A DNA stretch of 64,000 bases from an uncultured Enterobacterales bacterium (GTDB taxonomy: Bacteria > Myxococcota_A > UBA796 > JAFGLY01). Below are positions 1-64,000 of the stretch, piece after piece. The position numbers and the translations under genes are program-made. The first letter of the stretch is position 1, and every line of letters starts with the position of its first letter. Location of the stretch: positions 40,704 to 104,703 of the forward strand of contig CAZEJJ010000001.1 in assembly GCA_964512185.1 (NCBI GenBank), given 5' to 3'. The notes under the pieces are model-generated. The model saw only the letters and a list, made by a program, of their open reading frames with translations, did no database searches and was not told the DNA's origin.

Positions 1-625
1 CGATGACATCGGCCACCATCACGTCGGACAGCTCCACGCTGGGCGGGTTGGTGAGCAGGTTGCGCAGCGAGGCCACGCCCACCAGCTGGCCGGAGTCGTT
101 CTCGACGTAGAGGTAGAAGACCGACTCCACCTCCTCGGCCTCCTGCAGGGCCTCGATGGCCTCTCGGCAGGTGGCGTCCTCGTGCAGCCTGAAGGCCACC
201 GGCTGCATGATGCCGCCAGCGGAGTCCTCGGGCCAGGCCAGCAGATCTTCCACGTACTCGCGGTCGTCGCGGTGGATGCGCGCCATGACCGCTTCGCTGA
301 TCTTATCGGGGAGCCGGACGATGACGTCCGTCTCGTCATCCACCTCCATCAGGTCGAGCAGCTCAACCAGGCGCTCCAGCTCCAGGCGCTTGACCAGGTT
401 GGCCAGATCGCTCTCGGTGACGTGCACCAGCAGATCGGCGGCCATCTCGTCGTCTTCCAGGTGCGTGAAGACGAAGCGCTGCTCAGCCGGAGCCAGGTTG
501 GGCATGGCCGCGGCCACGTCCTCGCCACGGGTCTTGCGCAGCAGCCGGACGAGGGTGGGCCCCGCACGCCGACGGGCTAGCCGCCGGATGGCCTCGACGC
601 GGGTCTTCAGCAGGTTCTCGGCCAT
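1..625 (-). CDS. mgtE: Magnesium transporter MgtE, N-terminal part (gene continues past window start)
   Basis: Absent from the ORF track because it runs off the edge. My reverse-strand translation from the ATG at 625..623 reads MAENLLKTRVEAIRRLARRRAGPTLVRLLRKTRGEDVAAAMPNL...LLAWPEDSAGGIMQP...VFYLYVENDSGQLVGVASLRNLL. That is an MgtE_N helical domain followed by a CBS motif, with no stop down to position 1. Confidence 0.85.
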   Translation of the reverse strand, partial: MAENLLKTRVEAIRRLARRRAGPTLVRLLRKTRGEDVAAAMPNLAPAEQRFVFTHLEDDEMAADLLVHVTESDLANLVKRLELERLVELLDLMEVDDETDVIVRLPDKISEAVMARIHRDDREYVEDLLAWPEDSAGGIMQPVAFRLHEDATCREAIEALQEAEEVESVFYLYVENDSGQLVGVASLRNLLTNPPSVELSDVMVADVI

Positions 626-655
626 GGCGAAGGGGCAGGCTTGGAGGAAGAGGGG

Positions 656-1309
656 CTAGCGATCATCCTCCTGGATGAACACCAGGCGACGACCAGCGGA
701 GAGGTTGCCCAGGGGACGCAGAGCCTGGCCGTTGTAACTGATCCGCACTCGCGTGAGATCGGGGACCTCCACGGCGATCTCACGCTGCCCCTTGAAATCG
801 AGCTTGCCCCTGACGGGCAGCACTCCATCCTGCACCAGCTCGCCGTCCACCTCGATCCGCAGCCGCGAAGGCTCCAGGGCCCGGATGGCGAGCTCGTGGG
901 CGTAGGTCTCGGGTTCGGCCGGTGTCTGTACGGCCTGCTCGGGCCCGGCTCGATCCACCACGCTGGCGGCCACCCACAGGCCGAGCACCACCAGCACCGC
1001 CACGGCGACGCCCATGGCCAGCGCACGGCCCATGGACATCGGGGTGCGCAGCAGGCCCGCGGTGAGGGCCGCTGTGGTCTCGGTGGGCTCGCCGCTGCCG
1101 CCGACCACGGCGGCCTGCTGGACCAGGGGCTGCTGCCGCAGGTAGGCGGCGTACTGCGCTCGCCAGCGAGCGATGGTGCTGCCCGGGCGCAGCTGGGCCT
1201 CGGGCTCGGCCTCCAGCGAGGCCAGGATGTCGATGGGGATGCCGGTGGCCCTGGCCACGTGGCGCAGCGTGACGCCTCGCAGCTCGCGCTCGCCGCGCAG
1301 ATCGCGCAC
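656..1309 (-). CDS. rodZ: RodZ-like cytoskeleton/shape protein (N-terminal HTH, one TM helix, C-terminal DUF4115-like domain)
   Basis: 217-aa ORF. HTH segment LRGVTLRHVARATGIPIDILASLE, TM segment ALAMGVAVAVLVVLGLWVAASVV, C-terminal beta-rich domain (RLRIEVDGELV...RISYNGQAL). Sits in the rlmN-TPR-rodZ synteny known from Gammaproteobacteria. Confidence 0.7.
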   Translation of the reverse strand: MRDLRGERELRGVTLRHVARATGIPIDILASLEAEPEAQLRPGSTIARWRAQYAAYLRQQPLVQQAAVVGGSGEPTETTAALTAGLLRTPMSMGRALAMGVAVAVLVVLGLWVAASVVDRAGPEQAVQTPAEPETYAHELAIRALEPSRLRIEVDGELVQDGVLPVRGKLDFKGQREIAVEVPDLTRVRISYNGQALRPLGNLSAGRRLVFIQEDDR

Positions 1310-2059
1310 CTAACCCTCCAGGCTGGCCAGCAGGGACTCGGCCTGCTCGGACAGCTGGGTGCCGGGGGCCAGCACCAGCACGCGCCTCAGGATGGCCTCG
1401 GCTTCGTCGGTGCGCCCCTGCTCCAGCAGCAGGATGCCGAGCTGCAGCTGGGTGCCCGGCTGCTCGCCACACAGCTCGTTGAGGCTCTCGAAGGAGTCGA
1501 TGGCCGCCAGCGAATCGCCCTTGGCCGCCTGGGCCAGCCCCAGGTTGAAGCGCGCGGGGCAGAGGTTCGGCGCGCGCCGCACGGCCTCGGAGAGCGTAGT
1601 GATGGCGCGGTCGTGCTCCCCCTGGCTGTACAGGGCGAAGCCCAGGTTGTTCAGCACGAAGGAGGGCCGCCGGTAGGTGAGATCGTCGATGGCCGCCTGG
1701 TACTGCTCGATGGCCTCGTCCACCCGGTCCTGCGAGAAGAGGAAGAGCCCGTAGTTCAGGTGCGGCTCGGCGCGCTCATCGGCCAGGTGGATGGCCTTCT
1801 TGAAGGCCCTCTCGGCCTGCTCGGGCCGACCCTTCTCCGCCAGGGCGAGCCCCAGGAAGGTCCAGGCCGACCAGTTGCGGCGGTCCAGCTCCACGGCCTT
1901 GTTCAGCACGAGGATCGCCGACTCGAGGCTGCCCTCCTGCAGGTAGGTGCGGCCCAGCTCCGCCTGGGCGATGGAGCGGTCTGCCTTGGAGGCGACGGTC
2001 TGGGCCGTCGCCGGGCTGACGAGCCAGATGGAGAGGAGCACGAGGAACAGCCAGCGCAT
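1310..2059 (-). CDS. Secreted TPR-repeat protein, PilF/PilW-like
   Basis: 249 aa. Signal peptide MRWLFLVLLSIWLVSPATAQ with no lipobox Cys, followed by repeated TPR-type A/L/Y/G patterns. Located between rlmN/mtnP and rodZ. Confidence 0.7.
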   Translation of the reverse strand: MRWLFLVLLSIWLVSPATAQTVASKADRSIAQAELGRTYLQEGSLESAILVLNKAVELDRRNWSAWTFLGLALAEKGRPEQAERAFKKAIHLADERAEPHLNYGLFLFSQDRVDEAIEQYQAAIDDLTYRRPSFVLNNLGFALYSQGEHDRAITTLSEAVRRAPNLCPARFNLGLAQAAKGDSLAAIDSFESLNELCGEQPGTQLQLGILLLEQGRTDEAEAILRRVLVLAPGTQLSEQAESLLASLEG

Positions 2060-2924
2060 CAGAGCAGACCTCCCTGTCCGCGAAGGACATCGAGGATCTC
2101 ACGCTTGGCGGGCGCGATGGCCTCGGGCTGCGTGAGCAGGGCGTCGGACAGGGCCCCGCGGGCAGGGGGAGCGCCCGCGTGGGCCAGCACTCGTGGCAGT
2201 GTAGCGCGGATGATGTCCTGGGCCAGGGCCGCGTTCTTGCGCAGCACCGCCACCACCGCGTCGCAGGTGACGTCGTCGTGACCCTCGTGCCAGCAGTCGT
2301 AGTCGGTGCAGCAGGCCAGGGTGGCGTAGGAGATCTCGGCCTCGCGCGCGAGCTTGGCCTCGGGGATGTTGGTCATGCCGATGACCGAGGCCTCCCAGGA
2401 GCGGTACAGCCTGCTCTCGGCCTTGGTGGAGAAGGCCGGCCCCTCCATGCACACGTAGGTGCCGCCATCGTGGGCGGTGGCCCCAACCTGCTCGGCCGCC
2501 GCCAGCAGGTAGCCGCGCAGGGCTCCGCAGACCGGATCGCCGAAGGCCACGTGGGCCACCAGCCCGGCCCCGAAGAAGGAGGAGGCGCGCCCCCGCGTGC
2601 GGTCGATGAACTGGTCCACCAGCACCACGTGACCGGGCGCGATGTCCTCTCGGAGCGAGCCCACGGCGCTCACGCTGATGATCCACTCCACACCCAGCTT
2701 CTTCATGCCGAAGACATTGGCCCGGTAGGGCACCTCGCTGGGGGTGAACAGGTGGCCCCGACCGTGGCGCGCCAGGAAGACCACCTCGGCCTCGCCCAGG
2801 CGGCCCACCAGGAACGCGTCGGAGGGTGCGCCGAAGGGGGTGTCCACGCACTGCTCCCGCAGCTGGGACACGCCGGCCATCTCGTACAGCCCGGTCCCCC
2901 CGATGATGCCGATTCGCCTGGCCG

Positions 2925-2928
<4 letters not shown>
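2059..2928 (-). CDS. mtnP: S-methyl-5'-thioadenosine phosphorylase
   Basis: Only the C-terminal 289 aa of track ORF 2059..3723 look real, starting at the ATG at 2928: MTARRIGIIGGTGLYEM...FLARHGRGH...SVSAVGSLRE...YVCMEGPAFSTKAES...GMTNIPEAKLAREAEISYATLACCTDYDCWH. These are classic MTAP motifs. The upstream part of that ORF is the wrong frame of rlmN. Confidence 0.9.
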
Positions 2929-4055
<1,127 letters not shown>

Positions 4056-4093
4056 GAAGGGATCTCCGGTGCAGGAGCCCTCATACCCCCTGG

Positions 4094-6292
4094 TCAGGCG
4101 CCCTGCCGCAGCAGATCGGCCAGCATGGTGTGCCGATCCTGGCGTCCGGAGATGCTCACAGCCAGCCGGACGGCGCGCCGCGAGCCGATGATGCAGCAGA
4201 ACCTGGAGGCCCGCGTGATGGCCGTGTACAGCAGGTTCCGGCGCAGCATGATGCGGTGGGAGCTGTGCATCACGATGACCACAGCGGGGTACTCGGAGCC
4301 CTGGGACTTGTGCACCGTGATGGCGTAGGCGAGCTCCAGATCCCGGAGCTGGTCCCCGGTGAGCGTCACCAGCCGGCCCTCGAAGTCCACCGTGAGGGAC
4401 TCCTGTCCGGTGGCGGTGACCCGCCCCACCTCGCCGTTGAAGATCTCCGACTGGTAGTTGTTGCGGGTCTGGATCACCCGGTCGCCCCTGCGGAGCAGCC
4501 AGTCGCGCACCTTCAACCCACGCTCCCCAGGGTTGAGGGTCTGCTGCAGCATGCGGTTGAGGGTCACCGTACCAAGCTGCCCGCGGTGCACCGGCGCCAG
4601 CACCTGGATGTCCTCCATGGGGCCGAAGCCCTTGCGCGGGAGACGTCGCGCCACCACCTCCAGCAGGGCTGCCTGCACCTCCAGGGGATCCTCCCGCGCC
4701 ACCAGGAAGAAGTCCTGGGCCGGCTCGGGCTGGCGCGGCCGCCCGCCGGGCCTGGCGCTGCTCTCCTGCTTCCAGCGGGCCAGCTCGCGCTCGGCGCTCA
4801 GGGGCATGGAGCCCTCGTCCACCCGGTGGGCGTTGACCACGATGCCGCTGCCCGCCACCTGCCGGTAGATCTCGCGCAGGCGCACCACGGGCACCACGCC
4901 CGAGGCGATCAGATCCCCCAGGATCTGCCCTGCGCCCACCGCGGGCAGCTGGTGATCGTCGCCCACGAAGACCAGCCTGCCACCGGCCGGGATGGCCTCG
5001 AGCAGGGCGGCCATCAGCTTGAGGTCCACCATGGAGGCCTCGTCCACGATCACACCGTCCGCCTCCAGGGGGTTGTGGGCGTCGCGCTTGAAGCGCATCT
5101 CCGCGAAGGCGAACTCCAGCATGCGGTGCAGGGTGCTGGCCTCCTGGCCGCAGGCGTCCGCCAGGCGCCTGGCGGCCCGGCCGGTGGGCGCTCCCAGCTT
5201 CCAGCGCTGCCCTGCCTGGCGCGCGGCCGCCAGCAGCACCTTGACGATGGTGGTCTTGCCTGTGCCGGGCCCGCCGGTGATCACCAGCGCTCCACAGCGG
5301 AGCGCCTGCTCCACCGCCCTGCGCTGGTCGTCGTTCAGCTCCAGCCCGGTCACCCGCTCCGCGTCCCGCACCGTCAGCAGGCTGGGCTGCCTGGGGCGCG
5401 ACACCAGCGCCAGCAGACGCCGGGCCACCCGCCGCTCCAGGGCCGCCAGCCGCGGTAGCTGCAGCGGGCGCAGCGATGGATCGGCGGTCTCGCGACCCAG
5501 CAGCCGCCCGCTGTCCAGCAGCCGCTGGACCGCCTCCCGCCAGGCCGCAGCGGGCACATCCAGCGCCCGGAGCGCCAGCGCCAGCTCCCGCTCGGGCAGG
5601 AAGCAGTGGCCGTCGTCCTCGGCGCGGTCCAGGGCATGCGCCACCGCGGCTTCGGCGCGCTGCGGGTGGTCTCGATCGAAGCCATTCTGGCGGGCGATGG
5701 TGTCGGCGGTGCGGAAGCCCACGCCGGGGATCTCCCGCGCGAGCCGATAGGGATCGCGCACCACCACAGCCAGCGCCGCGCGTCCGTAGCGCTCGGAGAT
5801 GCGGAGGGTGAGGGCCGGCTTGAGACCGTGCCCGCGCAGGGTCGCGTGCAGCTCGCGATCCTCGCGGTCCGCCTGCCAGGCCTCGCGGATGGCCGCGACC
5901 CGGGAGGGGCCGATCCCCCGGACCTCGGCCAGCCGCTCGGGCTCGTCCTCCAGCACGCGCAGGGTCCGCAGCCCGAAGGCTTCCACGAGGCGATCCGCCA
6001 GCCCGGGGCCGATGCCCTTGACCGCCCCCGCCGAGAGGTAGGCCCGCAGCCCCCGCAAGGTGCGGGGATCGTCGGCCAGGAAGCTCTTCACCCGCAGCTG
6101 CCGGCCGTGCACCCTGTGCTCCTCCCAGCGGCCCGACAGGTGCAGCGTCTGCCCCGGGCGCGCGCCCCCCAGCAGGCCCACCACCGTGATCTCCTCGTCC
6201 GAGGGGAGCCGGAAGCGACCCACGGCGAATGCCGATTGCTCGTCCAGGTAGGAGAAGCCGAGCAGCTCTCCCTCGATGCGGGTCTCAGACAA
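4094..6292 (-). CDS. recD2: RecD2-type SF1B ATP-dependent DNA helicase
   Basis: 732 aa. N-terminal OB/HhH region, Walker A ITGGPGTGKTT, Walker B VDEASMVD, C-terminal AITVHKSQGSEY motif. Confidence 0.88.
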   Translation of the reverse strand: MSETRIEGELLGFSYLDEQSAFAVGRFRLPSDEEITVVGLLGGARPGQTLHLSGRWEEHRVHGRQLRVKSFLADDPRTLRGLRAYLSAGAVKGIGPGLADRLVEAFGLRTLRVLEDEPERLAEVRGIGPSRVAAIREAWQADREDRELHATLRGHGLKPALTLRISERYGRAALAVVVRDPYRLAREIPGVGFRTADTIARQNGFDRDHPQRAEAAVAHALDRAEDDGHCFLPERELALALRALDVPAAAWREAVQRLLDSGRLLGRETADPSLRPLQLPRLAALERRVARRLLALVSRPRQPSLLTVRDAERVTGLELNDDQRRAVEQALRCGALVITGGPGTGKTTIVKVLLAAARQAGQRWKLGAPTGRAARRLADACGQEASTLHRMLEFAFAEMRFKRDAHNPLEADGVIVDEASMVDLKLMAALLEAIPAGGRLVFVGDDHQLPAVGAGQILGDLIASGVVPVVRLREIYRQVAGSGIVVNAHRVDEGSMPLSAERELARWKQESSARPGGRPRQPEPAQDFFLVAREDPLEVQAALLEVVARRLPRKGFGPMEDIQVLAPVHRGQLGTVTLNRMLQQTLNPGERGLKVRDWLLRRGDRVIQTRNNYQSEIFNGEVGRVTATGQESLTVDFEGRLVTLTGDQLRDLELAYAITVHKSQGSEYPAVVIVMHSSHRIMLRRNLLYTAITRASRFCCIIGSRRAVRLAVSISGRQDRHTMLADLLRQGA

Positions 6293-6313
6293 GTGGAGCC
6301 TCCAGAGGGGATC

Positions 6314-7834
6314 CTACCTGCTGTACACCTCGAACCGCTCCATGTGGTAGTGCGGCACCGCCCGCACCACGATCCTGCGCCCCGTGCGCTGCTCGTAGGT
6401 CTCCAGGCTGGCCAGCTCTTCGCCGTAGAGCAGATCCGCCACGTCGGGGTTCACGTTGACCATGATGTTCTCGCGGTTGCTGCTGCGCTTGGCCTCGCGC
6501 TGCACCTCGCGCAGGATGTCGAAGCAGACGGTGATGCGGGAGCGCACCTGGCCCTTGCCCTCACAGTAGGGGCAGGCCTCGGACAGGAAGCGCACCAGGT
6601 CTTCCTGCACGCGCTTGCGGGTCATCTCCACCAGGCCCAGCTCGCTGATCTTGATGATGTTGGTGCGCGCGCGGTCGGCCCTCAAGGCCTCGCCCAGGGT
6701 GCGGAACACCTTGTCGCGGTTGGCCTCCAGCTCCATGTCGATGAAGTCGATGATGATGATGCCGCCGATGTTGCGCAGCCTCAGCTGGTAGACGACCTCC
6801 TTGATGGCATCGAGGTTGATCTTGAGGGTGGTGTCCTCGAGGTTCGAGGTGCCCACGTACTTGCCCGAGTTCACGTCGATGGCGGTCAGCGCCTCGGTCT
6901 GGTCGATGACCAGGTAGCCGCCGGACTTGAGCCACACCTTGCGCCCCAGGGAGCGGGTGATCTCGGTCTCGATGCCGTAGGTGTCGAAGCTGGGATCCAC
7001 GCCGCGGTAGTGCTGCACCCGGTCGCGCATGCGGGGCATGAAGTCGCGCATGAAGTCGCTGACGCGATCGTAGACCGCCTGGTCGTCCACCACCATGCGC
7101 CGCACATCGTCGGTGAAGCCATCGCGCACCAGCCGCAGCACCAGGTCGTGCTCTTCGTGCAGGATCGTCGGAGCCTTGGCCTCCTTGGTGGCCTCCTGCA
7201 CCTTCTCCCAGGTGGACACCAGGTAGTCCATGTCCTGCTTGAGCTCAGACAGGGGCTGGCTGTCGCAGACCGTGCGCACGATGACCCGGGCGCCCTTGTT
7301 GGGGTGGTTTTCCACTATGTTGGGCTGGGGCGTGGGCTCACGGTCCTTGTCGATGCGCCGCGAGATGCCGATGTGGTCCACGGTGGGCATGTAGACCAGG
7401 AAGCGACCGGGCAGCGTGATGTGGGTGGTGATGCGCGCACCCTTGGTGCCGATGGGATCCTTGGCCACCTGCACCAGGATGGACTGGCCCTCGCGCAGCA
7501 GATCCTGGATAGGAGGGTGGCCTTCGCGGGGTGTGGCCCGCGGGCTCTCTTCGGCCACCGTCAGGTCGGGGTCGACGGGCGTGTCGTCGTTGGCCAGGTC
7601 CAGAAACGCGGGGAAGATGTCGCCCACGTACAGGAACGCGGCGCGCTCCAGCCCGATGTCCACAAAAGCCGCCTGCATGCCAGGCAGCACGCGGACCACC
7701 TTGCCGTAGCAGATATTGCCCACGTAGCCACGGCCCTGGCCACGATCGATGTGGAGCTCGGCGAGCTGCTTGTTCTCGAGGATGGCTACTCGAGTCTCAC
7801 GCCCCGTGATGTTGACGATGATCTCGGAAGGCAA
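6314..7834 (-). CDS. rng: Ribonuclease G (RNase E/G family)
   Basis: 506 aa. S1 domain GNICYGKVVRVLPGMQAAFVDIG and catalytic core ...IDVNSGKY...GGIIIIDFIDM. The size fits RNase G rather than RNase E. Confidence 0.88.
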   Translation of the reverse strand: MPSEIIVNITGRETRVAILENKQLAELHIDRGQGRGYVGNICYGKVVRVLPGMQAAFVDIGLERAAFLYVGDIFPAFLDLANDDTPVDPDLTVAEESPRATPREGHPPIQDLLREGQSILVQVAKDPIGTKGARITTHITLPGRFLVYMPTVDHIGISRRIDKDREPTPQPNIVENHPNKGARVIVRTVCDSQPLSELKQDMDYLVSTWEKVQEATKEAKAPTILHEEHDLVLRLVRDGFTDDVRRMVVDDQAVYDRVSDFMRDFMPRMRDRVQHYRGVDPSFDTYGIETEITRSLGRKVWLKSGGYLVIDQTEALTAIDVNSGKYVGTSNLEDTTLKINLDAIKEVVYQLRLRNIGGIIIIDFIDMELEANRDKVFRTLGEALRADRARTNIIKISELGLVEMTRKRVQEDLVRFLSEACPYCEGKGQVRSRITVCFDILREVQREAKRSSNRENIMVNVNPDVADLLYGEELASLETYEQRTGRRIVVRAVPHYHMERFEVYSR

Positions 7835-8182
7835 GGCGATCTCCAGGAGATCGCCGCGTACGCCCGCGACGCGGACCCTCGGGCGCGCCCGGAGGGCGGC
7901 CCTGTGGAGGGGTCCGGCAGGAATGGAGCAGTGGCGCTCATGATGGCGTCAGGGGTGGCATCGGTGCCAGCTCCGGCGGGTGGAAGCGGCGTGGGCCCCA
8001 GCAGGGCCCCAAGTGGGTCACCCGGGCGACACCCGGGAGAGAAGAACAAAAGCTGAACACAAGGCGAGAGGCGAGGCGCCTGCTGCGGCTCGCGATGTCG
8101 CGAAGAAGGGAAGGGTCCGGTGACGGACGCCGTCTGGTGGAATCTCACACGCCGAGCAGCGAGCGTCAATCCGCCACAGCGC

Positions 8183-9235
8183 TCAGCTGCCGGTGGCGGG
8201 CTCCACCGCGCCGGCGAACTGCGCCACCCGCTGGGGATCGCCGATGACGATCACCGTGTCGCCCGGCTCCAGCACCACGGCGCCTCCGGGCGTGGCCGTC
8301 AGCGCTCCGTCCGGCTTCTGGATGGCCACCACCAGCAGCTTGTGCTCCGCTCCGATGGCCAGCTCCCGCAGGCTCTTGCCCGCGAAGGAGCTGCCCCTGG
8401 GGATGTTCACCTCGTCCACGTCGAACTCGTCGTGCACTGAGAAGGTGGCCAGGTCCAGGAACGAAGTGGCGGTGGGACGCAGCAGGCCGTGGGCCATGCG
8501 CCAGCCGGCGATGCGGTAGGGGTTGACCACCTGCCGCGCCCCCACCCGGCGCGCCCGATAGCTGGCCTCGGGCTCGTCGATGCGGGTGATGATGTTCAGC
8601 TTGGGGTTGAGCTGGCTGGCGGACATGGACACGTACACGGCCTCGGCCGCCGAGGGCAGCGCGATGGCCAGCCCGGAGGCGCGCTCCACGCCGGCCAGGC
8701 GCAGGGCGTCGTCGCTGGCTCCGTCGCCTTGCACCACCGGCACCTCGCCGTGCTGCTCGATCTCATCCACCACGGCCGGGTCGCGCTCCACCACGCAGAC
8801 GGGCACGGAGTTGCGCAGCAGGTCGTCCACCACCACCCGGCCCAACCGGCCATAGCCCACGACGATGCAGTGGTCCTTGAGCTTTCGCATGCTTCGCTCC
8901 TTGCGCCGCTGGCGCAGGCCGCGCGCCATGTCACCGTCCAGCACCGAGCGCGCCAGGACGGTGGCTGTGTAGGTGGCGATGCCCACGCCACCGATGATCA
9001 AGCCCAGCGAGAAGAGCCGCCCAGCCGGCGTGAGGGTGTGCACCTCGCCGTAGCCGATGGTGGTGATGGTGATGACCACCATCCACAGCGCATCCAGCAG
9101 GCTCCAGTCCTCGATGAGCATGTAGCCCGCCGTGCCGATGACGATGACCAGCAGCAGCGCCGCCAGCGCGATCCGGAACGAGCGCTGGGAAGGCAGGGCG
9201 CGGCGGCCCCCACGGCTGGTGCTGCGAGCCGTCAT
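8183..9235 (-). CDS. Two-TM potassium channel with cytoplasmic RCK (TrkA-N/TrkA-C) domain, MthK/Kch-like
   Basis: Selectivity filter TTIGYGE, Rossmann motif VVGYGRLG, C-terminal TrkA-C. I start at the internal ATG 9235 (MTARSTSRGG...); the 66 extra N-terminal residues of track ORF 8183..9433 are low-complexity and overlap the divergent receptor gene region. Confidence 0.85.
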   Translation of the reverse strand: MTARSTSRGGRRALPSQRSFRIALAALLLVIVIGTAGYMLIEDWSLLDALWMVVITITTIGYGEVHTLTPAGRLFSLGLIIGGVGIATYTATVLARSVLDGDMARGLRQRRKERSMRKLKDHCIVVGYGRLGRVVVDDLLRNSVPVCVVERDPAVVDEIEQHGEVPVVQGDGASDDALRLAGVERASGLAIALPSAAEAVYVSMSASQLNPKLNIITRIDEPEASYRARRVGARQVVNPYRIAGWRMAHGLLRPTATSFLDLATFSVHDEFDVDEVNIPRGSSFAGKSLRELAIGAEHKLLVVAIQKPDGALTATPGGAVVLEPGDTVIVIGDPQRVAQFAGAVEPATGS

Positions 9236-9308
9236 CGCAGTCCTGCTATCCGGTCCACACACTGCCTCCCATCCCAGCTCCGTGATAGCGTTCCGGGCAG
9301 GAGGTCCC

Positions 9309-11438
9309 GTGAGAAGGCACGCCTGGCTGACCACCCTCGCGCTGGGGGCGCCCACGGCGGCGCTGGCTGCGGTGGACCCCTTCACCGAGCCCGACGAGGC
9401 CGACGCGTTCAAGGTGGAAGAAGAGATGGTCACGGTGGCCTCGCGCTACGCCCAGACCGCGCGGCAGGCCCCCAGCATCGTCACCGTGGTCACCGACCGC
9501 CAGATCCGCGAGCGAGGCTTCCTCACCCTCTCCGATCTGCTGGCATCCTTGCCGGGCGTCTACCTCACCATGGCCCCTGAGGGCCGCTCGCTGGCCTGGT
9601 TCCGCGGCGTCATCGCACCGGACAACAACAAGTTCCTGCTGCTGGTCGACGGTGTGCCCTGGTACGACGGGATCTACACCCACGCCTGGATCGACGAGTA
9701 CATCCCCCTCGAGAACATCCGCCAGGTGGAGATCATCAAGGGCCCCGGCTCCGCCATCTACGGCACCAACGCCTTCTCCGGCGTGGTCAACGTGGTCACC
9801 TACAGCGCCGCCGATCTCGAGGGCGGCTTCCTCCGGGCGACCGCGGGCTCCAACGCCAGGCGCGGCGCCGCCTTCGTCATGGGCGACCACACGCGGTTGT
9901 CCGGCGGCTCCGACCTCGGCGTCTCGGGCAGCGTGCGCCTGCTGGACACCGACGGTGACGGTCTGGAGCTCAACCCCAAGGGCCAGCACAACATCTCCGG
10001 CACCCAGCCGCGGCGCGCGGTGAACGCCTCGCTCCGGCTGCAGACCGACAAGCTCGATCTGGCCCTCGCCGCGGTGGACTACCGCCACAGCTACTACACC
10101 CAGCCCCAGGACGACACCCTCGACGTGCTGCTGCAGTCGGTGGACGAGTTCAACCTGGCCTACCGCGACCAGTTCTTCACCGCTCGCTACCGCGTGGACC
10201 TCAACCGCAACATCGCGCTCACCCCCTACCTGTACCTGCAGCACTACGACGACCCTGGCTCGTACGCCTGGTTCTCCGACCCCGAGGTCACCGAAGGAGA
10301 CGACGGCTCCCTCTCGGCCGAGTGGAAGACCACCCTGGTGGAGACCCACAAGGAGACCACCCGCGCTGGCAGCGGCGTCGAATTGCAGGCCCGCCCGGCG
10401 GCCAGCCATGTGCTCGTGGGCGGGCTGGGCATGGAGTACAACGGCACCCTCGCCCTGGAGGATCTGCAGTACTCCGACCTGGAGGGTGAGCCAGAAAACG
10501 CTGGCTTCTACCTGCCCGATTCCACCGCCCATATCTGGGACGTGTTCGGCTACGTGCAGGAGACCTGGACCGCGCTGTACTGGCTGGAGCTCACCGGCGG
10601 CCTGCGCATCGACCTGCACAGCAGCGCGGGCGTGCGCCCGAGCCCGCGCCTCGGTGTGCTCCTGGTGCCCACCGCCGACACCGTGCTCAAGCTGCTCTAC
10701 GGCTCCGCCTTCCGCGCCCCCACCGTGCGCGAAGCCTACGTGGCCACCGATCAGGACGAAGAGGGCGCCAACATCTGGACCGCAGGCAACCCGGATCTCA
10801 CCCACGAGAGCATCGACACCATGGAGCTCGAGGTGCTCAGCTCCCCGGGCCGGGTGTTCGATCTCCGCGGCGCCGCCTTCTACAGCCGCATCCGCAACGA
10901 GATCGACAAGCGCGAGGTGGCCGACCCGGACCCCGAGCTCGGCGACGCCTACTACGACAACTTTGCCGGCAGCGATGTGCTCGGCGCCGAGATGGAGGCC
11001 ACCGCCAGCCTGCGCTGGCTCGAGGGCTCCGCATCCTACGCCTGGACCCTGGCCCAGGACCGCGCCGAGAGCCGCCAGCAGTACGAATTCCCGCCCCACA
11101 TGGCACACCTGCGCGCCACGGTGCATCCCGGCGACGCCCTGCGGGCCAGCTTGATGCTCGACGCCGTCGGGCGCCGCCCGCGCGAAGCCTGGAGCCTGGA
11201 CGCTGGCCTCGACGACGGCGAGCCCTTCGCCCTGCTGCACGCGGCCCTGGCCACCGACCTGCTGGCCCACAGGCGCGTGCGCGCCGATGTCAGCCTGCGC
11301 AACCTGCTGGGCACCGAGTACAGCACCCTGATCTACCGCGACGACGCCAACGAGGTGCGAGATGGCGCACCCAAGTACCCCAACGACCTGGCGGGATCGG
11401 GCCGCAGCATCGTGGTAGGGGTCGAAGGAGAGTTCTAG
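9309..11438 (+). CDS. TonB-dependent outer-membrane receptor
   Basis: Plug domain (SIVTVVTDRQIRERGFLTLSDLLASLPGVY, IEIIKGPGSAIYGTNAFSGVVNVVT), long beta-barrel, terminal ...VGVEGEF. Start set at the in-frame GTG 9309, giving signal peptide VRRHAWLTTLALGAPTAALAA. The track start 9132 overlaps the divergent channel gene. Confidence 0.85.
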   Translation: MRRHAWLTTLALGAPTAALAAVDPFTEPDEADAFKVEEEMVTVASRYAQTARQAPSIVTVVTDRQIRERGFLTLSDLLASLPGVYLTMAPEGRSLAWFRGVIAPDNNKFLLLVDGVPWYDGIYTHAWIDEYIPLENIRQVEIIKGPGSAIYGTNAFSGVVNVVTYSAADLEGGFLRATAGSNARRGAAFVMGDHTRLSGGSDLGVSGSVRLLDTDGDGLELNPKGQHNISGTQPRRAVNASLRLQTDKLDLALAAVDYRHSYYTQPQDDTLDVLLQSVDEFNLAYRDQFFTARYRVDLNRNIALTPYLYLQHYDDPGSYAWFSDPEVTEGDDGSLSAEWKTTLVETHKETTRAGSGVELQARPAASHVLVGGLGMEYNGTLALEDLQYSDLEGEPENAGFYLPDSTAHIWDVFGYVQETWTALYWLELTGGLRIDLHSSAGVRPSPRLGVLLVPTADTVLKLLYGSAFRAPTVREAYVATDQDEEGANIWTAGNPDLTHESIDTMELEVLSSPGRVFDLRGAAFYSRIRNEIDKREVADPDPELGDAYYDNFAGSDVLGAEMEATASLRWLEGSASYAWTLAQDRAESRQQYEFPPHMAHLRATVHPGDALRASLMLDAVGRRPREAWSLDAGLDDGEPFALLHAALATDLLAHRRVRADVSLRNLLGTEYSTLIYRDDANEVRDGAPKYPNDLAGSGRSIVVGVEGEF

Positions 11439-11448
11439 CCAGGAGCCC

Positions 11449-12411
11449 CTAGCGACCCTCCCCCTGCTCGATGAGCTCGTCGGTGAAGTCGAGCAGCAGG
11501 GGATCGATGTCGAGGTCCAGGGACTCGAGCACCGCGCGGTTCAGCACCACCCGTGCGCCCTGGGGCTGGGCCACGGGCAGCCGGGACGGAGGCACACCGT
11601 CGTCGAGGATCCGCCGGGCCAGCTCGGCGGCCTGGCTGCCTGTGAGCCCGTAGTCGGGCACCACCGCCAGCAGCGCGCCGGCGTGGGCCAGGGCTTCGGA
11701 GGTGGCCACGATGGGGAGGCCGGCTCGGCGCGACTGCTCCCGCAGGTTGCGGAAGTTCTCGGGAGTGAGCACCTGCGGGTCGTTGACCATGAGGATGGCG
11801 TCCGCCCGCTTGGCCAGCCTCGCGCTCGCCCCGCGCACGTCGCGGGACGACTGGATGGAGGTCACGTCGATCTCCATCTCCGTGCTGCGAGCGGCGGTGC
11901 GCAGGTGCATGGCCGCGGGGTTCTGGTTGGTGAGGATCACCCCGAGCTTGCGCACATCGGGCAGGAACAGCTGCACCTGGCTCATGAGCGTCTCGTAGGG
12001 GATCTCGTAGCCCACTCCGGTGACGGAGCCGCCCTCGATCCCATAGCGCTCGGGATCGCGGATCATGCCGTACACCAGCGGCACGTGGGGCATCTCCCGC
12101 TGCACCATCCAGGCCGCCTTGGCGCCCAGCGCGAAGACCAGCGGCGGTGGATCAAAGCGCAGGCGGGTGACGATCTCATTGGCCACCGCCCTCTGACCTT
12201 GGATGGACAGCACCGTGACAGGGCGCCCGACGCCATCTTCGAAGGCCTGCACCGCCGCATCGTAGACCACGAGATCGTCGCTGATGAGGATCACCACGGA
12301 CTCGATGGCCAGGGCCCGGCCCGGCAGCAACGCGAGCAGCGCCACCAGCAGGCCCAGACACCGACGGTGGCGACGGCGACGCGGTTCAGCGGCGGCGGCG
12401 GTTGTCATCAT
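11449..12411 (-). CDS. Periplasmic binding protein of the uncharacterised ABC-type substrate-binding family (COG2984/ABC_sub_bind-like)
   Basis: Real part begins MMTTAAAAEPRRRRHRRCLGLLVALLALLPGRALA (signal peptide), followed by alternating beta-alpha periplasmic-binding-fold sequence. No ABC permease or ATPase gene lies nearby. The upstream 190 aa of the track ORF are P/R/A junk. Confidence 0.75.
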   Translation of the reverse strand: MMTTAAAAEPRRRRHRRCLGLLVALLALLPGRALAIESVVILISDDLVVYDAAVQAFEDGVGRPVTVLSIQGQRAVANEIVTRLRFDPPPLVFALGAKAAWMVQREMPHVPLVYGMIRDPERYGIEGGSVTGVGYEIPYETLMSQVQLFLPDVRKLGVILTNQNPAAMHLRTAARSTEMEIDVTSIQSSRDVRGASARLAKRADAILMVNDPQVLTPENFRNLREQSRRAGLPIVATSEALAHAGALLAVVPDYGLTGSQAAELARRILDDGVPPSRLPVAQPQGARVVLNRAVLESLDLDIDPLLLDFTDELIEQGEGR

Positions 12412-14335
12412 CGCGGTCACCTGTGCTGGCATCGAAGGGGCACTTGACGTACACGGGGCGGGTGGCTGAGACCGTAGCCGGCTTGCTGCACTCCTGGCCA
12501 CCCGGCCCCACCACGCGCACCTGGTGATCACCGACGCTGGCGCGCCCTTTGTAGGGCGTGATGCCCACGCTGGCGCCGTCCACCCACACCTGCAGCGAGC
12601 GGGGATCGCTGGCCACGTAGAGGTCGCCCTGGGGCCCGCCCGCGTCCGGTACCTGCTGCGCGGGCTCGGCGGGTGGCGGCTCACTGGTGGGGGAGCCGCC
12701 GTCCTGGGGAACCTCTGGCTCCTGGGGGGGGGCAGGGGTGGCGGAACCAGCCGCGCCCTCGGCCACATCGGCCGCCGTAGGTTCGCTCTCGGCGGGAGGA
12801 GCGGCGGCGGTGCCTGTCCCGGTGGCCTCGCTCGAAGCTGGGGTGCGCGGGCTCTCGCTGCCGGCGCTTCCCGCCGAGGGCTGGCGGCTCCCTGGGCTCC
12901 TGACCGGGGTGGACCTGGGAGGCTCGGGCTGCGCAGCCGGCTGCTCAGGAGGAGGCTCCGGCACGCCGGGCTGCTCGGGTGCGAGGGCCGCTGCATCGCC
13001 CTCTTCCGGCGTGACGTCTTCGGCGATCAGATCCGCCAGGCTGGGCTCCTCGGCGCTCTCGATGGTCACCTGCAGGGACCAAACCCACCAGCCCAGGCTG
13101 CAGACGAGCGCCAGGACCGCGAGCGCACCCAGGGGGGCCACCACCAGCAGCGGGCGCTTCTTCCTGGGGAGCGGCGGGCGGATGATGGCGCTGCGCGACA
13201 GCTCCTGGGTGTCGTTCTCTAGATCGGAGGTGGTAGCCGGCGGCGTGGCGAGGGTGGGCTCGAGAGGGGTGACGGGCGGGATGGCCACGGCCCGGGAGAT
13301 GGAGTTGCTGGACTCGTGGTACTGCCGCAGCCGCTCCCAGATGCCGTCCACCTCTTCGGGGGCCAGGCGCTTGACCAGCTCGGCCCGCTCCTCCTGGGTG
13401 GCCAGCCCTCCCACGGTGTCGGCGACAGCGGCGAGATCGGCCTGGAAGTCCCGCGCCGTGGGGTAGCGCTGCTCGCGCTCGCGGGAGAGGGCGCGGGCGT
13501 GCACCTGCCGCAGCAGATCGGGATCCGCGAGGCCCTCGGGCAGCTCCAGGGGCGGAAGCTGCCCCATGACGATGCGGTGCATGATCTGCAGCTCGCTCAG
13601 ACCATGGAACGGTCCTCGTCCGGACACCAGCTCGTGCAGCATCAGGCCCACCGCGTACAGATCGGTGCGGCCATCCAGCGCGACGCTGCCCTCGATCTGC
13701 TCCGGAGACATGTAGGCGAACTTGCCCTTCAGGCTGCGCCCCTGGGTCTTCTCGAGCCGATCTTCGGCCAGGGCGACGCCGAAGTCGATGACCTTGACCT
13801 CGCCGCGCACCGACAGCATCACGTTGCGCGGGTTGATGTCGCGGTGCACGAGGTTCATAGGCCTGCCGAGGCTGTCCACCTTGTGGTGGGCGTACTGCAG
13901 GCCGTGCAGCACCTCGTGCAGCACTGAGAGCGAGAAGCGCAGCGGCAGCCCCACGTTCCTGCGCCGAGCGGCTCGCTGCAGAGCGCGCAGATCGAGCCCC
14001 GGCACGTACTCCATGACCATGAAGTACTCTTCCTGCTGGCTGTGCTGATCCAGCTGCTTGCCGAAGTCGTAGACCGCCACGACGTTGCCGTGGTGCAGCT
14101 CAGAGTTGATGCGCGCCTCGTCCATGAACATGCGCACGTAGGTGTCGTCCGCCAGGTTGACGCGCGCCACGCGCTTGATGGCCACGAAGCGCACGAAGCT
14201 GCTCTCGCCCATGCCACGATGGGCGAGGTCCACCTCAGACATGCCCCCGGAGCCGATGGGCTCCAGGAGCATGTACTTGCCGTACGGTCGTGGGTAGAGG
14301 CTCACTTTGGGCTTCCGTCCGGGGCCAGTGTACAC
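12386..14335 (-). CDS. Membrane Ser/Thr protein kinase with extracytoplasmic PEGA domain
   Basis: 649 aa, GTG start. Kinase motifs GSGGMSEV, AIK, HRDINPRNVML, DFG, SPEQ. TM helix LLVVAPLGALAVLALVCSLGWWVW, a P/A/E-rich linker, then C-terminal PEGA-like LYVASDPRSLQVWVDGASVGITPY. Confidence 0.88.
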   Translation of the reverse strand: MYTGPGRKPKVSLYPRPYGKYMLLEPIGSGGMSEVDLAHRGMGESSFVRFVAIKRVARVNLADDTYVRMFMDEARINSELHHGNVVAVYDFGKQLDQHSQQEEYFMVMEYVPGLDLRALQRAARRRNVGLPLRFSLSVLHEVLHGLQYAHHKVDSLGRPMNLVHRDINPRNVMLSVRGEVKVIDFGVALAEDRLEKTQGRSLKGKFAYMSPEQIEGSVALDGRTDLYAVGLMLHELVSGRGPFHGLSELQIMHRIVMGQLPPLELPEGLADPDLLRQVHARALSREREQRYPTARDFQADLAAVADTVGGLATQEERAELVKRLAPEEVDGIWERLRQYHESSNSISRAVAIPPVTPLEPTLATPPATTSDLENDTQELSRSAIIRPPLPRKKRPLLVVAPLGALAVLALVCSLGWWVWSLQVTIESAEEPSLADLIAEDVTPEEGDAAALAPEQPGVPEPPPEQPAAQPEPPRSTPVRSPGSRQPSAGSAGSESPRTPASSEATGTGTAAAPPAESEPTAADVAEGAAGSATPAPPQEPEVPQDGGSPTSEPPPAEPAQQVPDAGGPQGDLYVASDPRSLQVWVDGASVGITPYKGRASVGDHQVRVVGPGGQECSKPATVSATRPVYVKCPFDASTGDRDDDNRRRR

Positions 14336-15516
14336 CCATCGGCGGGATCCGCAGAATGGCCCCCCACCGGCCCGTCGCGCCGGCGCAGCACCGCGAGCTT
14401 CAAGTAGCGCGCCTCGGGGTGGGCCGGCACCACCGGATGATCCGCTGGTTCGCGAGCCAGGTGGACGAGGCTCCAGGTACGCGCAACCCTGGCCACGCCC
14501 TTGTACACCGACTCCAGCCAGCGGTCCTCCCGCAGCCGGGCGGTGCAGGAGGCGGTGGCCAGCAGCCCGCCTGGAACCACCATGCCCGCTGCGTGGGCGT
14601 TCAGATCGCGGTAAGCGCGTCGAGCCGCGGCGTCGGCCTTGGCGTTGCGAGCGAGGGAGGGGGGATCGCAGATCACCATCCCGACCGGCGACGGGGGCTT
14701 CCAGGTGAAGGCATCCGCCACCTCGAAGCCGTGGGCGCCAGGGTCGAGTCCGTTCAGGCGAAAGTTCTCCCGGGCATCTTCCAGAGCCGCGGGGGCCTGG
14801 TCCACCGTGATGGTCCGGCGCGCACCGGCCGCCGCCGCGTGCACCGAGAACCCGCCAGTGTAGCCAAACAGGTTCACCAGCTCAGCGCCGGCCGCCCAGG
14901 CAGCCAGCCGGTGCCGGTTCTCTCTCTGATCGAGGAAGAGGCCGGTCTTCTGGCCTCGCGCGGGGCGCACGAGGAAGCGGAGGCCATGCTCCCGGACCAC
15001 GAGCACCTCCGGTGGTTCTGCACCATGCAGACACTCCAGCCCCTGGCGGCCGTCCACCCTGCGCACCCCCAGCCGGCGCACCAGGCTCTGCAGCCAGGGC
15101 AGCGCGCGCAGCGCCGACACGATCAGCTCGAGGTGCGGCTCCCAGGCGGCGCTGTACAGCCGCAGCACCGCCAGGGCTCCGTAGCGATCCACCACCACGC
15201 CAGGCAGCCCGTCGCCCGCGGCGTTCACCACCCGGTAGGCGTCCGTGTCGGCGGAGAGCGCCAGGCGGCGCCAGCTGTCGGCGCGCTGCAGCCGCTCGTG
15301 CAGCAGCTGGGGCAGCGGCTGTGGGTGACGCCCCAGCACCCGCACCGCGATCTCACCCTCGTCGCCGAGCCCGAAGCCGACCCTCCGGCCGCGGGGGTCC
15401 TGCAGCTCCACCAGCTGGCCCAGCCGCACTCCACCGCGCAGCCCGTCGCGGTACACCCACGGGTGCCCGCGGGCCACGGGCCCGACCGCGTCCTGGCGCA
15501 AGGCCACCTTCCGCAC
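14302..15516 (-). CDS. Class I SAM-dependent rRNA methyltransferase, RlmI/RlmK-like with PUA-type N-terminus
   Basis: 404 aa. Motifs GHPWVYRD, LFLDQRENR, VNLFGYTGGFSVHAA, ICDPPS. Confidence 0.8.
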   Translation of the reverse strand: MRKVALRQDAVGPVARGHPWVYRDGLRGGVRLGQLVELQDPRGRRVGFGLGDEGEIAVRVLGRHPQPLPQLLHERLQRADSWRRLALSADTDAYRVVNAAGDGLPGVVVDRYGALAVLRLYSAAWEPHLELIVSALRALPWLQSLVRRLGVRRVDGRQGLECLHGAEPPEVLVVREHGLRFLVRPARGQKTGLFLDQRENRHRLAAWAAGAELVNLFGYTGGFSVHAAAAGARRTITVDQAPAALEDARENFRLNGLDPGAHGFEVADAFTWKPPSPVGMVICDPPSLARNAKADAAARRAYRDLNAHAAGMVVPGGLLATASCTARLREDRWLESVYKGVARVARTWSLVHLAREPADHPVVPAHPEARYLKLAVLRRRDGPVGGHSADPADGCTLAPDGSPK

Positions 15517-15642
15517 GCTCTTCTCCAGCCGCCAGAGGCGATGAAACGGAGCCTGAATAATAGCGGAAGCGAGGCGTCAGGGGGCGGTGCAACAGGCTGG
15601 CTGCCAGGAAAAACAGCCACCAAGCCCGATGGAGACAGACCC

Positions 15643-16056
15643 ATGACCCGCATCGCCCTCGCCGCCCTGCTCGCCCTCCCCGCTTGCTACGTCTACGACT
15701 CCGACACCCGCCCCGCCCCCATCAACCACTCACCCGACATCACCTGGGCCGAGGCCGGGTGCTTCTGGGACAACGCCGTCTACGACTGGGTGTGGTACTT
15801 CGACGCCGACGTGCTCGACCCGGACGGCTCCTTCGACGTGTGGGAGGTCTACGCCGACGTGTGGGATCTGCGCACCAACACCATGGTGGACAGCTTCTTG
15901 CTGAACGACTTCGGCGGTGGCTTCTGGTCAACAGAGTGGCTGCAGTACGAGACCTGGCTCGACTGCAGCTACCCCGACTACGTGGTGGACTTCGTGGCCT
16001 ACGACACCTACGAGTCCACCGACATCTACAGCGTCTACCCCTACGTCTACTACTGA
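15643..16056 (+). CDS. Small acidic, extremely aromatic-rich lipoprotein of unknown function
   Basis: Internal ATG of track ORF 14290..16056. Lipobox ALLALPAC. By my count the protein has 9 Trp and about 15 Tyr in 137 aa and ends ...YSVYPYVYY. A stem-loop follows the gene. Confidence 0.6.
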   Translation: MTRIALAALLALPACYVYDSDTRPAPINHSPDITWAEAGCFWDNAVYDWVWYFDADVLDPDGSFDVWEVYADVWDLRTNTMVDSFLLNDFGGGFWSTEWLQYETWLDCSYPDYVVDFVAYDTYESTDIYSVYPYVYY

Positions 16057-16083
16057 TCCCCTCCCCTACCCCCCGGCCCGCGC

Positions 16084-16107
16084 GGCCCTCCGCTCCCTCG
16101 GAGGGCC
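16084..16107 (+). terminator. Putative intrinsic terminator hairpin after the lipoprotein gene
   Basis: Perfect 9-bp stem GGCCCTCCG / CGGAGGGCC with a 6-nt loop, 28 nt after the stop codon. There is no U-tract, which is common in high-GC genomes. Confidence 0.45.
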
Positions 16108-16394
16108 GTCGTCGTCTGGGCGCCAAGGGGGGGGTCACGCGCCCCTCGGCGGGCTCGGCAGGGGCCACGGAGCGAGGCGCCCGGGCCCTGCACACGGCCC
16201 GCCGCCGCGGCGTATTTATCGCTTGTCTCCCGCCTTTTCCAAACACCTACAGTGTTACATGAAAAAAAAGCCTTGACCTGACAAGATTTCCTTGCTCCGC
16301 ACGGCACGCCTGTGGTACCCGTGATGAGCGGTCCTATCCCTCCCCCCGCTCCTCCCCCCGCTCCTCCCCCCACAGAAGTCCACCGCTCCTCCGC

Positions 16395-17279
16395 ATGCTG
16401 CCCGAACCCACCGCTGCCACGGAAAGCCCGCTGTCCATTCGACTGGAGCCCTCCGAGACCCCGCCCCTCATCGGGCTGGATCGGGAGGCTCCTTTCGACC
16501 GGGTCCGCGCCGACATGCAGTCCGCCCTGGCGCCGCAGGCCGGGGACTGGAGAGGAGCGGAGGTCCACCTGGACCTGGGAGCCCGGGAGCTGGATCTCTT
16601 CGACCTGCGGCGACTGGTCCATCTGCTCAAGGAGAGCTTCGAGATCGACGTCGTGGGCATGCGCTGCGAGGCCAGCTCGCTGCACCGATTCGCCGAGCGG
16701 GAGCTGAAGGTACGCATCCACCTGGACCCGCGAGCCGAGCTGGAGGCTCCCGCACCAGCACCGGAAGCCAGCGACGTAGAACGCGACGACACGGCCGAGC
16801 TCCCCGTCGAGGAGCTCGCGGCCACCGGAAGCGACGAGCCCCAGGCAGAGGAGCGAGGCCTCAGGGCTCCCGCACCCGACGTGCCCATCTCCGAGGAACC
16901 GGGCGACTCGATCCACGTGATCCGCCGCACGCTGCGGTCGGGCGTGGTGCTGCGCCATGCCGGCGACGTCATGCTCTACGGCGACGTCAACCCTGGCGCC
17001 GAGCTCTACGCAGGTGGCAGCATCACCGTGCTGGGCGCCCTCAAGGGCCTGGCCCACGCCGGCACCCACAGCGGCGACGCCGCCTGGATCATGAGCCTGG
17101 ATCTGCACCCTACCCAGCTGCGCATCGGCCAGCGCATCTGCATCTCTTCCCGCGACGAACAGAGCACCGGCCGGCGCTCTGGCCTGCCGCGCATCGCGCT
17201 GGTGCGCGGCGGTGAGATCGTCGTTGAGCCCTACCGGGGTCGGCTACCCCGGCCTGAACCCGCAAGGAGCGGCGCATGA
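16395..17279 (+). CDS. minC: Septum site-determining protein MinC
   Basis: 294 aa. The C-terminal beta-helix domain is typical of MinC (VIRRTLRSGVVLRHAGDVMLYGDVNPGAELYAGGSITVLGALKGLAHAG...). ATGA overlap with minD. Confidence 0.8.
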   Translation: MLPEPTAATESPLSIRLEPSETPPLIGLDREAPFDRVRADMQSALAPQAGDWRGAEVHLDLGARELDLFDLRRLVHLLKESFEIDVVGMRCEASSLHRFAERELKVRIHLDPRAELEAPAPAPEASDVERDDTAELPVEELAATGSDEPQAEERGLRAPAPDVPISEEPGDSIHVIRRTLRSGVVLRHAGDVMLYGDVNPGAELYAGGSITVLGALKGLAHAGTHSGDAAWIMSLDLHPTQLRIGQRICISSRDEQSTGRRSGLPRIALVRGGEIVVEPYRGRLPRPEPARSGA

Positions 17280-18094
17280 GTGAGTGCATCGTCATCACCT
17301 CTGGCAAGGGGGGGGTCGGCAAGACGACCACCACCGCCAACATCGGCGTGGCCCTGGCCCAGCTTGGCGCCCGCGTGGCCGTGGTCGACGCGGACATCGG
17401 CCTGCGAAATCTCGACGTGGTGCTGGGTCTCGAGAACCGCATCGTCTACGACCTCGTGCACGTGATCGAGGGCGAGTGCAAGCTCAAGCAGGCGCTCATC
17501 CGGGACAAGCGCGTCGAGGGACTGAGCCTGCTGCCCGCAGCCCAGACCCGCGACAAGACCGCGGTCTCGCCCGACAACATGCGCAGGCTCGTGGCGCAGC
17601 TCAAAGAGGCCTTCGACTACGTCCTGGTGGACTGCCCGGCGGGCATCGAACAGGGCTTCAAGACCAGCATCGCCGGTGCCGACCGCGCTCTGATCGTCAC
17701 CACGCCCGAGGTGAGCGCCATCCGCGACGCCGACCGGATCATCGGCCTGGTGGAGGCCGCCGAGCTGCCGGAACCGGAGCTGATCATCAACCGGTACCGG
17801 CGCAGCATGGTGCGGGCCGGCGACATGATGGACACGGATGACATCCTCGAGATCCTGGCCATCCCCCTCGTGGGGATCATCCCGGAGAGCGAGGAGGTGA
17901 TCATCAGCACGAACCGCGGGCAGCCGGCCGCCATGGAGGTCGACTCCTCCGTCGGCGAGGCCATGAGGCGCCTGGCCCGGCGCTTGCACGGCGAGAAGGA
18001 CGTGCCCTTCATCGCGCTCGAGCAGGACGAGGGCTTCTGGCTCTCGTTCAAGCGCTGGATGGGCCTGGCGCCCGCACGGGAGGTGGCGGGATGA
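17276..18094 (+). CDS. minD: Septum site-determining ATPase MinD
   Basis: Deviant Walker A SGKGGVGKTT, motif DCPAGIE, C-terminal amphipathic helix GFWLSFKRWMG. Confidence 0.95.
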   Translation: MSECIVITSGKGGVGKTTTTANIGVALAQLGARVAVVDADIGLRNLDVVLGLENRIVYDLVHVIEGECKLKQALIRDKRVEGLSLLPAAQTRDKTAVSPDNMRRLVAQLKEAFDYVLVDCPAGIEQGFKTSIAGADRALIVTTPEVSAIRDADRIIGLVEAAELPEPELIINRYRRSMVRAGDMMDTDDILEILAIPLVGIIPESEEVIISTNRGQPAAMEVDSSVGEAMRRLARRLHGEKDVPFIALEQDEGFWLSFKRWMGLAPAREVAG

Positions 18095-18372
18095 GGCAGC
18101 TCATCAACCGCTTCTTCGGCGGACGCACCAACTCCAAGGACGACGCGAAGCAGCGCCTGAAGTTCCTGCTCATCCACGACCAGGTGGACATGACACCCGC
18201 CCAGCTCGAGGCCATGAAGGCCGAGATCATGGAGGTGATCTGCCGCTACATGGACGTGGACCACACCGAGACGCTGTTCCGGCTGGAGCGTATGCAGGAC
18301 AAGGTGGCCCTGGTCTCGCAGGTGCCCGTCAAGCGGGTCACGGCTCGTCCGGCGGTACACAGCCCCGCTTAG
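18091..18372 (+). CDS. minE: Cell division topological specificity factor MinE
   Basis: 93 aa. N-terminal sequence MRQLINRFFGGRTNSKDDAKQRLKFLLIHD is typical of MinE. ATGA overlap with minD. Confidence 0.9.
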   Translation: MRQLINRFFGGRTNSKDDAKQRLKFLLIHDQVDMTPAQLEAMKAEIMEVICRYMDVDHTETLFRLERMQDKVALVSQVPVKRVTARPAVHSPA

Positions 18373-18935
18373 CCGCCTGCAGGGGTCGGCTCCCAGCTGC
18401 GCTCCAGCAGCTGCTCCGCGGGATCGTCCACGTCGGGTGGAGCTTCGTTGAGAAACAGGACGCGGGCGGCCAAGATGCTCGCGACACGTTCCGCGTGCTC
18501 GCGCGGGAGCACGCGGTAGCTGGGCTCCCCGAGCACATCGGACCAGGCCACCGCCAGAGTGCCGAGGCGCAGGCCCTGGGCCAGCTTGAGGGGCAGATCC
18601 AGACGATGGAGCGTGATCCCGTCCGGAGCGCGATGCCAGAAGGGCTGGGGCCCGGCGGCCCATCGCAGGGCGTTGTGATCGATGATCTGGTTCACCCTGA
18701 GCTCGCGCGCCCGGACCTGCTCGCGCTCGCGGTCCACCTGGCGAGCCTGCGCTCGCCGCTGCAGGACATCTTCTCTGCGCTGCTCCCGCTCGCGCCGCCC
18801 GACCTCCTGCCGCTCACGCTTCGAGGCGCGCTTGGACTGCGCCGCGCGGCGCTGGCGCTTGAGCCCCTGCTCTGCCTTGCGCTTGTCCTTGCGGGAGGCC
18901 AGGCCGGCCTTCACCAGCTGGTCGCGCAGGGACAT
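18369..18935 (-). CDS. DUF2058-like basic protein (YaiL-type)
   Basis: Starts at the internal ATG 18935: MSLRDQLVKAGLASRKDKRKAEQ..., followed by a K/R/E-rich coiled region and a conserved C-terminal domain. The upstream part of the track ORF is P/G/R junk. Confidence 0.65.
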   Translation of the reverse strand: MSLRDQLVKAGLASRKDKRKAEQGLKRQRRAAQSKRASKRERQEVGRREREQRREDVLQRRAQARQVDREREQVRARELRVNQIIDHNALRWAAGPQPFWHRAPDGITLHRLDLPLKLAQGLRLGTLAVAWSDVLGEPSYRVLPREHAERVASILAARVLFLNEAPPDVDDPAEQLLERSWEPTPAGG

Positions 18936-18940
18936 GGTCG

Positions 18941-20212
18941 TCAGGCCTCCAGCAGCGCGCTGGCCTGGGAACGGAAGCTGCCCCGGGGGCCGACGCGATC
19001 GAGGTAGCTCTGCGCCGCGCGCCGGGCCCCCTCGCGGTCGCCGGCCGCCCGGCAGGCCTGGGCCTGGAACCACGCGGCCTCGACAGGAGCGCGCCCGGCC
19101 GAGACCAGCGGCTCGAGGATCTCGATGGCCCGCCCGTGTTCGCCGGCCAGCAGGGAGAGGGCCCCGGAGACGTAGGTTCCCAGGGCCCTGCCGGACAGGC
19201 CGGGCTGGATCGCGGCGCGCAGCTCCCGGTGGAAGCGCGCGTGGGAAGGGTCGGAGAGGGGCAGGGCCTCCACCAGCCTCTTGAGCTCATTTTCTGTGGC
19301 CGCCCGGTAGGACACGGCGCCCACCTGCAGCACGTCGACGCCTTCTCCGCCCTCGAGTCGGGCCTGCAGCCGACGCAGGGGCAGCGCCAATGCCTGGCCG
19401 GCAGGCGCGAAGACCAGGGAGCCATCGCCCAGCTCCCACGCGGACAGCGCCAGCTCACCCTCGCTGCCCCGGACGGCGTGGCCGGGCAGCAGCACGAGCC
19501 ACTGGCGAACCAGGGCCCTGGCGCGCTGCTCTCCGCAATCCAGCCCGCGACTGAGCCACACGCCCTGGACGGCGTCGGCGGTGAGCTCCGGCGGGTACTC
19601 GCCCAGGGTCTCCCTGAGCCCGCCCACCCAGCGCGTGGGGACCTGGGCCGAGGCCCGCTCGATCTCGTCCCGCAGGCCGTAGAAACCGAGCCGGAGGGCC
19701 ATGCCGGCCAGCTCCACCAGGACATCGGGCTTCAGCCGAGGGTCCTCGACCAGGGCCAGGAGCGCCCGCGGTACGCGCGGATCCCCGTTGACCGCACCGG
19801 AGGCGCAGTAGCGCTCGAGCCCCACCAGGGCGCCGGTGCGCACATCGACTCGCGGATCGCGCACACCGCTGGTGAGGTTCCGCAGCACCTCGGGCATGCC
19901 CAGGCTGGCGAGCACCTGGAACAGGCCGGTGTTGCGGCCCGGATCGATGCCCCGCAGCCTGCTCAGCACCGCGCGGCGCTGGGAGGTGCTCAGCAGGTCG
20001 CGCCGCTCACCCAGCCGGCAGCGAGCCAGCACATGCGCCGCCGCCGCGGCCGACGCCAGCCTGACACCGGGAGACTTGTCGGTCAGCGCAGTCTCGATGA
20101 GCAGGTTGAGGGTCTCGGGCGACCCGGACGCCGCGAGCTCTCGGGCGGCCTCGGCGCGCTGGGGGATGCTCCCGGCCTGGAGCGTGCTCAGTGGATCGTC
20201 CGACTGGCTCAC
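18941..20212 (-). CDS. HEAT/ARM-like repeat protein of unknown function
   Basis: 423 aa, GTG start. N-terminal HEAT-like repeats (AARELAASGSPETLNLLIETALTDKSPGVRLASA...VRDPRVDVRTGALVGL). Consistent GC3 bias. Confidence 0.6.
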   Translation of the reverse strand: MSQSDDPLSTLQAGSIPQRAEAARELAASGSPETLNLLIETALTDKSPGVRLASAAAAAHVLARCRLGERRDLLSTSQRRAVLSRLRGIDPGRNTGLFQVLASLGMPEVLRNLTSGVRDPRVDVRTGALVGLERYCASGAVNGDPRVPRALLALVEDPRLKPDVLVELAGMALRLGFYGLRDEIERASAQVPTRWVGGLRETLGEYPPELTADAVQGVWLSRGLDCGEQRARALVRQWLVLLPGHAVRGSEGELALSAWELGDGSLVFAPAGQALALPLRRLQARLEGGEGVDVLQVGAVSYRAATENELKRLVEALPLSDPSHARFHRELRAAIQPGLSGRALGTYVSGALSLLAGEHGRAIEILEPLVSAGRAPVEAAWFQAQACRAAGDREGARRAAQSYLDRVGPRGSFRSQASALLEA

Positions 20213-20378
20213 GAACTCTCCTCCCGGGGCCCGGACCCCGACGTGCGCACCGGCTTGGCCTATCGCCGGGCCCTGGTGGGGTCAACGACGCGACCGCGGC
20301 GGTGGGGCAGAACGAGGAGCGCAGCAGCTTCGCCCGCGGGTCGCGGGTACCATGGTGCCCTCCAAGGAGGTGGCCCCC

Positions 20379-21689
20379 ATGCACCGAACCCTCTGTCTCG
20401 TCGCCCTGCTCTGTGCGGCCTCCACCCTGACCGCGTGCGGCGCACGGATCCGGACCCTGTACGAGCAGTCGCGCGAAGAGGCGCTGGCTGATCCGGGCGC
20501 AGCTGGTCCGGGCTGGACGCCCGACGCACGCCTGGGCATCTCCTGGGACCTGGTCACCGCCCTGGCGGCCCACGAGCTGCGCCGGCAGCTGGAGGATCCC
20601 GACGCGGAGCTCGAGCTGAGCCTGCCCCTGGGAGCCAGCGCGTCCGTGAAGCCCGATCTGGAGCTGCAGGACACCAGCGTGGCCGCCGCCAAGGCCTGCG
20701 ACACCTGCCTGCGCGTCAAGTCGAGCTTCGCAGGCGACCTGGAGTGGTCCCTGGGAGGCCTCAGGGGCCAGGTCCCCGTGAAGGTGCAGGTCTCGGCGGT
20801 GCTCGAGCTGCTCACCCGCGAGCAGGGTGACACCACCCACGTGGAGGCCAGCCTGCGGCAGGCCACGGTGCGCCTGCCCGACGCTCCGGAGGTGGAGCGC
20901 CTGCGGATAGCGCTGGACGATCCGCTGGCGGAGTGGATCAAGGAGCGCGTCGAGGCGGACTTCCCCCCCATCCCCCTGGCCGAGCTGGGCACCGGCGACA
21001 TGCCCGTGCGCGCCGTGCGGCTGGAGAGCTCCGACGGCCACGTGCTGGTGCACGCGCTCAGCACCTCGCCGGTGCAGAGCCCGGGCCTGCAGCTGGGCGG
21101 TGGCAGCGGAGACTGGTTCGTCTGCGTAGACCAGGCTGCGCTGCTGGGCCTGGCCCGCCGCGCCTCCTTCGAAGCGGGCGAGCTCGAGTACCAGGTCTAT
21201 GCCGACCCCCGCAGCCTCAGCGTGCAGGACCAGGAGTTCACCATGGGGCTGCGCCTGTGGCGGCTGGCGGGCGTCAGCTGGTGGAGGGACTACCAGGTGA
21301 GCGGCACCCTGGGCCTGTCCGGCCAGCGGGTAGAGCTGGAGGCCACGGAGGTGCTCGAGGTGGACCACAGCCGCGGCGCTGGCCTGGTGGATCCCCTCGC
21401 CCTGCTGGGTCGCGGCGTCATCCTCAGCGCCATCGAAGACGCGCTGCACATCGCCCGGCCGGCCCAGCTCGAGGGACGCCTGGCAGGCGCCACCCTGCTC
21501 ATGAACATCGACGCCGCCGCGGGTCAGGACGGCGCTCTGCTGGCCAGCGGCTCCTGGTCCCTGGAGGAGCGCGGCAGCGGCGAGCAGCGCAGCGGCAGCG
21601 GCCGCTCCCGCAAAGGCAAGGGCAGAAAGCAGAAAAAGACGGCAGGCTCTCAGGCCGCAGCGGGTGCCGACATCCCCCGCTCGCGCTAG
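20379..21689 (+). CDS. Lipoprotein of unknown function with basic C-terminal tail
   Basis: The ATG at 20379 lies 8 nt after a strong AAGGAGG. Lipobox STLTAC. The tail is RSGSGRSRKGKGRKQKK. The upstream 180 aa of the track ORF are antisense to the HEAT gene. Confidence 0.6.
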   Translation: MHRTLCLVALLCAASTLTACGARIRTLYEQSREEALADPGAAGPGWTPDARLGISWDLVTALAAHELRRQLEDPDAELELSLPLGASASVKPDLELQDTSVAAAKACDTCLRVKSSFAGDLEWSLGGLRGQVPVKVQVSAVLELLTREQGDTTHVEASLRQATVRLPDAPEVERLRIALDDPLAEWIKERVEADFPPIPLAELGTGDMPVRAVRLESSDGHVLVHALSTSPVQSPGLQLGGGSGDWFVCVDQAALLGLARRASFEAGELEYQVYADPRSLSVQDQEFTMGLRLWRLAGVSWWRDYQVSGTLGLSGQRVELEATEVLEVDHSRGAGLVDPLALLGRGVILSAIEDALHIARPAQLEGRLAGATLLMNIDAAAGQDGALLASGSWSLEERGSGEQRSGSGRSRKGKGRKQKKTAGSQAAAGADIPRSR

Positions 21690-21731
21690 GATTCTCCAGC
21701 AGCCCTCACACCCCGCCATCCCAGCACCCAC

Positions 21732-23324
21732 ATGACCCGCAAATCCGCCCTCATTCGCCGCCTGCTGTTCTCGGTCGCCATGTTCGTCATTGTGCTGGGC
21801 ACGGCGGAGCTGGCGGCCAGGTTCCTGGGCACCGCAGCCATCGAGCTGGCCAGCAGCCCGCTCCCTCTAGCCGAGGAGGGCGCCCCCAACCTGCTGGGCA
21901 ATCCCTACCTGCTCTGGGAGATGTCACCCGGCCTCCGGCAGGAGATGGAGATCGACGTCCACATCAACCGCTATGGCCTGCGGGGGACGGAATGGGAGCT
22001 TGACAAACCCGAGGGCATCCGTCGGGTCATGGCGGTGGGCGACAGCAGCGTCTATGGCTTCGGAGTCCACGACGACCAGGTCTTCACCGCCTTCCTCGAC
22101 CAGGCGCTGGGCGACAAGGTGCAGGTGCTCAACTCTGCGGTGCCCGGGTACTCCACCTACCAGATCATCAACCTGCTGGAGATCCGCTCGCTGGCCTTCC
22201 AGCCCGATCTGCTCATCGTGGCCTCGCTGTGGTCTGACAACAACTTCGACAGCTTCGTCGACAGCGACATGCTGGCCGCCTACAGCAGCTTCCGCAACCG
22301 GTCCTCGCGCGGCGTCAAGGAGCGCCTCAAGGCCTCGTCCCTGTTCACGGTCCTGGACTACAAGCTGCGGGTGGTCCGCAAGTTCCCAGAAGAGAGGCGA
22401 GTGGGCTGGATGGTGGGCCGAGGCGAGAAGATCGGCAAGCGCCGGGTGCCTATCAACGAGTATGCCCGCAACCTCGAGACCATGGCCGAGCTCGCCCACG
22501 GCGTCGGCTGCGAGCTGCTCTTCGTGATCCTCCCCAACTCCGAAGATATGCTCTCCACCTACGAGCAGGGAGCCGCCTGGGACCCCTACCGCGAGGTCAT
22601 GGCCGACTCCGCCCGCCGTCACGGCGCCCCCCTGCTGGACATGCCGGAGCTGTTCCGCGCCAGCCGCCGGGCCCAGGACGAGCTCTTTCTGGACGAGATG
22701 CATCCCACCGCCCTGGGGCATCGCATGATCGCCGACGCCATCCACCAGCGGCTCGTCGCCGATGGCTGGATGTCCGGTGTCCCGCTCGAGAGAGACCCTG
22801 TCCCCAGCGCCATCCCCACCTGGACCGATCCCTTCTCGGAGGGCGAGCACTCCGCCCCCGACCAGCCGGCCCCCGACCCCTCCACCCTGGCCGCCCAGCC
22901 CAAGCCCGAAGAAGCCCCCCGCGTCTCCATCGCCGGCCAGGTCGTGGCGCCAGACTTCCCCCAGTCCCCCATCCAGCTGGACATCATCACCCAGGCCGGC
23001 AGCACCCATCGCATCCTGGGCACCCACCGCCTGCCCACGCCGGGGCCCTTCGAGCTGCAGGTGGAGGGCACCCCCACCAGCGTGGCGTTCATCATCTACG
23101 TCGACGAAAACGGAGACGGACCGGGCCCGGGCGACACCCGCATCGACCTCACCAGCTCCCCAATCCCGGTCCCCGAAGCCGGTGAGCTGACCGACGTGGT
23201 GCTCGACCTGAGCCAGGGCTCGGCGGTGCGCACCTTCGCCGCCGACGAGCAGCCACCGGCCGGCGGCACGGGCCCCGCCCCCGACGCCATCCCCAGGGAA
23301 GCCACCTCCGAAAAGGGCTCCTGA
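21732..23324 (+). CDS. SGNH/GDSL-family hydrolase with N-terminal membrane anchor and C-terminal beta-sandwich region
   Basis: 530 aa. Block I VMAVGDSSVYG, block III GYST, block V DEMHPT. Confidence 0.75.
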   Translation: MTRKSALIRRLLFSVAMFVIVLGTAELAARFLGTAAIELASSPLPLAEEGAPNLLGNPYLLWEMSPGLRQEMEIDVHINRYGLRGTEWELDKPEGIRRVMAVGDSSVYGFGVHDDQVFTAFLDQALGDKVQVLNSAVPGYSTYQIINLLEIRSLAFQPDLLIVASLWSDNNFDSFVDSDMLAAYSSFRNRSSRGVKERLKASSLFTVLDYKLRVVRKFPEERRVGWMVGRGEKIGKRRVPINEYARNLETMAELAHGVGCELLFVILPNSEDMLSTYEQGAAWDPYREVMADSARRHGAPLLDMPELFRASRRAQDELFLDEMHPTALGHRMIADAIHQRLVADGWMSGVPLERDPVPSAIPTWTDPFSEGEHSAPDQPAPDPSTLAAQPKPEEAPRVSIAGQVVAPDFPQSPIQLDIITQAGSTHRILGTHRLPTPGPFELQVEGTPTSVAFIIYVDENGDGPGPGDTRIDLTSSPIPVPEAGELTDVVLDLSQGSAVRTFAADEQPPAGGTGPAPDAIPREATSEKGS

Positions 23325-23336
23325 GCCCCCAGAGAT

Positions 23337-24026
23337 TCAGCGTCGCTGGTTGACCAGCAGCGCCACGTTCCGCTGCAGCACCAGGAAGGCGATCAGCATC
23401 AGGAACCACCAGTGGGACAGGACCGCCGCGACGCCCACGCCCAGGGCCATGGCGACGGAGAGCACCGCCACCACCCTCGCGGCCTTGGAGGGCAGGATCC
23501 CCAGCAGCACCAGCAGGTACTCCACCAGCTTGCCACCATCGAGGGGGGACATGGGGAGCAGGTTGAACAGGCTCCAGAAGAAGTTGACCATCACCAGCAT
23601 CTCGAGCAGCTCCACCAACAGCGCCAGCGGACCACCGTCCAGGCTGGCTCCACCGAGGCCCAGCGCGATGGTGAGCGCGAGCACGATGCCCAGGGAGGCC
23701 GCTCCCAGCAGCAGGCCGGCAGCTGGACCCGCCGCGGTGACCAGCAACCCCCGCCCGGCGGTGGGTGCGCGCCGGTACGAGGTGAGCCCGCCGAAGCCGT
23801 GCAGCACCACGCGCACCGGCCCCAGCTTGAAGTAGCGGGCCAGCAGGGCGTGCCCGAGCTCGTGGGCCAGCACCGAACCGAAGAGGACGACCGCCCAGAG
23901 GGCGCCGCGCAGCAGGGAGCCCGGACCCCCTGAGGCGTTGCTCAGCAGGATGAAGCCCAGCACGAACCAGGCCATGGGATGCACCACGACGGGGAATCGC
24001 AGCAGTCGGAACTCCAGGTTCTTCAT
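23337..24026 (-). CDS. M50-family site-2 metalloprotease (small form, no PDZ)
   Basis: Starts at ATG 24026 (MKNLEFRLLRF...). HExxH motif AHELGHAL, second motif NLLPMSPLDGG, multiple TM helices. Confidence 0.8.
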   Translation of the reverse strand: MKNLEFRLLRFPVVVHPMAWFVLGFILLSNASGGPGSLLRGALWAVVLFGSVLAHELGHALLARYFKLGPVRVVLHGFGGLTSYRRAPTAGRGLLVTAAGPAAGLLLGAASLGIVLALTIALGLGGASLDGGPLALLVELLEMLVMVNFFWSLFNLLPMSPLDGGKLVEYLLVLLGILPSKAARVVAVLSVAMALGVGVAAVLSHWWFLMLIAFLVLQRNVALLVNQRR

Positions 24027-24592
24027 CGTCGTCCTCTCCGGGCTCTGTTCGCCTCGGGCTGCTCGGCCTCGGGCTCCTCCTGTTCGGGAACCTCGGGCGG
24101 CGTGTCGTCGGGCATCTCCAGCCAGCCGAAGGCCACCAACCAGCCCAGGACACCCAGCGCGAAGATGATCACGCTGACACCCGCGGCAAGGTTCAGCTTC
24201 CTGTTCACCCTCCCGAGCCTGGCGAGCAGCTCCTCGATTCGATCCTCCAGCAGCTGCTGCACCTGGCGTCGCTCGCGGATGTGGAGCTCCAGCGCCTCCA
24301 GCGGGTCTTCGCGGATGGGGAGGCCGGGGATGGACGCGAGCAGCCCCTCGAGCGTGCGCCGAGGGGGAGCCGGCAGATCCATCACCAGGCCGAGGAAGGC
24401 GCTCTGCAGCGGGTGATCCTCCCAGCGGTCCGCCGCGTCGGCCAGGGCTCGCGCCGCTCCGTCCAGGGCGTGAGCATCGGCGCCATCCTGCAACATGCAC
24501 AGCAGGCTGTAGGCCGCGTCGTGGATCTCGAGGGTGCCTGGATGATCGCGGTGATCCTCCAGCCGGCCCACCAGGGCCTCCAGCAGGGCCAT
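24023..24592 (-). CDS. Single-pass membrane protein of unknown function, translationally coupled to the M50 protease
   Basis: 189 aa. Helical cytoplasmic N-domain, TM helix AAGVSVIIFALGVLGWLVAFGWL, acidic tail. ATGA overlap at 24023-24026. Confidence 0.55.
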   Translation of the reverse strand: MALLEALVGRLEDHRDHPGTLEIHDAAYSLLCMLQDGADAHALDGAARALADAADRWEDHPLQSAFLGLVMDLPAPPRRTLEGLLASIPGLPIREDPLEALELHIRERRQVQQLLEDRIEELLARLGRVNRKLNLAAGVSVIIFALGVLGWLVAFGWLEMPDDTPPEVPEQEEPEAEQPEANRARRGRR

Positions 24593-24717
24593 GGGCAGCT
24601 CGATGGCCTCTTCGGCGTCGGCAGCCGCAGCGCCTCCCGGTTCGTCTGGCGTCAGTGTTCCTCCAGGGGACCGCGGCAGCGGCTGGTTGCGAACGTAATG
24701 GACGCGGGCGAGCGGGG

Positions 24718-24746
24718 TTGACAGCGTGGCCCGTCAAGACTATCTA
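24718..24746 (+). promoter_or_regulatory. Sigma-70-like promoter for the small basic protein gene
   Basis: TTGACA (24718-24723), a 17-nt spacer, then TATCTA (24741-24746), about 65 nt upstream of the ATG at 24812. Near-consensus hexamers are rare in this GC-rich window. Confidence 0.5.
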
Positions 24747-24811
24747 TCGGCGCCGCTCGACCCTCGCCTTTTCTGGGGGTCCGTCGCCAGCGAACCTACT
24801 CGGAGTCCGCC

Positions 24812-25003
24812 ATGGCTTCCAATACCAAGGTCACCAAGCACCGCCGCGCGCTGCGCCAGGCCAAGGCAGGTCGCAAGGCCAAGAACCGCCGCGCCAGGCA
24901 TGGCACCACGCCGGTCTTCCCCATCCACACGCCAGAAGCCGACGCCAATGCGCCCGACCAGGTGTCTCCTCGCGCCCAGCAGGACGACAGCCAGGACGGC
25001 TAG
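24812..25003 (+). CDS. Small highly basic protein (63 aa), unknown function
   Basis: Sequence MASNTKVTKHRRALRQAKAGRKAKNRRARHG... with about a dozen K/R in the first ~30 residues. GC3-biased codons, GGAG 6 nt upstream of the ATG, and its own near-consensus promoter. Confidence 0.45.
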   Translation: MASNTKVTKHRRALRQAKAGRKAKNRRARHGTTPVFPIHTPEADANAPDQVSPRAQQDDSQDG

Positions 25004-26040
25004 CGCAGCTCCGCAGCCACGCGGCTGAGCAGCGCCTCGAGCACCAGACGGGGCGAGACGTTCAGCCGCAGGCGCTGTCTGGCTTGCTCCAGGGCCAGCT
25101 CGATGCGCTGGAAGCCTGTGGGCCAGAGGCGCTCGGCCCAGCTGCGCGCCATCTCCAGCTGATCCGGATCCAGCACGAGCTCGTCGCGCCCGCTGGCGCA
25201 GCAGGTGGCATCTCGCAGCAGCAGCTCCAGCAGCTCCAGGCAGAGCTCCAGGCGCGGCTCCCAGTCGACGCGCTTGCCCGTCGCGCTGCGCTCGGCGTAC
25301 CCCAGCAGCTCGGCGGGCCCGCCTGCGAGGGCGGTCAGGAGCTCTCCTCGCGCAGCCTGGAGGGCCACCAGGCGGCCGTCGCCCAGCCGCAGCGCCGCTC
25401 CGGGTGAGCCCAGCGCCAACCGCGCCAGCCGTTCCGGATCAGCGAGCCCACGGGCGGCGAGCCACGGCGCGAGCTCGTCCAGAGCTACGGCGCGGAAGCG
25501 CACGCGCAGCGAGCGGGAGATGACCGTGGGCAGCAGGCTGGCCACCCGCGACGTGACCAGCACGAAGCCCGTGCCCAGGGGCGGCTCCTCAAGGGACTTG
25601 AGCAGCGCGTTGGTGGCCTCCACCCGCAGCAGCTCGGCGGGATCCACGATGACGAACCTGCGCCGCGCGCTGTGCCGATGCAGCGAGAGGCGACGGATGA
25701 CGTCGCGCACCTGGTCCACCGTGATGGTGCCCGAGGCCTTCTTGGGATCCGGGACCAGCTCGATGACGTCCGGATGGCGACCGGCGCCGATGCTGCGACA
25801 GCTGGGACAGCGCGTGCAGGGTGGACGCGCGCCCGGCTCCGCCGCAGCTTCGCAGTTGGCGGCCATGGCCAGGCGCAGGGCGACGGTAGCCTTGCCCACG
25901 CCCAGCGGCCCCTCGAACAGGTAGCAGTGGTGCAGCCGCTCGGCCTGGAGCGCGGCCCAGAGGCCCTGGCAGGCCTGATCCTGGCCCAGGATGTCCTGGT
26001 AGCCGGGGGCGATGGCGGGGCGTCGTGGCTGCTGATCCAT
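25000..26040 (-). CDS. holB: DNA polymerase III delta-prime subunit
   Basis: 346 aa. Motifs HCYLFEGPLGVGK, Zn module CTRCPSCRS, HPDV, SLEEPP, and SRS (arginine-finger type). Confidence 0.85.
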   Translation of the reverse strand: MDQQPRRPAIAPGYQDILGQDQACQGLWAALQAERLHHCYLFEGPLGVGKATVALRLAMAANCEAAAEPGARPPCTRCPSCRSIGAGRHPDVIELVPDPKKASGTITVDQVRDVIRRLSLHRHSARRRFVIVDPAELLRVEATNALLKSLEEPPLGTGFVLVTSRVASLLPTVISRSLRVRFRAVALDELAPWLAARGLADPERLARLALGSPGAALRLGDGRLVALQAARGELLTALAGGPAELLGYAERSATGKRVDWEPRLELCLELLELLLRDATCCASGRDELVLDPDQLEMARSWAERLWPTGFQRIELALEQARQRLRLNVSPRLVLEALLSRVAAELR

Positions 26041-26052
26041 GCGGTGCTCCCT

Positions 26053-27303
26053 CTATAGGGGCAACCCCAGACGCTCCATGCGGGCGCGCAGGGTATTGCG
26101 GCTGATGCCCAGCAGGGCCGCGGCCGCCTTGCGGTTGCCGCCGGTGCGGGCGAGCACGGCGCGCAGCAGAGGCCGCTCGGATCCCGCCAGCACCAGCTTG
26201 TACAGCGTGAGATCGCCGCCCGGCTCGTACAGATCCACCACCCGCCGGATGGGGCTCTCCACCAGGTCTTCGTAGGCCGATGCGGCGCCCACCGCCGCTG
26301 CATCGGCCCTGGGATCCACCAGGGCCCGCACCGCTGGGGGGAGGTGCCGGGGCAGGATCAGGGCGCGGTCCACCGAGCTCAACATGGAGGCCACGAAGGT
26401 CTCCAGCTCCCTGGCGTTCCTGGGCCAGGTGTGCGCGTGCACGAGGGCCCAGGTGGCCTTGCCCAGTCGACGCCGGGGCAGCCCGAGGGCCTTGCGATGC
26501 AGATCCACGTAGTGGAGCGTGAGGCCATGCAGATCTTCGGGGCGCTCGCGCAGAGGCCGGAGCCGCAGCTGCGCCCAGTGCCCGAAGCCCGTGGGCAGCG
26601 GGTCGCGCGTGGCGGCCACCACGCGCCAGCCATGTCGGGCGGTCCGGCCGCACACCTCCAGCACCCGGTCCTGGGACCAGCCGCTGTGCAAGGGAAGGTA
26701 GAGTGTGCCGCGCGTCGCGCCCGCCTCGCCCTCGCCGCTGGCGGCCGCGTCCCCCTGCAGGATGCCCGTGGAGCCCGGCGCCTTGAGGGGGATGAAGGCC
26801 CCTCCGCCCCCCAGCCTGTGCAGTGCCTGGGCCACGCGCATCTTCTCGGTGCCGCGCTCACCTTCGAGGCAGACGGGGATGGGCGAGCGGGCGAGGTTGG
26901 CCAACACCTGCAGGGGCCGGCTGCCCACACCCAGCAGCTTGAGCAGCCGGATCTCATCCCGGGGGATCGTGCGGATCACCCGACGCCCCAGGCTGCGCAG
27001 CAGGGCGGTGGCGCGCCCGGGCATGGCCTCGAGGGGCGGAAGCTCCCCGGCGGCCACCAGCACCCGAGGCTCGTGGGGGAGGCTGCGAGCCAGGCCAAGG
27101 AGCAGATCCGCGTCGTCGCGCCCACCCCTGAGCTGCCGCGTGCGCGCGTCGACCAGCACGAGCCGGGTGATGGGCTGGGTGAGCAACTCCACCAGGCGGC
27201 TCCAGGTTGACGCGAACACCACGGCGTAGCCCCCTTCGAGCAAGGGGGTGGCCAGCTCCTCGCGGAGGGCCTGGTCGGCCGTGGCGATCACGATCTGGGC
27301 CAT
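26053..27303 (-). CDS. NtrC-like regulator with degenerate AAA+ core (receiver-like N-terminus, Fis-type HTH C-terminus)
   Basis: 416 aa. GERGTEKM replaces the Walker A GESGTGKE, GTLYLPLH replaces the Walker B GTLFLDEI, and there is no GAFTGA loop. Retains RNARELE and the C-terminal GGNRKAAAALLGISRNTLRARMERLGL. Confidence 0.75.
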   Translation of the reverse strand: MAQIVIATADQALREELATPLLEGGYAVVFASTWSRLVELLTQPITRLVLVDARTRQLRGGRDDADLLLGLARSLPHEPRVLVAAGELPPLEAMPGRATALLRSLGRRVIRTIPRDEIRLLKLLGVGSRPLQVLANLARSPIPVCLEGERGTEKMRVAQALHRLGGGGAFIPLKAPGSTGILQGDAAASGEGEAGATRGTLYLPLHSGWSQDRVLEVCGRTARHGWRVVAATRDPLPTGFGHWAQLRLRPLRERPEDLHGLTLHYVDLHRKALGLPRRRLGKATWALVHAHTWPRNARELETFVASMLSSVDRALILPRHLPPAVRALVDPRADAAAVGAASAYEDLVESPIRRVVDLYEPGGDLTLYKLVLAGSERPLLRAVLARTGGNRKAAAALLGISRNTLRARMERLGLPL

Positions 27304-27411
27304 GGCAGCCTCGTCAGCCCCGGGCTGGCCGCAGCGGCGGCTGCCGCTCTCGCTCGGCCGGGTCGACGATGCTATCTTCGCGCCACTCCCACGTCACTGG
27401 CAGGTCACGCG

Positions 27412-29250
27412 GTGCCACCATCCCTCGCCATCCTCTCCACCCTGCTGCTCGCCTGCTGCGCCGCCCATGCGGGGCGGAACGCCCAGGCGGAGTCTGGCAG
27501 CTCCACCTGGGAGGAGCCCGCCCTCGACCCCGGTGAGGGCTCCCTGTGGGACAACATCGAGGACGCGCTGGGGGGCCAGGCGCCCCCCGAAGAGGTGGTC
27601 CAGGCCAGCGGCGAGCTGGCCGCAGAGCGCGACGCAGAGCTGGACTTCCTGGAGACCACGGAGAGCCGCAGCCTGGAGCTGGCGCGCTCCTGGTACGGCG
27701 ATCCCCACGCCTTCCTCACCGCAGATCCACTCTACCTCGACCGGGTGGACGCCCAGGAGTTCGACCTGCCCATCGTCCTCAACGAGCAGGTGGAGCTCTG
27801 GCTGCGCTACTTCCTGGGCAGCGGGCGCCGCTACTACGCCCGCTGGCTGGCGCGCAGCACTCGCTACCGACCCATGATCGAGGCGGGCCTGGCCGAACGC
27901 GGGATGCCAGCCGACATCTTCTACCTGGCCATGATCGAGAGCGGCTTCAGCCCCAACGCCTACAGCAAGGCCGCCGCGGTGGGGCTCTGGCAGTTCATCT
28001 CCTCCACCGGTCGCGCCTACGATCTCAGGGTGGAGTGGTGGCTGGACGAGCGCCGAGACCCCGAGAAGGCGACCGACGCCGCGCTGGACCACCTGCAGGA
28101 CCTGCACGAGATCTTCGGCGACTGGTACCTCGCCGCCGCTGCCTACAACGCTGGCGCGGGGCGGGTGCGAGGGGCTCTTCGCAAGACCGGGGCCAGCGAC
28201 TACTGGGGGGCCGCACAGCCCGGCGCCCTGGCCCGGGAGACCCGCAACTACGTGCCCAAGCTGATCGCCGCGGCCATCATCGGCCACCACCCCGAGCGCT
28301 ATGGGTTCACGGCCATCGACTACGCCGACGAGCTGGCCTACGACACCGTCCCGGCCCCCCACAGCAGCTCGATGGAGGCCATGGCCGCCTGCGCGGATCT
28401 CTCGGAGGTCGACTTCCAGGCCCTCAACCCCGCGCTGCGTCGCTGGGCCCTCCCGCCCGAGCCGGTGAGCTACCCCGTGCACGTCCCGCCGGGCAGAGCC
28501 GACGAGGCTGCGGCCTGCTTCGCGGCCATCCCACCGTCGGAGCGCGTCACCTTCCAGCGGCACACCGTGGCCCGGGGAGAGAGCCTCGGCTCCATCGCCA
28601 GGCGCTACAGCGTCTCCGTGGGCGAGATCGCGCGGATGAACAAGATCCGCAACCGCAACCGCATCTACGTCGGCACCGAGCTGGTCATCCCGGTCCCGGG
28701 GCTGCCGCCCAGCGCGGGGGCGCCGGGCTCCGACGCCCCCTCAGCTGGCTCCGGCCAGGCGAGCTCAGGCGGCACCGGGGGCGCGGTCACCTGGCACACC
28801 GTGCGCTCCGGGGAGAACCTGGCAAGCATCGCCCGGCGCTACAAGGTGCGCACCGACGACCTCATGGCCTGGAACGACATCAAGGATGCCGACCTCATCA
28901 AGGCCGGGCGGCGGCTGCGGGTGCAGGGCGGGGCCTCCCCGGTCGCCACCACGCTGCAGTACGCCGTGCGCAGCGGCGACACCCTGTCCAGCATCGCCGC
29001 CAGCTTCGGGGTCAGCGTCGCCGACCTGCAGCGCTGGAACGGTATCCGCGACGCATCGCGCATCCACGTGGGCCAGCGCCTCACCGTGCACAGTGACGCC
29101 GCCGAGTGGACCCTGTACATCGTCAAGGGTGGCGACACCCTGGGCGCCATCGCCGAGCACCACGGCTGCACCGTGGCCGAGCTGAAGAGCTGGAACACCC
29201 TCTCATCCAACACCATCCACCCTGGTCAGCAGCTCCGCATGCAGCGCTGA
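27412..29250 (+). CDS. Membrane-bound lytic murein transglycosylase (SLT domain) with tandem LysM domains, MltD-like
   Basis: 612 aa, GTG start, lipobox LLLACC. SLT motifs AMIESGFSPNAYSKAAAVGLWQF and AAYNAG. At least three LysM repeats (HTVARGESLGSIARRY..., HTVRSGENLASIARRY..., YAVRSGDTLSSIAASF..., YIVKGGDTLGAIAEHH...). Confidence 0.88.
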   Translation: MPPSLAILSTLLLACCAAHAGRNAQAESGSSTWEEPALDPGEGSLWDNIEDALGGQAPPEEVVQASGELAAERDAELDFLETTESRSLELARSWYGDPHAFLTADPLYLDRVDAQEFDLPIVLNEQVELWLRYFLGSGRRYYARWLARSTRYRPMIEAGLAERGMPADIFYLAMIESGFSPNAYSKAAAVGLWQFISSTGRAYDLRVEWWLDERRDPEKATDAALDHLQDLHEIFGDWYLAAAAYNAGAGRVRGALRKTGASDYWGAAQPGALARETRNYVPKLIAAAIIGHHPERYGFTAIDYADELAYDTVPAPHSSSMEAMAACADLSEVDFQALNPALRRWALPPEPVSYPVHVPPGRADEAAACFAAIPPSERVTFQRHTVARGESLGSIARRYSVSVGEIARMNKIRNRNRIYVGTELVIPVPGLPPSAGAPGSDAPSAGSGQASSGGTGGAVTWHTVRSGENLASIARRYKVRTDDLMAWNDIKDADLIKAGRRLRVQGGASPVATTLQYAVRSGDTLSSIAASFGVSVADLQRWNGIRDASRIHVGQRLTVHSDAAEWTLYIVKGGDTLGAIAEHHGCTVAELKSWNTLSSNTIHPGQQLRMQR

Positions 29251-29267
29251 GCCCACCGGAATCCACC

Positions 29268-30503
29268 ATGATCCAGGTCGAGGAAGCGCTGGAGCGCGTG
29301 ATGCAGGGAGTCGAGCCCCTGCCGCCCCGCTCCATGCCCCTGGCCCAGGCCCACGGCCGGCAGCTGGCGGCCCCGGTCCACAGCCCGCGCGCCATCCCCC
29401 CCCTCGACAACAGCGCCATGGATGGCTTCGCCCTGCGCTCGGCCGACACGCGGCGGGTTCCGGCCCGGCTCTCGGTGGTGGCCTTCACGCCCGCCGGCAG
29501 CCCCCCTGCGGCGGCCATCGAGGCCGGGCAGGCCGTCCGGATCATGACCGGGGCGCCCGTGCCGCCCGGCGCCGATGCCGTGGTGCGCATCGAGGACACA
29601 CAGCCCCGCGATCAGCAGGTGGACATCCTGGTGTCGGCCCAGTCCGGCCAGTGCATCCGCAGCGCCGGCGAAGACATCGCCCTGGGACAGCGGGTCCTCA
29701 CCGCTGGCTGCACCCTGCAGGCGGCCCAGCTGGGGGTGCTGGCCTCCATGGGCCAGGCGCAGGTGCAGGTGGTGCGCCGGCCTCGGGTGGCCATCCTGTC
29801 CACCGGCGACGAGATCGTCCGCCCGGGAGAGCCGCTCTCGGCTGGCCAGATCTACGGTTCCAACGGCTATACCCTGCAGGCCCTCGTGCGCGAGGCGGGC
29901 GCGGTGGCGCTGGATCGCGGCGTCGCTCCCGACGACCTGGATTCTACCCGCGCGGCCCTGCGCGCCTGCCAGCCCTGTGACATCCTCCTCACCACCGGCG
30001 GCGTGAGCGTCGGCGACCACGACTGGGTGCGCAGCGCACTCCAGGAAGAGGGCGCCGATCTCCAGGCCTGGAAGGTGGCGGTCAAGCCCGGCAAGCCCGT
30101 GGCCTTCGGCCGGCTCGGCGGCTGCCGGATCTTCGCGCTGGCCGGCAACCCCGTGAGCTGCATGGTGGGCTTCTACCAGTGGGTGCGCCCGGTGATCCGC
30201 GCCATGCTCCGCGATCCCAGGCCCTACCTGCCGGTCATCGACGCGCTCGCCACGGAGCGCATCGCCAAGCGTCCCGGGCGGGCCTGGCTCGAGCGGGCGC
30301 AGCTCGAGCGCAGCGCCGACGGCTCCTGGCTGGCCACGCGCACCGGCACCCAGTCCTCCGGGGCGCTCAGCTCCATGGCCCATGCCCACGGCCTGCTGCT
30401 GCTTCGCGGCGACTCCACCGGGGTGGAGCCAGGTTCCAGGGTGCGGGTGATGGTGCTGGACTGGTCCTTCCTGGCTGGCCAGAGCCCCGACTACGGCTGG
30501 TAG
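29268..30503 (+). CDS. moeA: Molybdopterin molybdenumtransferase MoeA
   Basis: Internal ATG 29268 of the track ORF. Sequence MIQVEEALERV...DNSAMDGFAL...IMTGAPVPPGADAVV...STGDEI...TTGGVSVGDHD...KPGKP. Confidence 0.9.
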   Translation: MIQVEEALERVMQGVEPLPPRSMPLAQAHGRQLAAPVHSPRAIPPLDNSAMDGFALRSADTRRVPARLSVVAFTPAGSPPAAAIEAGQAVRIMTGAPVPPGADAVVRIEDTQPRDQQVDILVSAQSGQCIRSAGEDIALGQRVLTAGCTLQAAQLGVLASMGQAQVQVVRRPRVAILSTGDEIVRPGEPLSAGQIYGSNGYTLQALVREAGAVALDRGVAPDDLDSTRAALRACQPCDILLTTGGVSVGDHDWVRSALQEEGADLQAWKVAVKPGKPVAFGRLGGCRIFALAGNPVSCMVGFYQWVRPVIRAMLRDPRPYLPVIDALATERIAKRPGRAWLERAQLERSADGSWLATRTGTQSSGALSSMAHAHGLLLLRGDSTGVEPGSRVRVMVLDWSFLAGQSPDYGW

Positions 30504-30650
30504 CGCGGTCCCCAGCCCATCCACAGGGCCGTGCCAGGATAGGCCAACGGACAGGCGCCCGACACAGCGGAGCCAGACCCGGCTTGCATCCAAGCCTCGA
30601 ACGGGCGACGATCCTTCTCCAGCCCAGGACCCACCCACCGAGGAGCCACC

Positions 30651-31850
30651 ATGGGCGCCGAAGAGCATCACCACCTCGCCGGATCCGACCCGGTGGCCTT
30701 CCACGTCATCGTCGTGTCCACCAGCCGCACCGCCCACACCGACCGGAGCGGACCGCTCATCGTCGAGCGCATCGAGGCCGCCGGGCACCGGGTCGTGGGG
30801 CGCGACCTGCTCCCCGACGACCAGGCCACGGTCCACGCTCGCCTGCGGTCGCTGCAGCAGCAGGGGAGGGCCGAGGTGGTGGTCCTGTCGGGCGGCACCG
30901 GGCTGTCCGCCAAGGACCGCACCTACGAAGCGGTGCAGCAGCTGCTCGACAAGGAGCTGGCCGGCTTCGGCGAGATCTTTCGCCGCCTGAGCTACGACGA
31001 GATCGGCAGCGCCGCCATGATGTCTCGCGCCACGGCGGGCCTGGCGGGGAGCCTGGTGATCTTCGCGCTGCCCGGCTCCCCCAGCGCCTGCCGCCTGGGC
31101 CTCGACGCGCTGATCCTCCCCGAAGCGCAGCACCTGCTGTTCGAGCTGCGCAAGGAACGCGCCGGCGACGAGCCCAGCGAGCGGGCTCCCCTCGCGCCCA
31201 CGGAGCCTGACACCCCAGCCTCAGATCCTCCCCCCGAGCTCGCAGCCCAGGACGATCGGAAGCTGCAGGTCGACCTCGTGGAGCACGGCACAGCCGAGGC
31301 GCCAGAGCAGGCCGAGATCGTCTCGATCAGCGCCGGCTGGAAGGGCGCGCTCGAAGCGCTGGGAGCCACGGTGGACGCGGGTCGCTTCCACAGCCCGCCC
31401 GCCGCCATGGCCGCCATCGACCCGGTGCGCAACGTGCTCGAGTCCGCAGGGCAGGTGGGCACCGCCACCCTCGAAGACGGCACCACCTACGGGCTGTTCG
31501 GCTACCCGGATCTGCTGCGGCCTGCATCCAAGGTGCTGCTCGTCATGGACAGCGGTCCCCTGGGCGCCGCCATCGCGCTGCACCGTCATCCGCGGCAGGT
31601 GGGCCTCGCTGCCGCTCCCGGACAAGCTGTGCTGGGGCACGCCCACAGCCGCGCCGGGCTGGAGCGCATCGCCCAGGAGGTCACCGGCGGGCCGTGGGAC
31701 TTCGATGGGCAGCTCTTCGCGGTGGAGGGCGACCGCGTCTACGCGGTGGCCGACGACCGGGTCAGCTCCTGGGACGGCCGCAGGGAGCGCCTCGAAGGCA
31801 CGACGGGTTCCGCCATGGCGAGCCTCATGCTGCGCTGGTCCCAGCGGTAG
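30651..31850 (+). CDS. moaB: MoaB/MogA-type molybdenum cofactor biosynthesis domain fused to an unknown ~220-aa C-terminal domain
   Basis: 399 aa. The N-terminal ~165 aa carry LSGGTGLSAKDRTYEA...GLAGSLVIFALPGSPSA. The remainder has no motif I recognise. GAGGAG RBS upstream. Confidence 0.8.
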   Translation: MGAEEHHHLAGSDPVAFHVIVVSTSRTAHTDRSGPLIVERIEAAGHRVVGRDLLPDDQATVHARLRSLQQQGRAEVVVLSGGTGLSAKDRTYEAVQQLLDKELAGFGEIFRRLSYDEIGSAAMMSRATAGLAGSLVIFALPGSPSACRLGLDALILPEAQHLLFELRKERAGDEPSERAPLAPTEPDTPASDPPPELAAQDDRKLQVDLVEHGTAEAPEQAEIVSISAGWKGALEALGATVDAGRFHSPPAAMAAIDPVRNVLESAGQVGTATLEDGTTYGLFGYPDLLRPASKVLLVMDSGPLGAAIALHRHPRQVGLAAAPGQAVLGHAHSRAGLERIAQEVTGGPWDFDGQLFAVEGDRVYAVADDRVSSWDGRRERLEGTTGSAMASLMLRWSQR

Positions 31851-31867
31851 GGACGCTGGCGGCCGCC

Positions 31868-32554
31868 ATGGAGCAGCGCCGCCCGCCGCAGCGGGAGCAG
31901 GCCCCTGCTGGCCGCTGCCCCCACCTGCCCGGCGCGCCAGCGGTGGCCCGCTGCTGCGGCTGCGGCTCCGATCTCTGCGCCGCCTGCGCGCAGCGGGCCG
32001 CGGCCAGAAGCTGGTGCGCCACCTGTCGGCCCGCCGCGGCCCCCCGCGCGCATGCGCAGCGGCGTGGCACCGCCGGCAGCGTCGCGAAGCTGCTGGTGCT
32101 CGCCGTGGGTTCCATCCTGGGGACCTTCGCGCTGGCCTGCCTGCTCGCCTGGCAGGGCGCCACACGACAAGCCGAAGCCGATCGAGAGTCCCTGGCCCAC
32201 CTGCGCTTCGCCCTGGAAGACTTCTACCTGGACATGTCGCGCTATCCCACCACCCAGGAGGGGTTCGCCGCCCTGGTCTCTCCCGATCCCGAGATGCTCG
32301 GTAGACCTCTGGACGGCTGGCGAGGCCCCTACCTGGACCTGGCGCGGGTGAGGCTGCGCTGGTCCACCCAACGAGGCGGCCTCTCGGACCGCTACGGCTA
32401 TCCCGTCGTCTACTACGCCGGCCCGAGAGGCGCATGGGTCTACGTGGCCGCGCCCGGGCCCAACGGTCAGCTGGACTCGCCAGCGCTGGGCACGGCCGCC
32501 TTCGACGGCACCAGCCAGGGCGACGACATGGTCGTCTGGGTGGAGGGACCGTGA
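31868..32554 (+). CDS. Zn-ribbon / TM / GspG-like (pseudopilin-fold) domain protein
   Basis: Internal ATG 31868. N-terminal Cys cluster CPHLPGAPAVARCCGCGSDLCAACAQRAAARSWCATC, TM helix LLVLAVGSILGTFALACLLAW. The C-terminal domain resembles T2SS GspG (LEDFYLDMSRYPTTQEGFAALV...WRGPYLD...YGYPVVYY...GPNGQLDS...DDMVVW). Confidence 0.7.
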   Translation: MEQRRPPQREQAPAGRCPHLPGAPAVARCCGCGSDLCAACAQRAAARSWCATCRPAAAPRAHAQRRGTAGSVAKLLVLAVGSILGTFALACLLAWQGATRQAEADRESLAHLRFALEDFYLDMSRYPTTQEGFAALVSPDPEMLGRPLDGWRGPYLDLARVRLRWSTQRGGLSDRYGYPVVYYAGPRGAWVYVAAPGPNGQLDSPALGTAAFDGTSQGDDMVVWVEGP

Positions 32555-33288
32555 GGAGCGCCCTGGCACCCGCCGATCGCGCCTTCAGTGCGCTGCGCAG
32601 GGCGCCGGAGATGGTGCTCACCTGGTGGGCCTCCACCCTGCCCATGCTGGGCATCGGCTGGGTCCTGCTGGCCCGAGCCTGGCGGGGAGGTCCGCCCTGG
32701 TTGAGCGGGGACCTGCTGGCCCTGTTCTCCCTGTCCGCCCTGCTGGTGCTCGCCGCGGCCTGGTACGCCATGGGGGCGGCCTTCATGCTGCACCAGGCGC
32801 GAGCGGCGCTGGAGGGACGGCCGCACCGTCGCCTCCCCAGCCCTGGCCGCCTCGTGGATGACCTGGCCCCCATGGCGAACGCCCTCGGGGCCCGCCTCCT
32901 GCTCAGCTGCGCGGCGCTGATCCCGCTGGGAGCCGCGCTGCCCCTGGCGCGCATCGCCAGCGCCACCTGGCCGATCAGCGCGGTTCTGGGCCCCCCCCTC
33001 CAGCGACGCTGGCTGCCGCCGCTTTCGGTGGTGCTGATCTCCCTCGCCTCGTGGTCGCTCGTCATCCTGATCACCGTGAACCTCGCGGTGCTGCTGAGCT
33101 GGCTGCGCTTCGGCTCCCTGCTGGAGAGCTCCCAGCTGCTCTCGCGCCTGTCCGACCCGGCGAGCTGGCTGCTGGCGCTGGCCCTGGCGCTCTCCGTCGT
33201 AGAGCCCTGGCGGGCCCTCGCGCTGGTGTCGGCCCTGTACCCTCCCGGACCAGCGCGCCCGGCGACAGGCCACGAGGAGGCGTCTTGA
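32551..33288 (+). CDS. Polytopic membrane protein of unknown function
   Basis: GTG start overlapping the upstream stop (GTGA). At least 5 hydrophobic segments. The upstream portion of the track ORF overlaps the previous gene out of frame. Confidence 0.55.
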   Translation: MRSALAPADRAFSALRRAPEMVLTWWASTLPMLGIGWVLLARAWRGGPPWLSGDLLALFSLSALLVLAAAWYAMGAAFMLHQARAALEGRPHRRLPSPGRLVDDLAPMANALGARLLLSCAALIPLGAALPLARIASATWPISAVLGPPLQRRWLPPLSVVLISLASWSLVILITVNLAVLLSWLRFGSLLESSQLLSRLSDPASWLLALALALSVVEPWRALALVSALYPPGPARPATGHEEAS

Positions 33289-34151
33289 TCTCCCTGGCAA
33301 TGCTGTTTTGCCTGGGCAGCGCTCACGCCGAGTCCATCAGCCTCGAGGGCTGGCGCACGCTGCTCCGCGATGCACAGCGCCAGGTGACCACCAGCTCCCC
33401 GACCGCTCCGGTGGCCCTGCGGCGCCTGGCCGATCGCCGCGTACGCGATCCCGAAGGGGGGATCATCGAGGTGGACGACGGCGTCCTCCAGAGGCTGACC
33501 CTGGCAGCCGACAGCCTGCCCGACGACGACGCCTCACGCCGCGCCACCGCCCTGCACCTCGCGCTGCTCGAGTCCGAGGCGGACCAGCTCCTCCGGGCCC
33601 CACCCCCACCCTACGCCCGGGCCATCAGGCCAGACGGGGCCCTCTTCCCCACCACCACCCGGCCCCTGCCCCCCGCCTCGGAGGACTCGAGCCTGCAGCC
33701 ATCCCTGGAGGCCGGCTGGAGCCGCGTGCGAGCCTGGGTGGGGCTGGCCATCACCGGCCGCGGCAGCGGCCCGCTGGGCGTGCCCTCCACCGTCCTGCTG
33801 CTGGTGAGCCTCGTCTTCCTGCTGCTGGTGGTGTGGCCGGCGCTCAGCCGCGCTCTGCCCGGCGGGCAGGTGGCGGCGCAGAGCGCCACGGGCGATGCGG
33901 CTCCCAGGCACAGCCCGCTGGGCGAGCGCCTGCTGCGACTGCTGGCGCGCCTCGAGGGGGAGGGCCTGCTCCGACGGGCCCGCCTGCTGACCAACGGCGA
34001 GGTGCTGCAGCGCCTGCCGCTGCCCTTCGGCCGCGCCCTGCGTCCCGCCCTTGAGGCTCACGATCGCGCCTGCTACGGCTCACTCTCCGAGCAGAGCGCT
34101 GACGATCAAGCGTTGGAGCGCGCTGACGCCGCCCTCCAGGAGCTGCTGTGA
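33285..34151 (+). CDS. DUF4129-like membrane protein
   Basis: TTG start (TTGA overlap) 4 nt after GAGGAGG; an alternative ATG lies at 33300. Signal-like N-terminus, TM helix TVLLLVSLVFLLLVVWPAL, C-terminal DUF4129-type motif LLTNGEVLQRL...AHDRACYGS. Confidence 0.65.
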   Translation: MISLAMLFCLGSAHAESISLEGWRTLLRDAQRQVTTSSPTAPVALRRLADRRVRDPEGGIIEVDDGVLQRLTLAADSLPDDDASRRATALHLALLESEADQLLRAPPPPYARAIRPDGALFPTTTRPLPPASEDSSLQPSLEAGWSRVRAWVGLAITGRGSGPLGVPSTVLLLVSLVFLLLVVWPALSRALPGGQVAAQSATGDAAPRHSPLGERLLRLLARLEGEGLLRRARLLTNGEVLQRLPLPFGRALRPALEAHDRACYGSLSEQSADDQALERADAALQELL

Positions 34152-35161
34152 GCGCCGCGCGCGGACGCCCCCTGGCCCTGGCCGCCCTGCTGGCGGCGCT
34201 CGCGGCCGGCTCGATCCTGGCCGGCAGCGTGAGCCCGCTGGGACCCCAGGGGAGTACTCGCGGCTCCGCCAGCCTGCTGGTGGGCTCCAGCTACCACGAC
34301 GGCCCGCGGGGGGTCTCCGACCTCTTCCGCCTCCTCAGCCGCAGCGGGCCGCGCACGGGCCGCTGGATCCGGCCCCTCACCCAGCTGCCACCCGGCGGCA
34401 CCCTGGTGGTGGCGGCGCCCTCCAGGGCGCTGGGGAGAGAGGAGCAGCGCCAGCTCCTGCTGCACGCCGAAGCCGGCGGCACCGTGGTCTTCGTGGCCGA
34501 GGAGCTGCCCGAAGCCATCGAGAAACGCGGAATCTCACTGCAGCAGGTCCCCCTGCCGGCCGCCAGCCGACCGCAGCTTCCATCGCCCCTGGTGGATCCG
34601 GAGGCCCCGCTCGAGAGCCGGGGCATGGCGCTGGTCAAGCCCTCGGCTGCGTCCCTGTCCCTGTACGGCTCCAGTCACGGTGCGCGCATCGCCCTGGCGC
34701 CCGCCGGCCAGGGGCGCCTGCTGATCGTCACCGATCCCTTCATCCTGAGCAACGAGGGCATCCGCCGCGACGGAAACCTGCGCTTCGCGTGGCGGCTGGC
34801 CCACGCCCTCCCGGAGCCCATCTGGTTCGATGAATTCCACCACGGCTTCGAGCCACAGCGCGGCATGCTGGCCTACGCCCGCTTCAAGGGCCTGGGGCCC
34901 ATCCTGCTGCTGCTCTGCGCGGTGGCCATGCTCGCCCTGTGGAGAGCCAAGCTGCGCATCACCAGCCCACTGCCCACGACGCCACCGCGGGCTCCCGGCC
35001 CCGCGGCGCTGGTGGAGCCCCTGGCGCGAGCGCTGCGCGAGGCCGACGACAGCGCCGCGTGCCTGGCCCTGCTGGGGGCACCGGCTCCTGCCGAGGGCTC
35101 TCAGAAACAGAGCCTGCTCGACCTCGCGCGGGCCGCCCGCACCCGCTCCTCTCGCACCTGA
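34148..35161 (+). CDS. DUF4350-like protein
   Basis: 337 aa, GTGA overlap. Motifs GGTVVFVAE, DPFILSNEGIRRDGNLRFAWRL, WFDEFHHGF, followed by C-terminal TM helix ILLLLCAVAMLALW. Confidence 0.7.
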   Translation: MSAARGRPLALAALLAALAAGSILAGSVSPLGPQGSTRGSASLLVGSSYHDGPRGVSDLFRLLSRSGPRTGRWIRPLTQLPPGGTLVVAAPSRALGREEQRQLLLHAEAGGTVVFVAEELPEAIEKRGISLQQVPLPAASRPQLPSPLVDPEAPLESRGMALVKPSAASLSLYGSSHGARIALAPAGQGRLLIVTDPFILSNEGIRRDGNLRFAWRLAHALPEPIWFDEFHHGFEPQRGMLAYARFKGLGPILLLLCAVAMLALWRAKLRITSPLPTTPPRAPGPAALVEPLARALREADDSAACLALLGAPAPAEGSQKQSLLDLARAARTRSSRT

Positions 35162-35174
35162 TCCCGAGGCACGC

Positions 35175-36128
35175 ATGGACACCGAAATCCCGCAGCTCAC
35201 AGAGACCTTCGCCCAGCATATCGAGCGCGTGGTGGTGGGGGGCGCTCCCCTGGCCGAGGTCCTCCTGTTGGCCCTGGCCGCGGGTGGTCACGCCCTGCTG
35301 GAGGGGCCGCCCGGCACGGGCAAGACCCTGCTGGGGAGAGCGGTCTCCAGGCTGGTGGGGCTGCCGTTCCGCAGGGTCCAGCTCACCCCCGACCTGCTGC
35401 CCGCAGACATCACCGGCACCATGGTCATGGCCCCCGGTCAAGGGGGCCCGAGCTTCAGGCCCGGGCCGGTGTTCACGGGTGTGCTGATGGCCGACGAGGT
35501 CAACCGGGCTCCCCCGCGCACCCAGGCGGCCCTGCTCGAAGCCATGGAGGAACGCCAGGTCACCGTGGACGGCGTCTCCAGGCCCCTGGATCCCCACTTC
35601 ACGGTGATCGCCACCCTGAACACGGTGGAGGTGGACGGCGCCTGGCCCCTGCCGGAGGCCCAGCTGGATCGCTTCGCCGTGCACGTGCGCATGGGCTACC
35701 CCAGCGCGGCGGTGGAAGCGGAGCTGCTGGAGCGCATGGAACGAGGGCTCGATCCCAGGGGAGCGGCCCTGGCTGCCCTCGAACCCCTGCTTGACACCCG
35801 GCTGCTCGACGAGCTCGCCGGAGCCTGCCGATCCGCGCGCATCGCCCCCGTCGTGCAGCGCTTCCTCCTGGAGCTGGTCCAGGCCACCCGGGCGGACCCC
35901 CGTGTCGCCCTGGGCCCGTCGCCCCGCGCCGTGGTCCAGCTGGCGAGCCTCTGCCGCGCCCGGGCGGCCCTCGCCGGCCGCGATCACGTGCTGCCCGACG
36001 ACGTAGCCTCCCTGCTGCACCCCGCCCTGGCCCACCGGGTGCGGCTGCATCCCGAGGCCTTGCTGGACGAGGAGGACGCCGCCGGTGTGCTCGACAGCGC
36101 TCGAGAGCAGGTGGAGGTGCCGCGTTGA
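35175..36128 (+). CDS. MoxR-family AAA+ ATPase (AAA_3)
   Basis: Internal ATG 35175. Walker A EGPPGTGKT, Walker B LMADEVNRAPPRTQAALLEAMEERQVT, plus ATLN and GPSPRA. Confidence 0.92.
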   Translation: MDTEIPQLTETFAQHIERVVVGGAPLAEVLLLALAAGGHALLEGPPGTGKTLLGRAVSRLVGLPFRRVQLTPDLLPADITGTMVMAPGQGGPSFRPGPVFTGVLMADEVNRAPPRTQAALLEAMEERQVTVDGVSRPLDPHFTVIATLNTVEVDGAWPLPEAQLDRFAVHVRMGYPSAAVEAELLERMERGLDPRGAALAALEPLLDTRLLDELAGACRSARIAPVVQRFLLELVQATRADPRVALGPSPRAVVQLASLCRARAALAGRDHVLPDDVASLLHPALAHRVRLHPEALLDEEDAAGVLDSAREQVEVPR

Positions 36129-37387
36129 CCCGACCCGGTCCGCTGGCCATCGCCGCCCTGGCGGCCAGCCTCGCCCCCGCCGCGCTGGCTCATCGTTGGC
36201 CCATCGCCGGTACGGTGACCATCATCTGGCTGCTGGGCTGGCTGGCGGCGACGGCCCTGGCTGCGGCGCGCCTACCCCGCAGGGAGCACCTGCTGCTGGA
36301 GCCCGAGCTGCCCGGGCTCGCCCGCCAGGGTGTGCCCACCTCACTGCAGATCGGCCTGACCAACCTGCACTTCCGCAGCCTGCACCTCGAGCTGTGCCTG
36401 GTCCGGCCCGAGGGCGTGCGGCTGGAATCCGACGCCCACAGCTGCCGCCTCGAACCGGGAGCCCACCACCGGCTCCAGCTGGCCCTGACTCCGCAGCGGC
36501 GGGGCGAGCTGTCCTTGGGCGATCTTCGCCTGAGCCTCTCGGACGGCCTGGGCTGGCTCGAGCGCATCGTCGATGTGCCCACAGAGCAGGAGCTCGCCGT
36601 GCACCACCGTCCCCTGCCTGGCCGTGTCCTGGCGGGTCTCCTGCCGCGGGTGGCTCCGGCGCGCCCGGCACCGTCCACCGAGCGCGCCGCCTTCGCGGGG
36701 CTGCGCCCGCTGGGCCCGGGTGAGGACGCCCGCGACCTGTGCTGGAGCGCCAGCGCCCGCAGCGGCGTGCCCATGACCCGCACCTGGGAGAAGCCACGGG
36801 CGGGTCCCGTGCTGATCCTGCTGGACCGGGGCTCCGGCATGGCGCTGGACTGCGAGGGCTGCGAGTGTCGCTTCGACCGCGCCATCTCCATGGTTGCGGG
36901 CATCGCCCACGCGCTGCACCATGGCGGGCACGCGCTGGGGCTGGCCAGCTGGAGCCAGGGTCTGGACAGCTGGATCGCGCCCAAAGCCCGGGGCCTGCAC
37001 CGGGTGCTGGAGGCGCTGCCCCGGCTGCATCCCGCCGGCGCGCCCTGGGACCCCAGCGAGCTGCCCGCAGCCCTCAAGACGCGCCTGCGTCCCGGCGCCA
37101 CCATCCTGGTGCTCACCGAGCCCGACGGGGAGCCCGACGCGCTGCGCGCCGCCATCGCGCAGCTGGGCAGGCGCCACGCCGTGCGCGTCCTGCTGGTGGG
37201 CGATCCGCCGCTGCTGTCTTCCGCCAGGCGCCCGGTGCACCAGGCGGACGACGCCTGGCGCTACTGCGCGGCGCTCGCCCTGCTCCAGGAGCGCCGGCGC
37301 GCTGCGCGGCTCTGGAGCTCGGCTGGCGCGCGGGTGGTGGACGCCGGCGGACGCCTGGACGGCGCCCACCAGGCGCTGCCCAGGTAG
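36125..37387 (+). CDS. DUF58 protein (MoxR partner, vWA-like)
   Basis: 420 aa, TTGA overlap with moxR. Two N-terminal TM helices, the DUF58 core (...FAGLRPLGPGEDARDLCWSASARSG...), and a vWA-like LILLDRGSGM. Confidence 0.8.
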   Translation: MTRPGPLAIAALAASLAPAALAHRWPIAGTVTIIWLLGWLAATALAAARLPRREHLLLEPELPGLARQGVPTSLQIGLTNLHFRSLHLELCLVRPEGVRLESDAHSCRLEPGAHHRLQLALTPQRRGELSLGDLRLSLSDGLGWLERIVDVPTEQELAVHHRPLPGRVLAGLLPRVAPARPAPSTERAAFAGLRPLGPGEDARDLCWSASARSGVPMTRTWEKPRAGPVLILLDRGSGMALDCEGCECRFDRAISMVAGIAHALHHGGHALGLASWSQGLDSWIAPKARGLHRVLEALPRLHPAGAPWDPSELPAALKTRLRPGATILVLTEPDGEPDALRAAIAQLGRRHAVRVLLVGDPPLLSSARRPVHQADDAWRYCAALALLQERRRAARLWSSAGARVVDAGGRLDGAHQALPR

Positions 37388-38265
37388 GCCAGCAAGCTCG
37401 CACCGAGCAGCGCCGCGAAGCCGAAGCTCGCCCAGTCCGGCTTCGGAACCGGCGAGAAGAACCCCTCCACCAGCGCCGCCAGCCCCAGCAGGGGCACCAG
37501 CGCCACCGCCACCGGCCCGGCATGGGAGGCCGCCCGTCGCAGGGCGGCACCCCGGCCCCCTGGACCCGGGATCACCAGGGCTTCGCCCAGGGCGAGCCCG
37601 GCCGCACCCGCCAGCCACACGGCGGGGAACTCCAGCACCCCGTGGGGCGCCACGAAGGCCCACAGCACGCGATCCATGCCGCGAGCGTGCACCAGGCCCG
37701 CCACGGCACCCAGGAAGGCGCCGTTCTCCACCATGGCCGCGACGGCGCCGAGCCCAGCCAGGATGCCTAGAGCCACGGCCTCCACGGCCGCCTCCACGTT
37801 GTGGGCCAGCAGGGACCCCGACAGCGCCGGCGCGGCGCTGACATCCACCTCCTCCAGCCAGTGCTGTCCATCGGCCAGCCTGGCCAGGATGCCCTCGTGC
37901 ACCGAGGCCGGCAGCAGCCAGGAGGCCGCCCAGGGATCGAGGGTCACGGCCACCCAGCCGAAGCCCGCCGCCAGCCAGAACAGCCCCGCCGCCACCAGGA
38001 TGTGCCAGCGCAGCTCGTAGACGTGGCCGGGAAAGCTCGCGAGCGCCCCCCTCAGCGCACTGGGCAGCGAGCGCCGGACGCGAGAGGCCGTGAAGCGCGA
38101 GCGCAGCTCCAGCAGCCGAGCCCTGCCCCCCGGCTCCGCCCGCCCCTGTGCCTGGGCGCGCCCCAGCTCCACCGCCGCGCGCCGGTAGCTCCTGAGCAAG
38201 GCCATGGGACCACCGCTGTCCGGGCGCTCCGCATCCTGGCCGCTGCGCTTTGACTCTCGACCCAT
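37261..38265 (-). CDS. SpoIIM-like (DUF95) integral membrane protein
   Basis: 334 aa. Motifs LLAHNVEAAVEAVALGILAGLG...VENGAFLGAV and VAPHGVLEFPAV. The last ~40 codons run antisense through the end of the DUF58 gene; the start may be the second Met (MALLRSYRR). Confidence 0.7.
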   Translation of the reverse strand: MGRESKRSGQDAERPDSGGPMALLRSYRRAAVELGRAQAQGRAEPGGRARLLELRSRFTASRVRRSLPSALRGALASFPGHVYELRWHILVAAGLFWLAAGFGWVAVTLDPWAASWLLPASVHEGILARLADGQHWLEEVDVSAAPALSGSLLAHNVEAAVEAVALGILAGLGAVAAMVENGAFLGAVAGLVHARGMDRVLWAFVAPHGVLEFPAVWLAGAAGLALGEALVIPGPGGRGAALRRAASHAGPVAVALVPLLGLAALVEGFFSPVPKPDWASFGFAALLGASLLAYLGSAWWAPSRRPPASTTRAPAELQSRAARRRSWSRASAAQ

Positions 38266-38643
38266 GGTGACCTTCTACCCCATCGCGGCCGGCCGCCGAG
38301 CCGGATCCGTTGCTCACAGGCAGCGTGACCGCTCGCTGGACCGTCGGCTGTCAGGATGGTGAGGCCGTCGTCACCTCCCCACGTCGGGATGGGTCGGCTC
38401 TGGCGAGCACCAGAGGGGCACGTCTCGAAGGCGCTGAAGGTCGGAGCCCGCTCACGTTCAGCTGAGGTATGAAGCTCGATGTGGGGTCGAGGCCCAGCCC
38501 TGCCCGCCGGGGAGAACCTGCGCTGGGCGGGGACAGACCCCGCGGCCTCCCTGGGCCGAATCGCCGACCACCTGCTGGGCCGACAGAGCCACCACCTCTG
38601 CTCCCGCGAGCCCTGCGGCGGCTGAGCCTCCTGGCCTGCGGCA

Positions 38644-40053
38644 CTACTCGATATACCCCAGCGCCTGCAGCTGGCTGCGGCGGTCTTCGTCGAGGCTGAC
38701 GGCTGGCGCCTGCTGGCCGCGCCGCTGCAGCCAGGCCACCGGAGTGTGGCTGGGCACGGTGCTGGTGGGGTGGGCGTCGAGGAACCCGGGGGCCAGCACG
38801 CCCTCCATCACCTCGCCGGGCATGTCCTCGGCCAGAGGCACCTCCAGCAGGGCCAGCACGGTGGGCAGCAGGTCGTAGACCGAGCCCAGCTCGTCCAGCT
38901 GCGCCCGCCGGCTGGGGGGCCCCTGGCCGGTGGAGCGGATGGCCGGACCCGCGGCCACGAAGAAGCAAGGGATGCCGTTGGGGTGGCCCGCCGAGATGAG
39001 CTTGCCGTTGGGATCGTCTCCCTGGAACGCGGCTCTCTTGTTGATTCGCTTCATGCCGTGATCCGAGACCACGATCACGGTGGCGTCCAGGGGCGCCGCC
39101 GCCACCACCTCGCCCACCACGCTGTCGGCCCAGGCGTAGTAGGCGGGCACGTAGTCTCCCAGCGCCGCCACCTCGGCTTCGCTGGGGGGGCTCTCGTAGC
39201 CCCCGGGGTGCAGGTAGCGCCAGAAGCGATGCCCCACCACGTCGGTGCCGCTGATGTACAAGGCCAGCAGATCGTAGCTCTGCTCCTCCTGGAGCAGCTC
39301 CAGCGCCACGGCCCGGTAGATGGCATCACCGCGCAGGGCCCACAGGCTGGAAGCCCACAGGCGCTGGGCCACCGGGCCCAGGCTCTCGTCCCAGGGCCTG
39401 CCGAAGAGCGCCTCCAGCTGCTCGCTGAGCCCGTCGCTCACCTGCTGGGCCAGGTCCAGGAACTCCGCCTGCCGCTCCTCCGGGTGCACCTGCCGCTCCA
39501 TGCCCTCGAACAGGGCGCCCTTGCCGGTGCGGGTGGAGGTGCCCTGCTTGTCTGGGGCGCTCAGGTTCACCTGCGCCACCAGGACGCCGTCGACGGGCTC
39601 CACCGGCCAGGTGAGCCACCAGCCCACAGTGGCTGAGCGCCGCCCGTGGTCCCCCAGGATCTCCCAGAAGGCGCGCGCCTTGCGGTCGGCCGCGTTCACC
39701 AGGCGCGCGTCCTTTCGCTTGCTGGTCTTGAAGCCCGTGATGCCGTGCACCTCGGGTGAGACACCCGTGGCCACCGTGGTCCAGATGGCCGGAGAGACCG
39801 TGGGGATCAGGGTCTCCAGGGTGCCGTACTGCCCGCGCTCCATCAGGGCGGCCAGGTGGGGAAGCCGGCCCTGCTCCAGCATGGTCAGGGCCAGGTTCCA
39901 CTCGATGCCGTCCAGGCCCACCAGCACCACCGGGCCCACGGGCACGGGAGCCGGGGGAGCGGCTGGAGGTCCAGCGCTGGAGCAGGCGCAGCCGAGCGCC
40001 ACCAGCAGCGAGGCCAGCACGGGAAGCAGCGGATTTCGGCGCGCGTTGCTCAT
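38644..40053 (-). CDS. Alkaline-phosphatase-superfamily lipoprotein (type I phosphodiesterase/nucleotide pyrophosphatase-like)
   Basis: 469 aa. Lipobox LVALGCAC. Motifs VLVGLDGIEW, PTVSPAIWTTVATG, VVSDHGM. Confidence 0.8.
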   Translation of the reverse strand: MSNARRNPLLPVLASLLVALGCACSSAGPPAAPPAPVPVGPVVLVGLDGIEWNLALTMLEQGRLPHLAALMERGQYGTLETLIPTVSPAIWTTVATGVSPEVHGITGFKTSKRKDARLVNAADRKARAFWEILGDHGRRSATVGWWLTWPVEPVDGVLVAQVNLSAPDKQGTSTRTGKGALFEGMERQVHPEERQAEFLDLAQQVSDGLSEQLEALFGRPWDESLGPVAQRLWASSLWALRGDAIYRAVALELLQEEQSYDLLALYISGTDVVGHRFWRYLHPGGYESPPSEAEVAALGDYVPAYYAWADSVVGEVVAAAPLDATVIVVSDHGMKRINKRAAFQGDDPNGKLISAGHPNGIPCFFVAAGPAIRSTGQGPPSRRAQLDELGSVYDLLPTVLALLEVPLAEDMPGEVMEGVLAPGFLDAHPTSTVPSHTPVAWLQRRGQQAPAVSLDEDRRSQLQALGYIE

Positions 40054-40097
40054 GCTCGCCTCCTAACATCAGCCCCCGGCCCGCGGCGCACCCGAGC

Positions 40098-42830
40098 CTA
40101 CTCAGGGCACCAGCCGTAGTCGTTCAGGTACAGGTAGGCCTTGCCGGCTCCATCGCCGTAGGCGCCCACCACGAAGTCGTCCACGCCGTTGCTGTCCACG
40201 TCGCCCACGCCGTACAGGGCGCGGCCGGTGTGGGCCCCCGCGCTGAGCCCGTGCAGCATGCGATCCGCCGAGCTGAGCGGTCGCTCCTGGCTCCAGCTCT
40301 CGCGCTCGCGCCCCAGGAAGACGTAGGCGCGGCCCGCCTCGGTGTAGGGGTAGTCCTCCTCGTCTGCGCCCACCAGGAAGTCCAGCCGGCCGTCACCGTC
40401 CACGTCGCCCGCTGGAGCCAGCCCTTCGCCCGTAGAGCCGAAGAGATCGCCGCCGCCATCTCCCACCCAGGACCAGGCGATGTCGGCGGCGGCCTGCTCG
40501 CCCGGCTCGATCTGCGCACCGGAGGCCAGGTAGATCTTGCCCGCGTCGGTGAGGCTGGTCGTGTCGTAGCCAGCGGCCACGAACAGCAGATCGGGCACTC
40601 CGTCGCCGTCCATGTCACCCGCCGAGGCGATCATGTCGTGGGTGCCCAGCTCGTCGCCGCCTGCCTCTCCGAGCCAGCTGGCCCAGGCGCCGCCCACCAC
40701 CAGGCCAGCGAGCCCATCCAGCTGGGTGTACAGGTGCACGGCTCCGCCATCGATTTCGGTCAGATCGCTCTCCTCGGCGGCCACCAACAGGTCGTCGGCC
40801 CCGTCTCCGTCCACATCGCCCGCCGAGGCGATGGCGTTGCCGAAGCGGGCGCCGCTCTCCGCCGGCGCCAGCTGGATGGGGGCAGAGTCCAGGCTGCTGA
40901 CCCCGTAGGTGGCGCCGCTGCCCAGCACCACCCAGGCCCGGCCGTCCTCGCTGTCGTGCTTGGCAGACCCGATGGCCAGATCACCGTAGCCATCCCCGTC
41001 GAAGTCCCCGGAGCTGATGTCCTCGCCGGCCACCTCGGAGCCAGCCGGTCCCACCAGCTCCACGTCGGCGGCGCTGTACGACATGCTGCTCCAGCTGCTG
41101 CGCCCCATGAACACATAGGTGTAGCCGTCGCCGTGCGCGGAGAAGGCCGCCACCTCGTCGAGGCCGTCGCCGTCCAGATCTTCGACGCCCGTGACGTTCT
41201 GCGCGAAGCGCTGGGCGGTGCTGTCGCCGGTGATGGCCACCAGGGTGGCGGCCGGGATCTCGGTGCTCCACCCAGCGTCTCGGCCGAACACCATCCAGAT
41301 GCCCCCATCCCAGGCGTCGGCGGGGTAGTCGCGGGCCCCGATCAGGAAGTCGTTGAGCCCGTCGCCGTCGAAGTCACCGGGGTCTCCGAAGGAATACCCA
41401 AAGTCGTCGTTTTTGAAGATCCCCTGGATCTCCACCACGCCTCCTCCGTGGCAGGCGCTGTCCTGATCCCCGACGTCAGCCGAGACTCCGGGGTGCACGT
41501 CGGCGTCCGTGTCGTCGCAGTCACCCTCTCGGGGGCTGTAGCCGTCGCCGTCGCTGTCGACCGTGTCGTCGCAGTCCACGATGTCGATGTCCACCTGGTC
41601 GGAGGCGCTGTTGCCCCAGGGATCGGTGACGGTCAGCGTGATGCTGTGCTCGCCGTCGGACAGCCCAAGGGCGTAGTGGCTGGGCAGGCCATCATCCGGA
41701 GCGGAGCCCGAGTACAGCTCGCCGTCCACATCGCTGGCCCAGACCACCTGCAGGTCCCCGCTGTCGTCCGCCGGATCCGTGGTCTTGCCGTTCAGGCGCA
41801 CAGCGAGTCCCTCGAAGCTCCAGTAGCCATCGCTGGGCCAGGTGATCTCGGCGGTGGGGCTGCCGTCCACCAGCACCGTCACCTGGTCCGTGGCCTCGCT
41901 GCCCCAGGAGGCGTCCACCTGCAGGGTCAGCTCGTGGCTGCCGTGGGACAGCTCCGCCGTGCTGGAGACGGCACCGTCCTCGGGGATCTCCGCTAAGCCC
42001 AGATCGCCGTCGATGCTCGATCTCCAGCGGGCCTCTGCCAGCGCAGGATCGCCCACGGAGCCCACCAGGCCCTCCAGCAGCTGAGCGCCCTCTGCCAGCC
42101 TGTCACCCTCGCCGGGAGACGTGATGCTGGCCCACACGTCCAGCGTGGTCAGCGTGACCTCCACCTGCGGGCGGTCGAGATCGTCGCTGTGCACAGTGAG
42201 CGCGCCCTCCGCGAGCTCCAGCGCCTGGCACTGCACCTCCACCTCCACGCTCTCGTCCTGGCCGATGGTGAAGGGTCCATCGCTCCCCACCAGCGAGAAC
42301 ACACCGCCCGCATCGTCAGACAGCTCTACCTGGCTCACCTGCAGGCTGCCCTGGCCCGTGCTGGCGATGCTGAACGCAGCGAAGCTGGCCTCGGGCTGCA
42401 CGGGGAACTCCAGGCTAGTGGGTGAGACCTGGATGGTGGGCTGCGTCACCTGGGCGATGGCCGGTACCAAGACGCTGGCATTGTCGGGATCGCTGGAGAG
42501 CACCTCCACCACGCCCGCGAACTCGCCGATCTCGACGGCCACGAAGCCCACCTCCAGGCTCACGACCCGGCCGCCTTCGAGCTCGGCCTCGTAGGGATCC
42601 ACCCAGAAGGGATCCTCGGCGCTGACCCCCAGGACCCCGACGGGAGCCTCGCCCGGGTTGGCCAGCTGGAGGGTGAGCACCGGCCGCTCCCCCGTGGGCA
42701 TGGACCCGAAGTCCAGGGCCTCCGGGGTGACCGTGAGAGCCCCCGGCAGCAGGGCCGGGTTGTACTCCTGGCAGCCGAGCCCCCACGAGGCCCCCGTGAC
42801 CAGGATGGCGGCTGGCGTTCGCAGCTTCAT
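40098..42830 (-). CDS. Large surface lipoprotein with Ig-like N-terminal modules, a MopE-like Cys/Asp metal-binding motif and FG-GAP/VCBS repeats
   Basis: The ATG at 42830 is preceded by AGGAGGAGG. Lipobox WGLGC. Motif DSDGDGYSPREGDCDDTDADVHPG, followed by multiple GDFDGDG / GDVDGDG FG-GAP repeats. 910 aa; the upstream 215 aa of the track ORF are junk. Confidence 0.8.
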   Translation of the reverse strand: MKLRTPAAILVTGASWGLGCQEYNPALLPGALTVTPEALDFGSMPTGERPVLTLQLANPGEAPVGVLGVSAEDPFWVDPYEAELEGGRVVSLEVGFVAVEIGEFAGVVEVLSSDPDNASVLVPAIAQVTQPTIQVSPTSLEFPVQPEASFAAFSIASTGQGSLQVSQVELSDDAGGVFSLVGSDGPFTIGQDESVEVEVQCQALELAEGALTVHSDDLDRPQVEVTLTTLDVWASITSPGEGDRLAEGAQLLEGLVGSVGDPALAEARWRSSIDGDLGLAEIPEDGAVSSTAELSHGSHELTLQVDASWGSEATDQVTVLVDGSPTAEITWPSDGYWSFEGLAVRLNGKTTDPADDSGDLQVVWASDVDGELYSGSAPDDGLPSHYALGLSDGEHSITLTVTDPWGNSASDQVDIDIVDCDDTVDSDGDGYSPREGDCDDTDADVHPGVSADVGDQDSACHGGGVVEIQGIFKNDDFGYSFGDPGDFDGDGLNDFLIGARDYPADAWDGGIWMVFGRDAGWSTEIPAATLVAITGDSTAQRFAQNVTGVEDLDGDGLDEVAAFSAHGDGYTYVFMGRSSWSSMSYSAADVELVGPAGSEVAGEDISSGDFDGDGYGDLAIGSAKHDSEDGRAWVVLGSGATYGVSSLDSAPIQLAPAESGARFGNAIASAGDVDGDGADDLLVAAEESDLTEIDGGAVHLYTQLDGLAGLVVGGAWASWLGEAGGDELGTHDMIASAGDMDGDGVPDLLFVAAGYDTTSLTDAGKIYLASGAQIEPGEQAAADIAWSWVGDGGGDLFGSTGEGLAPAGDVDGDGRLDFLVGADEEDYPYTEAGRAYVFLGRERESWSQERPLSSADRMLHGLSAGAHTGRALYGVGDVDSNGVDDFVVGAYGDGAGKAYLYLNDYGWCPE

Positions 42831-42983
42831 GCCTCCTCCTCTCCGCACCCAGACAGAGTAGCACCACCGCCAGCGCGCAGAGCTGCGGACCATCACCACA
42901 GCGGCGAACAGAATAGGACCAGGCCAGGAGATCACCTGCGAACCCCCACGCCGACCCCAGACCCGCCAGCTGGCTGCGAGCTG

Positions 42984-43481
42984 TTGCTCGAGGAGGGCAC
43001 CCGGGTGTCGCTGGTGCCCGCGGGCCTGGCCACGCGCCTGGCCGCGCGCGGCATCGACGCGCTCTGTCAGCTGGTGCTGGCGGGAGCCTGCCTGGTGGTC
43101 CCGGGCACCCTGGCGGAGCGCATGGTGGTGGAGAGCCAGGCCGAGGCCACCGCCCGGGTAACGCTCATGGTCATCGCGGCCCTGGGCACCCTGGCCAGCG
43201 CCTGGATCTACCCCGTGTTCTTCGAGCTGGTCTGGCGCGGACAGAGCCCGGGCAAGCGCGCCATGGACATCGCGGTGACGGACCAGGAGGGGCGCGCCCC
43301 CACCGCGTCTGCCGTGGTGATCCGCAACCTGCTGCTGGTGGTGGACCTGCTGCCGGTGGCGGGCCTGCTGGGCCTGGTGGTGGCCATGGCCGATCCCAAC
43401 CGCCGCCGCATCGGCGACCTCGTGGCCGGCACCCTGGTGATCGACCAGGACCCCGAGGTTTCCCAGCTGGAACACCGATAG
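42984..43481 (+). CDS. RDD-family membrane protein
   Basis: 165 aa, TTG start (start uncertain). Motifs RLAARGIDAL, WRGQSPGKRAMDI, RRIGDLVAGTLVI. Confidence 0.8.
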   Translation: MLEEGTRVSLVPAGLATRLAARGIDALCQLVLAGACLVVPGTLAERMVVESQAEATARVTLMVIAALGTLASAWIYPVFFELVWRGQSPGKRAMDIAVTDQEGRAPTASAVVIRNLLLVVDLLPVAGLLGLVVAMADPNRRRIGDLVAGTLVIDQDPEVSQLEHR

Positions 43482-44354
43482 CTAGAACATCGACTCTTCG
43501 ATGACCAGCTGGTCCCCGGCCTGCAGCACGATGTCCGTTTCGCGGCCCTGGAGCAGGCGCTTGAGGTTGAAGGAGATGCGCTCACCGTCGCGCATCACGT
43601 AGGCCTCGCGCAGCTTGGCGAAGTTGGTGGGGCCCCCGGCCTCGGCCAGGGCGCGGGTGACGGTGAGGCCGTCCCAGAAGGGCACCGTGCCCGACTTCTC
43701 CACCTCGCCGGACACATAGACCACCATGCCCTCCACCACGTTGACCACGTCGCCACCCTGGAGGAGCAGGTCGCCTTCACCGTCGGCGAGCAGCCGATCG
43801 AGCTTGACCACCGTGACCTGGGCGCCGCCGTTGGCACCGCGCTGCAGCCGGACCTCCTTGACGGCCTTCTCGGCGATGACGCCGCCCACCAGGGCCAGCA
43901 TCTGGCGCAGGGTGGTGGGGCCCTGGAGGTAGACCACGCCCGGCTGTGCCACGGCGCCCAGCACCTGCACGGGCTGGCTGCCGTAGCGCTCCAGCTGCAA
44001 GGTGACGTGGGGATCCACCAGGAAACGCTCGGCCAGGCGCTCGCTGAGCAGCTCGGCGGCGTCGGGCACCGCGAGCCCACCCAGCTGGATGCGGCCCACC
44101 AGCGGGAAGTCCACCTGGCCGGACTCGTAGACCTCGAAGACACCGCTGAGGTCGGGCTCGCCGTAGACATCCACCTTGATGCTGTCACCGGAGCCCAGCA
44201 CATAGCTGGTGGGCAGCGCGGTGGGGCTGGCGGGCTCGGTCTCGGATGTGACCCACGGCTCGGCCTCGGTGCTGCCCGCGCGCGCCTGCACGCTCCAGCA
44301 GGCGAGCGACAGCACCAGGACCAGCAGCGATCGACGAAGGAGGATGAGGTTCAT
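43482..44354 (-). CDS. Polysaccharide export protein (Wza-like, Poly_export + SLBB domains)
   Basis: Internal ATG 44354 (MNLILLRRSLLVLVLSLACWS...). Motif YVLGSGDSIKVDVYGEPDLSG and SLBB-like VQVLGAVAQPGVVYL. Confidence 0.85.
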   Translation of the reverse strand: MNLILLRRSLLVLVLSLACWSVQARAGSTEAEPWVTSETEPASPTALPTSYVLGSGDSIKVDVYGEPDLSGVFEVYESGQVDFPLVGRIQLGGLAVPDAAELLSERLAERFLVDPHVTLQLERYGSQPVQVLGAVAQPGVVYLQGPTTLRQMLALVGGVIAEKAVKEVRLQRGANGGAQVTVVKLDRLLADGEGDLLLQGGDVVNVVEGMVVYVSGEVEKSGTVPFWDGLTVTRALAEAGGPTNFAKLREAYVMRDGERISFNLKRLLQGRETDIVLQAGDQLVIEESMF

Positions 44355-44663
44355 GCTCCGGTAGCTCCTGACCCCTGGTGGGCGCTGCGGTGGATTTCGA
44401 TCCGCGGCGTGCTGGATGGCGATGCCGGGAGGCGCCGCGATCCACGGGGTGTGCCAGGGAAGGAGACGCGCCGCGCGCGCGCTGTCCTGACGGGGCGAGA
44501 GTATATGTTGCCCCCATGCCCGCGGCAACATCGGCAGATACCGCCTTGCTCGCATCACATCCCCCCGGTGATGCGGGCACCGACGGCCAAGGGCGCCAGC
44601 GGCGCGCGCAGCATCACCGCCTGCCGACCTGCGCCTGCGGTCGGAGCTTCCGCATGTCCGGCA

Positions 44664-44691
44664 GGAACCACCGTGCATCGGGAGGGTCCGA
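44664..44691 (+). promoter_or_regulatory. ECF-type promoter candidate upstream of the ECF sigma gene
   Basis: GGAACC (44664-44669), a 16-nt spacer, then GTCCGA (44686-44691). This matches the generic ECF pattern GGAAC-N16/17-GTC, as expected for autoregulation. Confidence 0.4.
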
Positions 44692-44701
44692 GCTGTAAGA
44701 T

Positions 44702-45328
44702 GTGGCCCGGCCCCGCGTTCCATGGGCGGGTGAACAAGGAGGCACCCTGACATCGACGGTCCCCGACACCGTCCCGCAGGCGACCGAGATCACGGTCGTC
44801 CAGCGGCTGAAGCGCGGCGATCGCGCCGCGTTGGCCACCCTCTACCAGTGGTACAGCGACCGTCTCTATCGCCAGGTCATCCTGCCCCGTCTCCCGGTCC
44901 CCGAGCTCGCCGAGGACGTCCTCAAAGACACCTTCCGTCTCGCCATGGAACGCATCGAACAATACCAACCCCAGGGCACCAGCATCTTCTTCTGGATGCG
45001 CCGGATCGCCATCAACCGGGCCATCGACGTGCACCGCGCTCGGCAGCGGCAGCGGCGGCTCCAAGAAGCCGTCAGGGCGGAGCCCCACCACACGGTGGGG
45101 GCTCGGCCGCCAGCGCCCGATCGAGCACCCGAGGTGGCTGAGACGCGACAGAGCGTGCAGCGAGCCCTCGAAAAGCTCAACCCGCGCTATGCCCTGGCCC
45201 TCAAGCTGCGCCTGCTCGAGGATCGAGACCGGGACGAATGCGCCCGCGCGCTCACCGTCACGGTGGGCAACTTCGACGTGATCTTCCACCGCGCCTGCAA
45301 GGCCTTCCGCAAGGTCTACGTGCCATGA
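44702..45328 (+). CDS. ECF-family RNA polymerase sigma factor
   Basis: Sigma-70 region 2 (LYQWYSDRLYRQV...DTFRLAMERIEQY) and region 4 (ALKLRLLEDRDRDECARALTVTVGNFDVIFHRACKAFRK). The start is ambiguous: GTG 44702, or CTG 44747 just after AAGGAGG (44736-44742). Confidence 0.8.
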   Translation: MARPRVPWAGEQGGTLTSTVPDTVPQATEITVVQRLKRGDRAALATLYQWYSDRLYRQVILPRLPVPELAEDVLKDTFRLAMERIEQYQPQGTSIFFWMRRIAINRAIDVHRARQRQRRLQEAVRAEPHHTVGARPPAPDRAPEVAETRQSVQRALEKLNPRYALALKLRLLEDRDRDECARALTVTVGNFDVIFHRACKAFRKVYVP

Positions 45329-47052
45329 GCGATCAGAACACCATCGACGAGCAGGCTGTGCTCCTGGCCAAGTGGCTGGATGAGCACCCGGGCAGCCCCG
45401 CCCCCGATGGGGTGGACCCCCAGGTGATCGAGACCATCTACGCCATGCGGCCCGACCTGGCGCCCGCCCCCAGCTTCTCCATCGACGACATCCTCTGCGA
45501 CATCACCGCCGGCCCCTTCGCCGACGCTGGCGCCGAGGTGGTGCCCCTCGCCCCCGAGCCCCCCACGCTTGGCACCCCCGAGCCCCGCGCCCACCAGCCG
45601 GGGCCAGCAGCCGAGGTGGTGGATCTGGCCGCGGCCCGTCGCCGCCGCTGGGCATGGATCGGCTCGGGTGTGGGAGCCTTCGCCGCCGCCGCCATGGCGC
45701 TGGTGGTGGCCATCCCCTTCCTCGACTCCGGCATCCAGCAGAGCGAGCTCTACCAGCCCTCCGGCAAGACCGCGGCCGAGGCGCCCACAGCGCAGCCCAC
45801 TCGCGCCGAGCCCATCCCCGAGCTGGCAGAGGACGCGCGGTGGCGAGAAGGGGCCGCCGCCAAGGACGCCGTGGTCAGCACCGACGCTGCGGAGGCGCGC
45901 GGCCCGGTCCCGGGCGCCGCGATCCCCGGCAGCGTCCTGGATGCCGACACCGAGCCCGGAGACGACGCCTTCGACGGTGACGCCTCGGGTCTGCCGGCCC
46001 AGTCCCAGCTGGAGCTGGGCGGTGCTGCGGGCGCGGGCGGCGCCGGGTCCATGGCAGGTGGCCAGCCCAGCGCCACCACCCCCAGCCCCGACCAACCCGC
46101 CAGGCGGGCCCGCGAGGCCAGCGAGGCCGCCAGCGAAGAGCCGGCCTTCGGCTGGTTCGAGGACGGCAGCGAGGCCCGCACGCCGCCCATGGAAGAGTCC
46201 GTCGCGGCGGCCGATCCGGCTCCGCTCCCCAGCCCGTCGCTCTCGACCACCGGGGGTGAAGCCGCTCCTGCGGGTGCGAGCCTCGCCGACTTCGATCTCC
46301 TGAGCGAAGACGAAGACGAGGAGACCTCCGGCGAGCTCCGGGGCGGCGCACTCACCGGGGAGGGCCTGGAGCAGAAGGCGCGCCGTGACGAGCAGGAGCG
46401 GCAGGCCGAAGCCGATGACCTGCTCGTCGACGAGGCCGACGCCGGCGCCTCCGCCGAGTACTACGACCGCAGCGCCTCGGCGGTGGAGTCCAGCTCCCGC
46501 GGCGCGCGATCCTCCTCCTCCAGAGCTGCCGGCCGCATCCGCGGTCGCGACCGCGCCATGGTGGGCGACCTGCCCACGGCCGCACCCGCCGAGCCCGCCA
46601 GCCCCGCCTTGGCGGCGGAGCCCGAAGAACCCGACGCGCTCCGGGCCCAGTCCGCGCCCCTGGACTACCGCAGCGACTGGTACCTGGCGGATCCCTCCCT
46701 CGACGAGCCCACCCGCGCCCGGATCGCCGCCTCCTACGCCCAGGCCCAGGCCGCCGTGGCCGCTGGCGACCTCACCCTCGCCATCGCCGTGCTCAAGCAG
46801 CTCATGACCCTGCCGCAGCCCAGGGTGGTGCAGGACGCCGCCTGGCGAGCGGCGGTGCTGGAGCTGCAGGCGGGAGCGCTGCCCTCCGCCACCACCACCG
46901 TGCAGAGGGGCCTCTCCGCCGACGGCAGCCCCACGGTCTACCGCAGCCGCCTGCTCTCGCTGCAGGGCTCCCTGCTGGAGGAGCAGGGCCGCGCCGCCGA
47001 GGCCATGGACGCCTACCGCGAAGCCGACGAGGCCAACGACGCGCGCGAGTAG
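45325..47052 (+). CDS. Putative anti-sigma factor: single-pass membrane protein with long acidic/Ala-rich periplasmic region
   Basis: ATGA overlap with the sigma gene. TM helix WAWIGSGVGAFAAAAMALVVAIPFL about 110 aa in. Low-complexity middle and a TPR-like C-terminus. Confidence 0.6.
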   Translation: MSDQNTIDEQAVLLAKWLDEHPGSPAPDGVDPQVIETIYAMRPDLAPAPSFSIDDILCDITAGPFADAGAEVVPLAPEPPTLGTPEPRAHQPGPAAEVVDLAAARRRRWAWIGSGVGAFAAAAMALVVAIPFLDSGIQQSELYQPSGKTAAEAPTAQPTRAEPIPELAEDARWREGAAAKDAVVSTDAAEARGPVPGAAIPGSVLDADTEPGDDAFDGDASGLPAQSQLELGGAAGAGGAGSMAGGQPSATTPSPDQPARRAREASEAASEEPAFGWFEDGSEARTPPMEESVAAADPAPLPSPSLSTTGGEAAPAGASLADFDLLSEDEDEETSGELRGGALTGEGLEQKARRDEQERQAEADDLLVDEADAGASAEYYDRSASAVESSSRGARSSSSRAAGRIRGRDRAMVGDLPTAAPAEPASPALAAEPEEPDALRAQSAPLDYRSDWYLADPSLDEPTRARIAASYAQAQAAVAAGDLTLAIAVLKQLMTLPQPRVVQDAAWRAAVLELQAGALPSATTTVQRGLSADGSPTVYRSRLLSLQGSLLEEQGRAAEAMDAYREADEANDARE

Positions 47053-47158
47053 CCCACGAGCCGGCATAGGCCCCTCCGCGTGAGCGAGTTACCGTGCCAG
47101 TGCCCACCGCCGGAGCGAGTTGGGCTAACATGGTGTTCTCCCGCCCCTGGAGGCCTTC

Positions 47159-47872
47159 ATGCGCGTGGCCCCTCGCAGCTTGATCCTCAGCTTCTGTGCC
47201 GCCAGCCTAGCGGGCTGCTTCTCCGGCAAAGACAAAGACAAGCACGACGACACCGGTGACACCGCCGCCGAAGAGCTGGAGCACCCGCTGGTTCCGGACG
47301 AGTACAGGGGCATCTGGGACACCGATGGCTGCGACGACGGCAAGGCGGCGGTCTACCACGTGGCACAAGGTCGGTCCGAGGTGGGCGAAGACGACGACGG
47401 CGACGAGATCATGTACCTGTCGTTCACCGAGCACTGGTACTGGTTCTGGGGCAACGACGACTACGAAGGCGACTGCGTCGACGAGTTCTCCTTCCAGGGC
47501 GTCGAGTCCAACGCCAACTGGGGCGCCAGCGATCCCTGCTCCGAGTGCGAAGAGGAGTTCACCGGCGACTACACCGAGAGCGCCGACGGTGACGACGGCT
47601 GCAGCGTGCTCTACAGCTACATCTTCCTGGACGAGGGCACGGGCTCCAACAACTTCACCGCCATGTTCAAGCTCGACACCCTCACCCCCTCGGGCAACCC
47701 GAACGTCGACAACAAGGCCCTGGTCATCGGGATCTTCAAGGACAGCGACGGCTACTGGTACCCCGACACCGACTACGCCCGCGGCCCGGTGGTCCCCGAC
47801 ACCGAGGGCGACTACGGCGGTGTCTCCAGCTACGACTGGGTCAACACCGCCACCATGTGCGTCGGGAGCTAG
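47159..47872 (+). CDS. Acidic Cys-containing lipoprotein of unknown function
   Basis: 237 aa. Lipobox SLAGC. D/E/W/Y-rich with 8 further Cys. Confidence 0.6.
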   Translation: MRVAPRSLILSFCAASLAGCFSGKDKDKHDDTGDTAAEELEHPLVPDEYRGIWDTDGCDDGKAAVYHVAQGRSEVGEDDDGDEIMYLSFTEHWYWFWGNDDYEGDCVDEFSFQGVESNANWGASDPCSECEEEFTGDYTESADGDDGCSVLYSYIFLDEGTGSNNFTAMFKLDTLTPSGNPNVDNKALVIGIFKDSDGYWYPDTDYARGPVVPDTEGDYGGVSSYDWVNTATMCVGS

Positions 47873-47898
47873 CAGCCCCCACTCCTGAGACGCCAACC

Positions 47899-49164
47899 AT
47901 GCTCGCCGTCCTCACCCTGCTGACGCTCATCATAGGGGCAGTGCTGCTGGCCCACTTCGTGCTCGGCAAGCTGCAGGAGCGCTTCCTCTACACCACCGGC
48001 GGTGAGTACATTCTCGTGGGCGTGCTGGTGGGCCCGGAGCTGCCGGTGCTCATCGCGGCCATCACCGGCACCGAGGTGCCCTGGCAGGGCGCCATCAACC
48101 GCGAGGTGCTGCGGCAGCTCGGGCCCCTCATCAGCCTGGCCATCGGCTGGGCCGGGCTGCTCTACGGCCTCAAGTTCGATCTGCGCGGCATGCTCAACAG
48201 GGGCAACGGCTCCTTCAGCCTGGCCTCCGTGCAGTCCATCGCCACCTTCGGGCTGGTCTACCTGGTCTGCCACCAGGTGCTCGGCCGCACCGGATTCCTG
48301 GGCCTCGACCCCCAACAGGCCTCGCTGGCTGCGCTCTTCCTGGCCGCCACGGCCGCGGTCTCATCGCCGGGAGCCCTCGAGCTCGTGTCGCGACGCTTCT
48401 CCACCCAGGGGCGTCACAGCGGCCTGCTCCGCGACTCCGGCGATCTCGAGGAGCTGCTGGCCATCTTCGCCTTCGGGCTGATCTTCTGCCTGTACCACCC
48501 CGCCACGGATCTCGAGACGGGCCGCGCCCTCACCCCCACCGAGTGGTACGTCGTCACCGTGCTGCTGGGCGTGGTCATGGGGGTGGTCTTCCACTTCTTC
48601 ATCGGCGACGACGACGACGAGAACCACATCTTCCTGGCCTTCACCGGCATCATCGTCTTCGCCAGCGGCGCGGCCTGGTACCTGCAGCTGTCGCCCCTGC
48701 TGGTCAGCCTGGTGCTGGGCATCGCCCTGGGCAACACCAGCCGCCACGCCCGCCGCGTGCTGCCCATCATCCAGCGCACCCAGCAGCCCATGGCGCTCAT
48801 GCTCCTGATCTTCGCCGGTGCCCTGTGGACCCGCGTGGCCTGGCCGGCCTTCGTGCTGGCCGTGCTGTACGTCACCATCCGGGCCTCGGGCAAGCTGCTG
48901 GGCGGCTGGCTGGGCGCCTGGTCGGTGGGCCCCGATGTGCGCCGCGATCTGGGTCGCGGTGTGCTGGGTCACGGCGAGGTCGCGGTGGCCATGGCCCTGA
49001 ACCTCCGGCTGGTGTACGAAGGTGCCTTCGTGGACTGGATCTACACCGCCGTGCTGGCCTCCCTGGTGCTGAACGAATTCTGGTCGGCGCGCCTGCTCAA
49101 GGGCCTGCTCATCGACGCTGGAGACATCCGCGCCGACACCACCCCCGCCAAGGGTAGGAGCTGA
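47899..49164 (+). CDS. Cation:proton antiporter (Na_H_Exchanger/CPA family) without its own RCK domain
   Basis: Internal ATG 47899 (MLAVLTLLTLIIGAVLLAHF...), about 12 TM segments. The stop overlaps the trkA start (TGATG). Confidence 0.85.
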   Translation: MLAVLTLLTLIIGAVLLAHFVLGKLQERFLYTTGGEYILVGVLVGPELPVLIAAITGTEVPWQGAINREVLRQLGPLISLAIGWAGLLYGLKFDLRGMLNRGNGSFSLASVQSIATFGLVYLVCHQVLGRTGFLGLDPQQASLAALFLAATAAVSSPGALELVSRRFSTQGRHSGLLRDSGDLEELLAIFAFGLIFCLYHPATDLETGRALTPTEWYVVTVLLGVVMGVVFHFFIGDDDDENHIFLAFTGIIVFASGAAWYLQLSPLLVSLVLGIALGNTSRHARRVLPIIQRTQQPMALMLLIFAGALWTRVAWPAFVLAVLYVTIRASGKLLGGWLGAWSVGPDVRRDLGRGVLGHGEVAVAMALNLRLVYEGAFVDWIYTAVLASLVLNEFWSARLLKGLLIDAGDIRADTTPAKGRS

Positions 49165-50507
49165 TGTACGCCATCGTCGTGGGCATGGGGCAGGTGGGGC
49201 GGCACGTGGTGGCCTGCCTGGCCAGCGAGGACCACGAGGTGGTGGCGGTGGACCGCGATCCCGACGCTCTGGCCACTATCGGGGAGCGCTACGACCTGGC
49301 CACGGTGCTGGGCTACGGCGCCAACCTGTCGCTGCTGCGCGAGGCGGGCGCCGCCGAGGCCGATCTCATCGTGGGGGTCACCAACGACGACGAGGTCAAC
49401 CTGGTGGCGGCGCTTGCCGGCTCCCACCTGGGCACCCGGCGCAGCATCGCACGCCTGCAGGGCTCCGAATTCGAAGACCGGGAAGAAGGCGTCTACCACG
49501 GCCTCCTCGGCATCGACGTGGTGGTCAACCCGCGCATCCTCGTGGCCTCCGAGATCGCCAAGGTGGCCCGCTCCCACGGCGCGCTGGACGTGCTCGGGCT
49601 GGCGGGCAACCGGCTGGAGCTGGTGCAGCTGGAGCTGCCTGTCCACAGCAAGATGCTGCACAAGCCCCTGGCGCAGCTTTCCATGCCCCGGCCCTCCCTG
49701 GTGGCGGCGGTGGTGCGCGACGGCGACCTGTTCGTGCCGGGCGGCGCTGACGTACTGCGGGCGGGCGACCGGGTGCACCTCATCGGCCACGCCGGGCGCA
49801 TGGAGCGGCTCGAGGATCTCTTCTGCGGCGGCCGCGAGGCCGCCAAGGTCTTCGTGGTGGGTGGAGGCGAGATCGGCCAGGCCGCCGCCCGCATGATGGC
49901 CAACGCGGGCATGGACGTGGTGCTGTTGGAGAAGCACCGCGACCACGCCGAGCGCATGGCGGTGCGCCTGCCCCGCGTCACGGTGCTGCACGGGGACGGC
50001 ACCGATCTGACGCTGCTCGAAGAGGAACAGGTGGGGGGCTACGACCTCTTCTGCGCCCTCACCCACGACGACGAAGTCAACCTCATGTCCGGCCTGCTGG
50101 CCAAGCGCGTGGGGGCGGCCCGCACCCTCTGCCTGGTGCAGCGCTCCGACTACATGGACATCTACCGACAGCTGGGCATCGACGTGGTCATGTCTCCGCG
50201 CCGCGTCGCCTCCAACCACATCCTGCGCTACGCCCGCCAGACCGAGCTGCAGTCCCTCACCATCCTCGAGGGCGGCCAGGCCGAGGTGCTCGAATTCAAG
50301 GCCGTGGCCGACAGCCGCGTGGTGGACATCCCGCTCAAGCGGCTCGACTTCCCCCGCGGCGCGCTCATCGCGGCCATCGTGGATCCCAGCGGAGTGCGCG
50401 TGCCCAGCGGCGAGGACCAGATCCCCCCCGCCGCCACCGTGGTGGTGCTCACCACCTCCGGAGCGCGCGGCACCGTGGAGCGCCTCTTCCGGCGCCGGAT
50501 CCTTTGA
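49164..50507 (+). CDS. trkA: Trk system potassium uptake protein TrkA (tandem RCK/KTN)
   Basis: 447 aa. Two Rossmann motifs (VVGMGQVGRHV, VVGGGEIGQAAA) and two TrkA-C domains. AGGAG RBS. Confidence 0.93.
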   Translation: MYAIVVGMGQVGRHVVACLASEDHEVVAVDRDPDALATIGERYDLATVLGYGANLSLLREAGAAEADLIVGVTNDDEVNLVAALAGSHLGTRRSIARLQGSEFEDREEGVYHGLLGIDVVVNPRILVASEIAKVARSHGALDVLGLAGNRLELVQLELPVHSKMLHKPLAQLSMPRPSLVAAVVRDGDLFVPGGADVLRAGDRVHLIGHAGRMERLEDLFCGGREAAKVFVVGGGEIGQAAARMMANAGMDVVLLEKHRDHAERMAVRLPRVTVLHGDGTDLTLLEEEQVGGYDLFCALTHDDEVNLMSGLLAKRVGAARTLCLVQRSDYMDIYRQLGIDVVMSPRRVASNHILRYARQTELQSLTILEGGQAEVLEFKAVADSRVVDIPLKRLDFPRGALIAAIVDPSGVRVPSGEDQIPPAATVVVLTTSGARGTVERLFRRRIL

Positions 50508-50573
50508 TGGCCTCGGCGCAGAGGGCATGCCATTCCCACGCGCTTCGCGCGCCCCGCCGCGCGGGCTGCTAGC

Positions 50574-52061
50574 GTGAGCACACGCCGAGTGCGGCGCGAG
50601 CGGCTCCGCCTGCTGGGCGGAGCGACGCGGCCCTTGAGCCAGCTGCTGGTGGTCCTGGCCTGCTTCATGGTGGCCACCGCAGCCGTGGGCCGCCTCTTCG
50701 CCGACAGCTGGGCAGGGGTGCCAGCGATGCTGGGCTCAGCGGCCATCACAGCCGGCACTGCCGCGGTCCTGCTGCTGCTGGCGCGCCGCTACCACCGGGC
50801 CGAGCTGGGCCGTCGCCAGGCCCTGCTGGTGGTGGGTCTGGCCTGGGTGGCCATGGGCCTCTTCGGCGGCCTGCCCTTCCTGCTGGGCGCGAGCTTTCCC
50901 GTACACGACGCCATCTTCGAGGCCACCTCCGGCTTCACCACCACCGGCGCCACCATCCTCCCCGAGATCGAAGAGCGCCTCTCCCCTCCCCTGCACCTGT
51001 GGCGCCTGCTCACCCACTGGCTTGGTGGGCTCGGGCTGGTGGTGCTGTTCGTGGCCATCTTCCCCGCACTGGGTGTGGGGGGCAGGCACCTGTACCACTC
51101 CGAAGCCCCGGGGCCCCGCAGCCAGGGCCTGGTGCCCCGGATCCGCGACACCTCCAAGGCCCTCTGGCGCATCTACCTGGCCATCACCGCGGCCGAGGTG
51201 GCGCTGCTACTGCTGGTGGGCCTCGATCCCTTCAACGCCATCGCCCACTCCTTCTCCACCATGGGCACCGGCGGCTTCTCCACCATGAACGCCTCCATCG
51301 CCGGCTTCGACAGCGTAGCGGTCGAGCTGGTGATCCTGGTCTTCATGCTCATCGCGGGCGTCAACTTCGGCCTGTTCTACGAGGCCACCCATCGCGGCTG
51401 GCGAGGCCTCTTCAAGAACGCCGAGCTGCGGGTCTACCTGGGTCTGTTCGCCCTGGTGGTGCTGATCGTCACCGTCAACATCTGGCCCCTGAAGCAGGAC
51501 CTGCTGGAGGCGCTGCGCCACGCCTCGTTCCAGGTGGCGGCCATCATCTCCACCACGGGCTTCGGCACCGACGACTTCGAGTCCTGGCCCACCCTCTCCC
51601 GCTGCCTGCTCATCGGCTGCTACTTCGTGGGCGGCTCGGCGGGCAGCACCGCGGGGGGCATGAAGGTCATCCGCCTGATCATCATCGTGCGGGTGCTCAT
51701 GGTGGAGATCCGCCGCACCCACCGGCCCAAGCTGGTGGCGCCGGTGATGGTCGGGGGCCGCGCCTTCCCCTCAGGAGCGGTCATGGAGGTCTTCGCCTTC
51801 GTCACCGTCTACCTGCTCACCTTCCTGGTGGGGGCCCTGCTGCTGGCGGTGCTGGACCCTGTGGACCTGACCACCGCCCTGATGGCCTCGCTGGCCTGCG
51901 TGGCCAACGTGGGGCCGGGGCTGGGGCTCGTGGGACCGGTGGACAACTACGCCTTCTTCTCTCCAGCCGCGAAGCTGGTACTGTCGATGCTCATGCTGCT
52001 GGGTCGCCTGGAGTTCTTCACCCTGCTGGCCCTGCTCAACCCCCGGTTCTGGAAGCGATAG
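50574..52061 (+). CDS. trkH: Trk system potassium uptake protein TrkH
   Basis: 495 aa, GTG start. Motifs FEATSGFTTTGATIL, STMGTGGFS, ISTTGFGT, GGSAGSTAGGMKV. Confidence 0.92.
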   Translation: MSTRRVRRERLRLLGGATRPLSQLLVVLACFMVATAAVGRLFADSWAGVPAMLGSAAITAGTAAVLLLLARRYHRAELGRRQALLVVGLAWVAMGLFGGLPFLLGASFPVHDAIFEATSGFTTTGATILPEIEERLSPPLHLWRLLTHWLGGLGLVVLFVAIFPALGVGGRHLYHSEAPGPRSQGLVPRIRDTSKALWRIYLAITAAEVALLLLVGLDPFNAIAHSFSTMGTGGFSTMNASIAGFDSVAVELVILVFMLIAGVNFGLFYEATHRGWRGLFKNAELRVYLGLFALVVLIVTVNIWPLKQDLLEALRHASFQVAAIISTTGFGTDDFESWPTLSRCLLIGCYFVGGSAGSTAGGMKVIRLIIIVRVLMVEIRRTHRPKLVAPVMVGGRAFPSGAVMEVFAFVTVYLLTFLVGALLLAVLDPVDLTTALMASLACVANVGPGLGLVGPVDNYAFFSPAAKLVLSMLMLLGRLEFFTLLALLNPRFWKR

Positions 52062-52064
52062 CCC

Positions 52065-55000
52065 ATGCTGCGTCAGATCGCCGTGGTGGCAGTGCTGTTC
52101 GGCATCATGACCTTGCTGCCGGCGCTGTTCGAGGCCCCCACCGGCGCGGTGAACGCCGTGTCGATGGCCGCCTTCGGCTTCATCGTGCTGGCCGCCTACA
52201 CCCTTGGCGAGCTCGCCGAGCGCATCCGCCTGCCTCACATCACCGGCTACCTGGTGGCGGGCCTGGTGTGCGGCCCCCACCTGCTGGGCCTGCTGGACGA
52301 CCAGGTGGTGCAGGATCTCAAGCTCTTCGACGCGCTGGCGGTGGCGCTCATCGGCATCAGCGCCGGCGGCGCCCTGAAGATCGGCGCCCTGCGCCGGGGC
52401 CTGCACCTGGTGGCGGGCGTGATCGTCGCCCAGTTCCTGGCCATCATGCTGGGCATCGGCCTGCTGGTGGGGCTGCTGTCCCTTCCCATCCCAGGCCTGG
52501 GGCTGGGCTTCCTCGTGGAGGGGGACTGGGCGCGCATCCTGGCCGTGGCGTTGCTGCTGGGCACCATCGCCTCCGCCTTCTCCCCCGCGGCCACCATCGC
52601 CGTGATCAACGGCGTGCGCGCCCGGGGCGCGGTCACCGAGAACGTCCTCGGGATCTCGATCCTCAACAACGTCGTCGTGGTGGCGGTCTTCGCCGCCACC
52701 CTGGCCGCCGGGCAGCGCCTGGTGGGTGCCGACGCGGGCGACACGCGGCTGATCATCGAGGTCCTCTCCACGCTGGGTGGCTCCCTGGGTCTGGGCCTGG
52801 TGCTGGGCGTCGTGCTCATGCTGCACCTGCGCTTCGTGGGCACCCACCTGCTCCTGCTGGTGGTGGGGCTGTGCTTCATCTTCACCTGGATCGCCCAGCA
52901 GACCGGCACCGAGCCCGTGCTCGTCTTCATCGTGGCGGGCTTCATCTTCGCCAACGCCAGCCCGCGCAGCGAGCAGCTGTTCACCGTCGTCGATCGGCTC
53001 TCGCTGCCCGTCTACGTGGTCTTCTTCTTCATCGCCGGCGCTGGCCTGCACGTGGACGCCCTCAAGGTGCTGTGGCCGGCGGCCCTGCTGCTCTTCGCGG
53101 GCCGCATGGGCAGCCTGCACCTGGGCACCCTCCTGGGCACGCGGCTGCTCAAGGGTCCAGATGGGCTCGGCCGCTACGGCTGGATGGCCTTCGGGCCCCA
53201 GGCCGGCATCGCCCTGAGCCTGGCCATGGTGGCCGGTCACGCCTTCCCCGAGTGGGGAGGCACCCTCGAGACCCTGGCCGTGGCCACCATCGGGCTGAAC
53301 GAGCTGGTGGGCCCCGCCCTGCTGCAGGCCTCCCTGGGCCTGGTGGGCGAGGCCCGCGCGGATCGCGGGGCCGGGGCCCACGGCGAGTCCGACGCCGAAG
53401 ACACGCGAGACGACCTCCCGGTCCCCGACGGCAGCTACGACCGCGGGGTGCCGGAGTGGCTGCCGGAGCCCGGCAGGCCGCGCCGCGACCCCTGGGGGCC
53501 GGCTCCCATCACCCGATCCAGGCGCCTGCGCGAGCTGGTGGATGGTCTACGCGGCGAGCTGCAGGCGGTGGTGCGCGATCTCAGGGCCGGTCCCGTCTCG
53601 CGCCGGCGGGAACAGGCCGCGCGCTTCCTGGGCCTGCTGCGCCGGGAGTTCCTGCGCGCCCACCGCCACACCACCCTGTCCCTGGTGAGCACACCTGACG
53701 AGCTGGCCTGGCGCGCAGCCCTGCGCCGCGAGCGTGCCGAGCTGGCGCGACGCTGGGAGCAGCTGCTGCTGGACCGCGCCGCCACCACTGACTTCCGCCA
53801 GGACCTGCTGACCTTCCAGGGCATCGTCGCGGCGGTGGACCGCTGCATCGAGGGCTGCCCGGAGGCGCTGGAGGTGCCGCTGGAGGCCGGCTGGGCGGAG
53901 CCCCGGGACGACGATCCCTACCGCCTGGCGGTGGCCCGCTGGCGCCTCAGGACGCGCCGGCGGCTGCTCACCCCCATCCTCGGCGCGCGCGAAGAGACCC
54001 GCGCGGTTGAGCTGCGCGCCCTGGCCCGCTACTGCCTGTCGGGGCAAGCCCCCACCAACCTGGTGGAGGCCGGCGCGCTGATCGCGCTCGGGGAGCGGCA
54101 CCTGCTCTCCCGGGCGCGGGCGGTCTTCGACAGCTGGCACCAGGCCCTCGAACAGCTCCTGTCCAGCCAGCTCTCGGTGGAGGAGCGCCGAGCGGCGCTG
54201 GAGAGCATCCGCGTGGAGATGGAGGAGGACTTCACGCTGGCCTCCCGCGAGGTGGATCGGATCGCAGATGACATCATCAGGGTCACGGCCTCTGCGCTGG
54301 GGCGCGCCTACCGGGAGCTGGTGGGCATGGTGGACCGCGCCGGCACCGCCGAGCTGCCCCAGAGCGGCTACCGCTTCAGCCGCGCCTTCGACGGGCGGCA
54401 GCGCGCGCTGCGGCAGCTGGACGAGGGCTTCGCCGTCTCCCGCGAGCTCACCCGGGGCATCGCCAGCACGCTGGCCATGGAGCTGGAGATGGTCCGCCTG
54501 GGCGTGCACATCCGCGAGGCGGTGGACGAGGCCGCCCAGGGCCTGGGCCGCGATGTGCACGGCAAGCTGCATGTCCAGCTCCGGCGCCTCTCCGAGGCAC
54601 TCGGCCACGCCATCGCGAACCTCCGCAGCCTCCTCTCCGGGGAGAGCCGCCAGCGCGAGGAGCTCCGGGAGGGCATCCAGCAGGGCACCGGTCCCCTGTC
54701 CCATGTCCTGGCGGACGCCCTGGCCATCGGCGAGAAGCTCCGCACCGCCCTCAAGCACGAGGCGGCCCTCGAGCCGCTGCTCCGGTCCCTCAACAGCGGG
54801 ATCGACGATCTCACGGACCGCTTCCTGGTGGTCGTGGACGCCCCGCCCCCGCAGGGTCGCGGCTTCCCATCCCGCGCCCAGACCCGCGACCTGCACTTCC
54901 GCGAGGCGGTGCGCAGCTACATGGAAGCCGAGGCCGGCCGCGACCTCTCCGAGGCGCTGAGCGAGCTGTGCAGCCGGGTGGACGAGGCCTACGTAGGCAT

Positions 55001-56525
55001 CGACGAGGTCCAGCGCGTGCTGGCCTTCAACGCCGACCTGTCAGGGGCGGAGCTCGAGGTGCTGCCCGGCGACCAGGTGCCCGACGAGACCCTCGAGCTG
55101 CTGCGCGAGATGCTGGTGGGCACGCTGCAGCGGCTGGCCAACCGGGTGGACGGGCTGCTGGAGGTGTCTGCCCCCCTGGGCGCCGAGGCGGAGCGGGGCG
55201 TGCGGCGTGCCGTCGCCGGAAACCTGGAGCGCCTCACCGGCATCCTGGTGGAGGGTCGCCACAACGAGCTCAAGCTGCGCCTGGCGCTGGAGTCGGCCTC
55301 CGCTGGAGGCCGGGAGATCACGGGCGTCCTGCGCGAGGTCTCCGAGGGTGTGGAGCAGCTGGGCAAGGTAATCGCGGTGGCGCTGGGGCCGCAGACCGCG
55401 GAGCGCATCCGCGGCTTCCTGGGTGTGCCCGCCGCCGAGGACCTGGCCCGTCCTGGACCCGGTTCCTTCGCTCCCCCCGCCGAGAGAGTGCCGATCCCCA
55501 CCGTGTATCGGCGGCTGTTCAGCGACCAGGGCCTCGAGGGCGGTGATCTGCTCTCCGGTCGCGACTCCGACGTGGAGCGGGCGCGACGCGCCCTGCTGGG
55601 CCGCGGCGGGGGGGTCAACCGCTCCCTGGTGGTCGTGGGCGTCGCCGGGCTGGGCAACACCACCGTGGTGAACGCGCTGGTGCGCGGTCTCCCGGACCAA
55701 GCGAAGATCCACCGGGTGCAGCTCAGCCACTGCCTGCGCCCCCAAGAGGTGGAAGCGCAGATCCTCTGGCCGGCGCGCGGCGGGCGCGACAACGTGGTGG
55801 TGGTCGAAGGCTTCCACTGGCTCTTCTCCATCCGTCCAGGCGGCTTCGATGCCCTGCGGCTGCTGATGGAGGGCATCATCGCCGACCGCGGAAGGAACGC
55901 CTGGCTCATCAGCACCCAGCGCCCGGTCTGGTCCTACGTCACGCGGGTGCTGCCGCTGCAGGACGTCTTCTGCGAGCACTTCGACCTGGGCCCGCAGTCC
56001 GTCGAGGAGCTGCGCAGCACGCTGCTGCTGCGCCACGCCATGAGCGGCTACCGCCTGCACTTCGAGCGACCTCCGGGACACCTGGGCTGGTGGCTGCGGG
56101 AGCTGATCACGCGCAAGTCCGCCGAGGAGGAGCTGATCGAGCGCGACTTCTTCGACCAGCTGCACCGCTCCTCGGGCGGCATCCTCAGCGACGCCCTGCG
56201 GCTGTGGCTGGCCGCGGTGGCCGGGGTCGGCACCAGCACCGACACCATCACCATCGGAGCCCTGCCGGAGCCCCCCCTCGAGCCCATGCGCAGGCTGCCC
56301 CTGGACGTCCTGCTCACCCTGCGCCAGGTGGCGCGCCAGGCCCGCATCACCCCCGAGGACCACGCCTCGCAGTTCCGGCGCGAGATCGCCTGGAGCTCCG
56401 CCTACCTGGTGCGCCTGGAGCACTGGGGCCTGCTCGGCCACGTGGACGACTGCTGCTACCACCTCGCGCCGGAGCTGGCCGGAGCCATCCACCAGGTGCT
56501 GCGCGACAGGGGGCTCGTGGGATGA
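52065..56525 (+). CDS. 1486-aa fusion of an N-terminal cation:proton antiporter domain, a ~750-aa helical region and a C-terminal P-loop-NTPase-like plus winged-helix-like module
   Basis: aa 1-430 form a Na_H_Exchanger-like polytopic domain. The middle is R/E/L-rich and helical. A P-loop-like GVAGLGNTT lies at 55638-55664 (Lys replaced by Asn), followed by VVVVEG (Walker-B-like). The C-terminus LTLRQVARQARITPEDHASQFRR...YLVRLEHWGLL is wHTH-like. The frame is uninterrupted with consistent GC3. Confidence 0.8.
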   Translation: MLRQIAVVAVLFGIMTLLPALFEAPTGAVNAVSMAAFGFIVLAAYTLGELAERIRLPHITGYLVAGLVCGPHLLGLLDDQVVQDLKLFDALAVALIGISAGGALKIGALRRGLHLVAGVIVAQFLAIMLGIGLLVGLLSLPIPGLGLGFLVEGDWARILAVALLLGTIASAFSPAATIAVINGVRARGAVTENVLGISILNNVVVVAVFAATLAAGQRLVGADAGDTRLIIEVLSTLGGSLGLGLVLGVVLMLHLRFVGTHLLLLVVGLCFIFTWIAQQTGTEPVLVFIVAGFIFANASPRSEQLFTVVDRLSLPVYVVFFFIAGAGLHVDALKVLWPAALLLFAGRMGSLHLGTLLGTRLLKGPDGLGRYGWMAFGPQAGIALSLAMVAGHAFPEWGGTLETLAVATIGLNELVGPALLQASLGLVGEARADRGAGAHGESDAEDTRDDLPVPDGSYDRGVPEWLPEPGRPRRDPWGPAPITRSRRLRELVDGLRGELQAVVRDLRAGPVSRRREQAARFLGLLRREFLRAHRHTTLSLVSTPDELAWRAALRRERAELARRWEQLLLDRAATTDFRQDLLTFQGIVAAVDRCIEGCPEALEVPLEAGWAEPRDDDPYRLAVARWRLRTRRRLLTPILGAREETRAVELRALARYCLSGQAPTNLVEAGALIALGERHLLSRARAVFDSWHQALEQLLSSQLSVEERRAALESIRVEMEEDFTLASREVDRIADDIIRVTASALGRAYRELVGMVDRAGTAELPQSGYRFSRAFDGRQRALRQLDEGFAVSRELTRGIASTLAMELEMVRLGVHIREAVDEAAQGLGRDVHGKLHVQLRRLSEALGHAIANLRSLLSGESRQREELREGIQQGTGPLSHVLADALAIGEKLRTALKHEAALEPLLRSLNSGIDDLTDRFLVVVDAPPPQGRGFPSRAQTRDLHFREAVRSYMEAEAGRDLSEALSELCSRVDEAYVGIDEVQRVLAFNADLSGAELEVLPGDQVPDETLELLREMLVGTLQRLANRVDGLLEVSAPLGAEAERGVRRAVAGNLERLTGILVEGRHNELKLRLALESASAGGREITGVLREVSEGVEQLGKVIAVALGPQTAERIRGFLGVPAAEDLARPGPGSFAPPAERVPIPTVYRRLFSDQGLEGGDLLSGRDSDVERARRALLGRGGGVNRSLVVVGVAGLGNTTVVNALVRGLPDQAKIHRVQLSHCLRPQEVEAQILWPARGGRDNVVVVEGFHWLFSIRPGGFDALRLLMEGIIADRGRNAWLISTQRPVWSYVTRVLPLQDVFCEHFDLGPQSVEELRSTLLLRHAMSGYRLHFERPPGHLGWWLRELITRKSAEEELIERDFFDQLHRSSGGILSDALRLWLAAVAGVGTSTDTITIGALPEPPLEPMRRLPLDVLLTLRQVARQARITPEDHASQFRREIAWSSAYLVRLEHWGLLGHVDDCCYHLAPELAGAIHQVLRDRGLVG

Positions 56526-57601
56526 ACAGCTCGCTGCAGGCCACCACCGCCGCCCTGCTGGTCCTGGTCCTCGCGCCCGGGCCCGCCTCCGGGCAGCAGC
56601 CGGCCCCGCCCCCTCCCCCTGCCGCCCAGGCCCCCGGTGACACCGGATCGCAGAGCAGCACCGAGCGCCAGCCGGTGCCAGCCGCCAGCTCCGCAGCGCG
56701 ACCCACGGCGGTGCCCACCCCTCCGGCGACCCTGCAGGCGGTCCCGGTGCCCGTGCTCGTCCCCACCGCACCGGCGCCCGCGGCCCCGACCCCGGAGCAG
56801 CCTGTCACCACCGACAGCCAGCAGACCACCATCTCCCGCCTGCTCCCGCGGCCACCTCGTCCGGACATGGGCCGCGCGCTGCTGGCCCTGCTGGGCCTGC
56901 TGGCCTGCGTGGGCGGCGCCAGCCTGGCCGAGCGCCCCCTGCCGCGGCTGGCCAGCAGCGGCCTGCTGCCAGGAGCCCTGCGGGTGGCGTCGCTGCTGTT
57001 CCGGCTCCTCGCCCTGGCGCTGGCCATGCTGGGCCTGCTGCTCCTGGTGCCCGCGGCCTGGTCACCGGCTGTCTCCTACGTGCTGGTGGGCGCGGCGCTG
57101 GCGGTGGGCTGGTCCCTTCGAGACGTGGTCCACGACGTGCTCGTTGGTCTCATCTTCACCCTCGAGCGGTCCTTCCGGGTGGGCCAGCGGCTGCGCTTCG
57201 ACGGCATCACCGGCCGCCTCGAGCGCATGTCCTTCAGGGTCACCTGGTTCCAGACCGACGACGGCGCCACCATCGCCATCCCCAACCGCAAGCTGGTGGG
57301 CGCCACCCTCGAGATGGACCCGGAGCCCTACGTGCCCGTGGAGGTCACGCTCCTTGTCCCGGGCGGCCATCCGTCTGCCCGGGTGCGCAGCCTGCTCAGG
57401 GAGCTGGTCATGCTCAGCCCCTACCTCGCGCCGGTCAGCGAGCCCGCTGTCACCCGGCGAGCGGACGATCCGCAGCGCTGGCTCATCCGGGCCCGACTGC
57501 TGGATCCGCGCCACGCCGATGCCTTCCGGGGCAGCCTGGTGGACCTGGTGGAAGAGGCCCTGACCGCTCCCGCAGAGAGCGCTGGGCCCGCCTGTCGCTA
57601 G
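56522..57601 (+). CDS. MscS-family mechanosensitive channel with long Pro-rich N-terminal region
   Basis: ATGA overlap with the upstream gene. Signal-like N-terminus, P/A-rich spacer, TM helices, then the MscS beta-domain VGQRLRFDGITGRLERMSFRVTWFQTDDGATIAIPNRKL. Confidence 0.85.
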   Translation: MNSSLQATTAALLVLVLAPGPASGQQPAPPPPPAAQAPGDTGSQSSTERQPVPAASSAARPTAVPTPPATLQAVPVPVLVPTAPAPAAPTPEQPVTTDSQQTTISRLLPRPPRPDMGRALLALLGLLACVGGASLAERPLPRLASSGLLPGALRVASLLFRLLALALAMLGLLLLVPAAWSPAVSYVLVGAALAVGWSLRDVVHDVLVGLIFTLERSFRVGQRLRFDGITGRLERMSFRVTWFQTDDGATIAIPNRKLVGATLEMDPEPYVPVEVTLLVPGGHPSARVRSLLRELVMLSPYLAPVSEPAVTRRADDPQRWLIRARLLDPRHADAFRGSLVDLVEEALTAPAESAGPACR

Positions 57602-57615
57602 CAGCCCTCGGCCCG

Positions 57616-57642
57616 GCTGACCATGCTGACCACGCTGACCTT
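57616..57642. repeat. Tandem 9-mer GCTGACC(AT/AC/TT) x3
   Basis: The sequence GCTGACCAT GCTGACCAC GCTGACCTT begins 15 nt after the mscS stop. Confidence 0.6.
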
Positions 57643-57695
57643 GCGCGACGCGCTCACCCGCCGCGCCGCCGCGCCCGACCCCCCACCCAGGACTG

Positions 57696-57711
57696 AGCGC
57701 GCGGGCGCGCT
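57696..57711 (+). terminator. Weak GC-rich hairpin downstream of the mscS operon
   Basis: AGCGCG / CGCGCT stem (6 bp) with a 4-nt loop, about 95 nt after the stop. No U-tract. Confidence 0.3.
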
Positions 57712-57803
57712 TGCGCCCCGGGGAAGGTCTCGCTAGGTACCTGCCTCGTCGCGGACCCCGCCCGCCTGCATCGCGCGGAGCCCCACCCGCGCAGGGAGAG
57801 AAC

Positions 57804-58376
57804 ATGGGAGTCGTCGATCACTTCAAGTCCGGCTGGGAGGTCGTCAAGCCCACCCTGGTCCCCTGGATCGTCTTCGCGCTCATCTTCCTGGTGATCCTCT
57901 CCACAGGCCTCGGGCTGTTCCTGATGCCCAACGCCTTCAGGGCCATCCGCGACGCCGTTGATCGCCAGCAGGGCCCGGAGCTCTCGGATCTGTTCGATTT
58001 CTCGAACATCAGCGATGACCTGGTGGCCATGCTGGTCTACATGGTGGGCGTCACCATCGGCAGCTTCCTGTGCGGAGTGGGCGCGATCCCCGCCGGCGTG
58101 CTGCTGTTCTGGGTCCCCATGCTCGCAGCCGAAGGCCAGTTCGGGGGCGTGGAGTGCGCCAAGGCCTCGCTGGCCCACGCCAAGGCCAATTTCATGGCCA
58201 TCCTGGTGTTCATGCTGGTGGCCATCCTGATCAACTCGGCCGCATCCCTGCTCTGCTACATCCCCGTGCTGGTGTCCATGCCCGTCACCTTCGCGGCCCA
58301 GTGGCTCTACTACACCCGCAACCGCGACGAGATCCTCGCCGCCGCCAGCGCCGCGGGCGTGCCCACCAAGGCCTGA
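57804..58376 (+). CDS. Integral membrane protein of unknown function
   Basis: Internal ATG 57804 after GGGAGAG. 190 aa with about 4 TM segments. Confidence 0.6.
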   Translation: MGVVDHFKSGWEVVKPTLVPWIVFALIFLVILSTGLGLFLMPNAFRAIRDAVDRQQGPELSDLFDFSNISDDLVAMLVYMVGVTIGSFLCGVGAIPAGVLLFWVPMLAAEGQFGGVECAKASLAHAKANFMAILVFMLVAILINSAASLLCYIPVLVSMPVTFAAQWLYYTRNRDEILAAASAAGVPTKA

Positions 58377-58392
58377 ACAACCCAAGGTCCCC

Positions 58393-58812
58393 ATGTTCCG
58401 TTCCAAGCTCAAGTCCGGTGTGCGCAAGCTCGCCCAGCGGCTCCGCGCTGCCGACGCGCCGCCCCCCCCCGCTTCCACCTGGACCGGCACCGACAGCCCC
58501 GCGGGCCCCGACTATTCCTCTGCTTCCTGCGGCTGCGGCTACGACGAGCCCCAGCAAGAGCCCCAGCCGCCGGGCGAGCCCACCCTCGACCGCCAGCAGG
58601 TGGAGCGCCTGATCCACGAGCGCATCCGCCCCGCCCTGCAGGCCGACGGGGGCGACATCCAGCTGGTGGAGATCCAGGGAGGCGACGTGCACGTGCGCCT
58701 CACCGGGGCCTGCAGCGGCTGTCCTTCCGCCAGCGTCACCCTCGAGATGGGCGTCGAGGCCATGCTGCGCGACGAGCTGGTGGGCTTTGGCCGGGTGGTC
58801 CGGGTCCTCTGA
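58393..58812 (+). CDS. NifU-like (Nfu-type) Fe-S cluster assembly domain protein
   Basis: 139 aa. The C-terminal sequence IRPALQADGGDIQLVEIQGGDVHVRLTGACSGCPSASVTLEMGVE carries the CxxC motif typical of the NifU C-terminal domain. Confidence 0.85.
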   Translation: MFRSKLKSGVRKLAQRLRAADAPPPPASTWTGTDSPAGPDYSSASCGCGYDEPQQEPQPPGEPTLDRQQVERLIHERIRPALQADGGDIQLVEIQGGDVHVRLTGACSGCPSASVTLEMGVEAMLRDELVGFGRVVRVL

Positions 58813-58939
58813 AGCCCTCCATCTCGTCTGTGGCCCCCACGTCTGCCACGGATTATCGCCTCTCCGTGACCGTCCGGCGGGTGCGCCTGCGCGTGCAGTC
58901 CGCACCACTTGCCTTCCCGTGCACCAGGAGCAGACCCAC

Positions 58940-59314
58940 ATGAGACTCCGTTTCCTCCTCGCCCTGTCCGTGCTGCTCGGCTTCGCCCTCGCCTGTGGTG
59001 GCGGCGACGTCGACGACGTCCTCGAGGTCGAGGCCATTCCGGCCGAGCCTGCTCCCCCGCCCCCCGTGGCCCCGCCTCCGCCTCCGCCTCCGCCCGCGGC
59101 TGCCGAAGACGAGCCCGGCGACGACCAGGCGGCGGCGGAAGACGAGCCCACCGAAGAAGAAGAGGAAGAAGAGGTCGCCACCACGCCCAGCACCACCGGG
59201 CCGGTGTCGCGCACCTCGGGCAGCTCCAGCCGCAGCTCGCGCAGCTCGTCGGGCAAGAGCAGCTCCGGCAAGAGCTCCTCGGGATCACGTTCCGGCGGGA
59301 AGTCCAGCAAGTAG
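58940..59314 (+). CDS. Small low-complexity lipoprotein (Pro-rich, acidic, Ser/Lys-rich tail)
   Basis: ATG 58940. Lipobox GFALAC, then a PPPP tract, an EEEEEEE tract and (S/G/K/R) repeats. Confidence 0.5.
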   Translation: MRLRFLLALSVLLGFALACGGGDVDDVLEVEAIPAEPAPPPPVAPPPPPPPPAAAEDEPGDDQAAAEDEPTEEEEEEEVATTPSTTGPVSRTSGSSSRSSRSSSGKSSSGKSSSGSRSGGKSSK

Positions 59315-59610
59315 GCCCTGTTCTCGCGGCATCAGTATGCGGGCGGTCCAGCCCCGTGCGGCGGGGTGGCGCCCCCGCAGGCGAGGTCCTGCGCGTCTTC
59401 CAACGCAGCGAGCCCGTCAAAGGACCATGGTCCGGAGCCCTGCAGAGCGCGCCGAAGTCCGGAGCCGGCGACTATTGCAGAGTCGTGGTGCGAGTAGAGG
59501 CCCCACGGCATCGGCCCTTGGCGCGTCGTATGAACGCCACCATCGCTGCGAGCACCCCCACCGCCTCCAAGTGCCGCCACCCCACGCCTTCAACAACCAC
59601 CATCCCCTGT

Positions 59611-59658
59611 CCGGTCGTAACTACCGACCCTGGCGCCCACCCCCCAGGGTTACGACCG
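59611..59658. repeat. Palindromic element copy 1 (48 nt)
   Basis: Terminal 10-bp inverted repeat CGGTCGTAAC ... GTTACGACCG enclosing an inner CCCTGG/CCAGGG pairing. Confidence 0.85.
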
Positions 59659-59673
59659 CCACAAAGCTCCGAT

Positions 59674-59722
59674 CCGGTCGTAGCCCCCCATCCTGACGCC
59701 TCACCCCCCAGGGTTACGACCG
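59674..59722. repeat. Palindromic element copy 2 (49 nt, divergent interior)
   Basis: CCGGTCGTAg ... GGGTTACGACCG. The termini are shared with copies 1 and 3; the interior differs. Confidence 0.8.
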
Positions 59723-59737
59723 CATCCCGGCCTTCCC

Positions 59738-59785
59738 CCGGTCGTAACTACCGACCCTGGCGCCCACCCTCGGGGGTTACGACCG
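59738..59785. repeat. Palindromic element copy 3 (48 nt)
   Basis: Nearly identical to copy 1 except near the 3' inner arm (CCCTCGGGG instead of CCCCCCAGG). The copies have a 63-64 nt period. Confidence 0.85.
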
Positions 59786-60045
59786 TTCGAGCGTTGTGGC
59801 GGGTGGTCCTCGAGGATCCGGTGACCTGCCCTCACCGCCAGGCGCCCATGAGAGTCCGCCCAGTCGTGCTCGCGCCTGCCCCCCGGGCTCGGATCGCCTC
59901 CGGCGACCGCCGCCCGCTGCTTCGCAGCACCACCCTCGCGACACGCCCGCTGGCTCTCGCGATGATCCGGGACAGGCAGCACGCCCCTTGCTAATGCAAG
60001 GGCCGAGCCGCCATCCTGACGCACTCTGCCAACACAGGAGCCCCC

Positions 60046-61548
60046 ATGTCCGACGGTGATCGCGTGCTCGACTACCGCGACCACAGGCGCAGCCTGGGCA
60101 GCAACCGCTTCGTCTACGCCGTGGTGTCGCGGCGCGCCCGCGGCCTGTCCATCGGCGTCAACCTGAACCCGGGTCGGGACTGCAGCTTCGCCTGCCGCTA
60201 CTGCCAGGTGGATCGCCGCGGCCAGGAGACCACCGCGCTGCCCGTGGACGTGCGGCGCCTGGGCGCCGAGCTCGACCAGCTGCTGGCCCGCGTGGCCTCC
60301 CAAGAGCTCTGGCAGAGCCCCCCCTTCGACAGCGTCCAGCCCACGCTGCGCCGGGTGGCAGACATCGCCATCGCGGGAGACGGCGAGCCGCTGGCCTGCG
60401 CGCAGTTCTCCGCGGTCGTGGAGCGCGTAGCCGAGCTGCGCGATGCCCACGGCCTGCGGCAGGTCCCCATACGCCTGCTCTCCAACGCAGCCCTGCTGCA
60501 CAAGCCCGAGCACAGGGCGGGACTGGAGCGCCTGCGAGCCCTGCACGGCGAGCTGTGGCTCAAGCTGGACGCCGGCAGCGCGCGTGGGCTCGAAGCGGCC
60601 AACGGCACCCAGATCCCCCTGCGACGCATACTGGACAACATCACCAGCGCGGCTCGGCAGGGCCCCGTGGTCATCCAGAGCCTCTTCATGCGCTACCGCG
60701 GCGAGGCCCCCGCCCCAGGAGAGATCGCCGCCTGGGTGGAGCAGCTGGCCGGGATCGCAGCGCGGGGCGGCCAGCTCCGCGAGGTGCAGGTCACCACCGT
60801 GGCGCGGCGTCCGGCCGACCTGGGCTGCACGGCGCTGGGCCGGCGGGCCCTGCAGCAGATCGCCCATCAGGCGACGGCTCGAGGCCTGCACTGCTCGGTG
60901 CATCCGGGGACCTGGGGCAGGCGGCCGGTGCTGGTCACCGCCGGGGCCACGCGCAATCCAGTGGACAGCATGCGCTGCATCAGCGCCAACAGCAGCGGTC
61001 GCACGGGGGTGGGCCTGGCCCGCACCCTGCAGGCCGATCATCGGCTGCACCTGCTGGCCAGCCCCCAGGCGAGCCTGCGCGCCGCGCAGGCCGGCATCGA
61101 GAGCGTGGAGGGCTTCGGCAGCACGCGGGATCTGCTGCTGCGCATGGAGCGCTGGGTGCGCGACAACCCGCGGGGCATCGTCATCCACGCCGCGGCGGTG
61201 GGAGACTACGAAGCGGCAGCCCAGACCGGAAAGGTGGACAGCGGCAGGGCCGAGTGGGTGCTGCGGCTGCAGCCCACCCCCAAGATCCTGGACCGCATCC
61301 GCGGCTGGGACGGTGGGCAGCTGGTGCTGGTCAGCTTCAAGGCCGCAGCGCCGGACACCTCCCACGATCAGCTGGTCCAGATCGCCCGCAGCCAGCTGGA
61401 ACGCACAGGCTCCGACCTGGTCTTCGCCAATGTGCTCGGGCGCCTCGGGGCCGACATAGCGCTGGTGGCCGCTGTCGGTGAGCGCTGGTTCCGGGAACGG
61501 AGCGCGGCCCTGGAGGCGCTCACCGCTCACCCGCTGCTGGACGAGTAG
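60046..61548 (+). CDS. Fusion of a radical SAM domain and a CoaB-like (DFP / phosphopantothenate-cysteine ligase-like) domain
   Basis: 500 aa, AGGAG RBS. N-terminal cluster motif CSFACRYC plus GDGEPL. C-terminal PVLVTAGATRNPVDSMRCISANSSGRTG ... HAAAVGDYE ... VSFKAA ... DLVFANV parallels CoaB motifs. Confidence 0.8.
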   Translation: MSDGDRVLDYRDHRRSLGSNRFVYAVVSRRARGLSIGVNLNPGRDCSFACRYCQVDRRGQETTALPVDVRRLGAELDQLLARVASQELWQSPPFDSVQPTLRRVADIAIAGDGEPLACAQFSAVVERVAELRDAHGLRQVPIRLLSNAALLHKPEHRAGLERLRALHGELWLKLDAGSARGLEAANGTQIPLRRILDNITSAARQGPVVIQSLFMRYRGEAPAPGEIAAWVEQLAGIAARGGQLREVQVTTVARRPADLGCTALGRRALQQIAHQATARGLHCSVHPGTWGRRPVLVTAGATRNPVDSMRCISANSSGRTGVGLARTLQADHRLHLLASPQASLRAAQAGIESVEGFGSTRDLLLRMERWVRDNPRGIVIHAAAVGDYEAAAQTGKVDSGRAEWVLRLQPTPKILDRIRGWDGGQLVLVSFKAAAPDTSHDQLVQIARSQLERTGSDLVFANVLGRLGADIALVAAVGERWFRERSAALEALTAHPLLDE

Positions 61549-62156
61549 GCCCCCAGCGGGAGCTCCAGCACGCGCTCCCCTGCCCCTCGTCCACGGGCGC
61601 GGAGCACTCGGAACCTCAGGCGCCCGTCGGCGCTGCCCAGGGTCTGCAGGCGCAGGGAGGCGGGCAGGGACTGCTCGGCCCGCTCGGCCAGCACCAGCAC
61701 GGTGCTGCCGCCCTGCTCAGCTGCCCGAAGCAGGCGGTAGCCGGCCCGGCCCAGGGGCCCCGGATCCAGCAGCACGGTGGCCGCCACCCCCCCGGAGCCC
61801 GCCAGCTGCTCGGCGGCCCAGGCTGCCCGCTCGACACCGGCGCGCACCACCAGCAGGTGGGACCAGGCCAGCTGTGGCAGCCCAGGCGGGTGCAGGCGCT
61901 CCAGGACATCGACGATCGCCACAGGGCGGCCGGCCCAGCTGCTGCTGGACAGCAGGGGGAGCACGAGCCCCAGCCGGCCGGACCCCGGGAGCCCGGCGAT
62001 CTCGGCCAGCCCCGGCCGAGGCCAGCCTCCCACGACGGCGTCGAGGGCGGGGAGCCCCGTGGTCGCGCCCTGCCGGCTCACCGGTGCCGACAGCAGACCC
62101 TTGGACTCGAGCTGACGACGCAACACGGCCAGGGCGGTGGCGCGATCCTGGGACAT
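61527..62156 (-). CDS. imuA: ImuA-like SOS mutagenesis protein (RecA/SulA-like fold)
   Basis: 209 aa. TGLPALDAVVGGWPRPGLAEIAGLPGSGRLGL ... LLVVRAGVERAAWAAEQLAGSGGVAATVLLD ... RLLRAAEQGGSTVLVL resembles ImuA. A perfect SOS-box palindrome lies immediately upstream. Confidence 0.6.
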   Translation of the reverse strand: MSQDRATALAVLRRQLESKGLLSAPVSRQGATTGLPALDAVVGGWPRPGLAEIAGLPGSGRLGLVLPLLSSSSWAGRPVAIVDVLERLHPPGLPQLAWSHLLVVRAGVERAAWAAEQLAGSGGVAATVLLDPGPLGRAGYRLLRAAEQGGSTVLVLAERAEQSLPASLRLQTLGSADGRLRFRVLRARGRGAGERVLELPLGAYSSSSG

Positions 62157-62159
62157 GCT

Positions 62160-62175
62160 TTGAACATATGTTCAA
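62160..62175. promoter_or_regulatory. LexA (SOS) box of the GAAC-N4-GTTC (Cheo) type
   Basis: Perfect 16-nt palindrome TTGAACATATGTTCAA, 3 nt upstream of the imuA ATG. Confidence 0.65.
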
Positions 62176-62191
62176 TTGCCGGGAAAAGCAA
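62163..62191 (-). promoter_or_regulatory. Candidate imuA promoter overlapped by the SOS box
   Basis: On the minus strand: TTGCTT (62191-62186), a 17-nt spacer, then TATGTT (62168-62163, inside the palindrome). The predicted start site falls about 7 nt downstream, at or next to the A of the ATG (62156), implying a leaderless mRNA. Confidence 0.4.
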
Positions 62192-62282
62192 GCGATGACA
62201 GCCCCATGGAGGAGGAGGCTCCATCGCTGACAGCGGTGAAAGATGATAGACAGGCCTGGTCTCTCCGAGCACCGGAGCCGCC

Positions 62283-64000
62283 GTGACCGACACCTCCTCA
62301 TCCTCTCCCCGCCCTCCCAGGACGGGCGGCCCCCCTGGCCGCCGCCGCCCTCGGCTGGGGGAGCAGCTGGTCGCCGCCAACCTGGCCACAGAGGCCCAGG
62401 TCCGGCAAGGCCTGGCCCACCAGAAGACCCACGGGGGGCGCCTGGGTTCAGCCCTGATCACCCTCGGGCATCTGGACGAGAAGATCCTCGAAGCCCAGCT
62501 GGGCAAGCAGCTCGGCCTGCAGGTCTGCGAGGTCGAGAGCATCAACCCTCCTCCAGAAGCCCTCTTCCGGATCCCGGAACACATGATCCGCAGCTTCGAG
62601 CTGGTCCCCATCTCCTGGGAGAAGGGCAAGCTCGTGGTGGGCATGACCGATCCCGGCAACTTCGCCGTGATCGACGACCTGCGCTTCGTCACCCGCTGCC
62701 GAGAGCTGGAGGTGCGCCTCATCACGGAGACCACCTTCCGGCGCTTCCTGAACACCCGCTTCGCCACAGCCATGTTGATGGACGAGATCACCAGCGACAT
62801 GGCCCTGCAGGATCACGACGCCTCCGAAGCCGAAGGCTACCTGTCTGCGGGCGGCGCCGAAGGAGATCCCGACGATCTGGATGATCCCAGCCTGGATCCT
62901 CCCGTGATCCGCCTGGTCAACTACCTCCTGCTCAACGCGGTGGATCGCCGCGCCAGCGACGTCCACCTGGAGCCCTACGAGACCTTCTTCCGCGTGCGCT
63001 ACCGGATCGACGGCCGCCTGAGCACGGTGCTCACCCCACCTGGGCGCTTGCAACGGCCGGTCACCGCGCGCATCAAGGTCCTGTCCGGCATGGACATCTC
63101 CGTCCGCCGCATCCCCCAGGACGGCCACATCGCGCTCAAGGTGGGCGACGAAGACATCCACTTCCGCGTCTCCTCCCTGCCCACGGTCTACGGTGAAAAG
63201 GTCGTGGTCCGCCTGCTCAAGAAAGAGGCCCACCTCGCCGACCTCAACCGGCTCGGTTTCCGTCCTGACCAGCTGTCTGATGTCAAGCGGATAACCAAGC
63301 TGCCGCAGGGGCTGGTGCTGGTCACCGGCCCCACAGGGAGTGGCAAGACCACCACCGTGCACGCCATGGTCAACCACATCAACGATCCCGAGGTGAACAT
63401 CACCACCATCGAGGATCCGGTGGAGGCCACCATCCCCGGAGTGAACCACGTGCAGATCCAGGAGCGTGGGGGGGTCGACTTCGGCGCCGCCCTGCGCTCC
63501 ATCCTGCGCCAGGATCCCGACGTGGTCTTCGTGGGCGAGATGCGCGACAAAGAGGTGGCGAGCATCGCCATCAAGGCCTCGCTCACGGGTCACCTGGTCC
63601 TCTCCACCCTGCACACCAACGGGGTGATCGAGACCTTCAACCGCCTGCTGGACATGGATCTGGACGCCAGCCTGCTCGCCAGCTCCCTGCGCCTGGTGCT
63701 GGCCCAGCGCCTGCTCCGCCGCCTCTGCACCGGGTGCTCCAAGCCCGCGCTCCCCTCCCTCGACGTCATCGAAGAGTTCAAGCTCACGGCCAAGCAGCTG
63801 GCCACCGCGTCCGCGCGCGTGGCCAGAGGCTGCAGCCGCTGCATGAACACCGGCTACCGAGGCCGGGTGGCGGTCTACGAGTCCATCGTGCCCAACGAGG
63901 CTATCGCCGACATCCTGCGCCAGGGTGGAGACGAGGTGGAGCTCAGGTCGGCCGCCAACCAGCTGGACATGGTGTGGATGTTCGAGGCCGGCATCGCCCG
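62283..64000 (+). CDS. GspE/PilB-family secretion/type IV pilus assembly ATPase (C-terminus beyond window)
   Basis: Absent from the ORF track because it runs off the edge. My translation from GTG 62283 (GGAG 5 nt upstream) gives a T2SSE_N domain (LGEQLVAANLATEAQV...KLVVGMTDPGNFAVIDDLRF), then RLVNYLLLNAVDRRASDVHLEP, Walker A VTGPTGSGKTTT, Asp box, Walker B VVFVGEMRD, His box LVLSTLHTN and a tetracysteine CTGC...CSRC. Confidence 0.9.
   Translation, partial: MTDTSSSSPRPPRTGGPPGRRRPRLGEQLVAANLATEAQVRQGLAHQKTHGGRLGSALITLGHLDEKILEAQLGKQLGLQVCEVESINPPPEALFRIPEHMIRSFELVPISWEKGKLVVGMTDPGNFAVIDDLRFVTRCRELEVRLITETTFRRFLNTRFATAMLMDEITSDMALQDHDASEAEGYLSAGGAEGDPDDLDDPSLDPPVIRLVNYLLLNAVDRRASDVHLEPYETFFRVRYRIDGRLSTVLTPPGRLQRPVTARIKVLSGMDISVRRIPQDGHIALKVGDEDIHFRVSSLPTVYGEKVVVRLLKKEAHLADLNRLGFRPDQLSDVKRITKLPQGLVLVTGPTGSGKTTTVHAMVNHINDPEVNITTIEDPVEATIPGVNHVQIQERGGVDFGAALRSILRQDPDVVFVGEMRDKEVASIAIKASLTGHLVLSTLHTNGVIETFNRLLDMDLDASLLASSLRLVLAQRLLRRLCTGCSKPALPSLDVIEEFKLTAKQLATASARVARGCSRCMNTGYRGRVAVYESIVPNEAIADILRQGGDEVELRSAANQLDMVWMFEAGIA

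Follow-up and report, generated by a model that had tools for sequence, protein, structure and literature searches.

Six consecutive genes on the plus strand of the window (the whole 64,000-nucleotide stretch of DNA analysed here) raise the question of whether they form one system and what that system might do. The original prediction described them as a six-gene unit in which a MoxR/DUF58/DUF4350/DUF4129 module was accompanied by two extra membrane proteins. The features concerned are the following:

31868..32554, plus strand: g1, 228 aa, zinc-finger membrane anchor matching Pfam T2SSG
32551..33288, plus strand: g2, 245 aa, polytopic protein with about five transmembrane (TM) helices
33285..34151, plus strand: g3, 288 aa, DUF4129 protein
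34148..35161, plus strand: g4, 337 aa, DUF4350 protein (Pfam, 75 bits)
35175..36128, plus strand: g5, 317 aa, MoxR-family AAA+ ATPase, predicted to be cytoplasmic
36125..37387, plus strand: g6, 420 aa, DUF58 protein (Pfam, 44.6 bits)
37261..38265, minus strand: g7, SpoIIM-like protein (PF01944) with six TM helices (Pfam SpoIIM, 100.6 bits)
38644..42830, minus strand: lineage-specific insertion between SpoIIM and RDD, outside the conserved module
38644-40053, minus strand: type I phosphodiesterase/AlkP-like gene within the insertion (Pfam Phosphodiest, 114 bits)
40098-42830, minus strand: FG-GAP repeat gene of 910 aa within the insertion (gene call and FG-GAP matches on contig L001)
42984..43481, plus strand: RDD protein with three TM helices, the eighth module gene (Pfam RDD, 67.5 bits)

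The coordinates, start and stop codons and junctions of g1-g6 (31868-37387) agreed with those given in the original prediction. The genes are chained by GTGA overlaps at g1/g2 (32551-32554) and g3/g4 (34148-34151), by TTGA overlaps at g2/g3 (33285-33288) and g5/g6 (36125-36128), and by a gap of 13 nt between the stop of g4 (35161) and the ATG of g5 (35175). GC3 was 0.86-0.91 for each of the six genes, none of which has an internal stop. Shine-Dalgarno sequences (GGAGG/AGGAG-like) were located 5-7 nt 5' of g2, g3, g4 and g6, and none was obvious in front of g1. The stop/start overlaps bear out operon-style coupling, but the stoichiometric co-translation that had been proposed goes beyond what overlaps show. 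Similarly, g1 is the first of the six coupled genes, but its place at the head of the transcript is doubtful: the upstream MoCF_biosynth gene stops just 17 nt 5' of it, so that the transcription unit may begin earlier.

The 46 module loci surveyed, which span about ten phyla (Actinomycetota, Coriobacteriia, Bacillota, Chloroflexota, Myxococcota, Planctomycetota, Acidobacteriota, Armatimonadota, Vulcanimicrobiota and Bdellovibrionales), yielded the recurring order [Zn-finger anchor]-polytopic-DUF4129-DUF4350-MoxR-DUF58-SpoIIM(-)-RDD(+). Among assessable loci, the polytopic ("poly") family was present in 43/43, DUF4129 in 46/46, MoxR in 38/45, DUF58 in 31/43, SpoIIM in 27/39, usually on the opposite strand, RDD in 18/38 and the Zn-finger anchor in 15/42. 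This neighbourhood had been said to recur in other phyla, and it does; the six genes and their coupling stand, but the unit is larger (eight slots) and less unusual than first implied. The membrane core can do without the ATPase, since in seven loci poly, DUF4129 and DUF4350 remain together although MoxR/DUF58 are missing. Between monoderms and diderms the module is the same.

Relatives from the window's own lineage share an identical eight-gene layout and conserved flanking synteny, with proteins 43-60% identical. The linkage of g1 and g2 to MoxR/DUF58, which the original prediction had offered for refutation, was present in every relative. Relatives in which g2 is only 43-49% identical keep the same eight genes, with overlaps of 1-32 nt or a 14-nt gap, and therefore the arrangement is not due to chance. 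The genes clearly belong together as a module.

The two remaining slots lie on separate transcripts from g1-g6 and are lacking in a fraction of the loci. As predicted, the SpoIIM-like gene is convergent with g6, which it overlaps by 127 nt. On the identical contig L001 it is called as a protein of 314 aa starting at M21 (38205), and its true start is likely 38205 rather than 38265. The identity of 42984-43481 as RDD was confirmed, with a start that could be 43005. Its distance from SpoIIM, put at about 5 kb, is indeed about 4.7 kb here because two genes were inserted in the window's lineage; it is not the norm, as RDD is head-to-head with SpoIIM in all lineage relatives and in 13 of the 17 distant loci carrying both. 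The inserted pair was not found at this position in any relative examined.

The cytoplasmic part of g1 is predicted to be a B-box-like two-zinc finger, with Cys/His ligands at about residues 17-53, followed by a single TM helix (75-93) and a periplasmic GspG-like domain of pseudopilin fold. The T2SSG match reached 34.3 bits (cut-off 21), a profile matched GspG structures (5wda, E 6.4e-5), and the Cys/His pattern was kept in alignment A2. Residues ~77-157 align to the TM helix and globular head of GspG, the major pseudopilin of the type II secretion system (T2SS). Unlike GspG, however, g1 has a 74-residue cytoplasmic Zn-finger domain in place of the prepilin leader, its sequence lacks the G|F-T-L-x-E cleavage/methylation motif, and its score against TIGR01710 (30.6 bits) is well under the equivalog cut-off of 88.85; no T2SS genes were found nearby. 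The Zn-finger and TM portion is a recurrent head gene (15 of the 42 loci), with sub-threshold zf-B_box matches in L071, L037 and L054. In L013, L036 and L037 a Zn finger is fused to a second RDD gene, and these subunits are therefore linked. Thus, the Zn finger and the pseudopilin-like match of the predicted head protein hold, but it is not an extra: only the GspG-like ectodomain is unusual.

No match to g2 was found in Pfam or NCBIfam, and its relatives among 5.8e9 proteins formed 6 clusters, all of one lineage. Its slot corresponds in position to that of the poly family. Direct hhalign comparison of g2 with poly gave just 16%; nevertheless, a bridging metagenomic sequence (L094) matched both profiles (at 36 and 30 bits, and by hhalign at 95% and 96%), and a search iterated from poly as seed recovered g2 at 7e-15. 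As judged from these matches through L094, g2 was shown to be a strongly diverged member of the poly family, and its description as an extra membrane protein had to be abandoned, the slot being filled in every assessable locus. In g3, a signal-like N-terminus is predicted to lead into about 150 periplasmic residues, which a TM helix (169-187) joins to the DUF4129 domain on the cytoplasmic side. Its Pfam score for DUF4129 (24.0 bits) is slightly below the 24.8 cut-off, and 6/6 orthologues match the family (best E 2.3e-10). Besides L094, 14 of 43 loci encode poly and DUF4129 as one fused protein, so that the counterparts of g2 and g3 are one polypeptide in many organisms.

For g4, topology prediction placed a signal peptide or TM helix at the N-terminus, then a periplasmic DUF4350 domain (GldG/GIFT-like alpha/beta), a TM helix at ~245-265 and, in the cytoplasm, a tail of about 70 aa. 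An exhaustive search for DUF4350 returned 1610 representatives, and an unbiased 40-sequence alignment (A4) revealed conserved polar residues S47, D196, N202, E229, H231, H232 and R270; the FDExHHG motif sits just outside the membrane. Stand-alone DUF4350 paralogues occur in Blastocatellia, where they adjoin peptidases. Confidence in the predicted structures was low (pLDDT 52 and 60), and the alpha/beta AF2 model of g4 (pLDDT 60) found nothing significant in Foldseek, the weak, non-significant top matches being GH164/GH42 glycosidases and the N-domain of IFT52 (GIFT). The assignment of 33285-35161 to DUF4129 and DUF4350, a second point offered for refutation, held on the g3 and g4 scores, and profile searches agreed with all the families predicted for g3-g6.

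The ATPase g5 matched AAA_3 (174 bits) and AAA_lid_2 (67.7 bits), has intact Walker A (GPPGTGKT) and Walker B (ADEVNR) motifs, and its nearest solved structure is MoxR 2R44 (190 bits). In g6, the TM and positive-inside pattern suggests that a two-TM hairpin at the N-terminus precedes the DUF58/vWA-like domain, which would be cytoplasmic. The Myxococcus orthologue additionally matches VWA_2, and no sequence relative of g6 was found in the PDB. The DxSxS MIDAS motif is missing from the module DUF58 in all phyla aligned, being degenerate (DRGSGM in the window, D-x-G-R-x-M in other phyla), and therefore this domain cannot work exactly as the canonical metal-dependent MoxR-vWA adaptors do.

Among known systems, the mycobacterial Rv3689-Rv3695 cluster, compared by description, has the same families and order, including the leading membrane protein: membrane protein, DUF4350, MoxR2, DUF58, SpoIIM-like and RDD. 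Actinobacterial loci L052, L064 and L065 read poly-DUF4129-DUF4350-MoxR-DUF58-SpoIIM(-)-RDD(+), but the Zn-finger/GspG-like head gene was not detected in actinobacterial loci. Homologues of Rv3689 and Rv3691-Rv3695 are co-regulated in M. chelonae RNA-seq (PMC8191103), and Rv3694c and Rv3695 co-immunoprecipitate with the divisome-associated Rv0954 (PMC8093794). The archaeal arCOG01314 neighbourhood, predicted by Makarova, Galperin and Koonin (2015) to encode a secretion or membrane-remodelling complex (PMC5898192), shares the core of membrane-anchored DUF4350, COG0714 AAA+ ATPase (MoxR/GvpN-type) and vWA protein. It differs in that its Ig-vWA protein was taken as secreted (PMC5898192), whereas the two-TM hairpin and charges of g6 suggest a cytoplasmic domain; in addition, its partners are S-layer-like Ig-domain proteins, and DUF4129, the polytopic subunit, RDD and the Zn-finger anchor are not described there. 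The SpoIIM-like protein belongs to the family of B. subtilis SpoIIM, which scaffolds the SpoIID/SpoIIM/SpoIIP engulfment complex, but SpoIID and SpoIIP are absent here and the window's lineage has no sporulation context. SpoIIM homologues must serve non-sporulating bacteria differently, and in bacteria they adjoin vWA and COG0714 genes (PMC5898192).

The fused polytopic and DUF4129 protein of Myxococcus and L094 has the architecture of P. aeruginosa TgpA. We take the C-terminus of TgpA to be a DUF4129 domain, and PA2875 and PA2874 to be a MoxR and a DUF58 protein, respectively. PA2875, PA2874 and tgpA are co-transcribed, and in TgpA a periplasmic domain separates the first five TM helices from a sixth (PMC3507681). 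However, its periplasmic transglutaminase and DUF3488 membrane part were undetected in g2, g3 and the poly family, and TgpA operons are without DUF4350, SpoIIM and RDD. MoxR-proper (MRP) operons (Bat aerotolerance, Borrelia BB0170-BB0176 and mycobacterial moxR1) share the MoxR-DUF58 order and membrane association (PMC12067865, PMC5700661), but their further genes, for BatA/BatB-type vWA membrane proteins and TPR proteins, have no counterpart in the module, and the module DUF58 has D-x-G-R-x-M instead of the MIDAS motif.

No paper in the literature searched assigned a function to the module, as the original prediction had stated, and none described an experiment on one of its members; since only predictions were found there, we infer the function. 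The best explanation, with a probability of roughly 55%, is that the eight-slot module, chromosomal and widespread, of which the window carries its lineage's copy, works as a MoxR-driven envelope/membrane maintenance machine. Conserved gene order, subunit fusions, the stable core-genome position, the co-regulated mycobacterial homologues and the earlier archaeal prediction (PMC5898192) speak for this reading; the degenerate MIDAS motif, the loci without MoxR/DUF58, the separate SpoIIM and RDD transcripts and the low-confidence structures count against it.

It is unlikely that the module is a new system for protein secretion or surface assembly, as proposed for the archaeal DUF4350, MoxR and vWA neighbourhood. 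The GldG-like DUF4350 and polytopic proteins would be auxiliary and permease of a GldAFG-type exporter powered by MoxR, the pilin-like protein being recruited in the window's lineage. This would accommodate the DUF4350-GldG HHpred similarity on which that proposal was built (PMC5898192), the common fold class of the weak IFT52 GIFT and GH42/GH164 matches, the GspG-like domain of g1 and a predicted topology in which the majority of subunits face membrane or periplasm. Nevertheless, genes for a channel, a secretin or a conserved substrate were lacking from the 46 loci, the S-layer-like partners of the archaeal system are missing here, the module does not change between monoderms and diderms, and g1 has no prepilin leader and therefore cannot polymerise via the T2SS/T4P route. 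In addition, MoxR ATPases are not known to act as translocases.

Rather improbable is a transmembrane sensing or signalling switch, with DUF4350, the GspG-like domain and the g3 N-domain detecting an envelope signal and MoxR-vWA setting a threshold, comparable to the MoxR-vWA ternary conflict systems and the Actinomycetales Esr pathway. MoxR-vWA pairs have been proposed to transduce extracellular threat signals (eLife 2020, as cited in PMC12067865), which is now partly shown (bioRxiv 10.64898/2026.09.08.750141), and the conserved polar cluster of DUF4350 could be a ligand site. The bpMoxR match of g5 (31.3 bits) points the same way, but is overshadowed by the far stronger generic AAA_3 match. 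Furthermore, the neighbourhood has no conserved gene for a kinase, phosphatase, FHA protein, transcription factor, beta-propeller or effector, PADLOC gave no specific match to the module, and its core-genome position is stable, with relatives found neither on 72,556 plasmids nor in IMG/VR.

DUF4350 might also be a periplasmic enzyme or metal-binding protein, with the near-invariant S47, D196, N202, E229, H231 and H232 as putative active site and MoxR/DUF58 as its maturation or cofactor-insertion chaperone. MoxR-vWA pairs such as NorQ/NorD, CoxD/CoxE and CbbQ/CbbO mature metalloenzymes. The conservation of these residues in the unbiased alignment, the membrane-proximal FDExHHG motif and the peptidases beside the Blastocatellia paralogues are consistent with this, but a periplasmic client would be out of step with a cytoplasmic MoxR, the vWA MIDAS is degenerate, and consistent linkage to a gene for cofactor biosynthesis or transport is lacking, the upstream Moco genes being linked within the window's lineage only; we regard it as distinctly improbable. 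Finally, that there is no single system, only inherited synteny with MoxR/DUF58 serving unrelated clients, is very improbable and strongly disfavoured: lineage data alone cannot separate functional linkage from inheritance, because a whole region of ~20 kb with unrelated SLT/LysM, MoeA and Wza-like genes is syntenic, but the gene order survives about ten phyla while every flanking gene differs, subunit genes are fused and stop/start overlaps are conserved.

Our best guess for the maintenance machine is a complex of the cytoplasmic membrane that is driven by ATP and serves assembly or remodelling, although no substrate or output was identifiable for the module. From hydropathy and the positive-inside rule, all non-ATPase subunits are probably anchored in this membrane, with putative periplasmic domains in g1 (GspG-like), g3 (~150 aa, unnamed) and g4 (GIFT-like DUF4350), and predicted cytoplasmic tails in g1 (B-box finger), g3 (DUF4129) and g4 (helical); MoxR and the soluble part of DUF58 would be cytoplasmic. 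Other MoxR-vWA pairs suggest that the DUF58 protein may tether the MoxR hexamer to the membrane and present DUF4129, the DUF4350 tail and the B-box to the ATPase. ATP hydrolysis would then assemble the membrane complex or switch its conformation, and the state of the complex would control the action of the periplasmic domains at the cell envelope. The copy in the window is real, well conserved and not exotic: it is one uncultured lineage's version of a widespread module, which may be a housekeeping machine for envelope and membrane maintenance rather than a defence or mobile system.

The six plus-strand genes (g1 to g6) that the original prediction had chained together between positions 31868 and 37387 of the window were all found in the sequence, with coordinates and junctions as described, and none of the six open reading frames contained an internal stop (GC3 of 0.86-0.91, in a window of about 71% G+C). 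Pfam searches confirmed the families predicted for the products, with g2 alone left unmatched. The genes, together with those that follow them up to the RDD gene, are listed below with Pfam scores and cut-offs.

Genes of the window locus
31868-32554, plus strand: g1, T2SSG, 34.3 bits (cut-off 21)
32551-33288, plus strand: g2, polytopic membrane protein; junction with g1, GTGA at 32551-32554
33285-34151, plus strand: g3, DUF4129 (PF13559), 24.0 bits (cut-off 24.8); junction with g2, TTGA at 33285-33288
34148-35161, plus strand: g4, DUF4350 (PF14258), 75.4 bits (cut-off 30.4); junction with g3, GTGA at 34148-34151
35175-36128, plus strand: g5, MoxR, AAA_3 174.3 bits and AAA_lid_2 67.7 bits; 13-nt gap after g4, 35162 to 35174
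36125-37387, plus strand: g6, DUF58, 44.6 bits (gathering score 23.4); junction with g5, TTGA at 36125-36128
37261-38265, convergent: g7, SpoIIM (PF01944), 100.6 bits (cut-off 26.9)
38644-40053, minus strand: type I phosphodiesterase/AlkP-like gene
40098-42830, minus strand: FG-GAP repeat gene, 910 aa
42984-43481, plus strand: RDD (PF06271), 67.5 bits (cut-off 24.1)

The marginal DUF4129 score of g3 is not worrying because all six of its orthologues match this family (best E of 2.3e-10), and the segment 33285-35161 does fall in the DUF4129 and DUF4350 families. Sequences resembling GGAGG or AGGAG lie 5-7 nt 5' of g2, g3, g4 and g6, and the coupling was kept in relatives where g2 is only 43-49% identical, with overlaps of 1-32 nt or a 14-nt gap between the same genes. 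Rfam gave no match in the window, and a promoter and terminator scan, uninformative at 71% GC, returned nothing. Upstream of g1, we observed a plus-strand gene (30651-31850) for a 399-aa protein that begins with a MogA/MoaB-like MoCF_biosynth domain and continues in a C-terminal stretch of about 230 aa without family assignment. Its stop lies 17 nt before g1, and the spacing ranges from a 1-nt overlap to 17 nt in most relatives of the lineage (the group of close uncultured relatives to which the window belongs), so that the operon may begin upstream of g1.

A genome scan with a DUF4350 alignment and the pattern FDE[YF]HHG[FHY] recovered 80 loci, in which all ORFs were called and searched with HMMs that started from the window proteins and were iterated. 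Forty-six loci shared one architecture, Zn finger with TM helix - polytopic - DUF4129 - DUF4350 - MoxR - DUF58 - SpoIIM (minus strand) - RDD (plus strand), hereafter the module, and they span about ten phyla (Actinomycetota, Coriobacteriia, Bacillota, Chloroflexota, Myxococcota, Planctomycetota, Acidobacteriota, Armatimonadota, Vulcanimicrobiota, Bdellovibrionales and others), which bears out the claim that a DUF4129/DUF4350/MoxR/DUF58/SpoIIM/RDD neighbourhood recurs in other phyla. The window carries all seven families from the polytopic protein to RDD at one locus, in canonical order and orientation with RDD displaced. Counting only loci with sufficient flanking DNA, the polytopic protein was present at 43/43 assessable loci, DUF4129 at 46/46, MoxR at 38/45, DUF58 at 31/43, SpoIIM at 27/39, RDD at 18/38 and the Zn-finger anchor at 15/42. 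Seven loci (L017, L068, L072, L073, L076, L082 and L089) had the polytopic-DUF4129-DUF4350 trio only, MoxR and DUF58 being absent from the 9-10 kb downstream; at several of these, the polytopic domain appeared internally duplicated, with two overlapping HMM matches. Stand-alone DUF4350 genes in unrelated context were found at 33 loci, mostly from Blastocatellia. At L030 (7424-11979), as at 32 similar loci, we noted a DUF4350 paralogue with an FDExHHG motif and no MoxR, DUF58 or DUF4129 neighbours; it is flanked by an M1-peptidase/TPR protein on one side and an M55 D-aminopeptidase on the other.

Within the lineage, the flanking genes are also syntenic (SLT/LysM, MoeA, the MoCF_biosynth protein, a Wza-like gene and an ECF sigma factor), so the lineage data alone are no proof of functional linkage. 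Across phyla, however, the flanks vary, with FolD upstream in L037 (a MAG labelled Planctomycetota) and a Rho-like gene in the Myxococcus locus L071, which argues that the linkage of the module is functional and not merely inherited. A molybdenum cofactor link, to which the upstream genes of the lineage might point, was rejected, as these genes accompany the module in the lineage only and the same two loci have FolD or the Rho-like gene instead; linkage of the MoCF_biosynth gene to the module was likewise not seen outside the lineage.

In word-indexed single-sequence and profile searches of 5.8 billion proteins, g2 matched no more than six clusters of homologues, all from one uncultured lineage; in Pfam it matched nothing even at E<=10. 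The lineage contigs with g2 are all alike (T2SSG-like - g2 - DUF4129 - DUF4350 - MoxR - DUF58 - convergent SpoIIM - RDD). The polytopic proteins of the 46 module loci are homologous to one another and show consistent sub-threshold Pfam matches to DUF7847, UPF0259 and GPDPase_memb; compared directly with their profile by hhalign, g2 reached 16%, no better than an RDD control (11%). The question of g2 homology was settled by a metagenome scan with the g1 alignment. It brought up a relative further removed, L094 and L095, with 46% identity in g1. The slot-2 domain of L094 matched both profiles over their full length (polytopic family, 36.4 bits, E of 4e-9; g2, 30.5 bits, E of 2e-7), with hhalign values of 95% and 96%, respectively. 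Adding this sequence to the g2 alignment raised the comparison of g2 with the polytopic family to 86-93%, and an iterated search from the polytopic family then reached g2 of the window at 7e-15 and added no further sequence. By virtue of this bridging sequence and of the iterated search, g2 is assigned, by sequence, to the universal polytopic subunit, of which it is the strongly diverged form in this lineage. Both leading genes are present in every lineage contig and the g2 slot is occupied across phyla as well, so that their proposed linkage to MoxR and DUF58 holds, but not their description as two extra membrane proteins: g2 fills a universal slot, and the unit has eight slots rather than four plus two.

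At 14 of 43 loci, and also in L094, the polytopic and DUF4129 proteins are fused into a single chain (as in a 672-aa Myxococcus protein with DUF4129 at its C-terminus), which provides a Rosetta-stone argument for an interaction between g2 and g3. The fused form has 5 or 6 TM helices, then about 150 aa of periplasmic sequence, a further TM helix and a cytoplasmic DUF4129 domain; in g3, a TM helix (residues 169-187) likewise precedes the C-terminal DUF4129 domain. The AF2 model of g2 (pLDDT 52) was too poor for a fold search.

In all lineage relatives, RDD is located head-to-head with SpoIIM, 30-170 nt apart, and the phosphodiesterase and FG-GAP pair is absent between them. The distance of the window RDD gene from SpoIIM that had been pointed out is real (4.7 kb), and its cause lies in these two extra minus-strand genes, which mark the gap as a lineage-specific insertion. 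The inserted genes share the strand of SpoIIM and lie 5' of it, so that they may now be co-transcribed with it. A 25-nt imperfect direct repeat (84% identity; 38655-38679 and 42954-42978) flanks the inserted segment and was the only bracketing pair in a repeat search around it; it may be a remnant of the insertion event or have arisen by chance in GC-rich DNA. We also observed a 127-nt overlap (37261-37387) between the convergent 3' ends of the DUF58 and SpoIIM genes. In lineage relatives these genes again overlap, by 65-100 nt, with little or no overlap in distant phyla; the rarity of stop codons at 75% GC may account for this, or else antisense coupling. No SpoIID or SpoIIP genes were found in the annotated neighbourhoods of the window copy and its relatives.

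The g1 product comprises a putative N-terminal eight-ligand Cys/His finger, a TM helix (residues 75-93) and a GspG-like domain, and its profile matches the GspG structures 5wda and 1t92. Despite this likeness, g1 as the major pseudopilin GspG of a type II secretion system (T2SS) was rejected: it scored 30.6 bits against the GspG equivalog TIGR01710 (cut-off 88.85), it lacks a class III prepilin signal peptide and the G|FTLxE cleavage and methylation site, with 74 residues including the Zn finger preceding the hydrophobic helix, and no T2SS genes lie within 10 kb on either side of the window copy or of the copies in its relatives. The features of the sequence identify g1 not as a pseudopilin but as a fixed anchor that bears a predicted pilin-fold ectodomain. 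The finger pattern C-x-H...C-x-C...C-x2-C...C-x2-C was kept in the g1 alignment (A2). For the B-box zinc finger (PF00643), g1 gave no Pfam match and the homologous head genes remained below the cut-off of 24.1 bits (L071, 21.1; L037, 19.9; L054, 16.8). The N-terminal 80 residues of g1 match head genes of about 92 aa located 5' of the module in Myxococcus, Corallococcus, Pyxidicoccus, Gemmatales and Abditibacteriales, and the full form with Zn finger, TM helix and GspG-like domain was found in the window lineage, in L094/L095 and in L037. The HMM of the finger also matched the N-terminal Zn ribbon of a second RDD gene, which follows the first, in three loci (L013, 6446-7210; L036, 7773-9014, minus strand; L037, 14846-15574), linking the Zn-finger domain to RDD proteins. 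Separately, the pattern W[RH]GPYLDL caught six short soil metagenome contigs (L096-L101) in which two to four ORFs for GspG-like domains stand in tandem, unrelated to the module.

The g4 product has a signal or TM segment (residues 10-28), the DUF4350 domain and a TM helix at about 245-265. Since the genome-scan alignment (A7) is biased to proteins with FDE[YF]HHG, residue conservation was taken from an alignment of 40 sequences free of search-pattern bias (A4) rather than from the loci. Conserved positions are S47, D196, N202, E229, H231, H232, G233 and the juxtamembrane R270; the polar ones suggest a candidate ligand, metal or catalytic site near the membrane. The AF2 model of g4 (pLDDT 60) shows an alternating beta-alpha pattern, and Foldseek gave no match to the PDB at E<=1e-3; the weak top matches, GH164/GH42 glycosidases and the IFT52 N-domain, would be consistent with the published GldG/GIFT link and are no proof of it. 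Likeness of DUF4350 to GldG by HHpred has been reported (PMC5898192). An exhaustive HMMER search with g4 yielded 1610 DUF4350 representatives, only three of them at E<=1e-30, and the window lineage is thus isolated. Its public labels (uncultured Enterobacterales bacterium, Pseudomonadota bacterium) appear mistaken, given a GC content of about 71% and the B-box, FG-GAP and Wza-like genes.

In g5, the Walker A (GPPGTGKT) and Walker B (ADEVNR) motifs are intact in sequence, and the closest PDB entry is 2R44 (190 bits). No sequence relative of g6 was found in the PDB. At the MIDAS position, g6 reads DRGSGM and the module orthologues of all phyla D-x-G-R-x-M, and the canonical vWA motif DxSxS is absent from g6 and from the module DUF58 orthologues, so that any MoxR-adaptor role of DUF58 would probably be metal-independent.

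Full-text literature searches found no functional study of the module, in agreement with the original prediction that it has no assigned function. Among known systems, the mycobacterial Rv3689-Rv3695 cluster, the archaeal arCOG01314 neighbourhood and the TgpA operon come closest; the window copy differs from them in the GspG-like ectodomain of g1 and in the high divergence of its polytopic and DUF4129 proteins. The fused polytopic-DUF4129 layout mirrors P. aeruginosa TgpA, whose C-terminal end we take to be a DUF4129 domain, PA2875 and PA2874 presumably encoding MoxR and DUF58. TgpA is co-transcribed with PA2875 and PA2874 (PMC3507681). TgpA-type operons, however, have a transglutaminase and DUF3488, and neither Transglut_core nor DUF3488 was matched in g2, g3 or members of the polytopic family. 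Bat/MRP MoxR operons differ as well, since BatA/BatB-type TM-vWA and TPR proteins follow DUF58 there; the window has no such proteins and a convergent SpoIIM gene in that place. In archaea, DUF4350 with MoxR and vWA was predicted to constitute a new type of complex for secretion or membrane remodelling (Makarova, Galperin and Koonin, 2015; PMC5898192), and bacterial SpoIIM homologues adjoin genes for vWA proteins and COG0714 ATPases (PMC5898192). In mycobacteria, homologues of Rv3689 and Rv3691-Rv3695 fall together in an RNA-seq table of M. chelonae (PMC8191103), and Rv3694c and Rv3695 are among the proteins co-purifying with the divisome-associated Rv0954 (PMC8093794).

MoxR-vWA pairs have also been described as signalling switches in conflict systems (PMC12067865; bioRxiv 10.64898/2026.09.08.750141). 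The sole tie of g5 to such ternary systems is a bpMoxR match of 31.3 bits beneath the AAA_3 match; these systems carry beta-propeller, kinase or FHA partners, which the module lacks, and no propeller, kinase, FHA or effector genes were found in the lineage neighbourhoods. A defence or mobile-element reading was rejected because PADLOC returned only generic AAA+ noise, tblastn of two DUF4350 proteins against 72,556 plasmids found none and a pattern scan of IMG/VR found no relative; within the lineage, the locus occupies a stable core-genome position.

The identity of the eight-slot unit is well supported. From hydropathy and the positive-inside rule, the DUF4350 domain, the N-domain of g3 and the GspG-like domain would be periplasmic, and MoxR, the soluble part of DUF58, the DUF4129 domain, the tail of DUF4350 and the B-box-like finger cytoplasmic. 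For the module as a whole, the most likely reading is a cytoplasmic-membrane complex driven by MoxR via DUF58; as to its mechanism, we infer that MoxR, through a non-MIDAS DUF58 adaptor on the cytoplasmic tails, would drive the assembly or conformation of the complex, and that its periplasmic domains would perform an envelope-related task. The earlier interpretation was essentially right and is refined here by the eight slots, the assignment of g2 to the polytopic subunit and the displacement of RDD by an insertion. A far bolder proposal, which we hold to be improbable, is that the module is a transmembrane machine of ancient origin, AAA+-powered and nearly pan-prokaryotic, that would form a new class of apparatus for envelope assembly or export in which MoxR, via a metal-independent vWA-like adaptor, drives a TgpA-like core of polytopic and DUF4129 proteins with a GldG-like subunit, a non-cleavable pilin-like subunit having been captured in the lineage.

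MoxR-DUF58 operons, including Rv3689-Rv3695 of Mycobacterium tuberculosis, are among the most widespread bacterial gene sets without known function. Here the eight-slot unit is made explicit, including a previously unnamed polytopic subunit and the Zn-finger anchor. The window copy is a variant with a pilin-like ectodomain, otherwise an ordinary member and not the best experimental entry; the same module is present in tractable hosts such as Myxococcus, Mycobacterium smegmatis and Streptomyces. The polytopic-DUF4129 fusion, the Zn finger-RDD fusion, the MIDAS-less vWA-like domain and the conserved polar site of DUF4350 provide concrete interaction hypotheses.

Follow-up and report, generated by a model that had tools for sequence, protein, structure and literature searches.

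A radical SAM domain joined to a CoaB-like domain in uncultured Myxococcota

Phosphopantothenate-cysteine ligase (PPCS, CoaB) has a Rossmann-like DFP fold with a TAGxT...DxxR...SSGxxG loop and an AAVxDY motif carrying a cation-binding aspartate, and in CoaBC (Dfp) it forms the C-terminal of two domains, directly abutting an N-terminal catalytic domain that is an FMN-binding HFCD flavoprotein (CoaC). The roles of two E. coli residues are said to go back to work by Kupke in 2002 and 2004 and by Stanitzek in 2004. K289 of the KxKK loop is reportedly needed for acyl-cytidylate formation (the Kupke studies of 2002 and 2004) and N210 for the cysteine-condensing half-reaction; in Kupke's mutagenesis, N210 mutants are said to stall after the first half-reaction. 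A second and separate group of enzymes, the minimal single-cluster radical SAM enzymes such as PFL activase (PFL-AE; 3c8f), DesII (8hzv), a viperin-like enzyme (9dfn), and BlsE (7vob), have a partial (beta/alpha)6 barrel of about 250–290 aa with an N-terminal CX3CX2C motif and a GGE-type motif, and they have no auxiliary cluster. Here we describe a gene that joins a domain of each kind. This is an architecture without an assigned function: as the original prediction held, it belongs to no characterized pathway that we could find, in that no curated NCBIfam model reaches its cutoff on the fusion, PADLOC returns no match for the fusion protein, and a full-text literature search for the combination of a radical SAM and a CoaB-like domain found nothing relevant.

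The fusion gene, its distribution, and its setting

The fusion gene occupies positions 60046–61548 (+ strand) of the window, by which we mean the whole 64-kb stretch of DNA analyzed, and encodes 500 aa followed by a stop codon, as found in the ORF listing and by a codon-usage log-odds caller, which was used for the gene calls on this high-GC DNA. Its ATG start codon, read from the sequence, is preceded by an AGGAG ribosome-binding site (60036–60040, +; direct sequence read) that ends 5 nt 5' of it. The ORF is a real gene, with 16 full-length fusion orthologues at 61–64% identity. No known RNA or riboswitch was found upstream of the fusion gene in the window or upstream of nine genes for its short CoaB-like relatives.

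The same fusion of 498–500 aa is found in fifteen clusters at 90% identity, in 6 GTDB species genomes, and in 4 metagenome contigs, and at 50% identity it makes up a single cluster out of 1.84 billion representatives. About 16 independent assemblies repeat both the architecture and the identical junction, which rules out an assembly artefact, an explanation that the original prediction had raised against itself. All fusion proteins share the conserved junction motif VHPGxWGRRPVL; in the window the domain junction is HPGTWGRRPV (residues 286–295; 60901–60930, +), as defined by the fusion alignment and the secondary structure of the model, and residues H286, P287, G288, G291, R292, and R293 are invariant among fusions. 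In the modeled secondary structure, about 5 residues link the last radical SAM strand to the first DFP-like strand, and the join is end-to-start, with no domain sequence lost. The AlphaFold model of the two domains has an overall pTM of 0.88 and pLDDT values of 90.6–92.8.

A single fusion event, in one narrow lineage of uncultured Myxococcota, gave rise to the gene, and each half derives from its own uncharacterized standalone family. In a sister lineage (L018) both genes are present unfused in one operon-like cluster, with the order radical SAM, SelD, short DFP, and a PP-loop gene resembling the C-terminal part of GuaA, all on one strand; the last three of these genes overlap by 4 bp. SelD is found near a DFP-like gene in two lineages only, L018 and L124. 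A further MAG (JAEUKK01) contains both a radical SAM gene and a short-DFP gene, unlinked.

Examination of the distribution and neighborhood, as the original prediction had proposed, returned a fusion narrowly confined to uncultured Myxococcota and two conserved neighbors. Downstream lies a convergent ImuA-like gene of 209 aa (61527–62156, −; NCBIfam ImuA_translesion, 70 bits vs. a cutoff of 150), which shares 22 bp at its 3' end with the fusion gene and is a conserved neighbor at the related loci L001, L007, L012, L013, L015, L018, and L023. Upstream lies a NifU-like gene of 139 aa (58393–58812, +; Pfam NifU, 90.9 bits, and synteny), which is also conserved and is present too where the DFP-like gene is unfused. 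Conserved pathway neighbors were found for neither the radical SAM nor the short-DFP family.

The radical SAM half and its family

The N-terminal domain (residues 1–290; 60046–60915, +) was predicted to be a radical SAM enzyme from the motifs CSFACRYC and GDGEPL; both motifs are indeed present, and Pfam, homology, and Foldseek describe a single-cluster partial TIM barrel. The Pfam Radical_SAM match (PF04055) spans residues 41–212 at 26.6 bits (E 7.5e-6), just below its cutoff of 29.5. The assignment stands despite this sub-cutoff score because PF04055 has precomputed matches on more than 2000 homologues, because distant relatives score 35–53 bits (up to 53.5), and because 47 solved structures, virtually all radical SAM enzymes, match the domain in Foldseek at E ≤ 1e-3. 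The domain is modeled with an AlphaFold pLDDT of 90.6; its best solved match is PFL-AE (E 1.5e-7), and DesII, viperin-like enzymes, and BlsE are among the further ones.

From the alignments, CSFACRYC (residues 46–53; 60181–60204, +) is the CX3CX2C motif for the [4Fe-4S] cluster, with cysteines C46, C50, and C53 and an aromatic residue before the third (C46-SFA-C50-RY-C53), and it does not vary among the 16 fusions or among 54 family members. GDGEPL (residues 111–116; 60376–60393, +) is the GGE-type SAM-binding motif, with G111, G113, E114, and P115 invariant across the same fusions and family members. The family has about 35 invariant residues besides the intact CX3CX2C and GxGEP, and the domain looks active on these sequence grounds.

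This half thus shares the barrel, both motifs, the size, and the absence of an auxiliary cluster with the minimal single-cluster enzymes. It differs from them in being only 10–19% identical to the four structures named above, with no family-level HMM match, and in an invariant N-terminal extension of its own, LDxxDHRR...YVYAVVSRRxxGLSIGxNLNP; unlike in those systems, its neighbors include no glycyl-radical enzyme, sugar-nucleotide gene, or kinase. No curated family model in NCBIfam, Pfam, or PADLOC reaches its cutoff on this half. Weak HMM matches are to viperin and MoaA: the viperin model NF038283 scores 11 bits on the fusion (viperin scores are 11–18 bits in all) against a cutoff of 180, and PADLOC pVip scores 17.8 bits on a standalone relative only.

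More than 2000 standalone proteins of 277–305 aa are 50–57% identical to the radical SAM half. This family of roughly 280-aa proteins is found in Acidobacteriota, Planctomycetota, Fibrobacteria, and Myxococcota, with more distant relatives in gut Bacteroidales and Collinsella. Since it occurs in phyla in which no short-DFP gene was seen, the family does not need a short-DFP partner. The standalone gene has no conserved neighbors (contexts differ in all eight examined), and no informative extra domains were found in longer relatives. A protein of ~1020–1060 aa encoded after the radical SAM gene at two loci (L005 and L093) was dropped as a lead: no Pfam domain is on record for it, the protein looks secreted judging by its N-terminal sequence, and the window does not contain it.

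The CoaB-like half and its departures from PPCS

The C-terminal domain (residues 291–500; 60916–61545, +) has the DFP fold, as predicted, with Pfam, PDB profiles, and Foldseek in agreement. Pfam DFP (PF04127) covers residues 293–466 at 97.5 bits (E 1.1e-27; cutoff 22), so that DFP lies above its cutoff and Radical_SAM just under in the two profile searches that had been proposed. In the PDB profile search, the monofunctional streptococcal CoaB 2gk4 matches at 3.8e-29 and the M. smegmatis, B. anthracis, and E. coli CoaB (4qji, 5int, and 1u7u among the entries) at about 1e-17; Foldseek TM-scores against standalone bacterial CoaB chains are 0.66–0.74 when normalized to the target chain. These matches rule out an unrelated Rossmann family, which had been named as the alternative for this half.

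The domain is a member of what we call the short-DFP family, being 50–67% identical to standalone proteins of about 205 aa. Most CoaB motifs are retained. The nucleotide and substrate loop, TAGATRNPVDSMRCISANSSGRTG (residues 298–321; 60937–61008, +), is defined by alignment to E. coli, M. smegmatis, and S. pneumoniae CoaB. AAAVGDY (residues 382–388; 61189–61209, +; family alignment) is the equivalent of the CoaB AAVADY/F motif, FKAA (residues 431–434; 61336–61347, +; F, K, and A invariant) that of GFAAE, and DLVFAN (residues 457–462; 61414–61431, +; alignment with E. coli CoaB) that of DLICAN; TPKI, FK, and terminal AN motifs are likewise present. Asp387 of AAAVGDY is the counterpart of D281 in M. 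smegmatis CoaB, which binds the cation (the roles of CoaB D281 and R207 are taken from PMC7794376). GKVDSG (residues 395–400; 61228–61245, +; family and CoaB alignments) stands where CoaB has its KxKK loop. Its Lys396, which HMMER aligns with the first lysine of the E. coli and M. smegmatis KIKK and MAFFT 3 residues later, is K in 134/134 family sequences, as is the serine S; the other two KxKK lysines are absent from the short-DFP family and also from 2gk4 and the CoaC-fused CoaBC relatives, which share the loop lysine followed by xxSG.

Across the 134 family sequences, the window's included, the GxT loop, DxxR, SSGxxG, and AAVxD(Y/F) are invariant or nearly so: AVGDY is found in all 134, and likewise invariant are G, T, R, D, and R in the first loop and, beyond it, the loop K, FKA, and the terminal N. 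About 38 positions are invariant in all, nucleotide-site residues among them, a degree of conservation from which we argue that the active site is functional and the domain not decayed.

The domain is nevertheless not a normal CoaB, as judged from its sequence. The motifs AAAVGDY, FKAA, and DLVFAN and the replacement of KxKK by GKVDSG were all correctly quoted in the original prediction, and of its RxISNxSSG the SSG part holds; the ISN part does not, for the sequence is RCISANSSG, with Ala314 at the position of E. coli N210 in HMM alignments that contain no indels. This residue is Ala in 130/134 family members, and the Asn that follows it is not conserved in the family. Asn304, at the position of E. 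coli E200 (the Glu of TREP), is Asn in 134/134. In contrast, the CoaB of E. coli, M. smegmatis, and S. pneumoniae keep both residues, and so do 119–120 of 120 CoaC-fused CoaBC proteins of the type that NCBI names Opitutaceae, all 120 of which have the N210-position Asn. The CoaB half of this CoaBC type and the streptococcal type of 2gk4 (TIGR02114/PRK06732) are the nearest forms of PPCS, and the same CoaBC proteins share HAAAVGDY, KxxSG, and FK with the short-DFP family. A database search with a CoaC-fused relative led to this Opitutaceae-named type, not to Myxococcota. The E. coli CoaB entries in the PDB, including the one that traps 4'-phosphopantothenoyl-CMP, have Asp at the N210 position, in keeping with the stalling reported for N210 mutants.

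Two further differences from PPCS concern the C terminus and the partner. The GFNSDNN-type loop that follows the AN motif is missing, a 9-residue deletion relative to E. coli CoaB. No flavoprotein domain is detectable in the fusion protein, and no CoaC-like flavoprotein is encoded in the 64-kb window or within 6–8 kb of about 140 short-DFP genes; the sole tblastn matches with E. coli CoaC are in three true CoaBC loci (L169, L171, and L175). In place of CoaC, the fusion has its radical SAM domain as the N-terminal partner. The CoaB and CoaBC equivalog models score at about one third of their cutoffs, unlike on PPCS: 73.1 bits vs. 219.7 (TIGR00521), 67.3 vs. 217.2 (TIGR02114), and 78.6 vs. 265 (NF005231) on the fusion, and 63–89 bits vs. 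cutoffs of 217–265 over the fusion and the standalone family. No second CoaB-like sequence was found in the window.

The short-DFP family is found almost exclusively in Myxococcota MAGs, and no cultured Myxococcota is among the 80 GTDB matches listed. A gammaproteobacterial host for a paralogue was rejected: the contigs labeled "Cognaticolwellia," "Enterobacterales," and "Klebsiella" have GC contents of 0.62–0.76 and were treated as mislabeled, and several of them share short-DFP neighbor genes with Myxococcota-labeled contigs. No radical SAM gene lies within 8 kb at about 60 short-DFP loci. Divergent PNP with cytidine deaminase and convergent APS kinase are frequent neighbors, which we do not regard as operon partners because they are housekeeping genes on other strands. 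Apparent N-terminal extensions of some standalone DFP matches into the radical SAM tail were discarded as non-coding alignment overhang.

A possible bifunctional enzyme and the alternatives

Our leading reading, to which we give a probability of about 0.4, is that the fusion is a bifunctional enzyme of an uncharacterized small-molecule pathway, probably nucleotide-linked, outside coenzyme A synthesis. Because the key catalytic asparagine of CoaB is missing, its product would probably be other than coenzyme A. The C-terminal domain would serve as a ligase or activating domain of the CoaB fold that depends on a nucleotide, probably CTP, with the set for NTP binding and acyl-nucleotidylate formation seemingly retained (the glycine-rich TAGxT loop, DxxR, the AVGDY aspartate, and the loop lysine) and the cysteine-condensing set, present in all PPCS types compared, lost (Asn210 to Ala, Glu200 to Asn, and deletion of the GFxxDxN loop). 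Because these cysteine-condensing features are lost, it would probably activate some carboxylate different from 4'-phosphopantothenate, or hand it to a nucleophile that is not cysteine. The N-terminal domain would use its one [4Fe-4S] cluster to cleave SAM to a 5'-deoxyadenosyl radical, which would abstract a hydrogen from the molecule that the ligase also handles, either ahead of the ligase step or following it, and the short rigid junction would favor hand-over between the two sites. We infer in this way the catalytic activity of either domain, the use of CTP, the coupling of the reactions, and the nature of the substrate. That the substrate may be nucleotide-linked is weakly hinted at by the best structural matches after PFL-AE, namely DesII, CTP-bound viperin-like enzymes, and BlsE, all of which act on nucleotide-linked small molecules, and by the weak HMM matches to viperin and MoaA; the structural likeness is generic, with query-normalized TM-scores of 0.46–0.61 at the low identities given above.

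The halves could instead be two functionally independent enzymes, joined by deletion of a SelD-like gene and intergenic DNA with both activities kept. We think this unlikely, although the join is as clean as such a deletion would leave it (some 5 linker residues between intact domains), the sister lineage has the same gene order with selD in between, and no other conserved linkage connects the two families. Adjacency and fusion alike also trace back to one narrow lineage and one event, which makes the Rosetta-stone argument for coupling weak evidence. What speaks for coupling is that the fusion has been kept with invariant junction residues while its members diverged to 61–64% identity, that the model places the two domains confidently relative to each other (pTM 0.88), that the unfused genes of the sister lineage already stand in one operon-like cluster, and that JAEUKK01 contains both. 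A role in tRNA or rRNA modification, with the radical SAM domain altering a base and the CoaB-like half ligating an amine to a carboxylated nucleoside, or the reverse, appears improbable. TYW1, Elp3, and RlmN are radical SAM enzymes that alter RNA bases, and the radical SAM family carries the JGI label "wyosine synthetase" (COG0731), as for TYW1, with which it has in common membership in the superfamily and a rough match in core-domain size; its invariant N-terminal motifs are strongly basic (DHRR, SRR, R102, and R254), and the genes of both families look monocistronic and of a housekeeping kind, which is common among RNA-modifying enzymes. However, TYW1 (2z2u; rank 49, E 1.5e-3) and Elp3 are weak Foldseek matches (rank 48–49, E about 1.5e-3), no TYW1-type match was found for the fusion in NCBIfam or Pfam, and the radical SAM half lacks the second-cluster cysteines and the flavodoxin domain of TYW1 and belongs to a bacterial and widespread family; no RNA-binding domain (THUMP, PUA, or TRAM) was found either, and we know of no CoaB-fold enzyme that acts on RNA.

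The remaining alternatives concern the C-terminal domain. It is quite unlikely, in our view, that it is the real PPCS of this lineage, a divergent type-III-like CoaB whose radical SAM half is a housekeeping enzyme or a substitute for CoaC. The fold and most motifs are CoaB-like and nearest to the streptococcal monofunctional type, KxxSG, HAAAVGDY, and FK recur in CoaC-fused proteins that NCBI names CoaBC, the domain order mirrors that of CoaBC, and the window holds no other CoaB-like sequence. The invariant Asn304 lies in the loop of the lost Asn and could functionally replace it, in which case the domain might still be a PPCS, and, with no cultured Myxococcota among the 80 matches listed, the CoA genes of these uncultured lineages could differ from those of cultured ones. 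Against these points stand the replacement by Ala of an Asn that the compared CoaB proteins and every CoaC-fused relative keep, the deleted C-terminal loop, the low equivalog scores, a CoaC that is neither fused nor nearby at about 140 loci, and the lack of linkage between the radical SAM and short-DFP genes in most Myxococcota; phyla that we presume to have ordinary CoaBC also commonly contain the radical SAM family. Loss of the catalytic residue and the substrate loop would also suit a noncatalytic CoaB-like domain, a nucleotide-sensing or dimerizing module with a regulatory or scaffolding role toward the radical SAM enzyme, and CoaB domains do dimerize via a beta-sandwich and, in mycobacteria, depend on their fused partner (PMC7794376). 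This is the reading we hold least probable, very much so: the same substitutions are found in the ~205-aa standalone proteins, which have no partner to regulate, and the invariant positions include the nucleotide-site residues.

A broader proposal, rather doubtful at present, is that the short-DFP and ~280-aa radical SAM families form an unrecognized two-enzyme route that combines CTP-dependent carboxylate activation with a radical transformation. In a more extreme version, the radical SAM half may replace the flavoprotein CoaC, giving a flavin-independent alternative to CoaBC.

The fusion links two orphan families, a radical SAM family to which neither a curated model nor any neighborhood examined assigns a function and a CoaB paralogue-like family that automatic pipelines label CoaBC, and the fused protein is the simplest route to a substrate for both. 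About 150 short-DFP genes are named phosphopantothenoylcysteine synthetase/decarboxylase, yet they have no decarboxylase domain and also lack the asparagine of every PPCS compared, so that the name is an annotation error; metabolic reconstructions of MAGs may wrongly count a CoA step because these genes are so named. If the CoaB fold, for which to our knowledge one reaction is known so far, has been recruited to a new acyl-nucleotidylate reaction, this would widen the chemistry of the fold. If the two-enzyme route is real, its product in uncultured aquatic Myxococcota would be a new cofactor or metabolite, either derived from a nucleotide or resembling pantothenate, and the fusion would be the only natural covalent link in that route.

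Architecture and distribution of the fusion gene

The open reading frame at 60046-61548 (+), which the original prediction proposed as a radical SAM enzyme joined to a CoaB-like domain, is real: it appears in the ORF listing, starts at an ATG with AGGAG 5 nt upstream, encodes 500 amino acids, and has strongly coding codon usage. The window is high-GC DNA (0.67-0.76) that resembles a Myxococcota-type chromosome in its genes, among them minCDE, trkAH, pilB, moeA, rlmN, and others of this kind. Pfam places DFP (PF04127; 97.5 bits) at residues 293-466 and Radical_SAM (PF04055) at residues 41-212, the latter with 26.6 bits, slightly under the gathering score of 29.5. The radical SAM call is secure despite this score, because the C46-x3-C50-x2-C53 and G111-D-G-E-P motifs are invariant, PF04055 matches are on record for thousands of homologues, the AlphaFold model is confident (pLDDT 90.6 for this domain and 92.8 for the whole protein, whole-protein pTM 0.88), and the top structural matches of the domain are solved radical SAM enzymes. 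Pfam, PDB profile, and structural searches likewise bear out the fold and motifs of the C-terminal half as those of DFP/CoaB rather than of an unrelated Rossmann family. All motifs quoted in the original prediction are found in the protein, with one correction: "RxISN" reads RCISANSSG, and indel-free HMM alignments place Ala314 at the position of the CoaB Asn.

The 498-500-residue architecture forms 15 clusters at 90% identity in NCBI, ENA, JGI, and Logan assemblies, and is found in 6 GTDB species-representative MAGs and 4 metagenome contigs from JGI or ENA. Since it recurs across assemblies and its junction, VHPGxWGRRPVL, is invariant among fusions, the suspicion of an assembly artefact can be set aside. 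The fusion is very narrow in distribution, being restricted to a handful of uncultured lineages; when 1.84 billion 50%-identity representatives were searched exhaustively with HMMER, exactly one had both domains, and all other strong matches were single-domain. In a neighbour-joining tree built on the radical SAM domain, the 16 fusions form a single clade and therefore reflect one fusion event.

The two parent families

The N-terminal half shares 50-57% identity with the members of a large family, standalone radical SAM proteins of 277-305 residues labelled Acidobacteriota, Vicinamibacteria, Planctomycetota, Holophagaceae, Fibrobacteria, and "Deltaproteobacteria." The family extends at 24-27% identity to Parabacteroides, Bacteroides, Phocaeicola, and Collinsella. 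No curated family model searched covers it, the JGI labels "wyosine synthetase" and "PFL-activating enzyme" are generic, and the standalone gene has no conserved neighbours in any of the contexts examined. In the fusion, this half has a single cluster motif with no further conserved cysteines, and forms a minimal partial barrel, extended at the N-terminus by an invariant basic segment of its own (LDxxDHRR...YVYAVVSRRxxGLSIGxNLNP). Its best structural matches, at 10-19% identity, are PFL activase, DesII, a Sphaerobacter methyltransferase, CTP-bound viperin-like enzymes, SkfB, and BlsE; viperin, MoaA, and a tungsten-cofactor maturase are weak HMM matches.

The C-terminal half shares 50-67% identity with standalone proteins of ~201-236 residues (here, short DFP), found at 156 loci when each GTDB species, represented by one genome, was scanned with a motif anchor. 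The 80 of these 156 loci that were listed lie in MAGs labelled Myxococcota, Deltaproteobacteria, or Proteobacteria, or on clearly mislabelled high-GC contigs, and metagenome matches are mostly marine or freshwater. The closest solved relative is the monofunctional 2gk4 of Streptococcus pneumoniae (profile E 3.8e-29), followed by CoaB from Mycobacterium smegmatis, Bacillus anthracis, Escherichia coli, human, and yeast. Short DFP has the fold and most motifs of CoaB. Invariant or nearly so in 134 sequences are G-x-T-R, D-x-x-R, S-S-G-x-T-G, A-V-G-D-Y, a lysine in a loop with x-x-S-G after it, F-K-A, and the A-N at the end. The Asp of AVGDY corresponds to D281 of M. smegmatis CoaB, a cation ligand (PMC7794376). 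Short DFP differs sharply from all compared phosphopantothenate-cysteine ligase (PPCS) types at two positions, the one equivalent to E. coli N210 (the Asn of the ISN motif) being Ala in 130/134 sequences and that of E200 (the Glu of TREP) being Asn in all 134, and it lacks a 9-residue loop (GFNSDNN in E. coli CoaB). CoaC-fused CoaBC proteins from the metagenome scan, one of them NCBI-named Opitutaceae, keep the Glu (119/120) and the Asn (120/120). They also share HAAAVGDY, KxxSG, and FK with short DFP, so the replacement of KxKK noted in the original prediction, although present, is compatible with a real CoaBC and is no distinguishing mark; judged from the alignments, it is the Glu-to-Asn and Asn-to-Ala changes that set short DFP apart. 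A CoaBC subtype around L171 (L169, L171, L175, P0411-P0530) has KxxSG for KxKK in at least 53/120 and Arg for Lys in the SSGK motif, keeps the catalytic Asn, and resembles the streptococcal monofunctional CoaB.

Genomic context and origin of the fusion

The order TrkH, a 1486-1499-residue Na+/H+ exchanger fusion, MS channel, membrane protein, NifU, lipoprotein, fusion gene, and ImuA-like gene (-) is common to the window and the other fusion loci. Locus L007 (JAFGLY01) has no radical SAM gene in this place: NifU and the lipoprotein are followed there by a standalone short-DFP gene, by a GuaA-C-terminal-like PP-loop gene that shares 4 bp with it, and by the ImuA-like gene. In L018 (JBFYZZ01), which supplies the sister of the fusion clade in the radical SAM tree, NifU and a small (-) ORF precede four genes on one strand, for radical SAM, SelD, short DFP, and the PP-loop protein, the last three joined by 4-bp overlaps. 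Given the synteny at these two loci, the fusion looks like an end-to-start join of two already neighbouring genes, its domains being separated by just ~5 linker residues. At ~60 other Myxococcota loci the short-DFP gene stands alone, usually flanked on one side by a divergent pair, PNP and cytidine deaminase, and on the other by an APS kinase that converges on it, with no radical SAM gene within 8 kb; MAG JAEUKK01 has both families on different contigs.

Several neighbours merit description in their own right. The ImuA-like gene (61527-62156, -; 70 bits, cutoff 150) is convergent with the fusion gene, overlaps it by 22 bp, and is conserved in all syntenic loci; it is an orphan, with neither imuB nor dnaE2 beside it in the window. 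The PP-loop protein (L007 6657-7619, L018 10329-11291; 320 residues, 297 bits against a cutoff of 339), whose gene overlaps the end of the short-DFP gene in both lineages, could be one subunit of a split GMP synthase or else a paralogue that acts on a different substrate, and has no counterpart in the window. SelD genes lie near short DFP in two lineages (L018 8566-9658, between the radical SAM and short-DFP genes, and L124 9199-10161); an in-frame stop, inferred to be TGA rather than read, precedes each at the active-site Cys/Sec position (...CAG-stop...), and both are probably selenoproteins. The exchanger protein (52065-56525, +; 1486 residues) has a Na+/H+ exchanger membrane domain at its N-terminus, beyond which lie another ~1000 residues with a P-loop-like segment among them; its 1499-residue counterpart is conserved in L001, and annotation is limited to PF00999.

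Upstream of the fusion gene is a 730-bp gap without coding signal (59315-60045), where related fusion loci have a 108-residue lipoprotein gene. In this gap a ~48-nt palindromic unit (CCGGTCGTAAC...GGTTACGACCG; 59611-59785) is present in three tandem copies spaced 63-64 nt, and the RNA of the region has a much stronger predicted fold than shuffled controls (z = -6.5). Neither the rest of the window nor 1.7 Mb of related loci contains the unit, and it has no match in Rfam. Many contigs of 0.62-0.76 GC have public (GTDB) records under the titles "uncultured Enterobacterales," "Enterobacteriaceae," "Klebsiella pneumoniae," or "Cognaticolwellia sp." (L013, L014, L016, L017, L026, L028, L035, L049, and others). 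Several of them share short-DFP neighbours with Myxococcota-labelled contigs, and these enterobacterial and Cognaticolwellia labels are almost certainly wrong.

Candidate functions

We tentatively favor, at a probability of roughly 0.4, a bifunctional enzyme coupling a CoaB-like NTP-dependent step and a radical SAM step on one molecule. The CoaB-like domain would still bind NTP and activate or ligate a carboxylate, would not carry out the reaction of phosphopantothenate with cysteine, and the radical SAM domain would abstract hydrogen from the same molecule. N210 mutants of E. coli CoaB, in work by Kupke (2002/2004) and Stanitzek (2004), reportedly form 4'-phosphopantothenoyl-CMP without cysteine condensation; PDB entries of E. 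coli CoaB with Asp at this position, including the acyl-CMP complex 1u7z, are consistent with such behaviour. Several radical SAM matches are enzymes with nucleotide-linked small molecules as substrates, which would fit a CTP-binding partner domain, but the similarity is generic. Limited support for coupling comes from the conservation of the junction, the confidence of the two-domain model, and the operon-like, unfused arrangement of L018, and it reflects a single evolutionary event.

That event could instead have been a deletion joining two independent enzymes, which we think unlikely; the gene order of L018 would fit such an origin, and the invariant junction speaks for coupling. Slightly less likely still is a divergent but genuine PPCS, in which Asn304 might replace the lost Asn: CoaB and CoaBC equivalog models score about one-third of their cutoffs on short DFP and the fusion, neither the window nor the surroundings of the short-DFP genes contain a CoaC-like flavoprotein, and CoaC matches only at true CoaBC loci, all of which point away from CoA synthesis. 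An RNA-modifying enzyme seems improbable, TYW1 being match number 49 in the structural search, and a non-catalytic CoaB-like domain that senses nucleotides or dimerises more improbable again.

Neither the architecture nor either parent family is described in the curated families, defence catalogue (PADLOC, without a match for the fusion), or literature searched, in keeping with the original prediction that no function is assigned. The fusion combines two known folds in a new way, its putative ligase half having altered catalytic residues. The short-DFP result corrects the "CoaBC" label on ~150 genes, and the fusion is a reasonable experimental lead, since through it a function might be reached for an orphan radical SAM family that is widespread.
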